DNA from: Candidatus Nomurabacteria bacterium
Lineage (GTDB): Bacteria > Patescibacteriota > Minisyncoccia > Phycocordibacterales > UBA9973
Length of the DNA stretch: 64,000 nt
Assembly (NCBI GenBank): GCA_016699365.1
Contig: CP064973.1
Location: 195 to 64,194, forward strand
Direction of reading: 5' to 3'
Shown here in pieces: positions 1-64,000 of this stretch (positions are counted from its first letter, which is position 1; each line of letters opens with the position of its first letter). A model generated the notes under the pieces. That model saw nothing but the letters and a program-made list of their open reading frames with translations. It made no database searches and had not been told where the DNA came from. The translations under genes and the position numbers were made by a program.

Positions 1-51
1 TTGACTGGATTTTCTAAATTTTCTTGTAGGTTTACTAAGTTGATCATAAAT

Positions 52-258
52 TTATTTAAAGAGCTCCTCTACCTGAACCTTAAGAGCTTTTGCTAGATTA
101 GTAATAGTTGAAAGAGTCGGATTATTTTTTCCGTTTTCAATATTACTAATAAAAGATTTATCAACATTAAGAGTTTGAGCTAACTCTGTTTGAGTAATGT
201 TTTTCTTCGATCTAATCTTTTTGAGATTTTCTCCCAACTTTTTGGCGTCATCTTTCAT
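52..258 (-). CDS. XRE-family helix-turn-helix transcriptional regulator (68 aa)
   Basis: Six-frame ORF; HTH_3-like motif (ITQTELAQTLNVDKSFISNIENGK). Confidence 0.65.
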   Translation of the reverse strand: MKDDAKKLGENLKKIRSKKNITQTELAQTLNVDKSFISNIENGKNNPTLSTITNLAKALKVQVEELFK

Positions 259-300
259 AAAAAGAGTATAGCATAAATCGTTGTATTAAACTACAACAAA

Positions 301-330
301 AGCAAGTCATTTCTGACTTGCTTTTGTTTG
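301..330. terminator. Bidirectional rho-independent terminator hairpin (agcaagtca-ttc-tgacttgct followed by T-run)
   Basis: Perfect 9-bp inverted repeat followed by TTTTGTTT; lies between two minus-strand genes. Confidence 0.45.
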
Positions 331-373
331 CTAGTTTCGACCCTTGTCGAGTGCTCGAACTAGCTCTCTATTG

Positions 374-445
374 TGACCCTACCGGGAATCGAACCCCGAT
401 TTAAAGCTTGAAAAGCTTCCGTCCTAACCGTTAGACGATAGGGCC
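374..445 (-). tRNA. tRNA-Glu (anticodon TTC)
   Basis: Hand-folded cloverleaf on minus strand: acceptor GGCCCTA/TAGGGTC, anticodon loop TTTTCAA, T-loop TTCGATT; one G-G mismatch in T-stem. Confidence 0.75.
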
Positions 446-515
446 ATATACTTTTAAACCCTAAGTAAATAGGGTTTAAAATCACGGAGCGATTATAACA
501 TTTAAATCAATAAAA

Positions 516-1526
516 TCAAAGGTTTGGAGCTTCAACACTTGGGCTCTTCTTACCAAATATTATAGAATCCAAAGACCATACTCCTCCACCAAGGACAAAT
601 AGGATTGATAGAAGTCCAAAAAGTGTTATATGTGAATACACAGCTTCTTTGAAGAAGAAAAACGATAGGGACAAAACTCCAAATGCAATTATTGAAGAGA
701 GTCTAGTAAATAGACCTAAAATCAACATCAATCCTATAACAAATTCAACTATACCCGAACCAACAACCCAAAGACTTGGGTCAACTGGGATTACAGATGT
801 TAGATGAAAATTATTTACGACAAGTTCTGATAGATGTGGATTCAGTATCTTTTCGTACAAAGCTAAAAACATCATCGCTCCGCCGATCCCCAAACGCAAG
901 ATTGGTGAAGCTAGTGATCTTTTTATTTTGAGTGAATGTAGAATTTTGAAATTGAAAATATCATCAAACCCCGGACGCTCGTTGTGCAGAGCGAGGAATG
1001 CGATAGCTAGTACTAGAAAATCTAAATTACCAAGTAGATAGAAGTTTCCAGATAAACCAAATATATACAAACCAATTGTAAGTAGTGTGGTAGGTATCAA
1101 CAAGAAGCCTGCCATGAAGAAGAACCCTAATAGAATTTCAATAAAAGCAATACTGCCTGTGGCAATCTCTATAGGAGAAACTAGAACCTGAGCTGTCCCC
1201 GCTCCAATAAGAGCAATACCGAGTGAAAGTCGTATCGCCCAAGGCAAGAACTCGTCGTATGTCTTCAGTCTATCCACAACACGCCCTGCCCAAGATTTCA
1301 GAAAAATACTTTTACGATATATAAAAGCAATCAATACTACTGCAAGTATTATAGAAAGAGTTATATTTATAGTTGTCTGTGATGAGAGAGCTTTTAGAAC
1401 ATACAAAGCATCTTCTCCTGAATTGGCAATAAATTCTTCTTCTGTCAGCACATAACCTACATGGGCGGCGGCTTTGCTAAAAAAAACAAAAACACCCAAA
1501 AGAGAAACTAAAAATATTTTTTTCAT
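516..1526 (-). CDS. Polytopic integral membrane protein with N-terminal signal peptide (hypothetical)
   Basis: 336-aa ORF with many hydrophobic helices; no recognisable catalytic motif. Confidence 0.5.
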   Translation of the reverse strand: MKKIFLVSLLGVFVFFSKAAAHVGYVLTEEEFIANSGEDALYVLKALSSQTTINITLSIILAVVLIAFIYRKSIFLKSWAGRVVDRLKTYDEFLPWAIRLSLGIALIGAGTAQVLVSPIEIATGSIAFIEILLGFFFMAGFLLIPTTLLTIGLYIFGLSGNFYLLGNLDFLVLAIAFLALHNERPGFDDIFNFKILHSLKIKRSLASPILRLGIGGAMMFLALYEKILNPHLSELVVNNFHLTSVIPVDPSLWVVGSGIVEFVIGLMLILGLFTRLSSIIAFGVLSLSFFFFKEAVYSHITLFGLLSILFVLGGGVWSLDSIIFGKKSPSVEAPNL

Positions 1527-1579
1527 ATCTATATTTTAACACAAAAATTAAAACCGCTCACTTGAGCGGTTTTTTGTTT

Positions 1580-2161
1580 TTATATTTCTTTAAACACTTT
1601 ATATTCAAATGCCGGACCTTTTGGAGTGTACTCGACGACAAGCATGTCGCCGGAATTCTCCAGTTCTGCATATCCAGCATTCCACAGTTTTTGAGCTGTG
1701 GACAGATCCACATGATGGAGCATCTTGTGTGGTGTTCCACTTTCATGGACGAATACACACACTATCTCCTTCTCTTCAAAATACATAACCTTACTTAGTT
1801 CATCAACGAACGCAAGGTTGAAGGCTGGCCCATCTGAGTTATCAAATCTCCTCATGAGGCTTCTAGGAGCTTCCCCATTTGCTCCCATGTTTTGCATGCA
1901 TACACGCAGGGTTTCTCTTGAAGTTATACTCCCTGAATCTACAAATCCAGCAGATAAGTCTACTCCACAATCCTTCAAAGACTGGGTAAGTTTTTCTGAG
2001 AATTCCTTCATTGAGAACTTCACCCGAAGTTCACTGTGAATCTTGTCTGTAAGTTTGTAATCGGTCGTTACCTCAGCAAATGAAGCTGCTTTGATAAAGA
2101 TAAGCTTTTTTGTTTTTTTAGTGGTTTGTACTTCTCTTTCCATAAATAACTTTTTTATCAC
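1580..2161 (-). CDS. Hypothetical cytoplasmic protein (193 aa), locally GC-richer than flanks
   Basis: Long ORF with coding-like composition; no family recognised. Confidence 0.4.
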   Translation of the reverse strand: MIKKLFMEREVQTTKKTKKLIFIKAASFAEVTTDYKLTDKIHSELRVKFSMKEFSEKLTQSLKDCGVDLSAGFVDSGSITSRETLRVCMQNMGANGEAPRSLMRRFDNSDGPAFNLAFVDELSKVMYFEEKEIVCVFVHESGTPHKMLHHVDLSTAQKLWNAGYAELENSGDMLVVEYTPKGPAFEYKVFKEI

Positions 2162-2254
2162 TATACCACATATAGTTTTTTATTCAAGCGAAGGATTCGT
2201 ATTGAATTGAACCTAAATATATAGTAAGTTATAGCTACACAACCAATTATATTT

Positions 2255-2327
2255 GCGCGGTTAGCTCAGTTGGTAGAGCGACCCCTTGACGTGGGGTAGG
2301 TCAGAGGTTCGAATCCTCTATCGCGCA
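2255..2327 (+). tRNA. tRNA-Val (anticodon GAC)
   Basis: Canonical cloverleaf: GCGCGGT acceptor, D-loop AGTTGGTA, anticodon loop TTGACGT, T-loop TTCGAAT, discriminator A. Confidence 0.9.
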
Positions 2328-2340
2328 CAAAATTTCCGAA

Positions 2341-2499
2341 GGAATATTTTTGCAAGATAAGTGAGCAAACTGCTTTGCTCACGTGAGGATTCAAACAGCG
2401 GAGCTATATTTTTCTAGCAAGAAAAATAAGCGAGCTGGTGCCCAGACAAAACTTTTTGACGAAAAAGTTTTAGTCGAGGGAGAATCCTCTATCGCGCAC
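2341..2499 (+). repeat. tRNA-linked structured element, copy A, ending with a 19-bp direct repeat of the tRNA-Val 3' end (gaatcctctatcgcgcaca, 2481-2499)
   Basis: Three hairpins: gtgagcaaa-CTGC-tttgctcac; tatttttct-AGCA-agaaaaata; aaaacttttt-GACG-aaaaagtttt. Followed by a degenerate T-arm plus acceptor copy. Confidence 0.6.
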
Positions 2500-2634
2500 A
2501 GCGTAAAGAAAAATCTGCATTTCTGCAGATTTTTTAGCTGTGCGAGCCGGAGTCATATTTTTTCAGCAGAAAAAATAGACGAGACAGGGTCGTGAAAATT
2601 TTGTTTTGACGAAAACAAAATTATTCCTGACCCC
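2500..2634 (+). repeat. tRNA-linked structured element, copy B (tandem with copy A)
   Basis: Hairpins aaaaatctgca-TTTC-tgcagatttt; tattttttc-AGCA-gaaaaaata; aaattttgtttt-GACG-aaaacaaaatt. Conserved linkers cagggtcgtgaaaatttt and aaaattattcctgacc are shared with the tRNA-Cys copy. Confidence 0.6.
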
Positions 2635-2640
2635 AAAATT

Positions 2641-2668
2641 AAAACTCGCTATATAGCGAGTTTTTTTA
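2641..2668. terminator. Bidirectional terminator hairpin (actcgctatatagcgagt flanked by A/T runs)
   Basis: Palindrome followed by TTTTTTT on + strand and TTTT on - strand; abuts gmk stop. Confidence 0.55.
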
Positions 2669-3274
2669 TTTCATGAATTCACCTACTTTCAAACAAGCTT
2701 CGTGAATTGCATTTTCGAGATTGTCATTTAAAATCACGACATCAAATTCATTTGAAAAAGACAACTCTTCTTCTGCCTTTGCAAGACGCGTGAGTATTTC
2801 TTTTTCTGTTTCAGTATTTCTAAAACGAATTCTATCTTCCAATATTTTCATCTCAGGAGAAGGTGGTCTTACGAACAAGGTCAGTACATTTTTACCCAAT
2901 TCTCTTTTTACCTTTAAAGCACCTTTTACATCAATATCAAGCAATGCTACTCCCCCGAGCCCAGATATCCGAGCAAGTTCATTTTTTGAAGTACCATAAT
3001 ACCTGTCCTGGTAGACCTCTTCCCATTCAAAAAATTCATCGTTTTTTATCATTTCTCTGAATTCTTCGGGTGAAATAAAAAAATACTCGCGCCCGTCAAT
3101 TTCTTGGCCACGAATATTTCTAGTTGTAGAAGACACAGAAAAAATTAAATTAGGGAAAGCTGTTCGCAGGGCTTTGGCAATAGTTGTCTTACCCGCCCCA
3201 GACGGTGCAGTGATTACGACTGCTTTATTTTCTTTCATTCTGAAATATGTTTGTTCCATATTGTACTTTAACAC
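2666..3274 (-). CDS. gmk: Guanylate kinase
   Basis: P-loop SGAGKTT, STTR motif, and typical guanylate kinase length and signature residues. Confidence 0.88.
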   Translation of the reverse strand: MLKYNMEQTYFRMKENKAVVITAPSGAGKTTIAKALRTAFPNLIFSVSSTTRNIRGQEIDGREYFFISPEEFREMIKNDEFFEWEEVYQDRYYGTSKNELARISGLGGVALLDIDVKGALKVKRELGKNVLTLFVRPPSPEMKILEDRIRFRNTETEKEILTRLAKAEEELSFSNEFDVVILNDNLENAIHEACLKVGEFMK

Positions 3275-3332
3275 AAATCCAGAAATAGTAAATGTATACT
3301 AAAATAAAAAAAATCCCCTAAGGGATTTTTGT

Positions 3333-4004
3333 TTATAACAATTTAAGTAAAATCTCTTCCGAAATTTCCTCGACGGTTTTCTCTCCATCTATTTTATGGA
3401 CACATACGCCAATTTCTTCTAAAAACAAAACAGCATCTCTCACATGCTCATGATAAAAAGAAAGTTTTCTTTTACGAGATTCTGGAGTTGCAGAGTCTTT
3501 CCTTGGAACCTTACCCTCTGACAGCAACTCTAGATTTCTGCGAACCATTCTCTCTTCTGCAACTTCATCACTAACTTTGATGTGAAATACTGTCATCTCT
3601 CTCCCAATACAATCTGTGTACATGCTAAACATAGACCTAGCCTCCTCTTCACTTCTCGGCGATCCATCAATCAGTATATGCCCCTTGCCTTGCCATTGCT
3701 CTAAAACTGCACCTGTCCATTGAGTAATTCCAAAGGCTGGAGATTGTAACCCTCCTGTGTCGTTTATATCAGCAAGTTTTTGACGCATATAATCAGAGTA
3801 CTTTGGAATATTTTGCCTAAAGAGACCTCCAGTTTCCAAATAAAGTTTTTGAAAATCCTCTGGGCTGTATTTCTGAAACATTTCAAGAAGAATTTTCGCT
3901 TGAGTTTCCTTTCCACAAGCTGACTGACCGATAAGTACTATGGTCCGCTCGGTTGAAAATATTTTTCTAAGTGTTTCTGTGTCCTGTATTTTTACTGCTT
4001 CCAT
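3333..4004 (-). CDS. Adenylate kinase-family nucleoside monophosphate kinase
   Basis: GQSACGKETQ resembles the Adk P-loop GxPGxGKGTQ; ILIDGSPRS resembles the DGFPR motif. Confidence 0.6.
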   Translation of the reverse strand: MEAVKIQDTETLRKIFSTERTIVLIGQSACGKETQAKILLEMFQKYSPEDFQKLYLETGGLFRQNIPKYSDYMRQKLADINDTGGLQSPAFGITQWTGAVLEQWQGKGHILIDGSPRSEEEARSMFSMYTDCIGREMTVFHIKVSDEVAEERMVRRNLELLSEGKVPRKDSATPESRKRKLSFYHEHVRDAVLFLEEIGVCVHKIDGEKTVEEISEEILLKLL

Positions 4005-4095
4005 ATGAACTAGTTTTTCTAGATTCTACGTATAAAATGACCAAAGTCAACAACAGATTCTCAATTTGACAATATTCTGCTAGTATCATATTTGT

Positions 4096-5271
4096 ATGAA
4101 AATATTATCAATCGAAACATCTTGCGACGAGACTGCTATATCTATAGTAGATGTAAAACCAGGGAAAAATCCAATATTCAAGATACTGGGTAACGAAGTC
4201 GCCTCACAAATAGCTCTACACGCACAATATGGCGGTGTTTTCCCTATGATGGCAAAACGTGAACATGCAAAAAATTTCACCCCCTTGCTACTACAGGTTC
4301 TAAAAGAATCAAAACTTCTAAAAAAACGAACTAATAAAAAATCTATAAATACAAAGAAACTCGCAAAAGTAGAAAAACTTCTGGAACGAGAAGGCGAAAT
4401 GTTTGGTGAAATAAAAGATTTCTATGAAAAATATTCTAATCCTAAAATAGATGCAGTTGCTGTAACTGTCGGACCTGGACTAGAGCCAACACTTTGGGTG
4501 GGAATATCTGCCGCAAAAGCTTTAGTTGAACTATGGGATCTTCCAATCGTACCCGTAAACCACATGGAGGGACACATACTTTCAGTTTTTCCAAAAGAAA
4601 AAGGTAAAAAATTTAAAATCGATAATATAAAATTGCCCGCCCTGTCCCTACTTGTTTCAGGAGGACATACTGAAATCGTACTCATAAAAGATATTGGTAA
4701 ATATAAAATTCTCGGTGCGACAAGAGACGACGCCGCAGGTGAAGCTTTCGACAAAGTAGCACGTATGCTCGACCTACCATATCCAGGAGGACCGGAAATC
4801 TCAAGACTTGCGAAACTAGCAAGAGGTAAGAGTGCAAACACTTTGGTATTTCCTAGGCCGATGAAAGGAACACCCGATTTTAATTTTTCATTTTCGGGAC
4901 TAAAAACTGCAGTGCTATACAAAATACGCGATATAGGCAAACTAGATCAGCTCACAAAAGAAGAAATCGCTCTAGCTTTTGAAGACGCAGTAATAGATGT
5001 ACTCACTCATAAAACTATAAAGGCAATAGAAAAATATAAAATCAAAACTCTCATAGTCGGAGGAGGTGTTGCAGCAAATATTAGACTTCGAGAAGTTTTA
5101 AAAGAAAAAGTGGGTGAAGTAGATAAAAAAATTGATGTACACTTCCCTACACGAGAACTATCGACAGACAACTCCCTCATGATTGCAATCGCAGGATATA
5201 TAACTTTCAATAAAAAGAAAAAAGGAGTAAATCCTAAAAGCATCAAGGCGAACGGGATACTGAAGCTCTAA
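4096..5271 (+). CDS. tsaD: tRNA N6-adenosine threonylcarbamoyltransferase TsaD (Kae1/YgjD family) with a Lys-rich insertion
   Basis: MKILSIETSCDETAISIV start, VNHMEGH and SGGHTEI metal-binding motifs, RDDAAGEAFDKVAR motif. Confidence 0.85.
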   Translation: MKILSIETSCDETAISIVDVKPGKNPIFKILGNEVASQIALHAQYGGVFPMMAKREHAKNFTPLLLQVLKESKLLKKRTNKKSINTKKLAKVEKLLEREGEMFGEIKDFYEKYSNPKIDAVAVTVGPGLEPTLWVGISAAKALVELWDLPIVPVNHMEGHILSVFPKEKGKKFKIDNIKLPALSLLVSGGHTEIVLIKDIGKYKILGATRDDAAGEAFDKVARMLDLPYPGGPEISRLAKLARGKSANTLVFPRPMKGTPDFNFSFSGLKTAVLYKIRDIGKLDQLTKEEIALAFEDAVIDVLTHKTIKAIEKYKIKTLIVGGGVAANIRLREVLKEKVGEVDKKIDVHFPTRELSTDNSLMIAIAGYITFNKKKKGVNPKSIKANGILKL

Positions 5272-5309
5272 ATCTTCTCAAAAACGCTCCAAAATGCTAT
5301 ATTTTACAA

Positions 5310-7550
5310 ATGAATCCTGAAAATAACATCCCCGAAAAACTACTAAAACCCTACGAACACAAAGAGACAGAATCTCGAATATATAAAGCTTGGGAAGAGA
5401 GTGGTTTTTTCAATCCAGACAAAATGATTGAAACTGGACTCACCTCTCCCGATGCAAAACCTTTCACAATAGTTATGCCTCCACCAAACGTTACTGGAGT
5501 ACTACACATGGGTCACGGACTCATGCTTACAGTTCAGGATATTATGATCCGCTACAAAAGAATGAACGGATTTAGAACTCTCTGGATTCCTGGAACTGAC
5601 CACGCAGCTATTGCAACACAATCAAAAGTAGAAAAAGAAATTCAAAAAAAAGAAGGTCTTTCTCGCCACGATCTAGGGCGTGATGAACTACTCCGAAGAG
5701 TAAATGAATTTGCTCAAGATTCTCACGACACTATAGTTTCCCAAGTTAGAAAAATGGGTTCCTCTTGTGACTGGTCACGAGAAGCTTTTACTCTTGATTC
5801 AACTCGAAACAAGGCGGTAAACACTGTTTTCAAAATGATGTATGATGACGGACTCATATATCGTGGACACAGAATAGTAAACTGGGATCCAAAAGGACAG
5901 ACAACTATTGCTGATGATGAAATAGTTTATGAGGAACGTAAAGGAAAACTTTATACTTTCAAATATTCTCCTGACTTCCCTATTGCAATATCTACAACTC
6001 GCCCAGAAACAAAAGTTGGAGACGTTGCCGTTGCTGTACATCCAAGTGATGAACGATACAAAGAATATGTTGGAAAAACTTTCGAGAACATAGAATTTTG
6101 TGGTGCAAAAATAAATATAAAAGTTATTGCAGACGAATCTGTAGAAAAAGATTTTGGAACTGGAGCGCTCGGAGTAACCCCTGCTCACTCTATGATCGAC
6201 TGGGAAATAGCCGACCGCCACGACCTACCTCGCCCACAAGTTATAAACGAATACGCAAAAATGGTAACAGAAAGCGAACTTCTAAATGGAAAGAAAGTTG
6301 CCGAAGCGCGCGAAATTGTTGTGTCTTGGCTACGCGAAAACAATCTTTTAGAAAAAGAAGAAGATGTAAACCAAAATATCGGAACAGCAGAGCGAACTGG
6401 TGGAGTAGTAGAACCACTTCCAAAACTTCAATGGTTTATAAACGTAAATAAACCAATCCCTGCGCGAGAAAATAAAACACTAAAAGAGATTATGCGTGAA
6501 GCAGTCGCAGGCGGTGGTGTAAAAATAATCCCAGAGTATTTCGACAAGACATATTTCAACTGGATCGACAATCTACGCGACTGGTGCATATCGAGACAAA
6601 TCTGGTACGGACACAGAGTGCCTGTTTGGTACCCTGTTGGTTCTGATTTAGCAGAGAGTTTGCAAAATAGTAAAAGTATCACACATCCAACATTTATTGT
6701 TTCTTCTGAAAATCCTGGAAAAACTGATGGTACAGAAAATAAATGGGTACAAGATCCCGACACTCTCGACACATGGTTCTCTTCTGGTATGTGGACTTTC
6801 TCAACTCTCGGATGGCCTGAAAAAACAAAAGATCTAGAAATTTATCATCCGACAGATGTTCTAGAGACTGGATATGAAATCCTATTCTTCTGGGTTGCTC
6901 GTATGATCATGATGACAGGATATACACTCAACACTATTCCATTCCACACAGTTTACCTAAACGGAACTGTTCGTGACGGACAAGGACGCAAGATGAGTAA
7001 GTCTCTTGGAAATGGAATAGATCCAGTAGAAGTTGCTGATAAATTTGGTGCAGATGCTGGTCGTATGGCTCTCATATTCGGATCAGCTCCAGGTATAGAC
7101 TCACGTATAAGCGACGACAAAATCAAAGGTCAAAGAAACTTCGCAAACAAAGTGTGGAATATTGCTAGATTTGTTCTATCTAATACAAATACCGAAGACA
7201 TAAGTGAAGTACTAAATGACCAAGATAAAAAAATAAGAGAAGAATTCGATATCCTGGTTACAGAGATCTCAAAAGAGATGGATGACCACCTGTATCATGT
7301 TAGCGCTGAAAAAATATATGGATATGTATGGAATACATTTGCTAGTACTCTAATCGAAGAGAGTAAAACAATATTGTCTGGAGATGACGAACAAGCAAAA
7401 AAATCTCGCAAAGTCCTACTTCGTTTAATTTTTACTGATATACTAAAAATACTACATCCATTTATGCCATATGTAACAGAGGAAATCTGGAACCTAATTG
7501 GAGATAGTAAAAACATGTTAATGGTAGAAAAGTGGCCAAGTAAAAAATAA
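5310..7550 (+). CDS. valS: Valine--tRNA ligase (short form lacking the C-terminal coiled coil)
   Basis: PPPNVTGVLHMGHG (HIGH motif), KMSKSLGN (KMSKS motif), editing and anticodon-binding regions. Confidence 0.9.
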   Translation: MNPENNIPEKLLKPYEHKETESRIYKAWEESGFFNPDKMIETGLTSPDAKPFTIVMPPPNVTGVLHMGHGLMLTVQDIMIRYKRMNGFRTLWIPGTDHAAIATQSKVEKEIQKKEGLSRHDLGRDELLRRVNEFAQDSHDTIVSQVRKMGSSCDWSREAFTLDSTRNKAVNTVFKMMYDDGLIYRGHRIVNWDPKGQTTIADDEIVYEERKGKLYTFKYSPDFPIAISTTRPETKVGDVAVAVHPSDERYKEYVGKTFENIEFCGAKINIKVIADESVEKDFGTGALGVTPAHSMIDWEIADRHDLPRPQVINEYAKMVTESELLNGKKVAEAREIVVSWLRENNLLEKEEDVNQNIGTAERTGGVVEPLPKLQWFINVNKPIPARENKTLKEIMREAVAGGGVKIIPEYFDKTYFNWIDNLRDWCISRQIWYGHRVPVWYPVGSDLAESLQNSKSITHPTFIVSSENPGKTDGTENKWVQDPDTLDTWFSSGMWTFSTLGWPEKTKDLEIYHPTDVLETGYEILFFWVARMIMMTGYTLNTIPFHTVYLNGTVRDGQGRKMSKSLGNGIDPVEVADKFGADAGRMALIFGSAPGIDSRISDDKIKGQRNFANKVWNIARFVLSNTNTEDISEVLNDQDKKIREEFDILVTEISKEMDDHLYHVSAEKIYGYVWNTFASTLIEESKTILSGDDEQAKKSRKVLLRLIFTDILKILHPFMPYVTEEIWNLIGDSKNMLMVEKWPSKK

Positions 7551-7555
7551 AAATA

Positions 7556-8332
7556 ATGCAAAGTATTACAAATATAGCTACACAAATAAACACAGACCCC
7601 AATACACTTTTACTGTCTTTATTTTTTGGAATCATACCGTCTTTTCTGTGGTTGTTGTTCTGGCTCCGAGAAGACAAAGAAGATCCAGAGCCACGAGGGC
7701 TCATATTCCTAACTTTTCTATCAGGAATGTTAGCTGTGATACTGGTACTTCCTATTCAAAGATTCATAAACAATATTTTTTATGATGAAAATACTCTTCT
7801 CATATTATGGGTAGCTAGTGAGGAGTTTCTTAAGCTAGTTGCGGTTTTTGCTGTAGCTATATCTGTTAGACACATAAAAAAGCCTGTTGGCTTCCCTATA
7901 TATTTTATGGCTGGAGGACTTGGTTTTGCAGCTCTAGAAAATGCACTTTTCTTGGCATACCCAATTGGAATAAACGACCCAACTGTTGGATTACTAACTG
8001 GAAACTTACGATTCCTAGGAGCAACACTTTTGCATTCTGTTGCTAGTGGAATGATGGGCTTGATGCTTGGACTTGCCTTCTTTCAAAATAAATTTATAAA
8101 AATAATTGCATTACTTTTTGGACTTTTCATTGCAATAGCCTTGCATACAGCGTTTAACTTTTTTATAATGAAGTCTGCAGGGGGCGAAGTACTCAAGGTG
8201 TTTGGTTTTCTGTGGGTGGTAACTATTATTAGTATGCTTGTGTTTGAAAAATTGCGACGTATGAGTGAATCATTGTATATGAAAAATGTAGTAATACATG
8301 GACCAGTCAATGAACTACTACTTCGACGCTAG
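7556..8332 (+). CDS. PrsW-family intramembrane metalloprotease
   Basis: Polytopic membrane protein with EEFLK, FAALENALF and HTAFNF motifs characteristic of PrsW/CPBP-like proteases. Confidence 0.6.
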   Translation: MQSITNIATQINTDPNTLLLSLFFGIIPSFLWLLFWLREDKEDPEPRGLIFLTFLSGMLAVILVLPIQRFINNIFYDENTLLILWVASEEFLKLVAVFAVAISVRHIKKPVGFPIYFMAGGLGFAALENALFLAYPIGINDPTVGLLTGNLRFLGATLLHSVASGMMGLMLGLAFFQNKFIKIIALLFGLFIAIALHTAFNFFIMKSAGGEVLKVFGFLWVVTIISMLVFEKLRRMSESLYMKNVVIHGPVNELLLRR

Positions 8333-8341
8333 AAAAAAATT

Positions 8342-8833
8342 ATGTTTAAAAAGAAATCATTCTTTGAGAGACTCACAGGAGGTATAAGACTCGACGAAAA
8401 CGAGTCTCCTGAATACGACGCACCAGAAGACGATAGAAATGTAAATCTAACCCAAAAGGTCGACAAGAGCAAAGAGACTGCTTGGATAGAAGAGGAAAAT
8501 GAAGAGGCTCAGCTAACTGTTGATGTATACCAAACTCAAACAGAAATAATAGTTCAGACTATGGTTGCCGGTGTGCGCCCAGAAGATCTCCAGATCAATA
8601 TCACTCGCGATATGATCACCATCAAGGGCAAGCGTGAAGAAAACAAGATGATCGCCCCAGAAAACTATTTTACAAAAGAACTGTATTGGGGAGCTTTCTC
8701 TAGAACAATACTTCTTCCACAAGAAATTGAACCTGAAGAATCTGAGGCTATAGAGCGCCACGGACTACTTATGATAAGACTACCAAAGATTGATAAAGGC
8801 AGACAGACATCACTCAAGGTTAAATCGATATAA
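8342..8833 (+). CDS. Hsp20/alpha-crystallin family small heat-shock protein
   Basis: Alpha-crystallin domain pattern (LTVDVYQT...PGV..EDL.I......L.I.G.R...GAFSR...LP..I.....A....GLL.I.LPK). Confidence 0.8.
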   Translation: MFKKKSFFERLTGGIRLDENESPEYDAPEDDRNVNLTQKVDKSKETAWIEEENEEAQLTVDVYQTQTEIIVQTMVAGVRPEDLQINITRDMITIKGKREENKMIAPENYFTKELYWGAFSRTILLPQEIEPEESEAIERHGLLMIRLPKIDKGRQTSLKVKSI

Positions 8834-8840
8834 TAAATAA

Positions 8841-8868
8841 AAACACCCTGCAAGGGTGTTTTTATTTT
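8841..8868 (+). terminator. Rho-independent terminator after the hsp20-like gene
   Basis: acaccctgcaagggtgt hairpin followed by TTTTATTTT. Confidence 0.6.
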
Positions 8869-8892
8869 GGTAGAAAATTTGGGGTAAATTTA

Positions 8893-9430
8893 TTATTTTA
8901 TTAAAAATTGAATTATAAAAAAGTTAAAACTTAAATTTACCAAGAAATGAGAAATACCCAATAAATAAATATTTCTGAATTTCAAGAAATGCCAGCCCCA
9001 GAAATATCCACCAACAAATGTTAGTGCAGCGAAAATAATACCTGCACTAGACCATGCATATGGAGCTATCAAATGAAACAAAACAAAAATTAAAATACTC
9101 CCCCCATAGCGCTTTTTGCTTACCAAAGCGCTCTAGAGAACTTATTGTTATGCTTCTAAATACAATCTCTTGAATAAAGGTTATAAGTAATAATCCAAAT
9201 AATGGATCCTTGTCTACCATCCAACTAGGAAGTTCTAAAAACTTATTCACAATTGTGAATTGCACTAAAGCAAAAATACTGGCGTTAAACAGTATTATTT
9301 GCCACCATCCATTAAAAAGTGGTTTTGGAGAAAAGCCTAGTTTATCCCAATTAATTTTTTTAACTGAAATCACTAAGATTATAAAAACTATGACACTAAC
9401 AATTATAAATAAATTTTCTGCGAATGTCAT
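8893..9430 (-). pseudogene. CPBP-family (CAAX/Abi) intramembrane metalloprotease, split by a frameshift at a C6/G6 homopolymer (9100-9105)
   Basis: Upstream frame carries EExxxR (QEIVFRS); downstream frame carries FxxxH (FVLFH) and HxxxN (HFLVN). The two ORFs overlap in different frames at the homopolymer. Start set at MTFAEN (9430) to avoid tRNA-Phe. Confidence 0.55.
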
Positions 9431-9444
9431 AGATATTTTAGTTG

Positions 9445-9517
9445 TGCTCAGGACCAGAGTTGAACTGGTGACATCTCCCTCTTCAGGGGAGCGCTCTACC
9501 AACTGAGCTACCTGAGC
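9445..9517 (-). tRNA. tRNA-Phe (anticodon GAA)
   Basis: Cloverleaf GCTCAGG acceptor, AGTTGGTA D-loop, anticodon loop CTGAAGA, T-arm ACCAG-TTCAACT-CTGGT. Confidence 0.9.
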
Positions 9518-9523
9518 AAATGA

Positions 9524-9814
9524 TTAATTGGACTGAATCTGTCTCAAAATCTCACTTACACTTCCTATATCAGGAATACTTTCTTCTATATTACCAATTG
9601 TGTTTGTTGTATTGGTATAAACAGACACAAGGCTCTCTACATAAGGCTTTATGTAGTAAAATGCCCCAAAAGCCATAGCTACGATAATCAACCAATATAT
9701 GACTCGCATAGTCATAGTATTTTTTTGTACTCTTCGTACCTTTTTGAGCATAGCGTGATTTTCACGCGTAAGCTCATAAACCTCATCGAGTTTTTTGCTT
9801 TCTTCTGGGGTCAC
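9524..9814 (-). CDS. Small membrane protein (hypothetical, 96 aa) located between two tRNA genes
   Basis: ORF with a central transmembrane helix. Confidence 0.4.
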   Translation of the reverse strand: MTPEESKKLDEVYELTRENHAMLKKVRRVQKNTMTMRVIYWLIIVAMAFGAFYYIKPYVESLVSVYTNTTNTIGNIEESIPDIGSVSEILRQIQSN

Positions 9815-9885
9815 AGAGAAACAATATCATAAAATAGTTTCTTTTTCAAAGGGGTGCTTACAGATAATTCCATTGTCCTCCATTG

Positions 9886-9957
9886 TGCCCCCGGCACGAA
9901 TCGAACGTACATCTATCCCTTAGGACGGGACTGTTCTATCCATTGAACTACGGGGGC
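9886..9957 (-). tRNA. tRNA-Arg (anticodon CCT)
   Basis: Cloverleaf GCCCCCG acceptor, anticodon loop GTCCTAA, T-arm GTACG-TTCGATT-CGTGC. Confidence 0.8.
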
Positions 9958-10005
9958 AAATATAAAAACACCTCTCTCGGTGCTTTTATACCATATTTTT
10001 ACATT

Positions 10006-10242
10006 TTAACTTAGACCCAAGAGTTCCATTATTTTTGGCTTGTTGAAGCCTACTATAAAATCATTGCCTATACTGATTACTGGAACACCCATTTGCCCAC
10101 TTCTAGCCACCATCTCTTTACGTTTTTCTAAATCACTAGCAACGTCAAATTCTGTATAGTCGATACCTTCTGCCTTGAAGTATTCCTTTGCCATTTGGCA
10201 AAAGTGACATGTTGGTGTGCTGTATATTGTTACTGGTTTCAT
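10006..10242 (-). CDS. Glutaredoxin-like protein (thioredoxin fold, CHFC active site)
   Basis: MKPVTIYSTPTCHFCQMAKEYF...GVPVISIG pattern typical of Grx/NrdH-like proteins. Confidence 0.7.
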   Translation of the reverse strand: MKPVTIYSTPTCHFCQMAKEYFKAEGIDYTEFDVASDLEKRKEMVARSGQMGVPVISIGNDFIVGFNKPKIMELLGLS

Positions 10243-10308
10243 ATATTTTTTGGAGCAGAAGCTCAAATTAATTTTTATATTTCTATTATAACATATGAGT
10301 CAAGTGGC

Positions 10309-10698
10309 CTAATTCCTAGGGGCGAAAAAGTTACCGAAGAAGGTATTGAACCTTTGTCCTATTGTTTTCGTTTCTTGGCTTTCTGTGTCTAGGTCATCGT
10401 CTGTTATAACTACCAAACCCTCTCCCTCTTTTGCCACACGGTAAGTATCACGAAGACTTTTTTCTACACCTTCTTTTGTCTCGAAACTCTCAATACTGTC
10501 TGTCAATTTTTCCTCCCTATCCAAAAGCTCATTGTACTCGGCCATTGCTTGTTCTTTGTTCTCTATCGCCTCTCTACTTTTCATATACATATCAAAAGTA
10601 GATTTAATCAAAATTATACAAATTATAAAAAGAGCCAAAAGCATGCCTCGGGAGTGTAAGAATTTTCTTATTTTTTGCTTATCTTGATAACTACTCAT
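10309..10698 (-). CDS. Single-pass membrane protein with coiled coil, possible FtsB/DivIC-like septum protein
   Basis: N-terminal TM helix followed by a heptad-rich region; weak assignment. Confidence 0.3.
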   Translation of the reverse strand: MSSYQDKQKIRKFLHSRGMLLALFIICIILIKSTFDMYMKSREAIENKEQAMAEYNELLDREEKLTDSIESFETKEGVEKSLRDTYRVAKEGEGLVVITDDDLDTESQETKTIGQRFNTFFGNFFAPRN

Positions 10699-10872
10699 AA
10701 TCTATGTATAATCAGGGCCAATATTATTATATTATTCAGTATACATTACACAATGCTATTCAATAAAAAACACAAGAAGAAAGTCGCTCTAATTTGGGCT
10801 ATACTATGCTGCCTAGTAATCATAAGTATGATCATGCTATATATGCCTAGTGTTACATCAAACTATTAGATC

Positions 10873-12675
10873 TTACTGAGAATCAGTAGTATTGCGCATC
10901 ATTTTCAAGAAAACATCGTGTGGAATATTTACCTTTCCGCGCTCTTTCATTTTCTTCTTTCCTTTCTTTTGTTTCTCCAATAGCTTCATCTTTCGGGTAA
11001 TATCTCCACCGTACAAGTATCCAGTCACATCCTTTCTAAATGCTTTCAATGTTCTAGAAGCCAATATTCTACCCAATGCCTTGCCTTGTATTTTTGCTAC
11101 GAACATTTGTCTAGGTAAGATGTTGGACAATTTCTCCACGGCTTTCTCTGCTTCATCATATGCTCTTTTGCGCGATACAACCCTCGTAAAGGCCACTACA
11201 GGCTCGTCAGCGATAAGAATATCCATTCGGGTTACATCTGCATCACGCATACCTGAAATCTCGTATGAAATCGAAGCATAGCCACTAGAAACACTCTTTA
11301 GTTCGTCAAAGAAATTTCTCATCATCTCTCGAAGTGGCATAGTTAGTGATAGCGATGTCCTCTTGTCTCCAAAGTTTTCAGTATCACCTATTTCTGCCTC
11401 ATGGTCATAGAGCAATGTCATTATTGGACCCAAGTATTCTAGTGGAGTAATCAGGGTGATATTTACCCAAGGCTCACGTATTTTTAAAATCTGTCCATCA
11501 TCTGGAAAAAGATGTGGCGAATATACTGTTATAACTTTTTCATTTTTATCAGTTACTTCGTAAGTAACCCCTGGAGTTGTTATAACAAGATCTAGATTGA
11601 ATTCTCTGCGCAATCTTTCGGTAATTATCTCCAAATGCAACATACCCAAGAAGCCAGCTCTAAATCCCCGTCCCAATGTTCCAGAAGTTTCTTCTTCAAA
11701 AGAAAAAGCGGAATCAGACAAACGTAGTCTACCAAGTGCAGTTTTTAAAGCAGGAAAATCATCCTGACTTTCTGGATATATAGATGCCCAGACTACTGGT
11801 CTTGGTTGCATATAACCCGGCAACGCATTTCCAGAATTTTTAAAAGTAGTAATAGTATCTCCCACCGAAGCAATACCTGGCTTTTTAATACCAGTTACAA
11901 TATAGCCAATTTCACCTGGAACCAATTTTGGTTTTGGAGTTTCTTCTGGAGAAAAAGTTCCGACTTCCAGCGATATAAATTTTTCGTTTGCAACTCTGAA
12001 AATTAGTTCATCATGTCTAGCTATCTCACCATCAAAAACTCGAACATACACTATAACTCCTTCGTGGTTTGAATATTTAAAATCGAAGACCAATGAACTT
12101 GGGACATTACTCTTGGATTCGTTTGGAGAAGGGATTCTTTCTATGATTTGATCCAGTAATTCCTTTACACCTTCACCTGTTCTACCAGACACACCTAAAA
12201 CAGTATCTGGATCAATTTCTAAAAGGAGAGCTAGTTCTAGTTTTACCTCGTCTACTCTAGCAAGTGGAGAATCTATTTTTGAGACAACAGGAATAATCTT
12301 CAATCCAGATTCTCTAGCCATCGCGAGAGTGGTCAAAGTTTGAGCCTGAACACCTTGTGTAGCATCCACCAAGAGTATAGACCCCTCTACCGCTTTTAGA
12401 GCTCTTGAGACCTCATATGAGAAGTCTATGTGCCCAGGAGTATCAATTAGATTCAAAATATATTTCTCGCCACCACTAGTAAAATCCATGCGAACAGGCT
12501 GCATTTTGATTGTTATACCCCTCTCTCTTTCGAGCTCCATAGAATCCAAGACTTGATCTTTCATTTTGCGAGCCTCGATTGTGCCTGTAATTTCAAGCAT
12601 TCTATCGGCAAGAGTGGACTTGCCGTGATCGATATGGGCTATGATACTGAAGTTTCGGATGTTCTTTATAGACAT
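10873..12675 (-). CDS. lepA: Elongation factor 4 (LepA)
   Basis: NIRNFSIIAHIDHGKSTLADR G1 motif, DTPGH, LepA C-terminal domain. Confidence 0.92.
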   Translation of the reverse strand: MSIKNIRNFSIIAHIDHGKSTLADRMLEITGTIEARKMKDQVLDSMELERERGITIKMQPVRMDFTSGGEKYILNLIDTPGHIDFSYEVSRALKAVEGSILLVDATQGVQAQTLTTLAMARESGLKIIPVVSKIDSPLARVDEVKLELALLLEIDPDTVLGVSGRTGEGVKELLDQIIERIPSPNESKSNVPSSLVFDFKYSNHEGVIVYVRVFDGEIARHDELIFRVANEKFISLEVGTFSPEETPKPKLVPGEIGYIVTGIKKPGIASVGDTITTFKNSGNALPGYMQPRPVVWASIYPESQDDFPALKTALGRLRLSDSAFSFEEETSGTLGRGFRAGFLGMLHLEIITERLRREFNLDLVITTPGVTYEVTDKNEKVITVYSPHLFPDDGQILKIREPWVNITLITPLEYLGPIMTLLYDHEAEIGDTENFGDKRTSLSLTMPLREMMRNFFDELKSVSSGYASISYEISGMRDADVTRMDILIADEPVVAFTRVVSRKRAYDEAEKAVEKLSNILPRQMFVAKIQGKALGRILASRTLKAFRKDVTGYLYGGDITRKMKLLEKQKKGKKKMKERGKVNIPHDVFLKMMRNTTDSQ

Positions 12676-12717
12676 GCGTGTATATTAACAGAAAATTCGT
12701 TAAGAAAAAGCTTTTTA

Positions 12718-14397
12718 TTATAAATCGGATTGTTCTGGGGCAATAATTGGAGCCTTCCAAAACTTTGCTGAAACAGAGTTTGTAAGAGCTCGGAGCTCCT
12801 GACTTTTAAGTAAATAGAGCACCAAGACCCCCGCTGCAATACCAATTACCCCAGACACTAGCCCTTGGAGCAAGATACCCCAAAATGTTTCCATTGAAAA
12901 AATAGTATCGAAGATATCTAGACACTTGTACGCAACAAAACCCATAAAAAATGCTCCGGCGAAACTCTGTAAAAATACACGTGAAATTTTAATCGTAGCC
13001 TTTTTGCAAAAATCCTTCCTGAACAGATGCCAGAGTAAAGTGAAGTTTAGAATTGTTCCCAAAGAATAAGCCAGTGGTAACATCAATACCTGTGTCTTGT
13101 CTAAGCCTTCTACTCGCATAAGATTTTCCACAAAATATCTAAATGCTACGTGTGAATTAAAAATATTTATAAGCACATGAGCAATAATAATAGTAAAAAG
13201 GGCTGAAAAAATATTTATCAATAGGGGCTTCTTGGTATTCCCCGCTGCGTAATATCCTCTAACAAATAAATGCACCAAACTCTGTGCCACGAGTGATATA
13301 GAAAACAAAGCTAGGGCTGCAGCAGTAATACGTGTATCTGTCCAAGAAAAAGATCCCGTTCCAAGTATTACACGTACTATTTGAGCACGTAGAACTATGA
13401 ACAAAAATACGATTGGCAAAGACCAGAAAATAATCTTCTTTGAAGCTTCTAGTATATGGTCAACAAAAAGAGTTTGTTCGTTTGTCGTAAAGAATCTTAC
13501 GAGGGTTGGAAAAGACGCAACTGAATAGCTTATACCGATAATCCCTATTGGAACAGACTGAAGATTATAAGAGAAAGTGAACATGGAAATTGCGCCATCG
13601 CCCAGTTTTGAAATCATAGCCACCAAAACAAGAATTGATATGTTGTTTAAAGACAATCCCAATGTTCTCGGCAAAGAGAGTGTCACAACACTTCTTATGT
13701 CAGACCAATTTATATGTATAGAAAATTTTGGGAAAAAAGTATGAGAAAGTAACACAGGAAGTTGTATTCCCAAATGCAACAATCCTCCCAACACTACACC
13801 CAAAGCTAGGCCATTTACTCCAAAAGTTGGGTATAAGAAAAATATCCCTAAAAGAATTCCTAGATTGTAAAAAACAGGAGAAAGCGAATACACGAAAAAT
13901 TTATTAAACATTTGAGTTACTGAACCCAAAATATTTGAAGCACCTAAAAGTATAGGAGACAGTAGCATTATTCTACTAACCTCTATTAATTTATCTAAAC
14001 TTTCTGGACCAAAGCCTGGTGCAATTATAGGAGCTATGCGTGGCATAAAAATAGCAATAAGGACACTTGCAAAAGCTATTACTACAAGAAAAGATGTAAA
14101 AACATCACTAAAAAATTTCCTAGCTTTAATATATGTTGGATCATCCATGCGTTCCAGTAAAAAAGGTAAGAGGATTGTAACTGAAGCAAGTGAGGCAATT
14201 GATATATATAGAAAATCAGGTATTCGAAAAGCAGCATAATATACATCCAGGTTTGTGGACGGACCGAGATAATGCGCCAGTGCCCTATCTCTAAACAATC
14301 CTAAGATTTGAGACAAAAAAGCAAAAGCACCCAATATCAATGCGGCTTCATTTACAGCAAATTCTTTATTTAATAGAGAGAAAATCTTCTTAACCAT
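12718..14397 (-). CDS. murJ: Lipid II flippase MurJ/MviN
   Basis: Conserved N-terminus LGLFRDRALAHYLGPS, 14-TM MOP-superfamily architecture. Confidence 0.85.
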   Translation of the reverse strand: MVKKIFSLLNKEFAVNEAALILGAFAFLSQILGLFRDRALAHYLGPSTNLDVYYAAFRIPDFLYISIASLASVTILLPFLLERMDDPTYIKARKFFSDVFTSFLVVIAFASVLIAIFMPRIAPIIAPGFGPESLDKLIEVSRIMLLSPILLGASNILGSVTQMFNKFFVYSLSPVFYNLGILLGIFFLYPTFGVNGLALGVVLGGLLHLGIQLPVLLSHTFFPKFSIHINWSDIRSVVTLSLPRTLGLSLNNISILVLVAMISKLGDGAISMFTFSYNLQSVPIGIIGISYSVASFPTLVRFFTTNEQTLFVDHILEASKKIIFWSLPIVFLFIVLRAQIVRVILGTGSFSWTDTRITAAALALFSISLVAQSLVHLFVRGYYAAGNTKKPLLINIFSALFTIIIAHVLINIFNSHVAFRYFVENLMRVEGLDKTQVLMLPLAYSLGTILNFTLLWHLFRKDFCKKATIKISRVFLQSFAGAFFMGFVAYKCLDIFDTIFSMETFWGILLQGLVSGVIGIAAGVLVLYLLKSQELRALTNSVSAKFWKAPIIAPEQSDL

Positions 14398-14401
14398 AGA
14401 C

Positions 14402-16675
14402 CTATTGTGATTCTGCGCTATCTATCGTATCTATTTCTAAATTTTCAGTATAAGCGTCTATGTTTTGCCCTTTTTCTAATTTCTCCAATATACTTTCTAT
14501 CTGTTTGTTTCCAGGAATTTTATTATTGATATCTTTGAAAACTACAATTGCATCTTTTTCTCTTCCAAGTTTTTCGTATACAACACCAAGTAAATATTCA
14601 TATTCTATATTTGAAGGATCGGCAAACAAAGCCTGAACGATTCTGTTCAAAGCTTCATCGTTATCTCCCTCTTCCAGATAGATCTGAGAAGTTAGAAACA
14701 AAGCCTCACCATAATTTTGCTTAAGAGCAAGCGCTTTATCTATATTGATCTTAGCTTGTGGAATATTATCATTTGCAAGTTCTAGTCGAGCGAGTAGAAG
14801 ATATATAGAAGGAGAATTTGGATTCAAAACTAACGCACTTTCATAAGATGCTTTTGCACTCTCATAAGAACCTTCTATATCAAGAGGTACGACACCTTTG
14901 TATATATTTCCAAGCAATACCCAATTGAAAAAATTGGTTCTGTCTTTGGAAATTGCCAGCTTTGCACTATTTTCAGCATTCAAGAAATAACTCTGAAATT
15001 GAGACCCTACGAATTCGTCGGACAACCCAGAGGAATTCATTAATATATTTAATTTTGAATAATAGTAATTGGCCAAATTCTGATAGGCAAAGTCTGCTTT
15101 CGAATTATTTCTAGCAGATGACACAAAAGACTTTTCAGCTTTATTGAAAGTATCTACGTTTTGAGTCCTGCGAAAACCTTGGTCAGTATATGCCACAGCT
15201 ACAAATTTTTTAGTATATATATAACCCATAGATAAAGTGGCTATAAACAAGACAGATATGGTCAGTATTGAGAAAAAGCTTTTTCTAGGATCTTTAAGAA
15301 AAGATATTTTATATTGACCGATAAGTTTACGCTCTTCTAGAGTGTTTATAAAAATACCTATCATTACAAAAGTTAAGAATATAATAGTTATGTTCGGTAC
15401 AGAAATCCATAAAAAAATCAAAAAGTATGCAGCTAGTATAAATGAACTCAATAAAAAGAAATTTGCCATTGGCTCTACGGAGAATGAAAAAACTTTTTTT
15501 ATACCAAAGTAGAAAAAATACACCAAGAAAAATAGTAAGGATAAAAATACAAGCGGACCTGATGTAACTAAAAATGTTGGAATAAAACCAAATCCTTGAG
15601 AAAAGTTTGTATCCCAAAATGTTGTCTGCAACACTTTTACAGGACGAAACTGCGCCCAAGCATTTTCAAAACGATTGGCCCCAAAACCAAAAACTGGATC
15701 TTGAGCCAAAACCTGTTTAGCCACCTCAAAAGTAGTACTAACAGAGGGCCTGAATTCTACATTGTAAACGCCCAAATTGTTGGAAAAAATCTGACCAACT
15801 AAAGGATTTGCTAACACAAACACAAGAGATACCATAACCACACTAAATGAAATAGCAGGGAAAAATCTTTTTTCTAAAATATTATTGGTATCTTGTGTGG
15901 CATTTCCATTTCTAATAACTGTCATTGCGTATATGAAAATTATCAAAGAAAACAGACCGACCAATACCCAAGCGCTTATAGAGTTTATAAGCATTAAGAA
16001 AAATAAACAGGCTCCAATTAAAACCAGTGTAAATATTTTTTGAACCTTACCAATTTTGAGCAATTCAACCATAGCAACAGCAAGTAATATAATTGCTCCT
16101 AAAAATACAGAGAAATCACTCCATTTGCCGATAAGATTTATTGTCTTAGATGAAAAAATACCTATACCTAAAGTATTTGGTCCAACAATAATTAAAACTA
16201 GCTGCCATAATATAGAGATTATTGATACTCCCAATATTAAAAAATATACTGATGATTTTCTACTTGGACCACCGATAAGCACACTACCTAAAAATAGAGT
16301 GAGGAACATCAACAAAATACTACTAGTAGTACCTATATCAAAACCCGTTCCTATAAAAGAGACGTTCGGTGCAACAGAAAAAAGAGAAGACAATACAGTA
16401 AAAAATAGTGTGCCTAGAAATGCAAAAATCAGAGGGGTTTTTGGTAAAGAAATATTCCCGTCTAACAATTTAGCAAGCAACCAAAAAGTAAAGGAAGTGC
16501 ATATACCTATAGATATTAGATAACTTTTTGATATATCAAAAGCTATAGTTGTAAACGGTATAAAAAAAATCGGTACAAGCGCAATGGTTATCAAATATGC
16601 GTAATATGAAATTTTTGCAAATAATTTTGCTTTACTTGTTTCTACTGAGCGGATGCTTGTATTTATAGTATCCAT
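14402..16675 (-). CDS. Large polytopic membrane protein with C-terminal TPR repeats (O-antigen ligase/polymerase-like)
   Basis: Over 10 TM helices followed by multiple 34-residue TPR-like repeats. Confidence 0.45.
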   Translation of the reverse strand: MDTINTSIRSVETSKAKLFAKISYYAYLITIALVPIFFIPFTTIAFDISKSYLISIGICTSFTFWLLAKLLDGNISLPKTPLIFAFLGTLFFTVLSSLFSVAPNVSFIGTGFDIGTTSSILLMFLTLFLGSVLIGGPSRKSSVYFLILGVSIISILWQLVLIIVGPNTLGIGIFSSKTINLIGKWSDFSVFLGAIILLAVAMVELLKIGKVQKIFTLVLIGACLFFLMLINSISAWVLVGLFSLIIFIYAMTVIRNGNATQDTNNILEKRFFPAISFSVVMVSLVFVLANPLVGQIFSNNLGVYNVEFRPSVSTTFEVAKQVLAQDPVFGFGANRFENAWAQFRPVKVLQTTFWDTNFSQGFGFIPTFLVTSGPLVFLSLLFFLVYFFYFGIKKVFSFSVEPMANFFLLSSFILAAYFLIFLWISVPNITIIFLTFVMIGIFINTLEERKLIGQYKISFLKDPRKSFFSILTISVLFIATLSMGYIYTKKFVAVAYTDQGFRRTQNVDTFNKAEKSFVSSARNNSKADFAYQNLANYYYSKLNILMNSSGLSDEFVGSQFQSYFLNAENSAKLAISKDRTNFFNWVLLGNIYKGVVPLDIEGSYESAKASYESALVLNPNSPSIYLLLARLELANDNIPQAKINIDKALALKQNYGEALFLTSQIYLEEGDNDEALNRIVQALFADPSNIEYEYLLGVVYEKLGREKDAIVVFKDINNKIPGNKQIESILEKLEKGQNIDAYTENLEIDTIDSAESQ

Positions 16676-16728
16676 GCGGTTAATTATAGTACAAATCTAG
16701 CAAAAAGACCCAGGTGTAATATGGGGAT

Positions 16729-19602
16729 TTATATAACAAAGTTTATTATCCTACCTGGTACATATATCACGCGTTTTATATCTTTGTCTGAAATCCAATT
16801 TTTAACTTTTTCATTGTCTTTTGCCATAGACACAGCTTCATCTTCAGATATGCCGCTTGGCATAGTTATTTCTGCACGAACTTTTCCATTTACCTGAATT
16901 ATTATCAGATTTTCATTGTCTACTATTTTTGAATCATCCCATTTTGGCCAATCGGTAAGGTGGATAGAAGAACTCTCCCCCATTTCGTTCCACAACTCTT
17001 CAGCTATGTGTGGAGCAAAAGGTGCAAGAAGTTTCAATAAAATTTTATAATCATCTTTTGATATTGAATCTTTCTTGTCCAAATCATTTATTAATATCAT
17101 CATTTGAGATATTGCAGTATTGAATTTGAATTCTTCTATATCTTCTGTAATTTTCTTTATAACTTTATGTAGAAGTGTTCCTATATCATTTGCATTGTCT
17201 GAAATTTTTTCTTTTAATTTCCATACACGCTCAATAAATCTTCGCACCCCTACAACCCCATTTGGATCCCATGGATAATTTGTAGTAATACCATAGGGAC
17301 CCATGAATGCTAGGTAAAGTCTAACAGTGTCTGCACCAAGACGCTCCACTATTTCGTCTGGATTTATAACGTTTCCACGACTCTTACTCATCTTCTCTCC
17401 GTCAGGCCCTAGTATAAGCCCACGATTGCGACGTACTGTATAAGCTTCACTGTCTTTTACAAGACCCAGGTCATATAGTGCCTTTGTCCAAAAACGAGAA
17501 TACAGCAAGTGCATAGTTGTATGCTCTGCTCCTCCCATATACAAATCTATAGGCATCCATGCATCCATACTGTCCATGCTCGCAAATTCTTTTTCATTTT
17601 TGTTGTCTAGGTATCTATAGAAGTACCATGAAGAATCTACGAAGGTATCCATAGTTTCTACTTCTGGTTTCCAGCCAGCACCAAATATTTTTTCTGTTCG
17701 TTCAAATAGTTCCTTGCTTCTTGCAAGTGGTGCAGTCCCGTCTGGTGTATGATCTACATCTGTCGGAAGAATCCAAGGCAAGTGTTCGTCTGGTACAGGA
17801 TGTGCATTACCTTCCGGATCATATACTATCGGGATCGGACAACCCCAATACCGCTGACGACTAATACCCCAATCGCGAAGCCGATAAGTCTTTAGTATTT
17901 TTCCACCAACAAATTCTGTGATTTTTATACGAGCTTCTTCGGACCTTAGATTACTGAAATCTCCAGAATCTACTAACACTCCATATGAAGTAATGCATTC
18001 TTCTGTATTGTTTCTAAAAACTCTCCACGGATAACGCATATCTTCACGCATAATAAAATCATGAACTTTTTCGCCATCTACCCATACAAAATCCGCTATA
18101 GATTTTTCTTCTGGAGATACTTCGTCTCTATCTAAATCAGCAAGTTTTACATGCACAATTTTATAATGTGCAAATCGATTGTGTTTTTTAAATACATGAT
18201 AGAAAAGTCCATGAGAGGATTTGTCGAAAACTTTGATTGATGCAATATTTTTGTATCCAGTTTCTTCTGGTATTTCCCGACGCGCTGTTTCTTCTGTAGT
18301 GTGACCCTCTTCTATCCCACCAGTTACAAAACCTTTCCAGTCTACTTGTTTCCAAACTGCACACAAAAATTTATCTTCGGTTGGATGCTCAATAATACAA
18401 ACTATATTTTCTCTTGAAACTTCTTCTATCCCGTCTTGATATGCATCTTTGCCAGGCCCAGTGTTCACATCAATCGGCTCAATCACTTGCCGCATCGACA
18501 AATTGTATTTCTTTGCAAATTCAAAATCTCTCTCATCGTGTGCAGGTACTGCCATAACAGCACCAGTCCCATAACCCGCGAGTACATAGTCTGCAATCCA
18601 GACCGGAACCCATTCTCCGTTTGCAGGATTTATTGCCATAACACCCCCAACCTGAACACCCGTTTTGTTTTTTGATTGTTGACGATCAAGCTCTGATTTC
18701 TTTTTTGTATCTGCAATATATTTTTCTACCTCTTCTAAGTTCCAGATCTTTTCTTTTATTTTTGAAATTAATTCATGTTCAGGAGAGAGAACTATATAAG
18801 TAACTCCAAAAAGCGTGTCTGCGCGTGTTGTAAAAACTGAAACCTTTTCAAAAGGCTCACTTCTACCATTCGGCCATTCAGTCGGGGTATTTGCAATACC
18901 AAATTCAATTTCACTTCCCTCGCTTCTGCTAATCCAGTTTTTTTGTGATTCTTTGATATTCTCGGGCCATGCGAGTTTGTCTAAATCGTCGATTAGTCTA
19001 TCTGCGTATTTTGTAATACGAAGCATCCATTGTGGTTGGTCACGCTGAATTACTTCACTTCCACAACGCTCACATTTATTGTCTACGACTTGCTCGTTTG
19101 CAAGTATAGTCTGATCTTTCGGACACCAATTCACTTTTGTTATCGCTCTGTACACAAGATCATTTTTCAAAAACTGATTGAATATCCACTGTGTCCATCT
19201 GTAGTACTCTGGATCACAAGTTACGACTTCTCTGTCCCATGGAAAACTAGCGCCCATAGTGCGGAGTTGAGCGCGCATCTTTTCCATTTGTTCGTATGTC
19301 CAAACTTTAGGATCAGCACCGAGCTTGATCGCAGCGTTTTCTGCAGGAAGACCAAAGGCATCGAAACCCATCGGATAGAGCACGTTGAATCCTTGCATTC
19401 TCTTATATCTCGCAAAAATATCCGGCACGGAAAAAGCGTACCAGTGTCCTACATGTAGATTGCCCGAAGGATATGAGAACTCTACGAGTTGGTAAAAATT
19501 TTCCTTACCAGGCATTTGATTTGGGACACTGTAAATCCCGTCAGCTTCCCATTTATCCTGCCATTTTTTCTCTATATCTTTGTGGTTGTAATTTTCAGCC
19601 AT
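16729..19602 (-). CDS. leuS: Leucine--tRNA ligase carrying an inserted Nudix hydrolase domain (approx. nt 17998-18418)
   Basis: HVGH (HIGH), KMSKS, AHDERDFEFAKKY editing-domain motif and YRLRDWGISRQRYWG. About 150 extra residues between these contain the Nudix box GGIEEGHTTEETARREIPEETGY (REUxEExGU matched exactly). Confidence 0.9.
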   Translation of the reverse strand: MAENYNHKDIEKKWQDKWEADGIYSVPNQMPGKENFYQLVEFSYPSGNLHVGHWYAFSVPDIFARYKRMQGFNVLYPMGFDAFGLPAENAAIKLGADPKVWTYEQMEKMRAQLRTMGASFPWDREVVTCDPEYYRWTQWIFNQFLKNDLVYRAITKVNWCPKDQTILANEQVVDNKCERCGSEVIQRDQPQWMLRITKYADRLIDDLDKLAWPENIKESQKNWISRSEGSEIEFGIANTPTEWPNGRSEPFEKVSVFTTRADTLFGVTYIVLSPEHELISKIKEKIWNLEEVEKYIADTKKKSELDRQQSKNKTGVQVGGVMAINPANGEWVPVWIADYVLAGYGTGAVMAVPAHDERDFEFAKKYNLSMRQVIEPIDVNTGPGKDAYQDGIEEVSRENIVCIIEHPTEDKFLCAVWKQVDWKGFVTGGIEEGHTTEETARREIPEETGYKNIASIKVFDKSSHGLFYHVFKKHNRFAHYKIVHVKLADLDRDEVSPEEKSIADFVWVDGEKVHDFIMREDMRYPWRVFRNNTEECITSYGVLVDSGDFSNLRSEEARIKITEFVGGKILKTYRLRDWGISRQRYWGCPIPIVYDPEGNAHPVPDEHLPWILPTDVDHTPDGTAPLARSKELFERTEKIFGAGWKPEVETMDTFVDSSWYFYRYLDNKNEKEFASMDSMDAWMPIDLYMGGAEHTTMHLLYSRFWTKALYDLGLVKDSEAYTVRRNRGLILGPDGEKMSKSRGNVINPDEIVERLGADTVRLYLAFMGPYGITTNYPWDPNGVVGVRRFIERVWKLKEKISDNANDIGTLLHKVIKKITEDIEEFKFNTAISQMMILINDLDKKDSISKDDYKILLKLLAPFAPHIAEELWNEMGESSSIHLTDWPKWDDSKIVDNENLIIIQVNGKVRAEITMPSGISEDEAVSMAKDNEKVKNWISDKDIKRVIYVPGRIINFVI

Positions 19603-19659
19603 TCGTCTATAAAATATATCAGAAAAATATATTTTATGCGATTTTAATTTAATAGAGAG

Positions 19660-19687
19660 TTGACAATATCAGTATTTTTGTTATAAT
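19660..19687 (+). promoter_or_regulatory. Sigma-70-like promoter (TTGACA, 16-nt spacer, TATAAT) upstream of a small membrane-protein gene
   Basis: Exact consensus hexamers at 19660-19665 and 19682-19687; ATG at 19702. Confidence 0.45.
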
Positions 19688-19701
19688 ATAAAAAAACTGA
19701 T

Positions 19702-19890
19702 ATGAAAGAAATTTTAGAAGATAACGGCCTTTATGGTGTGACTTATTTTTTCATGACCCTTGTAGTTGCTGGAATTGCACAGGGTAAAAACAGGACAAGT
19801 TTTGCGTGGTGGTTGGCAAGTCTTATTCTTACACCACCGATTGTTTTGTTTATACTTGTTGTATTTGTAGAAAAAAGAAAAGTTGAATAA
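19702..19890 (+). CDS. Small two-TM membrane protein (62 aa, hypothetical)
   Basis: ORF preceded by a consensus promoter and followed by a terminator. Confidence 0.45.
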   Translation: MKEILEDNGLYGVTYFFMTLVVAGIAQGKNRTSFAWWLASLILTPPIVLFILVVFVEKRKVE

Positions 19891-19907
19891 ATGTTCAACT
19901 TGCAACA

Positions 19908-19936
19908 AAAAAACCCTCGAAATTTCGAGGGTTTTA
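19908..19936 (+). terminator. Rho-independent terminator (ccctcgaaatttcgaggg + TTTT)
   Basis: Perfect 7-bp GC-rich stem plus T-run. Confidence 0.6.
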
Positions 19937-19944
19937 AAATTATT

Positions 19945-20202
19945 TTATTTTGGTCTGGCAGCTAAAAAAGATTGAACACCAGCGATTCCTTTCCATGGAT
20001 ATATAGAAGCGGGATCGTGTAGTACCACCTCTTCGTCTTCATTGTAAATCGTGGTGTATTCTACACCTGATTCGTCAAGCAATATTTTTGCGGCTTGCCC
20101 CATCTTACCAACTGGTCTAGATAGGACGATTTGATTTTGATTATCCTCCATATAAATGAAATTTAAAAAAGTATACCACATAAGAATATTTTGTATAAAC
20201 AA
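19945..20202 (-). CDS. Hypothetical small protein
   Basis: ORF only; no family recognised. Confidence 0.3.
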   Translation of the reverse strand: MFIQNILMWYTFLNFIYMEDNQNQIVLSRPVGKMGQAAKILLDESGVEYTTIYNEDEEVVLHDPASIYPWKGIAGVQSFLAARPK

Positions 20203-20252
20203 GTCAAAAAGGTATACTATACATGCTTATAAAAAATTTTTATATATAAATT

Positions 20253-20777
20253 ATGTCTAACCGAGAAAGACTACAAAAAAAGGGTTCAGACTTGATAGAA
20301 GGTGCTTCTGTCAAAGCTACAAAATGGATTGGCTCCGTTGCTTCACTTGTAGTACACACTATACTTTTTATTGGTGCTTTTTTGCTTATTCTAGTTGGTT
20401 TCGAACGTGACACCATACTTCTAGTTGTTACTACCATCGTCTCACTTGAAGCAATATACCTGTCTATATTCATCCAGATGACAGTGAACCGCCATACAGA
20501 AGAGCTTCATGATGTGTCAGAGGATGTGGAAGAGATTCAAAAAGATGTCGATGAAATCCAAGAGGATGTGGAAGAGATTCAAAAAGATGTCGATGAAATC
20601 CAAGAGGATGTGGAAGACTTGGGAGAAGATGTGGATGAGATAAGCGGAGATTCAAACCTGACCCTAGACCAAAAAACAGAACGTATTGCAAAAGATATAG
20701 AGATTCTAAAAAATATTGAGGAAAGACTTCGTGAACTATCGGTTCATCTCGCAGATATAAAGAAGAAAAAAGAATAA
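20253..20777 (+). CDS. Membrane protein with an acidic tandem-repeat coiled-coil tail (hypothetical)
   Basis: Two TM helices, then EDVEEIQKDVDEIQ repeats. Confidence 0.5.
   Translation: MSNRERLQKKGSDLIEGASVKATKWIGSVASLVVHTILFIGAFLLILVGFERDTILLVVTTIVSLEAIYLSIFIQMTVNRHTEELHDVSEDVEEIQKDVDEIQEDVEEIQKDVDEIQEDVEDLGEDVDEISGDSNLTLDQKTERIAKDIEILKNIEERLRELSVHLADIKKKKE
20520..20625 (+). repeat. Perfect 42-bp in-frame tandem repeat (2.5 copies) inside the 20253-20777 CDS
   Basis: gaggatgtggaagagattcaaaaagatgtcgatgaaatccaa repeated exactly at 20520-20561 and 20562-20603, partial third copy. Confidence 0.85.
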
Positions 20778-20785
20778 AAATATAA

Positions 20786-20814
20786 AATCCCGACTATGTC
20801 GGGATTTTATATTT
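20786..20814 (+). terminator. Rho-independent terminator (aaatcccgac-tatg-tcgggattt)
   Basis: Hairpin plus T-run after the stop at 20777. Confidence 0.55.
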
Positions 20815-20856
20815 TAAATCAAGAAAGGCTTTTAAGACGGGGGTCGAGCTCATCTT

Positions 20857-21273
20857 CTAATCGAAATTTTCTACAATATCATTAAAAACATTACTCTCAT
20901 TTTTATCATCGTCAAAAGAATTATAATTATCTAAGATTTCTTCTCCAATTTGAATATCTCTTACCGCAACTGTAACCACCTCTTCTTCATTGTCTCTATA
21001 TTCCGATAAAGCATTCGGATCGTCTGAGTGATTGAAATATTTACCATTATCGGAAGACAAGCAATATAAGCCACTCTTCTTACTTCTCCAGCAATATTTG
21101 TATGCATAAATTTGGAGCAAATCTGGAAAGTTTAAAATCTGCTCTCGTGTAAACTTTTGATCAAAACCTGGAGTAAACCTCCAAATTTCAGTTCCCTTTG
21201 GAATAAACTCATCTGCAAAAAGACCGATCCCGTGAATTTTGCTTTGAGCAATCTTATTTTTAACAAGCAACAT
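20857..21273 (-). CDS. SET-domain protein (putative lysine methyltransferase)
   Basis: GIGLFA...KGTEI, YFNHSDDPN (NHSC-like motif), EEIL.NY post-SET-like end. Confidence 0.7.
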   Translation of the reverse strand: MLLVKNKIAQSKIHGIGLFADEFIPKGTEIWRFTPGFDQKFTREQILNFPDLLQIYAYKYCWRSKKSGLYCLSSDNGKYFNHSDDPNALSEYRDNEEEVVTVAVRDIQIGEEILDNYNSFDDDKNESNVFNDIVENFD

Positions 21274-21279
21274 AGTCTT

Positions 21280-22389
21280 TTATATTTTAAACTCAATCAC
21301 ATCCCCGTCTTTTACGATGTATTCCTTCCCTTCTGTTCTAACTTTTCCCTTCGCTCTCGCCTCTCCATATGAACCTGCATCAAGCAAATCCTGCCAATAC
21401 ACCACCTCTGCACGGATAAACTTATCTTTAAAGTCTGTATGTATTGCCTGGCCTGCAACTGGTGCAGTTGAATTTTGTTTTATTGTCCATGCACGAGTTT
21501 CATCCTCTCCTGTAGTAAAGTAACTCATCAGGTTAAGTAGCTTGTATCCTTCAGTAATCAGGTCGTTTATTCCATCATGCTCCCCACCAAGCTCTGCACG
21601 AAACATTGCTTTTTCTTCACCTTCAAAATCTTTGAGTTCGTCTTCTATCTTTGCATCTACTAAAACCCATCGAGCGCCAGTAGACTCAACAAAATCTGTA
21701 ACTTCTTTGAAAAGTTCCGGATTCATTTTATCCAAATTTTCTGCTCCAGCGCGTTTATTGAAACCATATAGTATTGGCTTGAAAGTTAGTAAATTCAACT
21801 GACGAACTTTTACAATCTCTTTTTCGTCAAATGAAATTGTGTTTACCATTTTTTCCGCCTCAAGAGTTTCGATAATTTTTTTCAAAATACTTTCTTCTAA
21901 AATAGCTTCTTTATCTCCCTTCTTTACATCTTTTCCGATATTACTAAGTCTCTTTGATGCAGTTTCCAAATCAGCAAGTATAAGCTCATAGTTTATAACC
22001 TTGATATCGCGCAATGGATCAATGTTTCCATACACATGCATGATTTCTTTGTTGTCACTCTTGAGCGGAAAAATACGCACCATTTCAAATATGGCATCTA
22101 CTTCTCTTATATGAGAAAGGAATTGGTTGCCCAAGCCTTCACCCTTACTTGCACCTGCCACAAGTCCTGCGATGTCTACGAATTCTATCGCACCGGGAAT
22201 AGTTTTTTTAGATTTTGAAAATTCTGAAAGTTTCCAAATGCGCTCATCTGGAACAGCTACGATTCCAACAGACGGATCGATTGTGCAAAATGGATAGTTT
22301 TCTGCTGGGACACCTTTTTTAGTCAGCGCGTTAAAAAGCGTCGACTTTCCGACGTTGGGTAAACCAACAATTCCGATAGATAAGCTCAT
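21280..22389 (-). CDS. ychF: Ribosome-binding ATPase YchF (Obg-family)
   Basis: IGIVGLPNVGKSTLFNALT G1 motif, TGS domain at C-terminus. Confidence 0.9.
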   Translation of the reverse strand: MSLSIGIVGLPNVGKSTLFNALTKKGVPAENYPFCTIDPSVGIVAVPDERIWKLSEFSKSKKTIPGAIEFVDIAGLVAGASKGEGLGNQFLSHIREVDAIFEMVRIFPLKSDNKEIMHVYGNIDPLRDIKVINYELILADLETASKRLSNIGKDVKKGDKEAILEESILKKIIETLEAEKMVNTISFDEKEIVKVRQLNLLTFKPILYGFNKRAGAENLDKMNPELFKEVTDFVESTGARWVLVDAKIEDELKDFEGEEKAMFRAELGGEHDGINDLITEGYKLLNLMSYFTTGEDETRAWTIKQNSTAPVAGQAIHTDFKDKFIRAEVVYWQDLLDAGSYGEARAKGKVRTEGKEYIVKDGDVIEFKI

Positions 22390-22407
22390 GTTTAGATAAT
22401 TTTACAA

Positions 22408-22635
22408 TTATTGTTTTGTAAGTAAGTCTCTCAGCTCAGACTGATATTTTTTCATAACCACCATAGAAGCCATAGTTTCATTCATACCGCTCTTTGTGTG
22501 AGCTTCAACCTCACTTTGGATTTTTTTGAAAAGCTCAGGGTTTTTTTCCATGATTGTCATAATCATATCTATCTGATCATCGGAAACACCTTTTGCTTTT
22601 AACATTTTGCGCACAAAAAAAGTTTTGATTGACAT
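22408..22635 (-). CDS. Hypothetical small protein
   Basis: ORF only. Confidence 0.3.
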   Translation of the reverse strand: MSIKTFFVRKMLKAKGVSDDQIDMIMTIMEKNPELFKKIQSEVEAHTKSGMNETMASMVVMKKYQSELRDLLTKQ

Positions 22636-22720
22636 GGACGTACTATACCACAACCCACTTTTTGATTCTATTTGACTAAAATGGATTTACGTGATATTAT
22701 ACAGAAAACGTACAAAAAAT

Positions 22721-23381
22721 ATGAAGAAAATCGTAACTACCTTATTGATGGCAATCTCTATTTGCATCCCCTATTTTTTCTCAATGGTCTGACATATCCG
22801 CATGGGTATCAAGACCTCTTTCAACACCTGAGGCTACAGCTTCACCATTTATCTGGTATGAAGCAGTTACAAGCGAAAACTTGTTCATCGACCTCCGTTA
22901 TGGATTCGACTGGAACAACACCATGGGCTTATATGTAGGTCCAAATCTGCAAAACGAATCTGCGAGCCTGTGGGCATCACCCCAGATTGGATTACTTTAT
23001 TCAGCAGATCCGAGTGGGTTCAATGGTTTTGGCCCGGAAGTAGAATTTGGTGGTGAAAACGTAGACTCGAGTGGTTTACAGTATTCTTTTTATGGACTCG
23101 GCCAATACGCTCATACGAGTTGTGATGAAGCCAGCTTCTTTTATGGATACCTCGAGATGTTTTGGGAGCCGACCGATTATTTAAAAATCGGATATGCAGG
23201 GCAGGCCATAAGCACGACAGGGACCGACGAAGGTTCACCGCTCGCGTACCATTGGATAGAAACCGGGCCGGTAGTAAAAATAACTTTGTTTGAAAAGTTT
23301 TATTTCAAGCCGTGGTTCGTATGGTCAACATCTACCGCCTACGATCAAAAAATCGTAGCAGGAATCGGATATACATTCTGA
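22721..23381 (+). pseudogene. Secreted beta-barrel-like protein (OMP-like, C-terminal GYTF), signal peptide separated from the body by a frameshift at a T6 run (22774-22779)
   Basis: MKKIVTTLLMAISICIPYFFS signal peptide in one frame; body in the +1 frame is open from 22749 to 23381 with alternating hydrophobic beta pattern and terminal Phe; by eye roughly 10 points GC-richer than the flanks (no count made). Confidence 0.5.
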
Positions 23382-23402
23382 TAAGCCTCTACGTAAATAT
23401 AT

Positions 23403-23430
23403 AACCCTCTCGAAAACGAGAGGGTTTTGT
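23403..23430 (+). terminator. Rho-independent terminator (ccctctcgaaaacgagaggg + TTTTGTT)
   Basis: Perfect hairpin plus T-run. Confidence 0.6.
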
Positions 23431-23442
23431 TATACTTCGTTT

Positions 23443-24024
23443 ATGTCACGAGCAGAAGAATTAAATCAAATTCATAAAAAATGGTCTGCGAAATGTAAAT
23501 GTGGTCTTAAAAAAACTGCAAAACAAGCAGTATTTGGTGATGGAAATAGTAGTGCAAAAATAGTTTTCATAGGCGAAGCTCCTGGCAAGAAAGAAGATGG
23601 AACTGGAGTCCCTTTTGTTGGGTCTGCAGGAAAATTTTTGAGTGAGATGCTTGAGTCTATAAAAATGAAACGTGATGATGTATATATTACAAACATCGTA
23701 AAATATCGCCCACCAGAAAATCGCGATCCGACCTCAAAAGAAAAAGAAGATTGTCGTGAGTGGTTATACGAGGAACTAAAATTTATAAAACCAGAACTAA
23801 TAGTCTTCTTGGGTCGCCACTCAATGAACGACTTTTTCCCAGACTTAAAAATATCTGACGCTCACGGAAAACTAATTCATAAAAAATTCGCCGACTTCCC
23901 TACTGAAAATTTCCTACCTCTCTATCACCCAGCTGCTGCGCTCTACAACGGAAGTATGAGAGAAACCTTGATAAAAGACTTTCGCAAAATCCCAAAAATT
24001 TTAGACAAAATTAAAACCCGCTAA
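23443..24024 (+). CDS. Uracil-DNA glycosylase, family 4
   Basis: GEAPG..ED..G.PFVG.AG motif A; HPAA..Y motif B; Cys cluster near N-terminus. Confidence 0.82.
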   Translation: MSRAEELNQIHKKWSAKCKCGLKKTAKQAVFGDGNSSAKIVFIGEAPGKKEDGTGVPFVGSAGKFLSEMLESIKMKRDDVYITNIVKYRPPENRDPTSKEKEDCREWLYEELKFIKPELIVFLGRHSMNDFFPDLKISDAHGKLIHKKFADFPTENFLPLYHPAAALYNGSMRETLIKDFRKIPKILDKIKTR

Positions 24025-24040
24025 AATAGCGGGTTTGTTT

Positions 24041-24881
24041 TTATTGACCAGAGAGAGTTTTGAATCTTTTCTTCTTTTCCACAACGGTCTTTAAAAATTC
24101 CTGACCAGTCGCTTCAATGAAATCAAGTACGGTCTGAACTTCAACCTCACTAAATTCATTGTTCTCGTATCCAGCAAAAGCATCTTCAATGCTTTTTATC
24201 ATCGCCTTATTGTAGGCGTTGAACCTTTGCTTGATATTACCCTTGAAATTTCTAATTGAGTAATGCTTCTTCCTCTTTACTCCTTTTCTGTCTTTCAACA
24301 TCAAGGCGAGCTGGTTTTCATCCACACCAAACTGGGTAGCAGCTTCTGATACATTGATTTTTTGAGTACCCATTGCATCCAGAGCTTTTACTATCTGTCG
24401 CTCTTTATGTTTTTGAACAACCATATCGGCATAATTTTTTGCCATTTTAGGAGGCATGACTTCACTCAACCTTGCTACAACTTCACGTTTTTTATATCCA
24501 GTAACTTCATAAAGCTGTTTAGCTGTATACAGAAAATCTTCGTGGGTCATCGGCTTTGAAGATTTAACATCTTCAGAGATAGCGTCGATAATCATGTCCG
24601 CCTCATTGTCGTATGTCTTGATATGACACTTGATGGTCTGAAAATCAGCTAGTAATCGTCCCTGAATACGGTGACGACCCTTTACCAATTTGTATTTACC
24701 AGGCTTTTCTTCACCAAATGGTGTTACAGTAATAGGATCAACATCAACATTATTGGCATACAGAGCAGCTAATTGCTCAACCCATGCCTGATCAAGCTTT
24801 TTACGAAAATTTCTTGTCGTAATAATGTCTTCAATTTTGATTTCCTTGGGGGAGGTTTTTACGGTAGTAGCTATAATTCAT
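24041..24881 (-). CDS. ParB-like nuclease (ParB/Srx N-domain) plus HTH protein; ATG at 24881 is out of frame with the body across a G5 run (24848-24852)
   Basis: PITVTPFGEEKPGKYKLVKGRHRIQGRLLADFQTIKCHI matches the ParB N-domain (GxRR/HRxxA box). Body frame is open upstream to 24885 but has no ATG; a 1-nt change in the homopolymer joins the ATG. Confidence 0.5.
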
Positions 24882-24939
24882 ATTCTTTTTTTGTGAACTT
24901 ATGTATTCTGTATATCACATATTACAAAAATGTCAAATA

Positions 24940-24966
24940 TAAAACCCCGCAAAATTGCGGGGTTAT
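24940..24966 (-). terminator. Terminator hairpin (aaccccgcaaaattgcggggtt) after the 541-aa gene
   Basis: Palindrome followed by T-run on the minus strand. Confidence 0.55.
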
Positions 24967-24968
24967 TT

Positions 24969-26594
24969 TCAATCAGTAATTCCCAAAAACCTCAGGATAT
25001 CGGTCGTAGACATAGACTTAAAAGTCTCCAGGCTCACTTTCCAGCGATTACCAGGGAGCATCTTTACATTGCTGTAAGGAACTCCGACATGACCTGTCTT
25101 GTCTATTACAACAAGACCACTTTCAACGATCTGATGGATGAGTCTTTTGAGCATCCTTCTCTCCTCTACCGGATCTTTTTCCGTTCTTACTATAACCTCC
25201 TTTTTATTGGAGATTATATCCTCAAGCCTGTCGATAGCTTTGTGAGCTTCGTCTTCAGTCAAACCTTTCATCAATCTCGCAATTCGAGCTATTGAAGTAG
25301 GTTTTTCTTCTGCTTCTAGTTTTGTCTGATTTTGCAAAACCGTCCTCACAACAAGCATGTCAGTTTTTTCTCCCTCTTTATGAATACTTTTCTGTGAATC
25401 AGGGATCTCACGAGGCATGATTTCATCAGAAACCGGATTTAATGACGGCAACATAAGGTGTTTTTTGTTTGCTGTGACATACTTGTACCCAGCATCCATC
25501 AGCTTTAATGCAAGGTCCTCATAATTGGCTCCGCGTTCAATAGTTATGTACCACATTTTATCATTCACATAAAACCTGTGTGGTTTTAAACCGAGCGCTC
25601 CGAGAAATCTGCCTTTCAAATATCCTGGCTCTGATCTTTCGATTAGCTCAAAGTATGTTATAGACTTTTCTACGAATCTATAGTTAATAATTAGGATACT
25701 CTGGGCATTCTCGTTTACGAACGAGAGTCTAAAGCCGCTTTCTTGTAAACGCTTCTTGAATTTATCGAGCAAGGTAATCCTGTCTGACTTGAAGTTCAAA
25801 ACCATCCTCATATTATTATCATCAGAAATCGGTTTTGACTCAAGGTTCCCATTTTTTCGGTTAAAGAAAATTCCTTGCTCTTCAAGTAAACACTCAAGAG
25901 CCTTTTTGCGTATTGGACGAAAAGTCGCTGAAACTGGAATACGAAGCTTATCGCAATCTACGATAACTTCACCAAAGTTATCGTTCTTTTCCACCAGAAA
26001 AGCACTGCCATCACCATTGATAAGACTACAAAACAATGTAAGTTCTGTGAACTTTACACTATCTGCTCTTTTTGTTAAATCAAAAGATAGACGGAGTGTT
26101 ACCTGATCGCAATCGCAAACATTCTCTTTTGGTATATAAAATACCTTCAAAAGATCTGACGCAACTTCGGGAATTTCGAGCACCTGGTTAACATCAGAAG
26201 AACCAACCTCTTCTATCTCCACTTCTTCAGCAGCTACAGTTTCGACTGATTCATCTTGAATTTCCGGTAAAATAATTTCATCGAGAATAGTATCTTCTTC
26301 TTTTGAAGAAACTACTTTCATTTTATTTACCTCCGGATTTTCAAAATATCCAATCACTTCAATCATTGCATTGTGTTCTTCCTTGTATTGGAGCATCAAA
26401 TCATCGCAAGCCTTCTTTACTCTTGCCGCGTCTTTGAAGTTATATTTAACCTTCAAACTCACCATGTTTGTCACTGGGTTTTTAACCATAGAAAGGTCAA
26501 CATTTGAAAACGTTTTTCGAATCCGTTTTTTTATGCTCCCAATCTTCTCTTCATTAAGTAAAGTTGGTTGAACTTGTGTATTTGTATTTGCCAT
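24969..26594 (-). CDS. Hypothetical 541-aa protein upstream of the ParB-like gene
   Basis: Long ORF with an acidic N-terminal stretch; no family recognised by eye. Confidence 0.5.
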   Translation of the reverse strand: MANTNTQVQPTLLNEEKIGSIKKRIRKTFSNVDLSMVKNPVTNMVSLKVKYNFKDAARVKKACDDLMLQYKEEHNAMIEVIGYFENPEVNKMKVVSSKEEDTILDEIILPEIQDESVETVAAEEVEIEEVGSSDVNQVLEIPEVASDLLKVFYIPKENVCDCDQVTLRLSFDLTKRADSVKFTELTLFCSLINGDGSAFLVEKNDNFGEVIVDCDKLRIPVSATFRPIRKKALECLLEEQGIFFNRKNGNLESKPISDDNNMRMVLNFKSDRITLLDKFKKRLQESGFRLSFVNENAQSILIINYRFVEKSITYFELIERSEPGYLKGRFLGALGLKPHRFYVNDKMWYITIERGANYEDLALKLMDAGYKYVTANKKHLMLPSLNPVSDEIMPREIPDSQKSIHKEGEKTDMLVVRTVLQNQTKLEAEEKPTSIARIARLMKGLTEDEAHKAIDRLEDIISNKKEVIVRTEKDPVEERRMLKRLIHQIVESGLVVIDKTGHVGVPYSNVKMLPGNRWKVSLETFKSMSTTDILRFLGITD

Positions 26595-26677
26595 AACTGT
26601 ATTGGTTTTTTAAATGAACTTATATATACTTTTTACACGTAAAAAGCCTTCTTGTCAAGGAGGCTTTTTGTAATATA

Positions 26678-27926
26678 TTAGTTACATTCTCGGCAATTTG
26701 AATCTATGGACCGATATTTATATCCATCTATAAACATTCCGAAGAGCTTAGGAACCGAGACTATTTCAGCGAAGAATAGGAAGTCTATAAAGTGTCTTAT
26801 GAAATAAGGTATTTTACCGTAAAATGCAAATCTACCTAAAACTAAAGCTCCCCAATTATCCCCCACTGGAATCGAATAAGAGACTTTCTTTTGATTGTAT
26901 CTCTGTAGAGATTTGCCTCTAATTAATCTTGAAATCGCTTTTGCTACATAAGACCCGTCGGACAAAGCAGTTTGTGCTAGTCCAGAAAGTTTTGTGTCAG
27001 CAATATCACCTATTACAAATATTTCACTCTGACCTTTTGCCTGTAGGTACTCATCTACAACAACCCTGCCTCTTGGATTAAGTTCTAGTCCTGATATATT
27101 TTTAACCAAAGGATTTACTTTTGTGCCCGCTGTCCATATGACCGTCTTTGCCTGCATAGACATATCTTTCAAATAAACCTGCTCAACTTCCTCCTTTACC
27201 AAGGTTCTATTCAAAAATAAGTTCATACCTAATTTTCGAAGTCTAGCCTCAACACGTCTTGATACATTCTCAGGTAAAGTAGGTAGAACGCGCGACCCTG
27301 ACTGTATTATGTCTATAGTAACAAGAGATGGATCTACAGAATGATTCTTTGTTAGCTTTTTCATGAATGCAGAAAGGTCTCCTGCAATTTCAACACCCGA
27401 TGGGCCCGCACCAACAATAACTACATGAAAATGCGACACGCACTCTGTCGGAGTTGGATGTTCATGTGGAGAAAAAAGATCATGAAGATGTTTTTTAAGT
27501 CTTAATGCCTCGCTTACTGACTTAAAGCCGAAAGATAGCTCAGGTAAACCTGGCACATCAAAATAAGATGTTTCGCTACCCACCGCTAAAACTATATAGT
27601 CTGCACTATATATAGAACCACTCTCACCAACAACTGTTTTAGAGTCTAAATTAACTTCTATTATTTTATCAACGACAACATCTACAGATTTATCATTAAA
27701 AATATCAGACAATGGAACCAGTGCTTCAATCGGAGAAGCTCCTGTGACCAGACGGTACAATGCAGGATAATACTCAAAATATGGTTTGTTATTTACTAGG
27801 GTTATATGGAGCCTTTCTCTAGAATTCTGCCTTCGCAAATCCATGGCGGTTCTTATGCCACCAAAACCACCCCCTACAATTACAACCCTCTTTTGAGAAA
27901 CAGTGGAATCATTTATTTTCATTACG
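26678..27926 (-). CDS. Type II NADH dehydrogenase-like FAD-dependent oxidoreductase
   Basis: Two Rossmann dinucleotide motifs (VVIVGGGFGG and VVIVGAGPSGVE); start assigned to MKINDS. Confidence 0.7.
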
Positions 27927-28252
27927 CTATTGTAACAGAAATATGTGTTTAATAAAAAATGTAAGATTATAAATATCCATGCGTCATAAAAAGTAGTTAG
28001 ATAAAATACCATGAACATAAATTCACTTTTTACAATAATCCTACTAATATCTGCTTTTTTCATGAGTATCGCAATACTCGAGGCAGTTATGTTTAGTCTC
28101 TTGAAAACTGAGAGGGTAAAGGCAAGAGAGGAAAATAAGCCATAAAATAAGCCAACATCAGCAAGTCGGCTTATTTTGCTAGCTCGATTAGTACCAAAGG
28201 CATATAATGTAGAAAGTGACGTAAGATGAGAGGTATCTTTACGTCATATATA

Positions 28253-28771
28253 ATGAACGAAAAGAACCCTGAAAATTACCAAAAAACCTTCATGGAATGC
28301 TATGAAAACCATAGCGATAGTCTTTTCCGTTACTGTCTATATAAGACTAGTGATAGAGAAAAAGCCCTGGATTTAACCCAAGACGCTTTTATGAAGACAT
28401 GGGAGTATATAGAAGAAGGCAATCAAGTAAAAAACCTAAAATCTTTACTTTTCACAATAGCCAACAACCTGATAATAGATTTCTATAGGAAGAAGAAGAC
28501 CTTATCCCTCGATAAGATAATTGAAGGGGATGTAGATTTTAAAGACGAAAGCTATAAGGACAAGGTTGATGAATACGATACAAATCTCGTAAAATCACTA
28601 CTTCAAGATCTAGATGAAAGTTACAAAGACGTGATTATTATGAGATATATAGAAGACATGACGGTAAAAGAAATAGCCAAAATACTTGGCGAAACAGAAA
28701 ATAATATTTCAGTAAAAATTCACAGAGGAATAGCAAAGGTAAAAGAGAAATTCAATAAAATTAATTTATGA
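28253..28771 (+). CDS. ECF-type RNA polymerase sigma factor (sigma-70 regions 2 and 4)
   Basis: Region 2 DLTQDAFMKTW, region 4 HTH MTVKEIAKILGETENNISVKIHRG. Confidence 0.8.
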   Translation: MNEKNPENYQKTFMECYENHSDSLFRYCLYKTSDREKALDLTQDAFMKTWEYIEEGNQVKNLKSLLFTIANNLIIDFYRKKKTLSLDKIIEGDVDFKDESYKDKVDEYDTNLVKSLLQDLDESYKDVIIMRYIEDMTVKEIAKILGETENNISVKIHRGIAKVKEKFNKINL

Positions 28772-30141
28772 AAGACATAGAATCGATTTTCAAAAAAGCA
28801 AAAGATTCAAAAATGACACCAGAAGAAAAAGATCTGATGCGTTTTCGCGTTTTATCATATACAAATACATATAAACACTATAAATCTTCTGTACTCTCAC
28901 CTTATCTGCAAAATATAAAAAGTGTCTGGAACTTTCAAGGATTCGCAAAAGTTACAGCATCTGCGTTGATTGTAATATTAATCGGCGCAGGATCTTTAAC
29001 TTACGCATCTGAACAAACTCTACCAGGAGATCTTCTCTACCCTATTAAAATACATGTAAAAGAAGAAATCGAAGTTTCTCTGGCTTCTACCGCAGTAAAG
29101 AAAGTAAACGTTCAGAAGGAAAGAATTGAAAAGAGAATTGAAGAGGTAAAAGAAATACAAAAAACAGGAGAACTAACAGAAAAACAAACTGAGACAATAA
29201 AAGAAGCTTTTGTAGACCAAGCCAAAGATCTAAACGACAGTTTTGATGAACTACAAGCTAGTGGTCAAGAAGAAGTGGTAGTAGCAGTAGCAGAAGACCT
29301 ACTCCCAACTTTAGTAGAATTTGAAGCCGAAGCATCAAAAATCAATACCACTGAATCCCAAAATACAGATTCATCAATAGAAGAAGCTCTACCGGAGGAT
29401 ATTTCTATTGCAACAGAAGTTACTCAGATCGATTCTACTGAAGTAAGTACACTAAGCGAAATAACTGAGCCAGAAGCTGGAGACACATTTGCTATCGAAT
29501 TTCAAGACTTAACCTCTAATCTTTCAGAGATAGTCATGATCGAGACTCAAAAAATCCAAGCTCAAGCTACTGAATCTATGGCTGTTATAGATGAAAAAGC
29601 AATTGCTCTAGAGACAAATATAGGCACAGAGGTAACAGAAGAAAATTCTACTGAAACAGGAGCAAGTTCTATCGTAGTAACAAAGATAGCAAAAACAGAC
29701 GAAGCAGGATCAACACCTCTAACATTTGGGGTTATAAATGGAGTTATAAAATTTGAAGCCGTAGATCAAGATAGTTCTATAGCAGAAATATCTTCTGTGG
29801 AAATTCAAAAAAATACTTTATCTGGAGAAATTGTTCTGGATACAAATTGCCCTCTTGGTAACATACTTAAAACTTGCGATACAGATACAAGTCTTTATAT
29901 AAATAGATCTGTAATAATATACAATTACGACAAAACTGAAGTTATATCTATTCTCCCAATAACAGAAAAAGGTACATTCGACACAGAACTTCCTATTGGG
30001 AAATATATTTTAGACACAACAAGTCTTTCTGAAAACGAGACGGCTGTAAATATGCCACTTGAAGTAGAGATAACTTTAGAAAAAGCTACTGTTATAGAGA
30101 TAAATATAGATACAAATAAAACAAAATCTATTCTTCAATAA
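28768..30141 (+). CDS. Membrane-anchored DUF5667-type protein, probable anti-sigma factor partner
   Basis: 4-nt start/stop overlap with the sigma gene, a TM helix, then PGDLLYPIK (DUF5667-like) and a long acidic/Thr-rich extracellular region. Confidence 0.5.
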   Translation: MKDIESIFKKAKDSKMTPEEKDLMRFRVLSYTNTYKHYKSSVLSPYLQNIKSVWNFQGFAKVTASALIVILIGAGSLTYASEQTLPGDLLYPIKIHVKEEIEVSLASTAVKKVNVQKERIEKRIEEVKEIQKTGELTEKQTETIKEAFVDQAKDLNDSFDELQASGQEEVVVAVAEDLLPTLVEFEAEASKINTTESQNTDSSIEEALPEDISIATEVTQIDSTEVSTLSEITEPEAGDTFAIEFQDLTSNLSEIVMIETQKIQAQATESMAVIDEKAIALETNIGTEVTEENSTETGASSIVVTKIAKTDEAGSTPLTFGVINGVIKFEAVDQDSSIAEISSVEIQKNTLSGEIVLDTNCPLGNILKTCDTDTSLYINRSVIIYNYDKTEVISILPITEKGTFDTELPIGKYILDTTSLSENETAVNMPLEVEITLEKATVIEINIDTNKTKSILQ

Positions 30142-30355
30142 GCTCGAACTCATCGGCTTCAGTTTTTGTATTATTTTTATCTTGTTTCAAAACCCTTTTA
30201 GTATAAAAAATACTTCCTACACCCAAAATAATCAAACCCGCAAGACTTAGATAAATATAAGTATTTTTTGGTATGGGAAGATTGGCTGAATTTGCAGATA
30301 TATTTCTGTTATCAATAGTACTTTGTGTATCTATACTTTCATAATTTGAATACAC
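30128..30355 (-). other. C-terminal TM anchor segment, probably the continuation of the LTD-PKD protein across a frameshift at an A5/T5 run (30356-30360)
   Basis: GTG-start 75-aa ORF overlapping the upstream stop; encodes LPIPKN followed by a TM helix and KR; adding one base in the homopolymer fuses it in-frame. Confidence 0.4.
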
Positions 30356-31551
30356 TTTTTACTAGTAGAAATAGGCAATATTCTACTAATGGTGCCTTCT
30401 TCCTGAATCTGAGACTTGGGATATTCATATGCAACTTCCCCAGTTGGGTATCTAAGCAATACTCTAGAAATATTTGATTTAAAATGTGTAGCTTTTGGAG
30501 AAAGAATTATCTTTTTCCCAGCCAAAAGAATAGAGTTTTTCGAAAATCTATACGAAATATTATCGCTTTCAATTACCCAGCCATTTAGATCTTGTTCAAA
30601 TTTGGAAGTATTAGATACTTCTATTGCACCATCTTCTAGTATTTTTAAAACGATAGAGGAATCTACTACTTTTACAACCAATCTATCTGTATCATCTTTT
30701 TCGATACTGTCTACATTGTAATAATCGAGTGTAACAACATATTCACCAGGATAATAATATATGTGTTCAAATTTTTTAGCCGGCTTAAAAGTATACTCAG
30801 TTCCATCTCCCATATTCCATATATAATATCCACCACGACTTAAATCTCCATTATTTTTCTGTAATAGAGAGTCAAATGTTGATGGTAATCCAGAAACAAT
30901 AACAATATCTGATAATATCTCCACGTCTTCTTCTGGTGGAATAAAATCTAATATATCTGCATCTTCTTCTGTTGAACTATAGCTTACAAATTCGTCTGTA
31001 TCACCACCCTCATCAGAAGATGTATTATCACTATCTGAAAATGAAGAATTAGATTCTCCAGGACTCGGATCTCCGCTTGTCCATGTGCCATTTATTTTTG
31101 CCAAACTAGATCCATCACCCGCACCTCCTGTCGTAGAATCATAAGTATAAGAAGCAATAGTTGCACTATTCGCATCCACAAGCGAAACAGTGTCTGAAGT
31201 ATTTGTAAGAGACATGACCGTATCTATAAGATTGCCACTATAACTTGGATATTCCCCGAGGAATACGTTGGCATTTGCAGCAAAGACTATGTATTCAGAA
31301 GGACCTATCTCTAAAGAACCCATTCCTCCATTTGCAGGAGGCTCATTCAGAGTATGATTTGCTCCATCGTTGAATTTCCAACCAGACAAATTCACGGAAT
31401 CAGAACCGGAATTATAAAATTCTACCCATTCAAGATCAGTGTCCGCACCAGAATGATCGTACATAATCTCAGTTACAGAGACTTCAGCCAACACAAAATG
31501 GTGTGTAGTAAAAAATAATACAAAATATAGTAAAACTCTAAAAAATCTCAT
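30331..31551 (-). CDS. Secreted LTD (lamin-tail) plus PKD domain surface protein
   Basis: Signal peptide; LTD motif VTEIMYDHSGADTDLEWVEFYN...LSGW; PKD-like GDGTEYT...YYYPGEYVVTL. Confidence 0.6.
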   Translation of the reverse strand: MRFFRVLLYFVLFFTTHHFVLAEVSVTEIMYDHSGADTDLEWVEFYNSGSDSVNLSGWKFNDGANHTLNEPPANGGMGSLEIGPSEYIVFAANANVFLGEYPSYSGNLIDTVMSLTNTSDTVSLVDANSATIASYTYDSTTGGAGDGSSLAKINGTWTSGDPSPGESNSSFSDSDNTSSDEGGDTDEFVSYSSTEEDADILDFIPPEEDVEILSDIVIVSGLPSTFDSLLQKNNGDLSRGGYYIWNMGDGTEYTFKPAKKFEHIYYYPGEYVVTLDYYNVDSIEKDDTDRLVVKVVDSSIVLKILEDGAIEVSNTSKFEQDLNGWVIESDNISYRFSKNSILLAGKKIILSPKATHFKSNISRVLLRYPTGEVAYEYPKSQIQEEGTISRILPISTSKKCIQIMKV

Positions 31552-31558
31552 GACTTTT

Positions 31559-33580
31559 TTACTCTAATACTTTTCTCAATATATCTTCTGGGATTTCTCT
31601 AGGCTTTTTTGAAACTGTAGTGTTCGCCGGATCTTTCGATACAGGCACTGTATCAGATGATGAATCATTGCTCTCGATTGAACTATTTACCATTCTAGGT
31701 AATACAACTTGTTTTTGTGTCGTAGAAATAGGAGCTGGTGTAGGTGTAGCTTCTACTTTTTTAACAGGAGGAGGTGGTGGAGGTGTGTTGTTTTTGTTTT
31801 CGGCAATAACTTGCGCAAGAACATTTTTTAATGCATTTCTATTTTCGACAGTGGGTTCTTTTTGAGGTATAGGTTTCTTTTTCAAGCCCTCCAGAGATAT
31901 TGGATTTTTAGACACAGCTCCAATATTTGGATTTACAATAGTAGTCTGATTTTGATTTTCTTTTGGCAGATCATCTGTATCTATACGACTTACTAAATCC
32001 TTCAACCCAGAAAAAGGCTTCTTCTCTTCTGGTCTTCTATCAGCTGGTGGGTAGCTGGATTTTTGAACTAAATTAGATGGTTTTGGAGAAGCAGGTTTAT
32101 TGAAAGCTGGTCTTGAAGTACTTTGAACTGGAGCAGTTTGAGGTCTATTGAAAACTGGCTTTGGAGAAAAAGTGCTTGTATTTTGATTTTGACTAAAATT
32201 CTGACTACTACGATTATTTTCAATCGCACCGTTCACACTCGGCCGAGGAGCTCCATCAACAGGAAAGTCTCTTTTTGGTTTTTCAATTACGACTGGTGCA
32301 TGCCATTCCTTTATATTTTCTTCAATATTAGATCTTGGACGTGCGTTGGATTTTCTAGAATTTTCAATTATCTCTTTGGTATAAGATATTGCTGGTTTTT
32401 CAATTGGAGGCATTGAGAGCGCAGAGAAAGGTTTTGAGCCTATACCATTTATCATTAGTCTCAAGTATATCTGGATAAAACCTAAGTTGACTATATCTTC
32501 TGCTGTAAAAACAGGAGAGAATTCTTTTTCAAAAACTTCTGCATCCGTAGCACCGACTCTAAAAATAACCATAGTACCTACGTTTCCAAAAACAGCTGCG
32601 CGAACCTCGTCAGACATCTGCTCTATATACTGGTGAGCGATTGTGAGACTAAGTTTATATTTACGAGCCTCAGACAAAATATCGGCAAAACTATCACTAG
32701 CAAAAGACTGAAACTCGTCAACATAAAAATAGAAGTGTGGAAGTTTTTTTAGTGCATCTGGGCTCGCATCAGCGCGTGACATGGCCGCCAAGTATATCTT
32801 GGTAATAAGCATACCTCCGAGTAGTGCAGCATTTTGTTCACCGACACGTCCTTTTGAGAGGTTCATTATCAATATTTTCTTTTCATCCATTAATTTACGA
32901 ATATCAAAAGACGAATGTGGTTGGCCTATGATGTTACGAATTATTGGGTTTGCGGTAAATTGACCTATTTTGTTTTGAATTGCAGCACCAGCTTCTTGCA
33001 TATAACGATCACCGTATTTTGCAAATTCATCTACCCAAAAAGATTTCACTGATGGATCAGATATATTTTCAACAACTTTTTTTCGAAAATCTTTATCAGC
33101 AAGCATTCTGTTAACTCCAAGTAATGTTGATTCTGGATATTCAAGTAGAGCAAGGAGTATATTGTTCAATATGTATTCCATACGTGCACTCCAAGCGTCC
33201 ACCCAAATCTTTTTGAAAGAACTCATGAGTCCACTTGCCACTAGATGGCGCTTGTCTGCACCAATATCTTCCATAACATTGAAGGATATCGGATAGTCTA
33301 TATCAAAAGGAGCAAAATATACCACATCTTTTAAACGACTCTCTGGAACATAATCAAGCAATTTTTCTGCTGTTCCTCCGTGTGGATCTATAAAAGCCAT
33401 ACCTTCACCGTTTTGGATATCTTGGATAGCCATATTTTCAAGCAGAGTAGACTTTCCCATACCCGTCTTTCCTATAACATACATATGACGAGCTCTGTCT
33501 GTAGCCTTAATACCAAAACGCGTTCGTTTGTTACGATAATCTGTTTCTCCGAAATAAGTTATTTTATCTTCAGGATTCAT
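31559..33580 (-). CDS. VirD4/TraG/TraD-like type IV coupling-protein ATPase with a long disordered Pro/Ser/Asn-rich C-terminal tail
   Basis: Walker A VIGKTGMGKST, Walker B FYFYVDEFQSF, FtsK/HerA-like core; C-terminal roughly 250 aa are low complexity. Confidence 0.55.
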   Translation of the reverse strand: MNPEDKITYFGETDYRNKRTRFGIKATDRARHMYVIGKTGMGKSTLLENMAIQDIQNGEGMAFIDPHGGTAEKLLDYVPESRLKDVVYFAPFDIDYPISFNVMEDIGADKRHLVASGLMSSFKKIWVDAWSARMEYILNNILLALLEYPESTLLGVNRMLADKDFRKKVVENISDPSVKSFWVDEFAKYGDRYMQEAGAAIQNKIGQFTANPIIRNIIGQPHSSFDIRKLMDEKKILIMNLSKGRVGEQNAALLGGMLITKIYLAAMSRADASPDALKKLPHFYFYVDEFQSFASDSFADILSEARKYKLSLTIAHQYIEQMSDEVRAAVFGNVGTMVIFRVGATDAEVFEKEFSPVFTAEDIVNLGFIQIYLRLMINGIGSKPFSALSMPPIEKPAISYTKEIIENSRKSNARPRSNIEENIKEWHAPVVIEKPKRDFPVDGAPRPSVNGAIENNRSSQNFSQNQNTSTFSPKPVFNRPQTAPVQSTSRPAFNKPASPKPSNLVQKSSYPPADRRPEEKKPFSGLKDLVSRIDTDDLPKENQNQTTIVNPNIGAVSKNPISLEGLKKKPIPQKEPTVENRNALKNVLAQVIAENKNNTPPPPPPVKKVEATPTPAPISTTQKQVVLPRMVNSSIESNDSSSDTVPVSKDPANTTVSKKPREIPEDILRKVLE

Positions 33581-33583
33581 GCT

Positions 33584-34669
33584 TTATGTACGTGTTATTG
33601 AAAATTTTGACATATCTTGAGCTGTACCAATTATGCGGAACACCTCACCTCTAGAAGTTTTTCGTACTGAACATATGGAAAGAATTTTTTTAGATTTTGT
33701 ACCTGAGATCAATATTCTATATAAAATATCAAAAGAATCTAACTGCCCAGCAATAGCTTTATTAAAAGCAATTTTTACTTCCTGTAAATCTTCTGGATGT
33801 ATAGAATTCCAAAAAGTATCAGGAACGATCTTAGAGTTTTGGTCTACCTCAAATATACTGAACATTTGATCATTCCAGGCAAGCTCATTGGAAGATATAT
33901 TTAAATTCCATCTACCCAAGTGAACTATTCCTTCTGTTTCAAGTAGATACTCCTGACTTGCACGCAAGCTTTCATTGTCTTTGTGAAGTAGCTCTATGTT
34001 CCCTACCGAATTTTTCAGATAGAGCATAAGGACAATCAAGAAGGCACACATGAGCAAAGTCACGAAGCCAACTATCAATCGAACAGAAAGTATTTTATCA
34101 GACCAATATAAAGCATCAACATCTATTCCAATTATCGCAAGGGTCTCTCTACTTTCGCTATCAATTATAGGTGCATAAGCTGAAACCCAATCACCCCATT
34201 TATCAGAATAAGGACCCTCAACAAAAGCAAGTCCTTTCTTGAAATTTTCAACTTCAATTGGAAGTGTCTCCTCGTACACATCTCCAGGTGCAGAATAATC
34301 TTCTGTACCAGGAGATTCAGAATCAACAAAGAAGAATAATTTTTCTCCGTTCAATCCCATCAAATAAGTAAAGTTTGCGTCTGGATTTGTGCTCTTCAAT
34401 TCAGACATCTGATCTTTTAATTTTTGATATGTAGGATTTTCTAGGTCCGCTTCTCCACCAGAAAGAGCTTTAACGTCACCAGGTTCAATTAGGATTGCTG
34501 CATTTTTAGCCCTAATTAGAAGTCTCTCTCGCTCATTCTCATCTACCTTGCTACCTATAATAACAGTTGCAAAAATACCTAATGCAATAAAAAATACACT
34601 TATCCAAACAGATGTTAGTAAAAAATTTCTATTACTTTTTGTGATTGTATAGTGCGATGAAGAGATCAT
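33584..34669 (-). CDS. Membrane sensor protein with an extracytoplasmic Cache-like domain and a cytoplasmic PAS domain, no output domain
   Basis: TM helix; periplasmic domain with DKWGDWVSAYAPI (Cache-like); second TM; PAS-like WNDQMFSIFE...IHPEDL...EYRIL-type C-terminus. Confidence 0.5.
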   Translation of the reverse strand: MISSSHYTITKSNRNFLLTSVWISVFFIALGIFATVIIGSKVDENERERLLIRAKNAAILIEPGDVKALSGGEADLENPTYQKLKDQMSELKSTNPDANFTYLMGLNGEKLFFFVDSESPGTEDYSAPGDVYEETLPIEVENFKKGLAFVEGPYSDKWGDWVSAYAPIIDSESRETLAIIGIDVDALYWSDKILSVRLIVGFVTLLMCAFLIVLMLYLKNSVGNIELLHKDNESLRASQEYLLETEGIVHLGRWNLNISSNELAWNDQMFSIFEVDQNSKIVPDTFWNSIHPEDLQEVKIAFNKAIAGQLDSFDILYRILISGTKSKKILSICSVRKTSRGEVFRIIGTAQDMSKFSITRT

Positions 34670-34712
34670 TGATTTTTATATTATAACACGAAAGAAACTG
34701 AAAAATACAGTA

Positions 34713-35723
34713 TTATTCAATCTTAAAACCTATTTTATATATATCGAGCAGCGCGTATAGAAGACTTATTGTAAGTGGTCCAACAATAAATCCTATTGGC
34801 CCAAAAACAGAAAGACCTCCAAGTACTGACAACAAGACAAACAAAGGGTGTATGTTTACACCACGACCGACCAAATACGGATTCAATACGTTGTCTATCA
34901 ATCCAACTATAAGCATAGACCATATAGTCAAACCAAGAGCAGGGAAAAATTGTTCATTTATAAACAAAAATAGTATAGAAGGACCAAGAACCAAAGATGT
35001 GCCTACACTTGGTACAAGAGCTGTAAAAAAAGCGAGTGACCCCCACAGAGCTGGATTAGGCACTCCAAATATTGCCAAACCCACTCCAGTTAGAACCCCT
35101 TGGATTAAAGCAATTGTGAGAGAACCTCTAATAACAGAATTCACAGCACGCTTGAGTCTACCCAATATTTCATTGTCATAAGTGTCTCCAAGAGGACTTA
35201 GTTTAACCAAAGTTTTTTCAAACTGCTCCCCATCTTTGAAAAAGAAGAACAGTGCAAAAAGTGTAATTCCAAAAAACACAAAAGTATGAAAGGTTCCACT
35301 AAAAATTGCTCCTAGATTATCTCCTAGTGTTCCAGAAAATTTAACTATATATTCACTAATCTGTTCTGCACCGCCCGGCAGAATCTTTTCAAGAGGAGCT
35401 TCAATTTCAGAAATCAAACTTGCAACAGGACTGACTCCTTGATCTGGATTAGTAAAATTTTTTGTCTGAATAATAACTTCTCTTCCTATAAAAGATAGTG
35501 GCACTGACAAAAGAATTATCAGCACAAAACTAGCTAAAAATGCTGAAATTCCTCTGTGTTTAAAAGTTTTAACGAATTTTTTATAAACAGGCTGCATAAC
35601 CACAGCAAAAGTAGCCGCAACAATCAGAGATGATATAAACGGCACAAATATAAAAACAGTTAGAACGAAAACTAAAAATAACAAACCGTAGAAAAAATGT
35701 CTTTGAACTGATTTTGGATGCAT
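34713..35723 (-). CDS. AI-2E family transporter (PerM/UPF0118)
   Basis: 8-TM architecture and conserved N-terminal region typical of the AI-2E family. Confidence 0.65.
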   Translation of the reverse strand: MHPKSVQRHFFYGLLFLVFVLTVFIFVPFISSLIVAATFAVVMQPVYKKFVKTFKHRGISAFLASFVLIILLSVPLSFIGREVIIQTKNFTNPDQGVSPVASLISEIEAPLEKILPGGAEQISEYIVKFSGTLGDNLGAIFSGTFHTFVFFGITLFALFFFFKDGEQFEKTLVKLSPLGDTYDNEILGRLKRAVNSVIRGSLTIALIQGVLTGVGLAIFGVPNPALWGSLAFFTALVPSVGTSLVLGPSILFLFINEQFFPALGLTIWSMLIVGLIDNVLNPYLVGRGVNIHPLFVLLSVLGGLSVFGPIGFIVGPLTISLLYALLDIYKIGFKIE

Positions 35724-35727
35724 ATAT

Positions 35728-36363
35728 TTATTTTATTTTCTTACCAATAAAAAACTCAAAAATACTAAACATTGCACTAGTACTACCAGGCAAGATGTTG
35801 AACAGTATACCTATAGTAAATAAGAACAGTGCTAATCTAGTGTTATAAAAAGAAACTAATACCGCAATAACTGCACACACTAAGGGAAAAAGTATTCTTG
35901 TATAAGCGTGCATATTTTCTATATGAGTAACTCTCATGTTCTCTATAGATTCAGATTTCTCTACATGTCTACGCATTATGAACAAAATAAGACTAATCAG
36001 AAATATATTTGTTGCAAAAAATATAATAGCCAAGTTATGAGTACTGTATTTTCCCAAAAAATGCGCAGAGAAAGGAACAAGCCCTACGAAGAAAAAGAAT
36101 ACGGCGTTTATATTTGTAAGGGTCATGTCTATATTTTTTGCAAAGACAGAAACTATAAAATGATGTGATCTCCAATAAGTAAAAAGTAGTGCAAAGGAAA
36201 GTAAGTAACTCAAAAACAGAGGATATATTTCATAAAATAACTCCAGTAGCAAAGCATCCGTGACCGGCCCAGTAAATTCTGGTACACGTATCTCAAAAAC
36301 TAAAATAGTCATAACGATAGCAAATATGCCATCTGCGAGCTGGTCTAGTCTTGCTTGTTTCAT
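35728..36363 (-). CDS. TMEM175/DUF1211-family potassium channel
   Basis: RLDQLADGIFAIVMTILVFEI matches the RxxxFSDGVFAIAITLLVLE signature helix. Confidence 0.7.
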   Translation of the reverse strand: MKQARLDQLADGIFAIVMTILVFEIRVPEFTGPVTDALLLELFYEIYPLFLSYLLSFALLFTYWRSHHFIVSVFAKNIDMTLTNINAVFFFFVGLVPFSAHFLGKYSTHNLAIIFFATNIFLISLILFIMRRHVEKSESIENMRVTHIENMHAYTRILFPLVCAVIAVLVSFYNTRLALFLFTIGILFNILPGSTSAMFSIFEFFIGKKIK

Positions 36364-36448
36364 ATATATGAATTATATCAGATTGAAAATAAAATGAACT
36401 ATATAGATATGTTAAAAATAAAAATACCCTTTCAGGCATTTTTATTTT

Positions 36449-36620
36449 GTGGACCCTGCCGGAGTTTCTCCTTCGACTCATTGGTGGTCAGGAATAATTT
36501 TCTCGTCGTCGTTCGAAAATTTTCACGACCCTGACTCGGTATTTCGTATTGCTATACAAAATATACCTGCGTCTTCCACACACTAAAAAATCTCCAGCAG
36601 TGGAGATTTTTTATGTTTGG
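36449..36620 (-). repeat. tRNA-linked structured element, copy C (downstream of tRNA-Cys), ending with a degenerate copy of the tRNA-Cys 3' half (36449-36490)
   Basis: Minus-strand sequence aligns to copy B over about 130 nt: hairpin aaaaaatctcca-CTGC-tggagatttttt, tattttgtat-AGCA-atacgaaata, cagggtcgtgaaaatttt, GACG-containing hairpin, aaaattattcctgacc. Confidence 0.6.
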
Positions 36621-36693
36621 TGGACCCTACCGGATTCGAACCGGTGACCTCCTCATTGCAAATGAGGCGCTCTACCAACTAAGCTAAGGGCCC
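36621..36693 (-). tRNA. tRNA-Cys (anticodon GCA), CCA encoded
   Basis: Cloverleaf GGGCCCT acceptor, anticodon loop TTTGCAA, T-arm ACCGG-TTCGAATC-CGGT, terminal CCA. Confidence 0.9.
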
Positions 36694-36730
36694 AAATATT
36701 TGATATATAAACTACACAAGTCCAAGCTTG

Positions 36731-36806
36731 CTTGCAAATGAGGCGACTATCGTCTACTTGCCAACTAAGCTAAGGGCCCAAATATTTGATATATAAACTA
36801 CACAAG
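36731..36806 (-). repeat. Direct duplicate of the tRNA-Cys 5' half plus about 28 bp of its 5' flank (pseudo-tRNA fragment)
   Basis: ttgcaaatgaggcg...ccaactaagctaagggcccaaatatttgatatataaactacacaag repeats 36655-36720 with a 15-nt substituted block. Confidence 0.6.
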
Positions 36807-36877
36807 CCTACCAAGCAAGGGGCTCGAGTAATACAAAGGCTATTTTACCTTATTTTAGAACAAGTGCAAGTTAAGCT

Positions 36878-36911
36878 TACAAAATTTAAATCCCGATAAA
36901 ATCGGGATTTT
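36878..36911 (-). terminator. Terminator hairpin (aaatcccgat-aaa-atcgggattt) immediately after the GNAT gene stop
   Basis: Hairpin plus T-run on the minus strand. Confidence 0.55.
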
Positions 36912-36913
36912 TC

Positions 36914-37375
36914 TCATACTAATTCTTTCTTCATCTTGTGGTGTGGACCGACACCTTTGATTTCAAACTCATCAGAAAAGGCTCGCCACCCACGATCATA
37001 GTAAAACTTAACCGCACTGGACCTGGCATTACACCAAAAAAGTTTTACACCGGTTTTATTGGCAATAAAACTTTCTGCATGGGAAATGAGCAAAGACCCA
37101 AGTCCCCTACCTTGCCAATTTTTATCAGTCGCCATTCCACGTAACCGATAAGAATCTCTTTTGTTTAAAGTGTCCAATTTGAAACTTGCACAACAAAGAG
37201 GTTTTCCAACAATACGGCCATTTCTGGTCTTGTACACTGCAAAATGATATGTGAATAATTCATAATCACCATCAAACAAAGCAGTCTCCTTTGGTAAACC
37301 TGGTCGCAATATGTCGTGACGTAAATTAAAAATGTCTTTTAGTGATACCTGTACCACAGTAAACTTTCCGTTCAT
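36914..37375 (-). CDS. GNAT-family N-acetyltransferase
   Basis: Acetyl-CoA binding motif RGxGxG-like (QGRGLGSLLISHAE) and GNAT fold length. Confidence 0.7.
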   Translation of the reverse strand: MNGKFTVVQVSLKDIFNLRHDILRPGLPKETALFDGDYELFTYHFAVYKTRNGRIVGKPLCCASFKLDTLNKRDSYRLRGMATDKNWQGRGLGSLLISHAESFIANKTGVKLFWCNARSSAVKFYYDRGWRAFSDEFEIKGVGPHHKMKKELV

Positions 37376-37428
37376 AAGAAACTTTTTTTCTTATACTAAC
37401 ATGCTCATGAGCATAGTCAATTTGAGTT

Positions 37429-38415
37429 TTATTTTTTGTCTGTCACGAGTTTTAAAACATGATCTATAAATTCTTTAAAATTTGATCCCACTGGCTCTAG
37501 TGATTTTGGTACAAGAGATTCTTTGGTAAGGCCAGGTAAGGTATTTATTTCAATAAAATAGATTCCGTTTTTTGAAACTATAAAATCACTACGTGTGTAG
37601 TGGCGCGCACCAAGAGCTTTGTGCATTGCACGTGCATAGTCTTGCAAGAGCTTCTGTTCAGTAGAGCTAAACTTACCTGGGGATATTTCAAGAGCTTGTC
37701 CATTGTATTTTGTGTCGTAATCAAATATATCTCCAGATGGTTTTCTGATTTCAATTGGCAAGAAAGAATATATATCTTCCCCGCGAAAACCTTCGAGCGT
37801 AGTTACAGTCGCCTCCTTGCCGTGAATATATTCTTCTACCAATATATCGCCTTCTGTTTCTAGCTGGCCTAGTAATGTTTCTAGTAAATCATCATAGGTC
37901 CTTGCAAGCTTGATGCCAATCGAGGAACCACCACTAACCGGCTTTATTATCCAAGGAGGTGGAAGTGTCTTGAAAATATATTTTGCAGCTTCGCTCATAT
38001 AATCTTCGAAACTCAGCTCATCCTGAGAATTGAAGTTGGGTATCAAAATATCATTTGCGATATTCAGTCCTGCTTTTTCTGCAACCTCTTTTGAAAATCT
38101 TTTATGCATACCGAGCGCCCCTGCAAAAGGACCTGAACCAGTATATGGAATCCCTAACGCCTCAAGTTCCTGAGCAATCTTACCGTCCTCTCCTGCGCCA
38201 CCATGGAGTGCGTTCCAAATTACATCTACATGCCTACTGAGTTTATCTTTCTCGACAGGAAGTCCACGCATGTGCCACACACCGTCTCGATCTACAAGTA
38301 TATCTACCGGTTCATATCTATCGCGAGGTAAATGCGTAAGTAACATCTCGCCACTCTTGAGCGAAACTTCATATTCGTTGCTATTTCCACCTCGAAGTAT
38401 TCCAACGCGAATCAT
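37429..38415 (-). CDS. ddl: D-alanine--D-alanine ligase
   Basis: MIRVGILRGGNSNEYEVSLKSG N-terminus, ATP-grasp motifs, conserved C-terminal catalytic region. Confidence 0.85.
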   Translation of the reverse strand: MIRVGILRGGNSNEYEVSLKSGEMLLTHLPRDRYEPVDILVDRDGVWHMRGLPVEKDKLSRHVDVIWNALHGGAGEDGKIAQELEALGIPYTGSGPFAGALGMHKRFSKEVAEKAGLNIANDILIPNFNSQDELSFEDYMSEAAKYIFKTLPPPWIIKPVSGGSSIGIKLARTYDDLLETLLGQLETEGDILVEEYIHGKEATVTTLEGFRGEDIYSFLPIEIRKPSGDIFDYDTKYNGQALEISPGKFSSTEQKLLQDYARAMHKALGARHYTRSDFIVSKNGIYFIEINTLPGLTKESLVPKSLEPVGSNFKEFIDHVLKLVTDKK

Positions 38416-38454
38416 GTAAACAGTATAGCGTCTTTTTGTTTAGGACTAAAGTAT

Positions 38455-39684
38455 TTATTTTCCCAAAAATGCATTTCCTCTACGAAGCTTATGAAATGTA
38501 ATCGAGAATCTGTGCGCTTCAGAGTTTGCGAGTACTATCCCCGTCTCATTGCCTTTTATATTTTCTTTTTCACCTAGTATGTCTTTCGCCTTATGTTTTT
38601 CATTTTTAACCACAGAAACAATCGGAATTTTAAACTGATACCTTTTGAGAACTTGCTTACCAACATTGAGTTGAGCTATTCCTCCATCTAATACTACAAG
38701 ATCCGGAACTCCCCACTCTGTATGCCTAAACCTGCGAGAAAGCACCTCTTCAAGCGCCCCTGTATCGTTTGCGTTTGACTGAGTACGGATAATAAACTTT
38801 TTGTATTCAGATTTTATCGGCAAACCATTCTCCACCACAGTCATCACACCCACCATATTTTTCCCAGACATATGCGCAATATCATATGCCTCAATACGGA
38901 ATTTGTTTATTCTACCTTCCTCTATGTTTTCGTTTTTTATAAGCGATACATCATGAATATGTTCCAATGCAAAAATAGTTTTCTTTATTTCTCCAGCTTT
39001 TTCAAATTCACGTTTCTTTGCATACGCAAGCATCTCTTTTTTTAGATTTAAAATAATTTGCGCTTTTTTACCAGAAAAGAAAAGTTCTAGATTTTTAATT
39101 GTTTTTTTATACTCCTTTGAAACTTCTTTGTTTGCCATATCAGGAGTTAAACCTAGTTGACGATAAAATTCATATTTATCTTTATGGATAGAACTATTGT
39201 CTATAAAAGGAAAAATACGGCGAACTATTTTTAGAGCCTCTTTGAGTGCACTACCATTTGTATAAGGACCATAAATAGATTTTAGCTTATTGTTTTCAGT
39301 TTTTAGATTCTTGAAATCTATATTTTTACCGCGCTCGATTATTACTTTCGGTAACTCTTCGTCGGTGATGCACACATAGTTCCAACTTTTATCATCCTTC
39401 TCTTTTGTATTGTAATATGGCTTATATTTCTTGATCAGATTTGCCTCTAGAATCAAGGCTTCTAAAACTGATTCAGTTTCCTGAAAAGTCAGTGTACGCG
39501 CTTTGAAAACCATGTCCACAATATGTGACCCACGAGTATTGATCACATCCTTGCCGAAATAGCTTCGTACACGAGAACGGAGCGAAGTAGCCTTGCCAAT
39601 ATACAAAATACCTTTGCTGTCACGAAAGAAATAGCAACCTGGAGTGTTTGGTATTTTTAGTTTTTTTAAGTCAGATATTTTCAT
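38455..39684 (-). CDS. uvrC: Excinuclease ABC subunit C (short form without the C-terminal HhH domain)
   Basis: GIY-YIG motif PNTPGCYFFRD...ILYIGKATSLRSRVRSYF, UvrC endonuclease domain; start assigned to MKISDLKK (39684). Confidence 0.8.
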   Translation of the reverse strand: MKISDLKKLKIPNTPGCYFFRDSKGILYIGKATSLRSRVRSYFGKDVINTRGSHIVDMVFKARTLTFQETESVLEALILEANLIKKYKPYYNTKEKDDKSWNYVCITDEELPKVIIERGKNIDFKNLKTENNKLKSIYGPYTNGSALKEALKIVRRIFPFIDNSSIHKDKYEFYRQLGLTPDMANKEVSKEYKKTIKNLELFFSGKKAQIILNLKKEMLAYAKKREFEKAGEIKKTIFALEHIHDVSLIKNENIEEGRINKFRIEAYDIAHMSGKNMVGVMTVVENGLPIKSEYKKFIIRTQSNANDTGALEEVLSRRFRHTEWGVPDLVVLDGGIAQLNVGKQVLKRYQFKIPIVSVVKNEKHKAKDILGEKENIKGNETGIVLANSEAHRFSITFHKLRRGNAFLGK

Positions 39685-39730
39685 GTTTGACAAGTATACC
39701 AGAAGAGTGTAGAGTGAGCAAAAATAAAAA

Positions 39731-40117
39731 ATGGATCCAAAACACCCACTAAAGTATTTCAGGTTAAGTAACGGATATCCTGATGTACAAAAACTGGCAC
39801 TCGATCTGGCAGGAACAAAAACCAGAGGTAAAATATTCAAAAAATTTAGCGTTCTCATCTATAAAATAGAAGAGAACAAGGAAGTATCAATAAAGAGAAT
39901 AGAATTCCTTATTGAAGAAATGAAAAACGCTCTTACCGACACACCAAAAGAAGTGTTTGATTTATTAAAATATGAAATACTCTTTTGGAGATATTTCCCA
40001 GAAAATAGAAAGATTAATATTTCCCGGTCGGATATCTTGGGAACAATGGGGAATATTTTCAACAAAGGAGATTACGTATCTATCGCAAAAATATTCTATT
40101 TTTTGCAAAAAAGATAA
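39731..40117 (+). CDS. Hypothetical protein (128 aa)
   Basis: ORF followed by a strong terminator. Confidence 0.4.
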   Translation: MDPKHPLKYFRLSNGYPDVQKLALDLAGTKTRGKIFKKFSVLIYKIEENKEVSIKRIEFLIEEMKNALTDTPKEVFDLLKYEILFWRYFPENRKINISRSDILGTMGNIFNKGDYVSIAKIFYFLQKR

Positions 40118-40132
40118 CAAAATAAAAGTGCA

Positions 40133-40164
40133 AAACGAGGGGACTGTCCCCTCGTTTTTTTTAT
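40133..40164 (+). terminator. Rho-independent terminator (acgaggggac-tgtcccctcgt + T8)
   Basis: GC-rich hairpin plus T-run. Confidence 0.65.
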
Positions 40165-40212
40165 TTGACAAGCATTATTGGTAGGTATAAAGTTAAGAAA
40201 AATGTAAAAAAT

Positions 40213-40545
40213 ATGAGTGGATTCGACACAACCTTTAAGCATTGGCTCAATGAAAAAGCTGGCTACCTTATTTACAAAGGCAAGAAGAAGAAAATCGAAA
40301 AAATTTTTTTTACTAGTTCCGCTGTGGCAAATTCAGATGAAATGAATTTCAAGCTAAAAGGCCAAATCTTAACAAAAGGAGATGGAATTGACTTCAAAGA
40401 ACTTTGGAAACGATTCTATAAAGAAACTGGTGAAAAAAGACCAAAAAAACAAAAGAGGATCGGACAGAGATTTGAAATAAAAGGAAAAGTTCTTTACAAA
40501 AAAGAAGGCAAAAAAGTTGTCAGAAAATATAAGAAATCAAAATAG
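40213..40545 (+). CDS. Lysine-rich hypothetical protein
   Basis: ORF with a highly basic C-terminus; internal ATG start chosen. Confidence 0.3.
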   Translation: MSGFDTTFKHWLNEKAGYLIYKGKKKKIEKIFFTSSAVANSDEMNFKLKGQILTKGDGIDFKELWKRFYKETGEKRPKKQKRIGQRFEIKGKVLYKKEGKKVVRKYKKSK

Positions 40546-40630
40546 AAAAAAATAATCTGCAAGCGCTACTGCAAAGAAAGACACGGTAAAAAAGAGTCTC
40601 TGGAAACTTATTTACCAGTAGATAGCACAG

Positions 40631-40668
40631 AAAAAGACCTTGTTGAACTACAAGGTCTTTTTATTTTC
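40631..40668. terminator. Bidirectional terminator (aaagaccttgt-tgaact-acaaggtcttt) abutting the uvrA stop
   Basis: 11-bp stem with T-runs on both sides. Confidence 0.6.
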
Positions 40669-43261
40669 TTAAAACCTTTTTTAGATATTTACCAGTATGG
40701 GATTTTGGAGTATTTGCCACCTCCTCTGGAGTGCCCTTTGCAATTATTTCTCCCCCACCGATTCCACCTTCTGGACCGATGTCTATAATATAGTCAGCAG
40801 ATTTTACAATATCCAAGTTATGTTCAATCAATACTACCGAGTTCCCCTTTTGTACAAGCTGATTCAAAACTGAAAGTAGATTCGCAACATCATCATAGTG
40901 AAGCCCAACAGTTGGCTCATCGAGCAGATATATAGTCTTCTCGATATTTGTTCGGTAAAGTTCACTAGATATTTTTACGCGCTGTGCTTCCCCTCCTGAG
41001 AGTGTAGTCGCAGACTGACCGAGTGCTACATAACCTAGGCCCACATCCATAAGTGTCCGCACTCTGTCATACACAGCAGGAATATCTTCGAAAAACACAA
41101 TTGCCTCCTCGACTGTCATCTGGAGTACATCATAAATATTTTTATTTTTGTATTTGACCGTGAGAGTTTCCTTGTCGAAACGTTTTCCATTACAAACATC
41201 ACAAGTCACATACACTGTCGGCAAAAAGTGCATCTCAACTGCAATCTCGCCGTTCCCCTCACAAGCTTCACAGCGACCGCCTTTCACATTGAAAGAAAAT
41301 CTGTTTGATTTCCATCCACGAAAACGCGCTTCATCCGTAGCGGCAAATAAGTCACGAATGTGTGTAAAGGCTCCGGTGTATGTCGCCAAGTTCGATCGTG
41401 GTGTACGACCTATCGGAGACTGGTCGATAAGTATCACTCGAGAAACATACTCTGTTCCTGTAAAACTTGTGCAGTTATAAGTCTGCGCGCTTCGAAATTT
41501 GCGTTCATAACGAGCTTGCAAGTTCTTGTGCAAGATCTCGTACATAAAAGAACTTTTCCCAGACCCTGACACTCCAGTAATACAAACCATTTTCCCCAAC
41601 GGAACTTCTACATTTAGATTTTTAATATTGAAAATTTTCCCTCCAGCAATTTTGAGTGACCCCTTGTCTTGAGTACGGCGTTTTTCTGGAACTGGAATCA
41701 CTTCTTCGTTTCGCAAGTATGCAAGAGTACGAGACTTAGATGGATTAGTTTTTGCAGCAAGTAATTCTTCTAAATCACCAGAGACAACAACCTTTCCTCC
41801 GTGCACGCCAGCTTTTGGTCCGATATCAATAATATAATCAGATGCATATATTGTATCTTCATCGTGCTCTACTACAATTATTGTGTTGCCTATGTCACGT
41901 AGATTTTCAAGAGTTTTTATAAGCTTGTCATTATCGCGTTGATGCAAACCAATTGTTGGCTCATCGAGCACATACATCGCACCCACAAGTCGTGAGCCGA
42001 GTTGTGACGCGAGACGAATACGCTGACTCTCTCCTCCCGAAAGAGTACTAGCCCTGCGATCAAGCGATAGATATTCGAGCCCAACGTTTAGCAAGAACTC
42101 TAGACGTGACTCTATCTCTTTTATAATTACTTTTGAAATTTCTTTTTCTTGTTCTGTAAGTTTCAAATCTACAAATAAATCCGCAGCATTGCTTATAGAA
42201 AGCTTAGTTAGTTCAACAATATTAACCCGTTTTTTGGATTCATTTGTCGACAGAAAAACGTTGAGCGCTTCTATGCGAAGTCTTGCTCCGTGACAAACAT
42301 CACAAGGCTCTGTACCACCAAAGAATTTGCTTCCAAGACCATTACATTCTGGACATGCTCCATAAGGCGAGTTGAAAGAGAAGAGTCTAGGTTCTACTTC
42401 TGGAAAAGAGAAGCCATCGCGAGGACAAGAAAACTTTGTAGAAAGTAACGTCTCTTCATCTGCGATTTTTATTACTACTAGCCCATCAGATTCAAGTATT
42501 GAGCGCTCTACCGCTTCAGAGAGTCGCATTCGTGCATCTTGTGGACCATCTTTGAATTCATGTAGTGCGAGCTCATCAATAAATATATCTATGTTGTGTG
42601 CTTTATTTTTAGATATATCTATTCGATCACGGAGATTTAAAATTTTTCCGTCTATACGAACTCTGTTGAAACCCTTGCCGAGCAAATCATATAGAAGTTG
42701 GTAGTATTCCCCTTTTCTACCTCGCACAACTGGTGCAAAAACTTGAACTGGAATTTCACTCCACTCTACTCCCATTACTTCTTTTTTATTCTTCTTGCTC
42801 TTTGAATACACAGAAACTTTTTCTAGTACAAAATTTAATATTTCTTCATTGGAAAGTTTTTTAATCTCATCGCCGCATTCTGGACAGTGTGGTCTTCCGA
42901 CACGTGCATATAGAACACGTAGATAATCGTATATTTCAGTAATAGTCGCCACGGTTGAACGTGGGTTATTTGAGCGGGATTTTTGGTCAATTGAAATTGC
43001 AGGAGATAGTCCAGAGATCTCGTCTACATCTGGCTTCGGCATTTGGTTCAAGAATTGTCGCGCGTATGCAGAAAGACTCTCGACATACCGGCGCTGGCCT
43101 TCGGCGAAGATAGTATCAAAAGCAAGTGAACTCTTTCCAGAGCCTGACATACCAGTAATAACCACCATTTTGTTTCGTGGCATTTCAACGGTGATATTTT
43201 TCAGGTTATGAGTCCTGGCACCTTTAACTATTATTTTTTCTGATGGCTGTCCTTTTTTCAT
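40661..43261 (-). CDS. uvrA: Excinuclease ABC subunit A
   Basis: Two ABC ATPase modules ([10 protein letters not shown] and GVSGSGKSS), zinc-finger Cys clusters, LSGGEXQR signatures. Confidence 0.92.
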
Positions 43262-43396
43262 ATTTCAATAACATAAGCGCACCCATGAGTATCGCTTATG
43301 GGTGTGTATCTCTATTCAATTACAGGCAGATTGTATCATAAAAGCTTATTTGACGTAAGCGTCTATGAGTAGTACGATGAGCGAAATATAGTAAAA

Positions 43397-44206
43397 ATGG
43401 GAAAGAGAAAACAACATAAAGTAGAGGATATCGTATGGTCTTACACAAAAGATGATTGGGTAGACTGGCTAAGTGATATATTAAAATATGAAGTAGCATA
43501 CCCTATATATACAATAAATCGAGAAAGCGACAATGTTTTGATGGATATGCCAGAATGGTTGGTAGAAAGTAAAATAGAAACCACAGAATACCAAAAAGCT
43601 CTAATCTGGCATATAAAAAACCAAATCGATCTAAATTCTGGAGAAATAACAAATATAAATTATCTTGAAAGACTTTTTGAATCTCTAGGTTCTATAACGT
43701 GGGAAAAATTTTTGGATGAGGAATATTTTATAGATATCTTAACTTCTGAAAAATTTGACTCCACTAGAACATCTAGAGACTCTCTTAAGAGTGAACTGCT
43801 GTCTATACTATCCAACCAAAACATATCTCTTGAAAAATTGAAAAAAATAGAGAATTATGCAATCCGCATGTTATCTAAAAAGATTCAAGATGAGTTTTTC
43901 TGGATTGGATACATATCAATTAAAGTAAGAAATTATCCAAACTCTCTTGCTTTACAGCTTGAAGCACTTTCATTGGTCATAAGTCTTTTATCTAAAAAAG
44001 ATTTAACTGACGACAGAGTCTTGGTTGCAATAGTGGATACAATAAAGGAAATCCACTTCAGATACGTACAGAAATCAGAATTCATAAGCGTATCGCAAAT
44101 ATGGAGAGAAAATGAGGATAAAAAAGAAACGAACCCTGTTCGTGAAAAAATACTAAAGGCGATAGACAATCATTACTTTGAATATATAGAAAAGAGTATA
44201 TATTAA
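43397..44206 (+). CDS. Hypothetical protein (269 aa) divergent from uvrA
   Basis: ORF only; no family recognised. Confidence 0.45.
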   Translation: MGKRKQHKVEDIVWSYTKDDWVDWLSDILKYEVAYPIYTINRESDNVLMDMPEWLVESKIETTEYQKALIWHIKNQIDLNSGEITNINYLERLFESLGSITWEKFLDEEYFIDILTSEKFDSTRTSRDSLKSELLSILSNQNISLEKLKKIENYAIRMLSKKIQDEFFWIGYISIKVRNYPNSLALQLEALSLVISLLSKKDLTDDRVLVAIVDTIKEIHFRYVQKSEFISVSQIWRENEDKKETNPVREKILKAIDNHYFEYIEKSIY

Positions 44207-44217
44207 AAAAAGCAGAA

Positions 44218-46371
44218 TTAATTTTCTGCTTTTTTATTTTCCTCAATTTTTGGAGCATGAGATGCAGTCAATCTTTTGTTCAAAACTATTATCTCATCAC
44301 GGAGTATTGCTGCGGTCTCAAAATCGAGCTCTTTTACAGCCTTGTTCATATCGCGCTCTTTGATTTTTATAATCTTGTCATATACAAGCTTCTCGCGCTC
44401 TTCATCTGAGAGTAGAAGTTTCTTTATAGTCTTGGACTCATTCTTCTCTTTTTTATTCAACTCTTTTGCATATACTTTTTTGAACAAATCTATATCGAGT
44501 GCAAGCTCACCCATCACAGCTTTATCATGCTTGCTATCCATCTCCTCGGTAATATCTTTTATGCGCTTCATTATAGTTTTTGGAGTAATGCCATGTTTTT
44601 TGTTATACGCAATTTGAATATTTCTACGACGAGTTGTCTCATCAATAGCTCTTTTCATTGAGTCTGTGAGTCTATCCGCATAGAGAATTACTCTACCTTC
44701 GGCATTACGAGCCGCACGGCCGATCGTCTGTATAAGTGATACATCACTACGCAAAAAGCCCTCTTTGTCAGCATCGAGAATTCCAATAAGCGCAACTTCA
44801 GGAAGATCTAGACCTTCGCGAAGCAAGTTTACTCCTACGAGTACATCAAAATCTCCTTTACGGAATTGGGTAAGGATGCGGATACGATCTATAGTTTTTA
44901 CCTCACTATGAAGATACTCAGCTTTTATCTTTTTGTCTTTTAGGTATACAGACAAATCTTCCGCCATCTTTTTAGTAAGGGTTGTAGCAATAACTCTAAA
45001 ACCACGCTTTATTGTGACTTCTGATTCATTTATAAAATCTTGTATCTGTCCACCATATCCATTTTTTTCTAGAATCGGCTTTAGAATAATTTCTGGATCG
45101 AGCAATCCTGTTGGGCGAATAATCTGCTCTACTATCTGAACAGACTCTTCACGCTCTATAAGACTTGGAGTTGCAGATGTATATATCACCTGTCCAATTC
45201 GTTCACTAAATTCTTCGTAGCGCAGTGGACGGTTGTCTTTTGCAGAAGGCAATCGAAACCCGAATTCAACCAAGGTGCCTTTTCTAGAAGCATCACCTGC
45301 ATACATTCCGCGTAGTTGTGGAAGTGTTACATGAGATTCGTCTATCACAGTCAAAAATTCTGGCTTACCTTTTTTATCATGAGGAAAATATGAGAGCAGT
45401 GTCTCTGGTGGCTCACCTGCCGACTTACCAGACAAATGTCTAGAATAGTTTTCAATACCAGAACAATACCCGACCTCTTTTATCATCGCAAGGTCATATG
45501 TAGTTCGACGTTTTATACGCTCTGCTTCTAGAAGCTTGCCCTCTTTTTCAAAATATTTTAATTGATCTTTTAATTCTTTCTGAATTGCTTTTATGGCAAT
45601 ATCTTTCTGCTTTGGATCAGTGAGAAAGTGCTTTGCTGGAAAAAGAAACATACTTTTCGGTTTTTCTAAAACATGAGAAGAAACTGGATCAACAATCAAT
45701 ATCTCAGAAATTTTATTTTTATCGACAAAAATCTGATACATAAAAGTCTCAGACACGGGCATGATATCTATACGATTGCCGAGAGATCGGAATTGTCCAG
45801 AATTTAGATCTGCATTTGTACGAGTATAGTGAATCCCGACGAGACTACGAAGCAGGTCATTGCGCACAGCTTTATCTCCAACTGATAACATCAAATGCTC
45901 TTTTTGGTATTGCTCTGGGGAGCCGAGTCCGTAGATACAAGACACTGACGCAACTATAATTACATCCTTTCGAGTAAGTAGGGCTTGAGTAGAAGCATGA
46001 CGAAGGCGATCAATCTCTTCATTTATTTGAGCATCTTTTTCAATATATGTATCAGTAGTCGGCAAATACGCTTCTGGTTGGTAGAAGTCGTAATATGAGA
46101 CAAAGTAGTGCACTGCTGCATCGGGGAAAAATTCACGATACTCCTGAGCAAGCTGCGCAGCAAGGGTCTTATTGTGAGCAATAACAAGTGTGGGTTTGTT
46201 GTTTTTTGCAATTACATTTGCAATCGTAAATGTCTTACCTGTTCCAGTCGCACCCAAAAGGGTCTGCTTCTGCATACCCTTATCCAATCCAGTCATAAGC
46301 TCTTTTATTGCTTTGGGTTGATCACCCGACGGATCCCAGTCACTTTTTAATTTAAAAATATTGTCTGCCAT
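44218..46371 (-). CDS. uvrB: Excinuclease ABC subunit B
   Basis: GDQPKAI, helicase motif I GATGTGKTF, beta-hairpin region, C-terminal UVR domain. Confidence 0.92.
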   Translation of the reverse strand: MADNIFKLKSDWDPSGDQPKAIKELMTGLDKGMQKQTLLGATGTGKTFTIANVIAKNNKPTLVIAHNKTLAAQLAQEYREFFPDAAVHYFVSYYDFYQPEAYLPTTDTYIEKDAQINEEIDRLRHASTQALLTRKDVIIVASVSCIYGLGSPEQYQKEHLMLSVGDKAVRNDLLRSLVGIHYTRTNADLNSGQFRSLGNRIDIMPVSETFMYQIFVDKNKISEILIVDPVSSHVLEKPKSMFLFPAKHFLTDPKQKDIAIKAIQKELKDQLKYFEKEGKLLEAERIKRRTTYDLAMIKEVGYCSGIENYSRHLSGKSAGEPPETLLSYFPHDKKGKPEFLTVIDESHVTLPQLRGMYAGDASRKGTLVEFGFRLPSAKDNRPLRYEEFSERIGQVIYTSATPSLIEREESVQIVEQIIRPTGLLDPEIILKPILEKNGYGGQIQDFINESEVTIKRGFRVIATTLTKKMAEDLSVYLKDKKIKAEYLHSEVKTIDRIRILTQFRKGDFDVLVGVNLLREGLDLPEVALIGILDADKEGFLRSDVSLIQTIGRAARNAEGRVILYADRLTDSMKRAIDETTRRRNIQIAYNKKHGITPKTIMKRIKDITEEMDSKHDKAVMGELALDIDLFKKVYAKELNKKEKNESKTIKKLLLSDEEREKLVYDKIIKIKERDMNKAVKELDFETAAILRDEIIVLNKRLTASHAPKIEENKKAEN

Positions 46372-46440
46372 ATATGTATTTACACTTTACGCTATTTAAG
46401 AAAAAATAAAAAGCCGTGTATGTAACACGGCTTTTGAAAA

Positions 46441-46788
46441 TCATTTGTACATTTTGTCTCTAATATACGAGAGTCTTTTTATCTCTTCCTCATCTATCAC
46501 ACGAACAAATCTTTCTACTGATCCATCAGGTGTAATCTTGGGGTCCATAAATCCGTTTCCGTCTAAATCATGTAATGACCGATTATCAACCATCATACCA
46601 GCCAGATAAACATTAGATTGATAAAGAGGTCTATAGGTCACAAAAATTTCACCTGTTTCAGTATGCGGACCAACGCCGATAACTTCGTACACATACTCAC
46701 CTTCTGGCATATCATCTGTCCTTTTACAGTGTCTGTAGAAACCGTTCTCTGGAGCGTCCGCAGGGCGAACTAATTTTGGTTTTTCCAT
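46441..46788 (-). CDS. DUF1653-family protein
   Basis: GFYRHCK...YVYEVIGVGPHTETGE..VTYRPLY resembles the DUF1653 core. Confidence 0.5.
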   Translation of the reverse strand: MEKPKLVRPADAPENGFYRHCKRTDDMPEGEYVYEVIGVGPHTETGEIFVTYRPLYQSNVYLAGMMVDNRSLHDLDGNGFMDPKITPDGSVERFVRVIDEEEIKRLSYIRDKMYK

Positions 46789-46825
46789 ATGTTGTTTTTT
46801 TGAGAGTATATACTAAGAATGCAAA

Positions 46826-46858
46826 AATAAAAAGCGGAATTTTCCGCTTTTGTATATT
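46826..46858. terminator. Bidirectional terminator (aaagcggaa-tt-ttccgcttt)
   Basis: Hairpin plus flanking A/T runs between two minus-strand genes. Confidence 0.5.
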
Positions 46859-47281
46859 TTATAAACGCTCCAAATCTGCCAGTCGGATCTGAACAAACAC
46901 AGACTCTCTTATTTTTATTCTATCAATCAGACCATTGTCGTCATGATATTTTTTGAATATCGGAAGTATTTCGGCGATAAGTCTCTCAGTTACCTGAAGA
47001 CGATAAGAGATAATTGTGGCCAAGTACTCCTTGTCTCCAAATTTGAAAGAAAAAGTGGCCTGTTGATTGGTCGTCAACAAGTCCTTGATGTTTTTATTCA
47101 AAACAACTAGGAGGTCAAAGTCTATCGCCCTAGGGTCAATAAAAAAAGGGACCTCCTCATTGTTCCACCCTTTGTCGTGAGTAAAAACACTGACAGATCC
47201 GTGTCTCATTTTTTTTGAGACTACCATGAGCCTCTTGGCTGCAAAAGTACTTTTTGTTAAAACGTTTGTTGCTGCTGACAT
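46859..47281 (-). CDS. Hypothetical protein (140 aa)
   Basis: ORF only. Confidence 0.35.
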   Translation of the reverse strand: MSAATNVLTKSTFAAKRLMVVSKKMRHGSVSVFTHDKGWNNEEVPFFIDPRAIDFDLLVVLNKNIKDLLTTNQQATFSFKFGDKEYLATIISYRLQVTERLIAEILPIFKKYHDDNGLIDRIKIRESVFVQIRLADLERL

Positions 47282-47354
47282 AGTATATTATTTTTTAGAA
47301 TGAACTTAGAACAACCTATATTAGCCCCAGAAGGTAGAATTGTAAAGCCAAGAC

Positions 47355-48587
<1,233 letters not shown>

Positions 48588-49379
48588 TTATTTTTTTATT
48601 TCAATATATTTCAAATATCGTACGTTTACCGGACTGGTTAATAGAATTCTTTGAAAAGGATCTCTCGGGTCAGATATAACACTAGATACAACAGCAACAG
48701 GAATGCTACTAATTGAGGGGAGCGACGCAAATGTCCCAATTGGAATAGAAACATCTCTTGGTAATATTGCTTCAAAATTCTGTCCTCCACGACCCACTAA
48801 ATCTACAGACAAATTAGAATCAGATAAAACGACATTGGTTAAATTTTTTGATTGTGAATATAAAGTAACTTTAGATGTAGAATTGTAAACTTCTGCAACA
48901 AAACCAATCGGTATGTTTCCATAGGCAAAAACTTTATCTCCGACAACTACGCCATTGTTTTGTCCCTGATCAATTACAAGTGTATCGTATGGACTCTGTG
49001 GTGGTCTCGAAAGTATGACAGCAAGCAAGCCAATATTTGACTGACTAGAACGTCCAAAAATTTCAAGGAGTGAATCGGTCTCTTTTGCCTTTGCTTCAAG
49101 TTCAATCATAGTTGCCTGCATTGAAAGAATCTGGGAATTCAAAATTTCATTTTCTTCAATTAATTTATTTTTATTTACTTTTGAATCTCTAAAATTATTT
49201 ACTGATGAGCTCACCCAATTCCCTGTCCTCCAAAAAGGAGTAGCCACCCAATCAAAAATCCCTCCTAGCGGAGACAGTGTTCTGGTTGTAGATAAAATAA
49301 AAACCAAAATAAATATAAAAACACCTGATGCAAGAGCAATCTTCTTGTTTCTTTTTCTTTTATTTAGGAGGTAATTCAT
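48588..49379 (-). CDS. mreC: Rod shape-determining protein MreC
   Basis: N-terminal TM helix, coiled coil, beta-rich C-domain; immediately downstream of and overlapping the mreB end. Confidence 0.75.
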   Translation of the reverse strand: MNYLLNKRKRNKKIALASGVFIFILVFILSTTRTLSPLGGIFDWVATPFWRTGNWVSSSVNNFRDSKVNKNKLIEENEILNSQILSMQATMIELEAKAKETDSLLEIFGRSSQSNIGLLAVILSRPPQSPYDTLVIDQGQNNGVVVGDKVFAYGNIPIGFVAEVYNSTSKVTLYSQSKNLTNVVLSDSNLSVDLVGRGGQNFEAILPRDVSIPIGTFASLPSISSIPVAVVSSVISDPRDPFQRILLTSPVNVRYLKYIEIKK

Positions 49380-50409
49380 CCTTTTGTGAATTTACTAATA
49401 CCTGGTTATATAAAGACAAATCTTCAAGTACAATCCCAGCGCCTATTGCAACAGCAGATAGAGGGTCTTCTGCAGTATAAACTGGCATTTTCAAAACTGT
49501 CTGAAGTAGTGTATCGAGACCTTGTATTAGCGCACCGCCTCCTACGAGAATAATTCCTCTGTTCATAATATCTGACAAAACTTCCGGAGGGGTAGTTTCT
49601 AAAACTTCTTTTATCCCATCAATCAGTGCTCTAATAGATACTGCTATTGCCTCACGGACATCTGTATCAGTAACAACAACTTCACGAGGCAATCCTGTAA
49701 CCAAGTCTCTACCTCGAACAGTTATTTCCATAAATTTTCCTGGCATAACTGAACCAATAGCTATTTTTACACTTTCAGCAGTTTTTTCTCCGATCAGTAA
49801 TTTAAATTCATCTTTTAGATAAGTAACAATATCATTGTTCAGTCTATCTCCAGCCACATGAAGATTCTTGGATTTTACGATTCCACCAAGAGCAATAACC
49901 GCGATATCTGTAGTACCTCCACCAATATCTATCACCATAGAACCTACAGGGTCCATGATCGGTAATCTAATCCCTATAGCTGCAGCCATAGGCTCTTCGA
50001 TTATATGGACCTCACGCGCACCAGCAGAACGAGCCGCGTCATATACTGCTCTAGTCTCAACATTTGTAATTCCCGAAGGAACCCCAATCACCACACGTGG
50101 ACGCAAAAACTTCTTTGAAATTTTTTCAGCCTTACCTATGTGATAAGAAAGCATTTCTTCTGTAATTTCAAAATCAGAAATAACACCATCTATAAGTGGC
50201 CTTATAGCTCGGATATGTCCCGGCGTACGGCCCAACATTTCTTTTGCTTCAGTACCCACAGCAACAATCTGATTTGTTTTTGTATTTACAGCAACGACTG
50301 AAGGCTCATTGATAACAATCCCGTGACCTTTTAGATATACGAGAGTATTGGCGGTACCGAGATCAATACCGATATCGTTTGAAAGTGAGTTTTGAAACTT
50401 TTCAAACAT
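49360..50409 (-). CDS. mreB: Rod shape-determining protein MreB
   Basis: IGIDLGTANTLVY phosphate-1 motif, actin-fold motifs throughout. Confidence 0.92.
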   Translation of the reverse strand: MFEKFQNSLSNDIGIDLGTANTLVYLKGHGIVINEPSVVAVNTKTNQIVAVGTEAKEMLGRTPGHIRAIRPLIDGVISDFEITEEMLSYHIGKAEKISKKFLRPRVVIGVPSGITNVETRAVYDAARSAGAREVHIIEEPMAAAIGIRLPIMDPVGSMVIDIGGGTTDIAVIALGGIVKSKNLHVAGDRLNNDIVTYLKDEFKLLIGEKTAESVKIAIGSVMPGKFMEITVRGRDLVTGLPREVVVTDTDVREAIAVSIRALIDGIKEVLETTPPEVLSDIMNRGIILVGGGALIQGLDTLLQTVLKMPVYTAEDPLSAVAIGAGIVLEDLSLYNQVLVNSQKDELPPK

Positions 50410-50410
50410 A

Positions 50411-51661
50411 TTATTTTATTTTTTCTATCACTTCTGAAAATGCGACCACGCTTCCCTTTTCTTCATTTCTTTTTTTAATCTCCACTCCACCATCTTTGAT
50501 ACTCCTATCTGATACAACAAGTCTATATGGAATACCAATCAAGTCTGCATCTGCAAATTTTTCACCCGCAGAAACACCGCTTCTATCATCAAATAAAACC
50601 TCTACATTGTTTTTATTTAAAATTTGATACAAATTTTCTGCCTGCGCTCTCGCATCCTCACTATCTCCAAGTACTAGTAGGTGCACACGAAATGGCGCGA
50701 TTGATTCTGGCCAGATAATTCCTCTATCATCAGACAATACTTCAACGACAGTCCCCATTAGACGAGCTGGACCAATGCCGTATGAACCCATAAATGCAGA
50801 CTTGCTTTCACCTGTTTCTGTTTGATACTTCAAACCTAAAGCATCGGAGAAGCGAGTGCCTAAAGTGAAGATGTTTCCTACTTCTACAGCCCTATTTTCA
50901 ACCAAGGTGTCTTTTGATAGACCAAGGCTTTCTATAATCTCATCAGTGTAAACTTCTTTGTTTATAGCAATACCTTTGCTTTCGTCTACATATATAGTGT
51001 CTTCGCCCGCCCCTGTAATAGTCTGGAACTCATGAGAAAACTTCGAGAACATTCCTCCTGATGCAAAAGTCATATATGTAAGATGTCCGATTCCTGTGCG
51101 ATTGAAAATATTCTTGTAAGCAACTTTCGAGCGCTCATAGAATTCATTGTGCTCAGCTTCGTCTTTTGAAAAAGAATATAGATCCTTCATCACAAATTCA
51201 CGTGTACGCATAATTCCACTTTTAGCACGAGTTTCATTTCGAAACTTTGTTTGGAACTGATACACATATCTAGGCAGATCTCGATATGACTGAACAAAAT
51301 CTTTCATCATGATAGTCATCGGCGCTTCGTGAGTAACACCAAGCCCGAGCTCTGTTTCGTTTTTCAGTTTTGTTTTAAACCAGACATCAACCTGATCATC
51401 TGCCCACTGGTTCGTAGGTTCCCATGTAGACTTCTCTTGAAGCGCAGTAAGAGTAATTTCTTGACCCCCAATTGCATTCATTTCTTCACGGATTATATTT
51501 TCAATCTTCTTCAAAACACGAAGTCCGAGTGGTAAGTAGCCGTAAACACCGGCCATTACTTTTTCTACAAAACCGCCCTTGATAAGAAGCTCTGCGTTCT
51601 TTGCAACCTCGTCCGCAGGGCTTTCCTTTTTAGTTTTAGTGAATAGTTGTGATTGCTTCAT
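50411..51661 (-). CDS. proS: Proline--tRNA ligase (minimal form without an editing insertion)
   Basis: Class II motifs 1-3, typical ProRS N-terminus (QLFTKTKKE...GGFV), C-terminal anticodon-binding domain. Confidence 0.88.
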   Translation of the reverse strand: MKQSQLFTKTKKESPADEVAKNAELLIKGGFVEKVMAGVYGYLPLGLRVLKKIENIIREEMNAIGGQEITLTALQEKSTWEPTNQWADDQVDVWFKTKLKNETELGLGVTHEAPMTIMMKDFVQSYRDLPRYVYQFQTKFRNETRAKSGIMRTREFVMKDLYSFSKDEAEHNEFYERSKVAYKNIFNRTGIGHLTYMTFASGGMFSKFSHEFQTITGAGEDTIYVDESKGIAINKEVYTDEIIESLGLSKDTLVENRAVEVGNIFTLGTRFSDALGLKYQTETGESKSAFMGSYGIGPARLMGTVVEVLSDDRGIIWPESIAPFRVHLLVLGDSEDARAQAENLYQILNKNNVEVLFDDRSGVSAGEKFADADLIGIPYRLVVSDRSIKDGGVEIKKRNEEKGSVVAFSEVIEKIK

Positions 51662-51742
51662 ATAAGAGCCATCTTACCTTAAAATCGCCAATAAAAAAAG
51701 CCCCCGAATTGGGGGCTTTAAATTGTGAATATATTTTTTGTT

Positions 51743-52081
51743 TTAAAAATATTCAGATAGTATAGGGTATGAACTCAATTCTTCAAAAGGAGTATCATTC
51801 CTCTTGGCAGCGTATAATGTCTTACTTTGTTTCTTGTATATCTCCCAAGGTAAAGCGGTTTCACCGTCATCTGTAGAGATGAAATACTTGAATAAAAAAT
51901 ATACGGAAAACACTAAACCAGTAACCGATAACAAAATAAAAAAGATATCATCAGGTTTTTGGGATATCAGCAAAAATCCCGGCATAAAAATAAAAAACAA
52001 GTTTACCCAGAAAATATTCATTCTCTGTCTATAGTTTGTCTTTATAAGATTGTTTATTACTGCAAATTCAAATAACGTCAT
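51743..52081 (-). CDS. Small membrane protein (hypothetical)
   Basis: ORF with two TM helices; followed by a 13-bp-stem terminator at 52093-52134. Confidence 0.35.
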   Translation of the reverse strand: MTLFEFAVINNLIKTNYRQRMNIFWVNLFFIFMPGFLLISQKPDDIFFILLSVTGLVFSVYFLFKYFISTDDGETALPWEIYKKQSKTLYAAKRNDTPFEELSSYPILSEYF

Positions 52082-52092
52082 AATTTTTTTAT

Positions 52093-52134
52093 TTGGTTCT
52101 CAAAAATCCCAAAAAGGAAGCTTTGAGAACCAAA
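52093..52134 (-). terminator. Terminator hairpin (tttggttctcaaa ... tttgagaaccaaa)
   Basis: 13-bp perfect stem followed by a T-run on the minus strand. Confidence 0.55.
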
Positions 52135-52337
52135 TAAAAAACAATATTTATAAGTATTTTATCATATTTTAGGATTATTGTCAACCCTTCCCTTTTTGTA
52201 CAAAATACTGTATTATCAAGGGGTTCCGTGGAGGGGGCTTTTTCATTTAAAAGTCCAAAGCACCCTTTGTAAATAAGCTGGGAATGCTTAAAAACGGAGC
52301 AGTCGCAAGACATTTATAATTAACCATAGAATTAACT

Positions 52338-53015
52338 ATGCAAAATCAAAAAGACACCATTGATGCGTTGTTTAAAGTTGGCGCACACTTTGGATACTCA
52401 AAGACGAGACGACACTCATCTGCGAAGAAGTTTATCTTCGGAACAAAAAACAAAGTCGACATTATTGACCTTGAGAAAACATACGTAATGCTCGAGGATG
52501 CAAAGAAAGTCATGCATGACCTAAAGGCTGGTGGAAAGATAATTCTTTTCGTAGGAACAAAGCCTGAGGCTCGCGAGATTATCCGTTCTACTGCTAGCTC
52601 ACTCGGTATGCCATATGTAGCAGATCGTTGGGTTGGAGGACTTCTTACAAACTTCCCTGAAGTAAAGAAGCGCATCGCATATTTTGAAGATATCCGCACA
52701 AAGAAAGAAAAAGGTGAACTAGATATGTTCACAAAAAAAGAACGTCTTCTAATCGAAAAAGATTTGGAACGCATGACTCACAACTTTGGTGGTGTAGCAA
52801 ATATCAAAAGAGTTCCAGATGCAATGTTTGTAGTTGACCCTAAAAAAGAGCACATAGCAGTTACAGAGGCTCTAAAAAGTGGTATCCCAGTTGTAGCTAT
52901 AGCAAACACTGACTGTAATCTAAAAGCTGTAAACTTCCCTATTATTGCAAACGATGGATCACGAGGAAGTATTGAATACATAGTAAACACTCTAAAGGAA
53001 GCCTTAATTGATTAA
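52338..53015 (+). CDS. rpsB: 30S ribosomal protein S2
   Basis: Conserved S2 N-terminus (LFKVGAHFGYSKTRRHSSAKKFIFG) and full-length similarity. Confidence 0.92.
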   Translation: MQNQKDTIDALFKVGAHFGYSKTRRHSSAKKFIFGTKNKVDIIDLEKTYVMLEDAKKVMHDLKAGGKIILFVGTKPEAREIIRSTASSLGMPYVADRWVGGLLTNFPEVKKRIAYFEDIRTKKEKGELDMFTKKERLLIEKDLERMTHNFGGVANIKRVPDAMFVVDPKKEHIAVTEALKSGIPVVAIANTDCNLKAVNFPIIANDGSRGSIEYIVNTLKEALID

Positions 53016-53052
53016 AAAAATAATTAGTAGATCTTTTTAGAATAAATAAAAT

Positions 53053-53838
53053 ATGTCTATACAAATAACAACCGAAGAAGTTAAAAAATTACGTGACGCA
53101 ACAGGAGTATCTGTTATGCAATGCAAAAAAGCTCTCGAAGAAACTGAGGGTGATATGGAGAAGGCAATAATGCTTCTCAAGAAGAAGTCTAGTGATATTG
53201 CAAGTAAAAAATCTGACCGTGAAGCGCTTGCTGGAATCGTGGTTATCAAGCAGACTAGCGGTAAAGCTATCATGCTTACACTTAACTGCGAGACTGATTT
53301 CGTAGCAAAAAACGATGACTTCATAGCACTAGCAAATAAATTGGCTGACATGGCAATCAACGAAGGAACAGAATCTGTGGTAGCAAAATCTGAATCTGAA
53401 ATCAGTCCAGTAGTTCAAAAGATTGGTGAAAACATCAAACTTGGTGGAATAAAAGAATATGCAGGGGGTATCATAGGTTCATACACTCATAACGGCAAGG
53501 CTGGAGTTGTAGTGACACTATCAGGAGGTACAGAAGACCTAGCGCGCGATATAGCTATGCACATAGCAGCAATGAAGCCAGAATACACAGACCGAGAAAG
53601 TATTCCAGAAGAAAAGATTGAGCTCGCTAGAGAACTTTTCACAAAAGAAGTCGAAGAGAGCAACAAACCAGAAGATATGAAAGCAAAAATCCTAGAAGGC
53701 AAGGTTGATGCTTACTTCAAAGATCTAACTCTTGTGGATCAAACATTTGTTAAAAATCCTGAAAAAACAATTGGTCAACTTCTAAAAGAATCTGGGGATA
53801 TAAAAATTCTTGGGTTTGATAGAAATAGTGTAATATAA
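53053..53838 (+). CDS. tsf: Elongation factor Ts
   Basis: UBA-like N-terminus (VKKLRDATGVSVMQCKKALEETEGDMEKAI), located downstream of rpsB. Confidence 0.9.
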   Translation: MSIQITTEEVKKLRDATGVSVMQCKKALEETEGDMEKAIMLLKKKSSDIASKKSDREALAGIVVIKQTSGKAIMLTLNCETDFVAKNDDFIALANKLADMAINEGTESVVAKSESEISPVVQKIGENIKLGGIKEYAGGIIGSYTHNGKAGVVVTLSGGTEDLARDIAMHIAAMKPEYTDRESIPEEKIELARELFTKEVEESNKPEDMKAKILEGKVDAYFKDLTLVDQTFVKNPEKTIGQLLKESGDIKILGFDRNSVI

Positions 53839-53842
53839 AGAA

Positions 53843-54352
53843 ATGATTGCATTGGTTATAATATTTTTTGTACTTTTAGTTACTAGTCTTGTATTCCTAA
53901 TGTACAAGACAGGCCAAATCAGAAATGGTGCTTTACCTATGGAAAAAAAGCACGAATTTGGCGACAAAGACGGGTGGCTAAAACAACGCACAAAAAAATA
54001 TATTAAAATAACTTCGATTGTAATTTCTGATATATTGTTCAGTATATTGGTCTGGTTTTTTAAAAACTGGGTAAGAATAAATAGAAAACTTTACAGATCA
54101 ATAAAGAGAAGGTTCCCTGAAGTCGCTTATGTATTGGGTGAAAAACCAAAAATACAAAATATAAACGACACAGCACCCGCATCAAGCTTTATCGCAAACA
54201 TAAGAGAACATAGAGAAACGATAAAAACTGCAAACGGAGAAACTAGAAGCGAAATTTCAGACACTTCAATCACTAGAATTGTAACACCTGTTCTAAGAGC
54301 TAGATTTGCAACAGAAGAACCGAAAAAAAAGACGCCTGAAAGTACGAAGTGA
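53843..54352 (+). CDS. Membrane protein (hypothetical, 169 aa)
   Basis: ORF with two TM helices. Confidence 0.4.
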   Translation: MIALVIIFFVLLVTSLVFLMYKTGQIRNGALPMEKKHEFGDKDGWLKQRTKKYIKITSIVISDILFSILVWFFKNWVRINRKLYRSIKRRFPEVAYVLGEKPKIQNINDTAPASSFIANIREHRETIKTANGETRSEISDTSITRIVTPVLRARFATEEPKKKTPESTK

Positions 54353-54425
54353 TACAGCACTTGAAAAATAAAAATTAAACCTGTAGTATATAGAAGTCAA
54401 AATAGAAATACTTGATTCCCTGCGA

Positions 54426-54498
54426 GCCGGCTTAGCTCAGTTGGTAGAGCAACGGTTTTGTAAACCGTAGGTCCCCGGTTCAAGCCCGGGAGCCGGCT
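54426..54498 (+). tRNA. tRNA-Thr (anticodon TGT)
   Basis: Cloverleaf GCCGGCT acceptor, anticodon stem ACGGT/ACCGT, loop TTTGTAA, T-arm CCCGG-TTCAAGC-CCGGG. Confidence 0.9.
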
Positions 54499-54523
54499 CA
54501 TAGGGAGTGAAGTATTCTAAACA

Positions 54524-54566
54524 AAAAAACCTCGTAAATTAATTTACGAGGTTTTTTTGTTTTTTT
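54524..54566. terminator. Bidirectional terminator (aacctcgtaaatt-aatttacgaggtt)
   Basis: Palindrome with T-runs; lies between tRNA-Thr and the ogt stop. Confidence 0.6.
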
Positions 54567-54832
54567 GTATGAATATATCCTTCTTTCTTCAAGAGAGATA
54601 CCTTCTTGTTCTTACCTCGATTATATTCACCTAGATCTCCATTGGATTTTATGACCCTATGACATGGCACCAGAGGATTGTAGTTATTGGACAAAATAGT
54701 ACCAACCGCCCTATAAGCAAGAGGACTACCAGAAAGTTCTGCAACTTGCTTGTAGGTTAATACTTTTCCTTTTGGAATATTTTTAACTACCCTATAAACC
54801 CTATCTTTAAATTTTTCAGATCTATTGTCCAC
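54539..54832 (-). CDS. ogt: Methylated-DNA--protein-cysteine methyltransferase (standalone MGMT C-domain)
   Basis: Active-site motif VPCHRVI and DNA-binding HTH of the MGMT family. Confidence 0.75.
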   Translation of the reverse strand: MDNRSEKFKDRVYRVVKNIPKGKVLTYKQVAELSGSPLAYRAVGTILSNNYNPLVPCHRVIKSNGDLGEYNRGKNKKVSLLKKEGYIHTKKQKNLVN

Positions 54833-54838
54833 AAAAAA

Positions 54839-55564
54839 CTAGATTGAAAAGTAATCCAAATCAATCATCCCTCCAAGAGTATTAACAGATATACTTACCT
54901 CAACAGTACCTTCTGAATACGGGGCAACCGCATATGGAGGAAATATGAATACAATACTATCATCAGTTACATAAAAACGTTCAAAATTTTCTATTGCTTG
55001 ACTAGTACCTGCTTCTACCATATCTATATTAGCGTCTTCTCCTAGCAAATCTAATACAGCATCCTTAACAACTTCAGAAAGAGCGGGGATATATCCATCT
55101 TTTTTAAACAAATCATCCAACGTTACTGTTTTATTGTCGTCTTTCTTATAAGAAAAAGTTTTAGTATCTTCAAAACCATGAGCTCCACCAGTATATGTAT
55201 AATTTTTAACAATATAAGTATTTATTTTTGCAGATTCTATAACAGAGTAATTTATATCCAAGATGTATTCCCCACTTGATAAACCGACTGAAACTGGCGC
55301 TACAAGCACTTTAAATGCGGCTATTGCGTCATCTATGTATATAGTGATGTCTTGGCTGTCTGTTTCTGGATAATTAGCTTTAATAGAGTAAGTTTCACCA
55401 TCCTCCAAAAAGACCTTTGGGACAGTCTCGCCCATTTGTTCTTCTGTATTTTCTATCACAGGAGTACTATTATCTGTAAGATCAGGGCCGAATTCAACAA
55501 GACCAAATATAAATAGGCCTAAAAAAAGTATAAAAAATATTGGTAAAAATATCTTATTTTTCAT
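54839..55564 (-). CDS. Secreted DUF3298/DUF4163 (RsiV/PdaC-like) domain protein
   Basis: Signal peptide and YTGGAHG motif characteristic of DUF3298. Confidence 0.55.
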   Translation of the reverse strand: MKNKIFLPIFFILFLGLFIFGLVEFGPDLTDNSTPVIENTEEQMGETVPKVFLEDGETYSIKANYPETDSQDITIYIDDAIAAFKVLVAPVSVGLSSGEYILDINYSVIESAKINTYIVKNYTYTGGAHGFEDTKTFSYKKDDNKTVTLDDLFKKDGYIPALSEVVKDAVLDLLGEDANIDMVEAGTSQAIENFERFYVTDDSIVFIFPPYAVAPYSEGTVEVSISVNTLGGMIDLDYFSI

Positions 55565-55625
55565 ATATATAAATATACCATACATATTTTGGTATAATAG
55601 ATATATTAGTATTTAGATAATTTTT

Positions 55626-56030
55626 ATGATCAAAGAATTCAAAGAATTTGCAATAAAAGGAAACATGCTGGATTTGGCTGTTGGTGTGGTTATAGGTAGC
55701 GCGTTTGGTAAAATTGTTAGCTCTTTAGTGAGTGACGTTATTATGCCCCCACTCGGATTACTTATAGGAAACGTAGATTTTTCAAAAAAAGTATTGGTAC
55801 TCAGAGAAGCATCTGGAGACCTAGGAGCTGTAACATTGAATTATGGATTATTTATAAACAACTGTTTAGATTTTATAATAATCGCATTTTCAATTTTTAT
55901 AATCATAAAACAAATAAATAGATTTAAAAGGAAGCAAGAATCTGAGGTTACAACAAAAGAGTGCCCTTTCTGTATATCTAGTATCCCTTTAAAGGCTACA
56001 AAATGTCGTGAATGTGGTTCAGATCAATAA
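55626..56030 (+). CDS. mscL: Large-conductance mechanosensitive channel MscL with a C-terminal Cys4 zinc-ribbon-like tail
   Basis: [31 protein letters not shown]... signature; C-terminus CPFC...CRECG. Confidence 0.82.
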
Positions 56031-56062
56031 AAAAACGAGGCTTTAGCCTCGTTTTTTTATTG
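56031..56062. terminator. Bidirectional terminator (acgaggcttt-agcctcgt)
   Basis: Hairpin flanked by A6/T7 runs between convergent genes. Confidence 0.6.
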
Positions 56063-56065
56063 GTT

Positions 56066-56773
56066 TTAATTATTTTCTTTATCCTCTTGTGAATCTTTGT
56101 CTATATCCTTTTCTTGATCTATCTTCATTTGCACTAATTCTGGTATAGCTTTTTCTATATCTTCTACACTTCTGTATCCAGTATAGAGTTTTCCATTTAC
56201 AACAAGTGCCGGGAGCTTTGTATCCTCGACTTTATAAATCGACACCAAGGCTCTTAGTGCGGATAGGTCAGTATTGTAGTCAAAAGAATAGACACGAAGT
56301 CCAGGATAAGACTCTCGTAGTGATGTTAGGACATAACCTTGTCTTACACACTCACTACAATTCTCACTAGTTGTATAAAAATACAATACGAATACAGCTT
56401 CTGTGCCACATCTTTCAGAAATCTTCTTCATCAAAAGATAATCTTTTATCTCAAGCAAAGCATAATATTTTTTAAGACGATCAAGCTCTTCTGATTCACT
56501 AAAATTATTCTCTGTATAAGTTATTTTTTCTGCTAAAGAGTTCAACTCTTGAGATAAAACTGTTTCATCTACATCACTACAAGCAAGCTCTTCGAGCAAT
56601 GAGAACTGTGTTTCAGAAGATAATATATCTATTGATATACTATCTTGAATAGATTTTATCTGGTTTATTTTTTTATTTGTAAAATAATTACTCAAAGATA
56701 CCGCAACTATAAATATAGTTAGGGTTATAAAAAAAACGAGTAAATATTTTTTCCAATCAAGTTTATTGTTCAT
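56066..56773 (-). CDS. Membrane-anchored thioredoxin-like protein with a CSEC motif (hypothetical)
   Basis: N-terminal TM helix; CxxC (ENCSEC) in a thioredoxin-like context. Confidence 0.4.
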   Translation of the reverse strand: MNNKLDWKKYLLVFFITLTIFIVAVSLSNYFTNKKINQIKSIQDSISIDILSSETQFSLLEELACSDVDETVLSQELNSLAEKITYTENNFSESEELDRLKKYYALLEIKDYLLMKKISERCGTEAVFVLYFYTTSENCSECVRQGYVLTSLRESYPGLRVYSFDYNTDLSALRALVSIYKVEDTKLPALVVNGKLYTGYRSVEDIEKAIPELVQMKIDQEKDIDKDSQEDKENN

Positions 56774-56777
56774 AATT

Positions 56778-58076
56778 TTATATAGCTCTACCTGGCTTAC
56801 GTTCGCCTATCCAATTAGATTCTTTAGATACTATTGCGTTCCATATAGCTTTCAATATCCAAAACGGAGCAATAATACTGTACACAGTAACAAAATAAAA
56901 TACATCCAAAGACAAACCTTTCTTACCAGCACCCATTCTACGTCCTAATATAAGAGCCATAACTATAAGGCTGTATAGAACAAAAGACATAAAAACTATA
57001 CCTTCTGTATTTATAAAAAACCAATCAAAAGATCTAGGTGATACCGCACTTTCAAAGCCAACAGTATTCCACATAACAAGCTTCTTATTTATAAATTTAA
57101 TTAAGTATGAAATCCAGATACTAGCTAGAGCTATAACTGACATTATAGATATAGCACCCGCAGGTAGAGTGAAGAAGCCCAAATTTCCATATTTCTTCTT
57201 AAAGAAAAGTCTTCTATAATCAAGAGTATTTTTTATAAAACCATATATCCAACGAAGTCTTTGTTTGTACAAAGCCTTCACAGACCTTGGGCTCACTGTA
57301 TACACATAAGCATCTGGACAATGTTCTATCTTGTAACCAAACTCATGCATACGTAGAGCAATCTCTTGATCTTCTGTGTTGTGAGCTTTTTTATAAGGAC
57401 CAATTTCATTGAATACTTTTTTTCTAAAAATAGAAAAAGGGCCAGGTGTAACATGTATACCACCTAAAAAGCCGAGCATTTTTTTCGTATATATTGCCAT
57501 ATCGTATTCTGCCTTTTGAGCTTTCTGGAGAATATTGTTTGGCTGATAGACAAGTATTGAAGGTGCAACAGCCATGGTCGCTGGATCATTAAAATACGTA
57601 ACTATACGCTTCAATGCTTCTTTGTCTACAAAAGAATCTGCGTCTAAACCTCCAATCAACTCAGAGTCTGAATTTTCTATACCCCAGTTCATAGCAGTAT
57701 GTTTTCCACCATTAACTTTACGGTGAATTTGTATCTGACTGTTCTTTGAAAATTTCTGCATTATAGACCAAGTACTATCTATACTTCCATCGTCCACAAG
57801 AATAATAGTTAATTTATTTTTTGGATAATCTAAAGCCAAAAGAGATCTAACTGTTTTGTATAGAGTTTTTTCTTCGTTGTAACAAGGTACAACAATACTG
57901 ACCGAAGGATATCTTTTTAGGGCAATATCTTTTCTGCGAATAACAATATCCTTGCGTCTTTCTATGTATGTAACCAGAAAAAACACCTGCACGAACAAAG
58001 AGGCGAAAGAAAGGGTGTAAATTATGATAGTTTGGAGACTTGGAATTGAATCAAACATGTGGGCTAATATTAACAT
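56778..58076 (-). CDS. Family-2 processive glycosyltransferase (PgaC/IcaA/cellulose-synthase-like)
   Basis: VSIVVPCYNEE, DDGSxD, QRLRW (QxxRW) motifs, N- and C-terminal TM helices. Confidence 0.8.
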   Translation of the reverse strand: MLILAHMFDSIPSLQTIIIYTLSFASLFVQVFFLVTYIERRKDIVIRRKDIALKRYPSVSIVVPCYNEEKTLYKTVRSLLALDYPKNKLTIILVDDGSIDSTWSIMQKFSKNSQIQIHRKVNGGKHTAMNWGIENSDSELIGGLDADSFVDKEALKRIVTYFNDPATMAVAPSILVYQPNNILQKAQKAEYDMAIYTKKMLGFLGGIHVTPGPFSIFRKKVFNEIGPYKKAHNTEDQEIALRMHEFGYKIEHCPDAYVYTVSPRSVKALYKQRLRWIYGFIKNTLDYRRLFFKKKYGNLGFFTLPAGAISIMSVIALASIWISYLIKFINKKLVMWNTVGFESAVSPRSFDWFFINTEGIVFMSFVLYSLIVMALILGRRMGAGKKGLSLDVFYFVTVYSIIAPFWILKAIWNAIVSKESNWIGERKPGRAI

Positions 58077-58145
58077 AAAAACACAGTTTTTTCAACATAT
58101 TTTATTGGTTAGACGTTTGCATAATAATAGGCTACAATTATACCT

Positions 58146-58874
58146 ATGACAAACGAAAATACACCACAAAATAAGAAAAATTTACTAACTTTACCTAGTG
58201 CTATAGTTTTGGCTGGCTTCCTGATAGCCATAGCTATATTTGCCTCAAATTCAAGCGGTCCAAAAACAAGTACAAACCCAGATCCAGAACAAGCATTTTT
58301 AGAAAATATTATAAATGACAAAAACACTGTGGAGGTTGCCCCCATAACTGAAAGAGACCACATAATCGGAAGCCCTGACGCAAAAATAGTTATATTTGAG
58401 TATTCAGACACAGAATGTCCGTTCTGTAAGAGATTCCACGGCACACTTCAACAGGTTGTAGAAAAATACGGAGAAGATGTAGCTTGGGTTTATAGGCATT
58501 TCCCTATCGAATCTCTTCATGCAAAAGCAGCAAAAGAAGCGGAAGCTACTGAATGCGCATGGGAGCAAGGCGGTAATGATATGTTTTGGAAATATATCGA
58601 CGAAGTTTACAGAATAACACCATCAAACGACGGCTTAGAATCTAAAATGCTTTACACAATTGCAGAAGATATTGGTTTAGATAAAGCAGCATTTACAGAA
58701 TGTTTAGACACTGGCAGATATGCTTCATATGTAGAAGAAAATCGTAAGGAAGGTGAAAATGCTGGAGCAAAAGGAACGCCTTACAATGTTCTTGTGGTAA
58801 AAGGTAAGACATATCCAGTCTCTGGAGCGCTACCACTTGATATGATGGAACAATTGATAGACAAGTTAATATAA
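58146..58874 (+). CDS. DsbA-like thiol:disulfide oxidoreductase
   Basis: N-terminal TM/signal anchor, CPFC active site, thioredoxin fold with helical insertion. Confidence 0.8.
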   Translation: MTNENTPQNKKNLLTLPSAIVLAGFLIAIAIFASNSSGPKTSTNPDPEQAFLENIINDKNTVEVAPITERDHIIGSPDAKIVIFEYSDTECPFCKRFHGTLQQVVEKYGEDVAWVYRHFPIESLHAKAAKEAEATECAWEQGGNDMFWKYIDEVYRITPSNDGLESKMLYTIAEDIGLDKAAFTECLDTGRYASYVEENRKEGENAGAKGTPYNVLVVKGKTYPVSGALPLDMMEQLIDKLI

Positions 58875-58883
58875 TTGAAAATA

Positions 58884-58916
58884 AAAAATATCCCGCTTGA
58901 TGCGGGATATTTTTTA
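58884..58916. terminator. Bidirectional terminator (atatcccgc-ttgat-gcgggatat)
   Basis: Hairpin plus T-runs between the dsbA-like stop and the rpoD stop. Confidence 0.6.
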
Positions 58917-58921
58917 TCTTA

Positions 58922-60208
58922 TTAATCGAAATAGTTTTTAAGTCTAAGTATTTTATCGTTTTGACGTAACTTCTCATGAACCTTTGCTTCAATCTGACGA
59001 ATACGCTCACGAGTTACCCCAAACTCTTGCCCCACCTCTTCTAAAGTGTGCTGTACCCCATCTGTAAGTCCATAACGCATCTCCAGAATCTTTTTCTCTT
59101 TCGGAGAAAGCTCATCTAGTACTTCGCGAATTTTATCTGACAATATTCTACGAGAAGACTCTTGATCTGGGCGCAATATTTTATCATCTGGAATAAATTC
59201 TCCTCTAGTAGATTTTTCATCATCGTCCCCTATTGGTTGTTCTAGAGAAATAGTTTCTTGGTTTATATTTTCAATAATATGAATCTTCTCAACATCAATA
59301 CCCATTTCTGTTGCAATTTCTTCTGCAAGAGGTTCACGACCCAAGTCTTGAGACAATCTTCTTACAACTTGTTTGTATTTTGAAATTGTTTCAACCATAT
59401 GCACTGGAATACGAATAGTTCGAGATTGGTCTGCAAGAGCACGAGTTATTGACTGACGAATCCACCAAGTCGCATAAGTAGAAAACTTATATCCTTTGGT
59501 CCAATCGAACTTTTCAACTGCCTTGAAAAGCCCTAGGTTACCTTCTTGGATCAAGTCTAGTAGAGTGAGGTCTGAACTACGACCAACATATTTTTTTGCA
59601 ATAGAAACAACAAGACGCAGGTTTGCTCGAGCAAGTAAATTCTTAGCCTCAAGATCGCCTTGCTCAATTCTTTTAGCTAATTCTTTTTCTTCATTTGCTT
59701 GAATCAATGGATACTGACCAATTTCTTTTAGGTATATCTGAATAGAGTCATAAGAAGCATGATCCTTCCCATGCTTATATTCATTCTTATCTTTTGGACC
59801 ATCTACATCAAGTAAATTTCCACCTTCTAAAATATCAATCCCCGCTACTGTGAATTTATCATACAGCTCATCTAAAAAGAGAATATTGTTCTCTATATCT
59901 GGAAAAACCTGTAATATCTCATCGTAAGTTATAAAACCTCTCTTTCTACCTTTTTCTATAAGTAAACTAGATTTTTGTTCTAGTACTAGAGCTTTCTTTT
60001 CAGCAGAATTGAGCTTCGTTCCAGCTGGACGTTCTTTTGGTTTTTTAGCCGCATTTGCTTTAGCGTAAGCAGCTTTACGAGTTGCAGGCGTAGAAACAAC
60101 TGGTTCAGATTTTTTCGCAGTTTTTTTCTTCTTTGGAGCTGGTTTTTTTGCTTTTGGTTTTTTAACCGGAGCAACTTTTTTCTTCTTTTTGGCAGTTTTT
60201 TTACTCAT
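58922..60208 (-). CDS. rpoD: RNA polymerase sigma factor RpoD (sigma-70) with a Lys/Ala/Pro-rich N-terminus
   Basis: Regions 1.2 to 4.2 recognisable ([42 protein letters not shown], region 4 HTH). Confidence 0.92.
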
Positions 60209-60223
60209 GTTTATTTAAATTAA

Positions 60224-61954
60224 TTATAATTGACTCTTAATCTCATCTATACGTTTTGATATCTTTTGACACTCTCCCAATGTTTCTAGCGCTAAAACTG
60301 AATCCTTGTCTATCTCACTTTTCTTTAAAACTATAAGTAATGCTTGAAATCTTTCTTCTAGTAAAACCTTTTCTAATTCCAGACAAAGGATTTTTATATC
60401 GTCTTTCAATGACTCCTTTGTTTGATAGAATATGTCCGACTCAAATAATATATCTTCTCTTTTATTTTCTGGTATTTTATCTAACTCTTCTGAAAGGGAC
60501 GTGACTAGTATTCTTTGCCATTCTGTCTCCAGCTCTCCTATATCTACCCTAACATCTTTTCTGATTTTACCCATTATATATATACCCATCAATCGATCCA
60601 CTATGCGGTCTTTGTTTGATTTTACCGAAATTTTCTGCACAAGGACAGTATTCGCACTAACTTTGTCCTTGTTTTTATTTTTAAGTAAAGATTCAACTTC
60701 TGATCTAATATCATCCTCTTTTGCATTCAAAGCCTGTGACATTTTTTGTATAAAATGACCACGCTCTAAATCACTTCCGATCATAACCAAATATGGAATC
60801 ACTTCATTTTTTACTCTTTTCAATCTATCTCTTTCATCTTTTGTATTTTCAATTATTGACTCCAAGAAAAAATCTACCGGATGTTTAGCAGATTTTATAA
60901 TCTCCTGCCAAGCATCTACGCCCTTATCTTTTATCAAACTAGCAGGATCATCTCCTTTTGGAAGTGTTAGTAATTTAACTTCTAGTCCCAATTCTATCGC
61001 AAGCTCAATCCCGCGCGCACCAGCTTTCAATCCTGCATTATCAGAATCAAATGAAAAATATATTTTATCTGTAAACCTATTTAGTAGATCCAAGTGATCC
61101 TTTGTCATAGCAGTACCACTAACAGCCACTATATTCTCTGTACCAGCCTGTACTGCAGCTAATAGGTCTACCTGACCTTCTACCACAACAACATACCCCT
61201 GACGTAAAATTGCCTGTTTTGCCTTACTATAGCCATACAATATACGAGATTTGTTGTATAAAACCGTTTCTGGTGAGTTCACGTACTTGCCCACATTTTC
61301 TGGCTCTTTAGTATTTGGTGGTACGAATATACGTCCAGTAAAAGCCACGGTGCGCCCTTGAGAATCAGTTATAGGAAACATAATTCTCCCTCTAAATCTA
61401 TCAATATAACCATGCTCAGATTTTAGAACCAACCCAACCTCTTCCATTGTGTTTTCATCATATCCTTTTGATCTAAGGTACTTAACCAAAGAATCCCAAT
61501 TAGGAAGAGCATATCCAACAGAAAAAAGTACTAAAGTATCTTCACTCAAACCGCGATCATACAAGTATTTATTTACATCCGCATTATTTTTACGATTTTT
61601 TTCATAAAAAAGCGCGGCCTCATTCATAACGCTATATAATTTTGAGCGTTTTGTTTTTTCGGAATCAGATTCACGAACAAGAGTAACCCCAGCTTTTTCA
61701 GCAAGATATGTTAGAGCATGAGAAAAATCAAATCCTTCTATCTCTTCGGTAAAAGTAAATATATCTCCTCCTTTTGCACATCCAAAACAATGATAAGTCC
61801 CTCTGCCGGGCGACACGAAAAACGAAGCAGTCTTTTCGTTGTGAAAAGGACATCTCGCTTTAAAGTACGTACCGGCTTTTTCTAGCTTTACATAAGAAGA
61901 CACAACATCTACTATGGAAAGCCTTTCTTTTATTTGTTCAACTGGTGATATCAT
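60224..61954 (-). CDS. dnaG: DNA primase
   Basis: Zinc-binding CPFHNEKTASF...HCFGC, TOPRIM domain; classical dnaG-rpoD operon arrangement. Confidence 0.92.
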   Translation of the reverse strand: MISPVEQIKERLSIVDVVSSYVKLEKAGTYFKARCPFHNEKTASFFVSPGRGTYHCFGCAKGGDIFTFTEEIEGFDFSHALTYLAEKAGVTLVRESDSEKTKRSKLYSVMNEAALFYEKNRKNNADVNKYLYDRGLSEDTLVLFSVGYALPNWDSLVKYLRSKGYDENTMEEVGLVLKSEHGYIDRFRGRIMFPITDSQGRTVAFTGRIFVPPNTKEPENVGKYVNSPETVLYNKSRILYGYSKAKQAILRQGYVVVVEGQVDLLAAVQAGTENIVAVSGTAMTKDHLDLLNRFTDKIYFSFDSDNAGLKAGARGIELAIELGLEVKLLTLPKGDDPASLIKDKGVDAWQEIIKSAKHPVDFFLESIIENTKDERDRLKRVKNEVIPYLVMIGSDLERGHFIQKMSQALNAKEDDIRSEVESLLKNKNKDKVSANTVLVQKISVKSNKDRIVDRLMGIYIMGKIRKDVRVDIGELETEWQRILVTSLSEELDKIPENKREDILFESDIFYQTKESLKDDIKILCLELEKVLLEERFQALLIVLKKSEIDKDSVLALETLGECQKISKRIDEIKSQL

Positions 61955-62016
61955 AGTTCACCTAAGTTCACGCTTTTTAAGTTTAAACGCACAATCAAAA
62001 ACTGTTCTAAAGAATT

Positions 62017-64000
62017 TTATTCTAGAGCATCAATCTCTCTTTTTTGTCTCTCACGAAATCCTGTTCCTGCAGGAATAAGTCTTCCGATGATAACATTCTC
62101 TTTTAGTCCGCGTAATGTATCTACACCACCTCTTACAGCGTTATTTATAAGCACACGGTTTGTGTTTTGGAATGAAGCAGCTGACAGCCAACTCTTAGTA
62201 GTAAGTGACGTTTCTGTAATTCCAAGAATTATATTTTCAGCTTTTGCAGGTTCTCCTCCAGTACTCTCTACGCGCTCATTTTCCTCTATAAGCTCAACAT
62301 TTTCTACTATTTCTCCAGGAGAAAATGTAGTATCACCTGAGTGTCTGATTTTCTTTCTTGAGAACATTTGACGAATTATTATTTCGATATGCTTACGAGA
62401 AATTGAAGCTCCTTGTAATTCATAAACTTTATTTATTTCTTGAACGATATATTCTTCAGCAAGTTCGATATTACCGTATTTGAATATTTCATTTATATCA
62501 GCAGAACCGTCAGTTAGAAGTTCACCTTTCTTTACTTTTTCTCCAACCTTAACCAATATGTTTCTACGTGGTAATACTTCGTAAACAATCTCATTTGATT
62601 TTCCGTCAACTTTTGTATCTGATAGAACTTTTATAAATCTTTCAGCGCCTTTGTCTACAACCTCAGATACCAATGCATCAGTTTCTGATACAACAGCTGG
62701 GTTCTTAGGAACACGTCTTTCAAAGATTTCTTCAATACGAGGCAAACCTTGAGTGATGTCGACACCCGCCACACCTCCGGCGTGGAATGTTCGAAGTGTT
62801 AGCTGAGTACCAGGTTCTCCAATAGCTTGTGCAGCCACAATACCTACAGCCTCTCCTATATCAACAAGCTTATTTCTTCCCAAATCAAGTCCGTAACATT
62901 TTTGACAAATACCGTGTAGAGTTTTACATGTAAGTGGTGATCGTACTGTAACTTCTGATATTCCAGCTTTCTCAATCATTTGTGATTCTTCTTTTGATAT
63001 CAAATGTCCTTTTTTGAACATCACTTCTCCATTTGCATCTTTTATATCAGCAAACAATATGCGTCCACGAATATTTTTCGCAAGAGATATTTCCATACCT
63101 GCGATTGTTTCCTTTACCAATCTCTTTCCTTCTTTTGTTCCACAATCATCTTCAGAAATCATCACATCCTGAGCAACATCAACAAGACGTCTTGTTAGGT
63201 AACCAGCTTTAGCTGTGTTTAGAGCAGTGTCAGCTAGACCTTTACGTGATCCGTGAGTAGTAATGAAATATTCTAGAGGTGATAGACCTTCTATATATGA
63301 AGGCACGATTGGGAAATCAATAATTTTACCAGTAGTATTTTGAATCAAACCTTTCATACCAGCCATCTGAGTAACCTGCGCGATAGATCCTCGAGCTCCA
63401 GACATAACAAGATCATAAACAGATCCGTTTTTATCTAGAGTAGAAGGCATTATCTTTTCAAGTTCTTTTTTGATACGTTCCCAAATTTCAATTACTTTTT
63501 GGTACTTTTCTTCATGAGAAAGAAGACCGTCGTTGTACTGACCTATAATTGTTTCTTCTTCTTTTCTTCCACGTGCAATAATTTCAGGCTTCTCTACAGG
63601 CACACGTACATTGTCAATACTCCAAGTAACACCAGAGCGTGTAGCGTACTTGTATCCGAAGTCCTTTATCTTGTCTAGAATAGCTGGAGTAGCATCGATA
63701 CCGTAGCGCATAATTACCTGGTCTAGAATACTAGACATTTTCTTTTGGTTTACTTCTTCATTTACGAACATGAAGTCATTTGGTAGGCAACTGTTGAACA
63801 ATAGTCTTCCAACAGAAGTTTCAAAAGGTTTTCCTTGTAAGTCTTTATACTTTTCTGTATTAGTAGGAAGTACGAAAACTTTTGATCTGTATGAAATCAT
63901 TCCGTAGTCATATGCTGTGATTGCTTGGTTTGGACTAGAAAAATATGTACCTTCACCAATCTCTCCATCAACTGACTTTGTCATCCAGTAACAACCAAGC
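62017..64000 (-). CDS. rpoC: DNA-directed RNA polymerase subunit beta' (C-terminal part; gene continues past the window end)
   Basis: C-terminal beta' conserved regions (NADFDGDQM-type regions upstream are off-window; ...GLKENVIIGRLIPAGTG terminal motif present). Confidence 0.9.
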   Translation of the reverse strand, partial: LGCYWMTKSVDGEIGEGTYFSSPNQAITAYDYGMISYRSKVFVLPTNTEKYKDLQGKPFETSVGRLLFNSCLPNDFMFVNEEVNQKKMSSILDQVIMRYGIDATPAILDKIKDFGYKYATRSGVTWSIDNVRVPVEKPEIIARGRKEEETIIGQYNDGLLSHEEKYQKVIEIWERIKKELEKIMPSTLDKNGSVYDLVMSGARGSIAQVTQMAGMKGLIQNTTGKIIDFPIVPSYIEGLSPLEYFITTHGSRKGLADTALNTAKAGYLTRRLVDVAQDVMISEDDCGTKEGKRLVKETIAGMEISLAKNIRGRILFADIKDANGEVMFKKGHLISKEESQMIEKAGISEVTVRSPLTCKTLHGICQKCYGLDLGRNKLVDIGEAVGIVAAQAIGEPGTQLTLRTFHAGGVAGVDITQGLPRIEEIFERRVPKNPAVVSETDALVSEVVDKGAERFIKVLSDTKVDGKSNEIVYEVLPRRNILVKVGEKVKKGELLTDGSADINEIFKYGNIELAEEYIVQEINKVYELQGASISRKHIEIIIRQMFSRKKIRHSGDTTFSPGEIVENVELIEENERVESTGGEPAKAENIILGITETSLTTKSWLSAASFQNTNRVLINNAVRGGVDTLRGLKENVIIGRLIPAGTGFRERQKREIDALE

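Follow-up and report, generated by a model that had tools for sequence, protein, structure and literature searches.

The DNA discussed here, the window, is a stretch of 64,000 nucleotides from a Candidatus Nomurabacteria bacterium. Its tRNA genes were called over the whole length with ARAGORN and Rfam. Two of the six tRNAs in the window (by ARAGORN) are followed by a repeated element. Two units of it, A and B, lie behind tRNA-Val, while the tRNA-Ala region contains copy C, a full unit, together with a stump of another. The features of both loci are collected in Table 1.

The element is found in CPR (Patescibacteria) bacteria. It is about 100 nt long, non-coding, folds as a three-way junction and sits 3' of tRNA and tmRNA genes. 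The stretch 36478-36584(-) is one copy of this previously uncatalogued structured RNA element. Units measure 100-250 nt and contain no ORF. Their parts come in the order X, a hairpin (often with a CUGC loop), antisense-X, a GAAA purine linker, P2, P3 and then often X'. Here X is the 3' segment of the tRNA itself, and X' is a direct copy of the 3' part of the adjoining tRNA, which follows about half of the copies.

Table 1 Features of the two element-bearing tRNA loci in the window.
Feature	Positions	Strand	Basis
tRNA-Val(GAC); its 3' segment X is 2311-2329	2255..2328	+	ARAGORN; Rfam; direct repeat D1
Unit A scaffold: small hairpin, antisense acceptor 3' strand (UGCAAGAUA), CUGC-loop hairpin 2361-2382	2329..2385	+	sequence; fold
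Unit A, variant core	2386..2489	+	covariance-model match, 60.6 bits, E = 1.8e-13
X' of unit A, exact 19-nt copy of the tRNA-Val 3' end (2311-2329)	2482..2500	+	direct repeat D1, 100% identity, spacing 171
Unit B: hairpin 2508-2535, antisense-X, core 2548-2632	2508..2640	+	covariance-model match 2535-2640, 82.2 bits; pattern match; fold
Terminator hairpin closing the tRNA-Val locus	2641..2664	+	terminator scan; alignment
tRNA-Ala(UGC), CCA encoded	36618..36693	-	ARAGORN; Rfam tRNA, 73.9 bits
X: T-stem and acceptor 3' strand of tRNA-Ala plus first trailer bases; copy 1 of the direct repeat	36610..36634	-	direct repeat D2
Hairpin h1: perfect 13-bp stem, CUGC loop, A-run and U-run on its flanks	36584..36613	-	inverted repeat I2; fold
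Antisense-X (GUGUGUGG) and purine junction J1/2 (AAGA) into the core	36572..36583	-	covariance-model alignment; column analysis
Core of copy C (P2 and P3)	36486..36571	-	pattern match; covariance-model match 36478-36584, 82 bits, E = 7.6e-19; covariation
3' stump of a second, A-type unit (UGAGUCGAAGGAGAA; segment TGAGTCGAAGGAGAA)	36466..36480	-	comparison with 2470-2484 of unit A, 1 mismatch
X': degenerate tRNA-Ala 3' end and trailer start	36439..36463	-	direct repeat D2, 84% over 25 nt, spacing 171
Terminal hairpin and U-run, h1 equivalent of the next, partial unit	36415..36448	-	inverted repeat I1; fold

In unit A, X' runs from T-loop G57 to A2329, one base beyond the end of tRNA-Val as called by ARAGORN. 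The scaffold ahead of its core is conserved at loci L001, L003 and L007. At the base of P3 the core has CCC/GGG in place of GGU/ACC, and its closing helix P1 is GAGGAUUC/GAAUCCUC. The antisense-X of unit B (UAGCUGUGCG) pairs with CGCACAGC. An alignment has the closing terminator hairpin in common with relatives.

Copy C starts with h1, whose stem is prolonged by pairing of UGUGG (antisense-X) with the tRNA-Ala end, CCAC(C)A. P2 is made up of CGCAG, a hairpin with an AGCA loop, and CGAG; P3 of GGGUCGUGA, a hairpin with a GACG loop, a bulged A and UUCCUGACC. Past the core, positions 36466-36480 match the 3' end of an A-type unit, and the same A-type tail is present at loci L067 and L114. Because of this match, the tail 36439-36480(-) is read from its sequence as a truncated second unit of the variant kind with its tRNA-Ala 3' copy, after which comes an h1-like hairpin. 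That last hairpin (36415-36448) probably acts as a terminator.

The original prediction called the tRNA at this locus tRNA-Cys, which was an error: both ARAGORN and Rfam call the gene tRNA-Ala, and the misassignment arose because the anticodon was taken as a codon. Its statement that a degenerate duplicate of the tRNA 3' half trails the copy is borne out by the repeat of 36610-36634 at 36439-36463. Within this repeat, the 14-mers tggaccctgccgga and tggaccctaccgga agree at 13 of 14 positions. The idea that each copy is bracketed by a duplicate of its own tRNA survives in part. The duplicates exist, but the one of tRNA-Ala follows the stump and not copy C directly, and the exact one of tRNA-Val belongs to unit A and sits between A and B.

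That 36441-36620(-) aligns with copy B was reproduced against 2501-2640. The 18-mer CAGGGTCGTGAAAATTTT and the 16-mer AAAATTATTCCTGACC each have exactly two exact matches, and none of 100 shuffles had two matches for the 18-mer. A covariance model from unrelated genomes has exactly three matches in the 64 kb, namely B at 2535-2640(+) with 82.2 bits, C at 36478-36584(-) with 82.0 bits and A at 2386-2489(+) with 60.6 bits. There is thus indeed a third copy in the window, and the compensatory stem substitutions claimed for it are seen between B and C in both hairpins.

The fold of the core that covariation supports is a plain three-way junction. RNAalifold finds 29 pairs in it, 21 of which have compensatory changes. 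In the alignment 91.1% of the cells are paired, versus 36-48% when the partners are slid, and the covariation score is 0.62 versus 0.07-0.13 for slid partners. In 0 of 500 shuffles was the observed value reached. By column analysis, single pairs are up to 95-100% Watson-Crick with 3-4 pair types. P2 has a GSA/GA internal loop; P3 has a conserved base and a bulged A. The core helices contain 79 G.U against 13 A.C combinations, and this excess points to an RNA of the tRNA-sense strand.

Two limits apply. The search pattern had many of the 'invariant' core bases fixed, and matches found by the model only do vary at those positions, so the sequence conservation of the core is partly ascertainment. 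Pairing in the closing helix with X' amounts to only about 77%, and between about a fifth and a half of the units lack X' or have it in degenerate form. This means that the three-way junction is not always closed in cis.

Cores were found in at least 120 genomes or genome contigs and at least 120 metagenome contigs, and among the matches listed nearly all are Patescibacteria/Paceibacterota. Groundwater samples from the Hainich are among the sources of the metagenome matches. Almost always, a tRNA or tmRNA on the same strand precedes the core by 12-100 nt. For the genome set, such a gene is found no more than 400 nt upstream of 93 of 128 cores, with 13 more cores at the edge of the locus. The independent metagenome set has one upstream of 61 of the 66 assessable cores, at a median distance of 63 nt. 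Two further cores follow tmRNA genes that ARAGORN missed. Four pattern matches had no model match and were treated as chance (L062, L082, L138 and L146).

The element occurs behind tRNAs of all 20 isotypes, and behind tmRNA. At loci L028, L029 and L030 units lie between tRNAs, and at L029 three of the four tRNAs carry one. There are also units that persist without an intact upstream tRNA. The nearest-neighbour core is of the same isotype in 12 of 70 cases, where chance alone would give about 9%. Clustering of cores by isotype is thus not seen, and vertical inheritance per tRNA locus was rejected on this.

Two kinds of direct repeat occur: type I begins in the T-loop and type II at the acceptor end, and both run up to the end of the gene. 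Across the family, X/X' repeats are from about 3 to 30 nt long. An exact X' of at least 8 nt is present in 46 of 90 units, mostly running from T-loop G57 to the last base of the tRNA.

Antisense-X can pair with X or with X', and pairing with X' closes the three-way junction. The duplex energy averages -17.6 kcal/mol with X and -15.4 with X', versus -12.5 for unrelated controls. In many units the closing helix and the antisense acceptor segment imitate the acceptor/T-arm stack of the adjoining tRNA. By sequence and fold, this mimic of acceptor and T-arm is present in unit A and many type I units, and absent from type II units such as B and C.

Known tRNA-like structures and tRNA mimics include the tRNA-like domain of tmRNA, viral 3' tRNA-like structures and bacterial YrlA. 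The element resembles these in that many units, by sequence and fold, rebuild acceptor- and T-arm-like helices; one strand of these is antisense and the other copies the 3' strand of the tRNA, ending at the discriminator base or CCA. It differs in copying the tRNA next door and in replacing the T-loop by a large two-hairpin domain. In addition, the closing helix is short and an acceptor mimic is missing in many units, namely those of type II such as copy C.

Strains are not alike in their units. Where the flanking genes are 95-99% identical, the number and content of units vary, and a whole core has been swapped between strains related at 99%. One 150-nt indel between strains is placed exactly between two 12-nt TTTTGACGAAAA repeats. 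At locus L017 a cassette with an ORF has been inserted. The family also includes arrays and partial units. Relatives at the tRNA loci differ in unit number, core and extra cassette; a wholly empty tRNA-Val or tRNA-Ala site was not recovered.

Known RNA families do not account for the element. Against Rfam 15 at gathering thresholds, just the six tRNAs of the 64-kb window pass, and the element matches no family. In E-value mode over 2200-2700 and 36380-36900, all non-tRNA matches score far under the gathering scores. The full-text literature searched holds no description of an element of this type. Exact look-ups of two window proteins matched no record.

Guide or scaffold RNAs of mobile elements (IS110 bridge RNA, TnpB/IscB omega RNA, retron msr-msd) were rejected as candidates, with no recombinase, nuclease or reverse transcriptase adjoining in the window or recurring in about 120 loci. 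HDV-like and K-turn/box C/D motifs were mapped by hand on their consensus, and failed on junction and internal-loop sequences and on strand lengths. A tRNA intron, group I or other, was also set aside: the upstream tRNAs are complete and there is no Rfam intron match.

The best explanation, to which a probability of roughly 50% is given, is that the tRNA-trailing unit is a structured RNA module, anchored on tRNA 3' ends and transcribed together with the tRNA, whose copies multiply through recombination. This is a reading of sequences, and it would work as follows. Read-through from the tRNA would transcribe the unit, which lies downstream on the same strand and also between the tRNAs of operons. 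The transcript would fold as an RNA, and thanks to its tRNA-like ends it would be released and stabilised by the machinery that processes tRNA ends. Recombination, both among the repeated 3' segments of tRNAs and among cores, would multiply and reshuffle the family. Campbell-type insertion at X, with a circular unit, and unequal crossing-over would be equivalent routes. Either would give rise to arrays and truncated units, swap cores and carry the element to all isotypes.

Some things count against it. The hairpin right after the tRNA resembles an intrinsic terminator (A-run, stem, U-run) and could end transcription ahead of the core. Direct repeats that end exactly at the tRNA gene end are what integrase-mediated insertion makes. 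Structure-only conservation with bulged bases is likewise familiar from single-stranded DNA recombination sites such as integron attC.

The strongest alternative is rather unlikely. In it, the element is a miniature non-autonomous integrative DNA element: a small circular, possibly single-stranded unit with X, antisense-X and the core would be inserted by a site-specific recombinase of the host into the T-loop or 3' end of tRNA and tmRNA genes. X and X' would then be attL and attR, and the hairpins DNA recombination structures or a mimic of the duplex target. The likeness to islands and prophages that tyrosine integrases place in tRNA and tmRNA genes is close. There too the insert goes into the 3' part of the gene and the tRNA is kept intact, with a direct copy of the tRNA segment, from T-loop or acceptor end to gene end, beyond the insert. 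tRNA 3' direct repeats surround the insert in the window as well (19/19 nt at tRNA-Val; 25 nt, 84%, at tRNA-Ala). Williams reportedly described, in 2002, two classical crossover sublocations for tRNA-targeting integrases, like the type I and type II repeat starts. tmRNA is likewise a target. The trailer by the tRNA is conserved across species and tRNAs, and is therefore part of the element. The arrays and partial units, the polymorphic strains, the ORF cassette that L017 has at the same spot and the lack of a tie between cores and isotype all fit too.

Against an integrative element stands the lack of machinery. In about 120 loci, the units come without an integrase, a transposase or a reverse transcriptase. 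All-against-all clustering of the 1,296 ORFs of these loci gave only housekeeping clusters, each in at most 9 loci; a recurrent recombinase is absent, and an Xer-like recombinase cluster appears in only 4. Known islands carry their integrase or recombinase gene, while this element, at about 100-250 nt, is gene-free and has an antisense tRNA segment and a conserved three-way junction of RNA type. Free small circles were not seen: the metagenome matches listed are all on ordinary contigs of 1 kb to 780 kb. A viral collection of 2.9 million contigs gave only two pattern matches, one of which (L146) has no model support, and a phage origin was rejected on this. The wobble usage is RNA-like, the junction nucleotides are invariant over a class-level clade, and the assessable units are all co-oriented with and near a transcribed RNA gene.

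Integron attC sites, other folded single-strand sites and REP/MITE elements are also multi-copy, non-coding, 3' of genes and conserved in structure with bulged bases. They form arrays too, and sometimes sit beside small promoterless ORF cassettes, as at L017. The element differs by its three helices instead of one hairpin, its strict anchoring to tRNA and tmRNA 3' ends and its RNA-like wobble. Its repeats vary from about 3 to 30 nt, and no integrase, RAYT-like or other cognate gene recurs in the approximately 120 loci.

Site-specific insertion at tRNA 3' ends, as originally proposed, stands in so far as the element is tied to these ends, occurs behind all isotypes and is polymorphic among strains. 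The missing enzymes do not fit it, and a simple insertion model leaves the antisense copy of the tRNA 3' end in each unit unexplained.

It is unlikely that the element is a cis-acting device for maturation of the upstream tRNA. Antisense-X would here tie up the T-arm and the 3' strand of the acceptor in a long helix that may be a processing stalk for RNase III; X' would be a decoy that frees the tRNA, and the core would tip the balance on binding a protein or ligand. Antisense-X indeed complements the real tRNA end at least as well as X': the better partner is X in 35 cases, X' in 17 and similar in 27. X and antisense-X make near-perfect stems of about 17 to 25 bp, and minimum-free-energy folds of whole loci join X with antisense-X, and the tRNA 5' half with the distal X'. 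The junction conservation in the core is riboswitch-like. But only some tRNAs carry an element, two of six in the window, and near-identical strains lose or swap units, so it is dispensable for any given tRNA. Units that survive without an intact upstream tRNA, and those that are tandem or truncated, are hard to square with a tuned switch.

A further possibility, quite improbable, is an element that moves or processes itself at the RNA level and of which the units are the image in the genome. With antisense-X as its guide it would enter a tRNA or tmRNA at the T-arm or the acceptor 3' strand, cutting or joining would take place between C56 and G57 or at the acceptor end, and unit-length RNAs would be copied back into DNA at tRNA genes. 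If true, bacteria would have a tRNA-guided counterpart of viroid-like or retrozyme elements, with a new ribozyme or protein-recruiting three-way junction and unit-length, possibly circular RNAs with tRNA-like ends.

Harder still to credit is a catalytic or circular RNA proper. This would be a three-way junction with ribozyme activity, cleaving and perhaps also ligating where P3 meets P1, between C and G57, or else an intron-like sequence in the T-loop; the RNAs would be of unit length, possibly circular, and the genomic copy a more-than-unit-length image of the circle. Both candidate junctions do share the context C/GAWUCC, with the junction at the slash, and both are at a multi-helix junction. 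The redundancy of X and X' sometimes reaches into the trailer (30 nt at L077, 28 nt at L037, 25 nt at the tRNA-Ala locus).

There is also a precedent behind tRNAs: theta ribozymes, minimal and HDV-like, lie downstream of phage tRNAs (PMC10879173). They too are compact structured RNAs on the same strand, presumably co-transcribed. Theta ribozymes are nested double pseudoknots, whereas the element is a three-way junction that HDV-type Rfam models do not match. The element is at a median of 50-70 nt from the tRNA end instead of abutting it, and its hosts are CPR bacteria and not phages.

Of the self-cleaving classes (hammerhead, HDV-like/theta, twister, pistol, hatchet, hairpin), none gives an Rfam match to this plain three-way junction, even at E <= 10. 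Manual mapping onto the hammerhead core fails, given that the junction sequences GAAA / RG / none do not fit. For the intron version, all upstream positions were joined to X' in the 31 units without a detected upstream tRNA, and this made a tRNA in 0 of 31. The type II junction, at the last bases of the tRNA, is also senseless for an intron.

That all this is ordinary tRNA trailers, terminators and chance similarity has next to no probability: the first and last hairpins do resemble intrinsic terminators, but a covarying two-hairpin core of about 85 nt lies between them, tRNA linkage is consistent in two independent collections, and this 'nothing special' reading is refuted by compensatory changes across hundreds of homologues and by model matches with E-values of 1e-13 to 1e-22.

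A multi-copy structured RNA spanning one CPR class would, if true, be one of very few CPR-specific RNA classes. Its examples number in the hundreds, and their covariation is unusually clean. The CPR/Patescibacteria make up a big part of bacterial diversity, have tiny genomes and have seen hardly any experimental work. The design is unusual in that a conserved core sits between sense and antisense copies of the adjoining tRNA, whichever that is. This connects it directly with the maturation of tRNAs, with their mimicry or with mobility that targets them. The element also accounts for tRNA 3'-end fragments and long 'intergenic' regions beside tRNAs in CPR genomes, and is usable as a marker of mis-binned CPR contigs.

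Of 121 family members, 47 have the CUGC hairpin loop. A kissing contact between this loop and the AGCA loop was considered: the two are complementary in copies A and C, but many units carry other loops.

The copy behind tRNA-Ala (copy C) belongs to a large, conserved family of structured non-coding elements that varies between strains. Its members are strictly tied to a position behind tRNA and tmRNA genes, and their conserved core is flanked by copies of the tRNA 3' end, some in sense and some in antisense. A covariance model trained on other genomes only finds exactly three matches in the window: copies A and B behind tRNA-Val, and copy C. This means that the observation behind the original prediction is real. 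MAFFT reproduces the likeness of copy C to copy B, aligning it with both elements behind tRNA-Val(GAC), and the 18-mer and 16-mer put forward as conserved each have two exact matches and no more. The model also bears out that two tRNAs carry the same element, but the second is not tRNA-Cys. ARAGORN and Rfam agree on tRNA-Ala, anticodon UGC; the anticodon had been mistaken for a Cys codon.

Features in the window and in L001, a 78% relative
Feature	Position	Strand	Remark
Copy A	2386-2489	+	60.6 bits (covariance model)
Copy B	2535-2640	+	82.2 bits (covariance model)
Copy C	36478-36584	-	82.0 bits (covariance model)
tRNA-Ala	36618-36693	-	CCA encoded; first part of locus in minus-strand order
A-run, 13-bp perfect hairpin with CUGC loop, U-run	36584-36613	-	directly after tRNA-Ala
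GUGUGUGG-AAGA		-	between CUGC-loop hairpin and core of copy C
Two-hairpin core of copy C	36486-36571	-	86 nt
ACCAAUG, then AGUCGAAGGAG-AAACUCCGGCAGGGUCCAC		-	3' of copy C core
Last hairpin of tRNA-Ala locus	36415-36448	-	U-run attached
Columns b7, b14, c1, copy C	36532, 36525, 36491		
Columns b7, b14, c1, copy B	2586, 2593, 2627		
L001, tRNA-Val scaffold with small core	3700-3880		
L001, serine recombinase at tRNA-Glu	5833-6594		

The degenerate tRNA 3' half is real too: the tRNA-Ala end and first trailer bases (36610-36634) recur at 36439-36463, 84% over 25 nt. Just before this repeat, UGAGUCGAAGGAGAA at 36466-36480 equals the 3' end of variant unit A (2470-2484) with one mismatch, so what trails copy C is the remaining stump of another unit, of A type. 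It is this stump that carries its own tRNA-Ala-end copy, and that copy is no bracket of copy C. The idea that each element is bracketed by its own tRNA duplicate therefore fails for copy C. At tRNA-Val, 2311-2329 is repeated exactly at 2482-2500. Unit A is a sub-variant with a P3 base of CCC/GGG instead of GGU/ACC. The spacing from tRNA 3' segment to downstream copy is 171 nt at both loci (2311/2482 and 36634/36463), and the units within are not alike in make-up.

Upstream of tRNA-Ala, a tandem duplication with a period of 86 nt (36675-36806, minus strand) covers the promoter region and the tRNA 5' part. It contains a 46-nt exact repeat (36675-36720 and 36761-36806), and a 14-nt repeat spans the anticodon stem. 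In the upstream copy, a pseudo 5' half, the D-arm is scrambled. L017, a 97% relative, does not have the duplication. The genes nearby are of the ordinary housekeeping kind, and the flanking guanylate kinase is identical to proteins of Candidatus Nomurabacteria, a CPR/Patescibacteria lineage. Five of the six tRNA genes in the window lack an encoded CCA, tRNA-Ala being the exception; the organism must therefore add CCA enzymatically. Downstream of tRNA-Glu (280-372, minus strand) a hairpin of 33 nt (CUAGUUCGAGCACUCGACAAGGGUCGAAACUAG) is followed by a terminator; beyond them lies a small XRE-type HTH gene (52-258). The covariance model places this hairpin outside the family.

A core pattern derived from five copies (CGSAG, hairpin, YGAGNCRGGGTMGYGA, hairpin, STGACC) matches at least 120 stretches in a collection of species-representative genomes, at least 120 in JGI metagenomes, and only 2 in 2.9 million viral contigs. 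Among the genome matches listed, hosts are Patescibacteria/Paceibacterota almost throughout, including Nomura-, Kaiser-, Adler-, Yonath-, Vogel-, Taylor- and Zambryskibacteria. A few GC-rich matches outside Patescibacteria (L062, L082, L138) and a viral one (L146) are chance, as the covariance model finds nothing there. Contigs from two MAGs, labelled Patiriisocius sp. (L048) and Elusimicrobiota (L071), hold one to three genuine units behind tRNAs; these contigs probably come from CPR bacteria and were binned wrongly. A 34.7-kb IMG/VR contig classified as viral (L145) has two tandem units at its end (2840-3319) with tRNA-Ser-like 3' copies in between, and no tRNA was detected within the stretch examined.

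Among the genome matches listed, 93 of 128 distinct cores have a tRNA or tmRNA on the same strand at most 400 nt upstream, with distance modes of 48 and about 70 nt. Another 13 lie at a locus edge, and two 'orphan' cores sit behind tmRNA genes overlooked by ARAGORN. In the independent metagenome set, 61 of 66 assessable cores among the listed matches are linked in this way, the median distance being 63 nt. Each of the 20 isotypes is served, as is tmRNA. Loci were examined as 8-kb stretches, in which the model search finds several units; in L029, for example, three of four tRNAs have one. Units also occur between the tRNAs of a single operon (L028-L030).

No description of the element was found in the accessible literature. 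Our preferred reading, to which we give a probability of about one half, is a composite. The element would be co-transcribed with its tRNA and work as RNA, tRNA-processing enzymes may release it through its tRNA-like ends, and recombination at the repeated tRNA segments would multiply it, through either unequal crossing-over or the Campbell-type insertion of a unit in circular form.

A comparison of syntenic loci, as originally proposed, found units at both tRNA-Val and tRNA-Ala to vary between strains. In a 95% relative (L003), 150 nt are missing at tRNA-Val, precisely the stretch that separates the TTTTGACGAAAA repeat of unit A from that of unit B. In L007, a 99% relative, tRNA-Val has one unit, whose core is a different family member between identical flanks. 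L001 has another, smaller two-hairpin core, missed by the covariance model and followed by fragments of further cores (P3 hairpins), in an unchanged scaffold: antisense acceptor segment, CUGC hairpin, GAGGAUUCGAAAGA ... GAUUCCUCUAUC. The 3' end of tRNA-Glu in L001 is overlapped by a gene for a large serine recombinase. At tRNA-Ala, L017 lacks the A-type tail. It has a promoterless 119-aa DUF4440 ORF (1754-2165) exactly at the tRNA 3' end, between tRNA-Ala and the remnant ...GTCCAC, with the structured element pushed downstream. The insert terminates in ...CATAGTCCAC, which repeats the tRNA end over a short length, and looks like a gene cassette at the element's own insertion point. Cores are not isotype-bound: of 70 nearest-neighbour cores, 12 are of the same isotype, where chance would give about 9%, and core B is 98% identical to a core from another species.

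A rival explanation, which we consider rather unlikely, is a miniature integrative element at the DNA level, exploiting a host recombinase. Among genomic precedents, the attL/attR repeats that flank integrase islands in tRNA genes come nearest. The 8-kb loci show no recurrent gene for a recombinase, transposase or reverse transcriptase close to the units.

The tRNA-derived flanks follow a general layout, given the downstream copies (X') of the tRNA 3' segment (X) and the antisense-X in every unit: X, hairpin, antisense-X, GAAA, P2, P3, optional X'. An exact X' of at least 8 nt directly follows 46 of 90 units. In type I units it usually runs from T-loop G57 to the tRNA's last base, occasionally extending into the trailer (30 nt in L077, 28 nt in L037). 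In type II units, B and C included, only the discriminator and first trailer bases are repeated (ACAAA or ACCAAA). Their trailer and the hairpin adjoining the tRNA are kept across different tRNAs and species, so the trailer belongs to the element. Antisense-X, 5' of the purine linker, is complementary to the same tRNA region. Its mean duplex energy is -17.6 kcal/mol with the real tRNA end, -15.4 with X' and -12.5 with an unrelated X as control; X is preferred in 35 cases, X' in 17, and 27 are similar. In L127 (7447-7700) a unit adjoins the 5' end of an opposite-strand tRNA-Lys and takes as its X the acceptor 5' strand in reverse complement (…GGCGCA).

When whole loci are folded in silico, antisense-X is often paired to X, leaving the distal X' to pair with the 5' half of the tRNA. 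This is where a tRNA-maturation switch or processing stalk comes in, which seems less probable again. In many type I units the antisense acceptor segment and CUGC hairpin are predicted to rebuild, with X', an acceptor/T-arm-like stack. None of 31 units examined for this splits a tRNA.

The three-way junction emerges alike from an anchored column analysis (n = 119) and from RNAalifold run on 77 sequences. P1 consists of 5-11 nt preceding the purine linker, paired with the first nucleotides past the core. J1/2 is G-A-A-A. The P2 base is 3 bp, G-N-C/G-N'-C, with N:N' 95% Watson-Crick in four pair types; above it are a GSA/GA internal loop and a stem bearing an AU bulge. After J2/3 (R-G), P3 rises from its GGU/ACC base through pairs that include G.U and C-G, past a bulged A that never varies, to a variable stem. 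Compensatory changes occur in 21 of 29 pairs. Paired cells make up 91.1%, versus 36-48% after sliding 3' partners by 1-3 columns; the covariation score is 0.62 versus 0.07-0.13, and 0 of 500 shuffles reach the observed values. Core invariance is partly circular, because the search pattern presets many positions; model-only matches vary at these positions, including a compensatory A-U for G-C at a5:b1. In core helices G.U outnumbers A.C by 79 to 13, which fits RNA of the tRNA-sense strand.

A further rival, a new ribozyme or circular RNA, is improbable. The nearest functional precedent for the element is the theta ribozymes behind phage tRNAs (PMC10879173). Rfam 15 has no family that matches the element.

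Unusual, conserved tetraloops recur family-wide: CUGC in the upstream hairpin (47 of 121; in the window at 36597-36600 and 2370-2373), AGCA in P2, and GACG or GUCA in P3. As UGCU is complementary to AGCA, a loop-loop contact is possible in some units. Columns b7, b14 and c1 covary as a triple with two states only: 89 sequences have (G, C, G) and 30 have (A, U, C). Although b14 is paired to c1 in the main fold, b7:b14 is 100% Watson-Crick, which could reflect a base triple or an alternative register (CAGG/CCUG).
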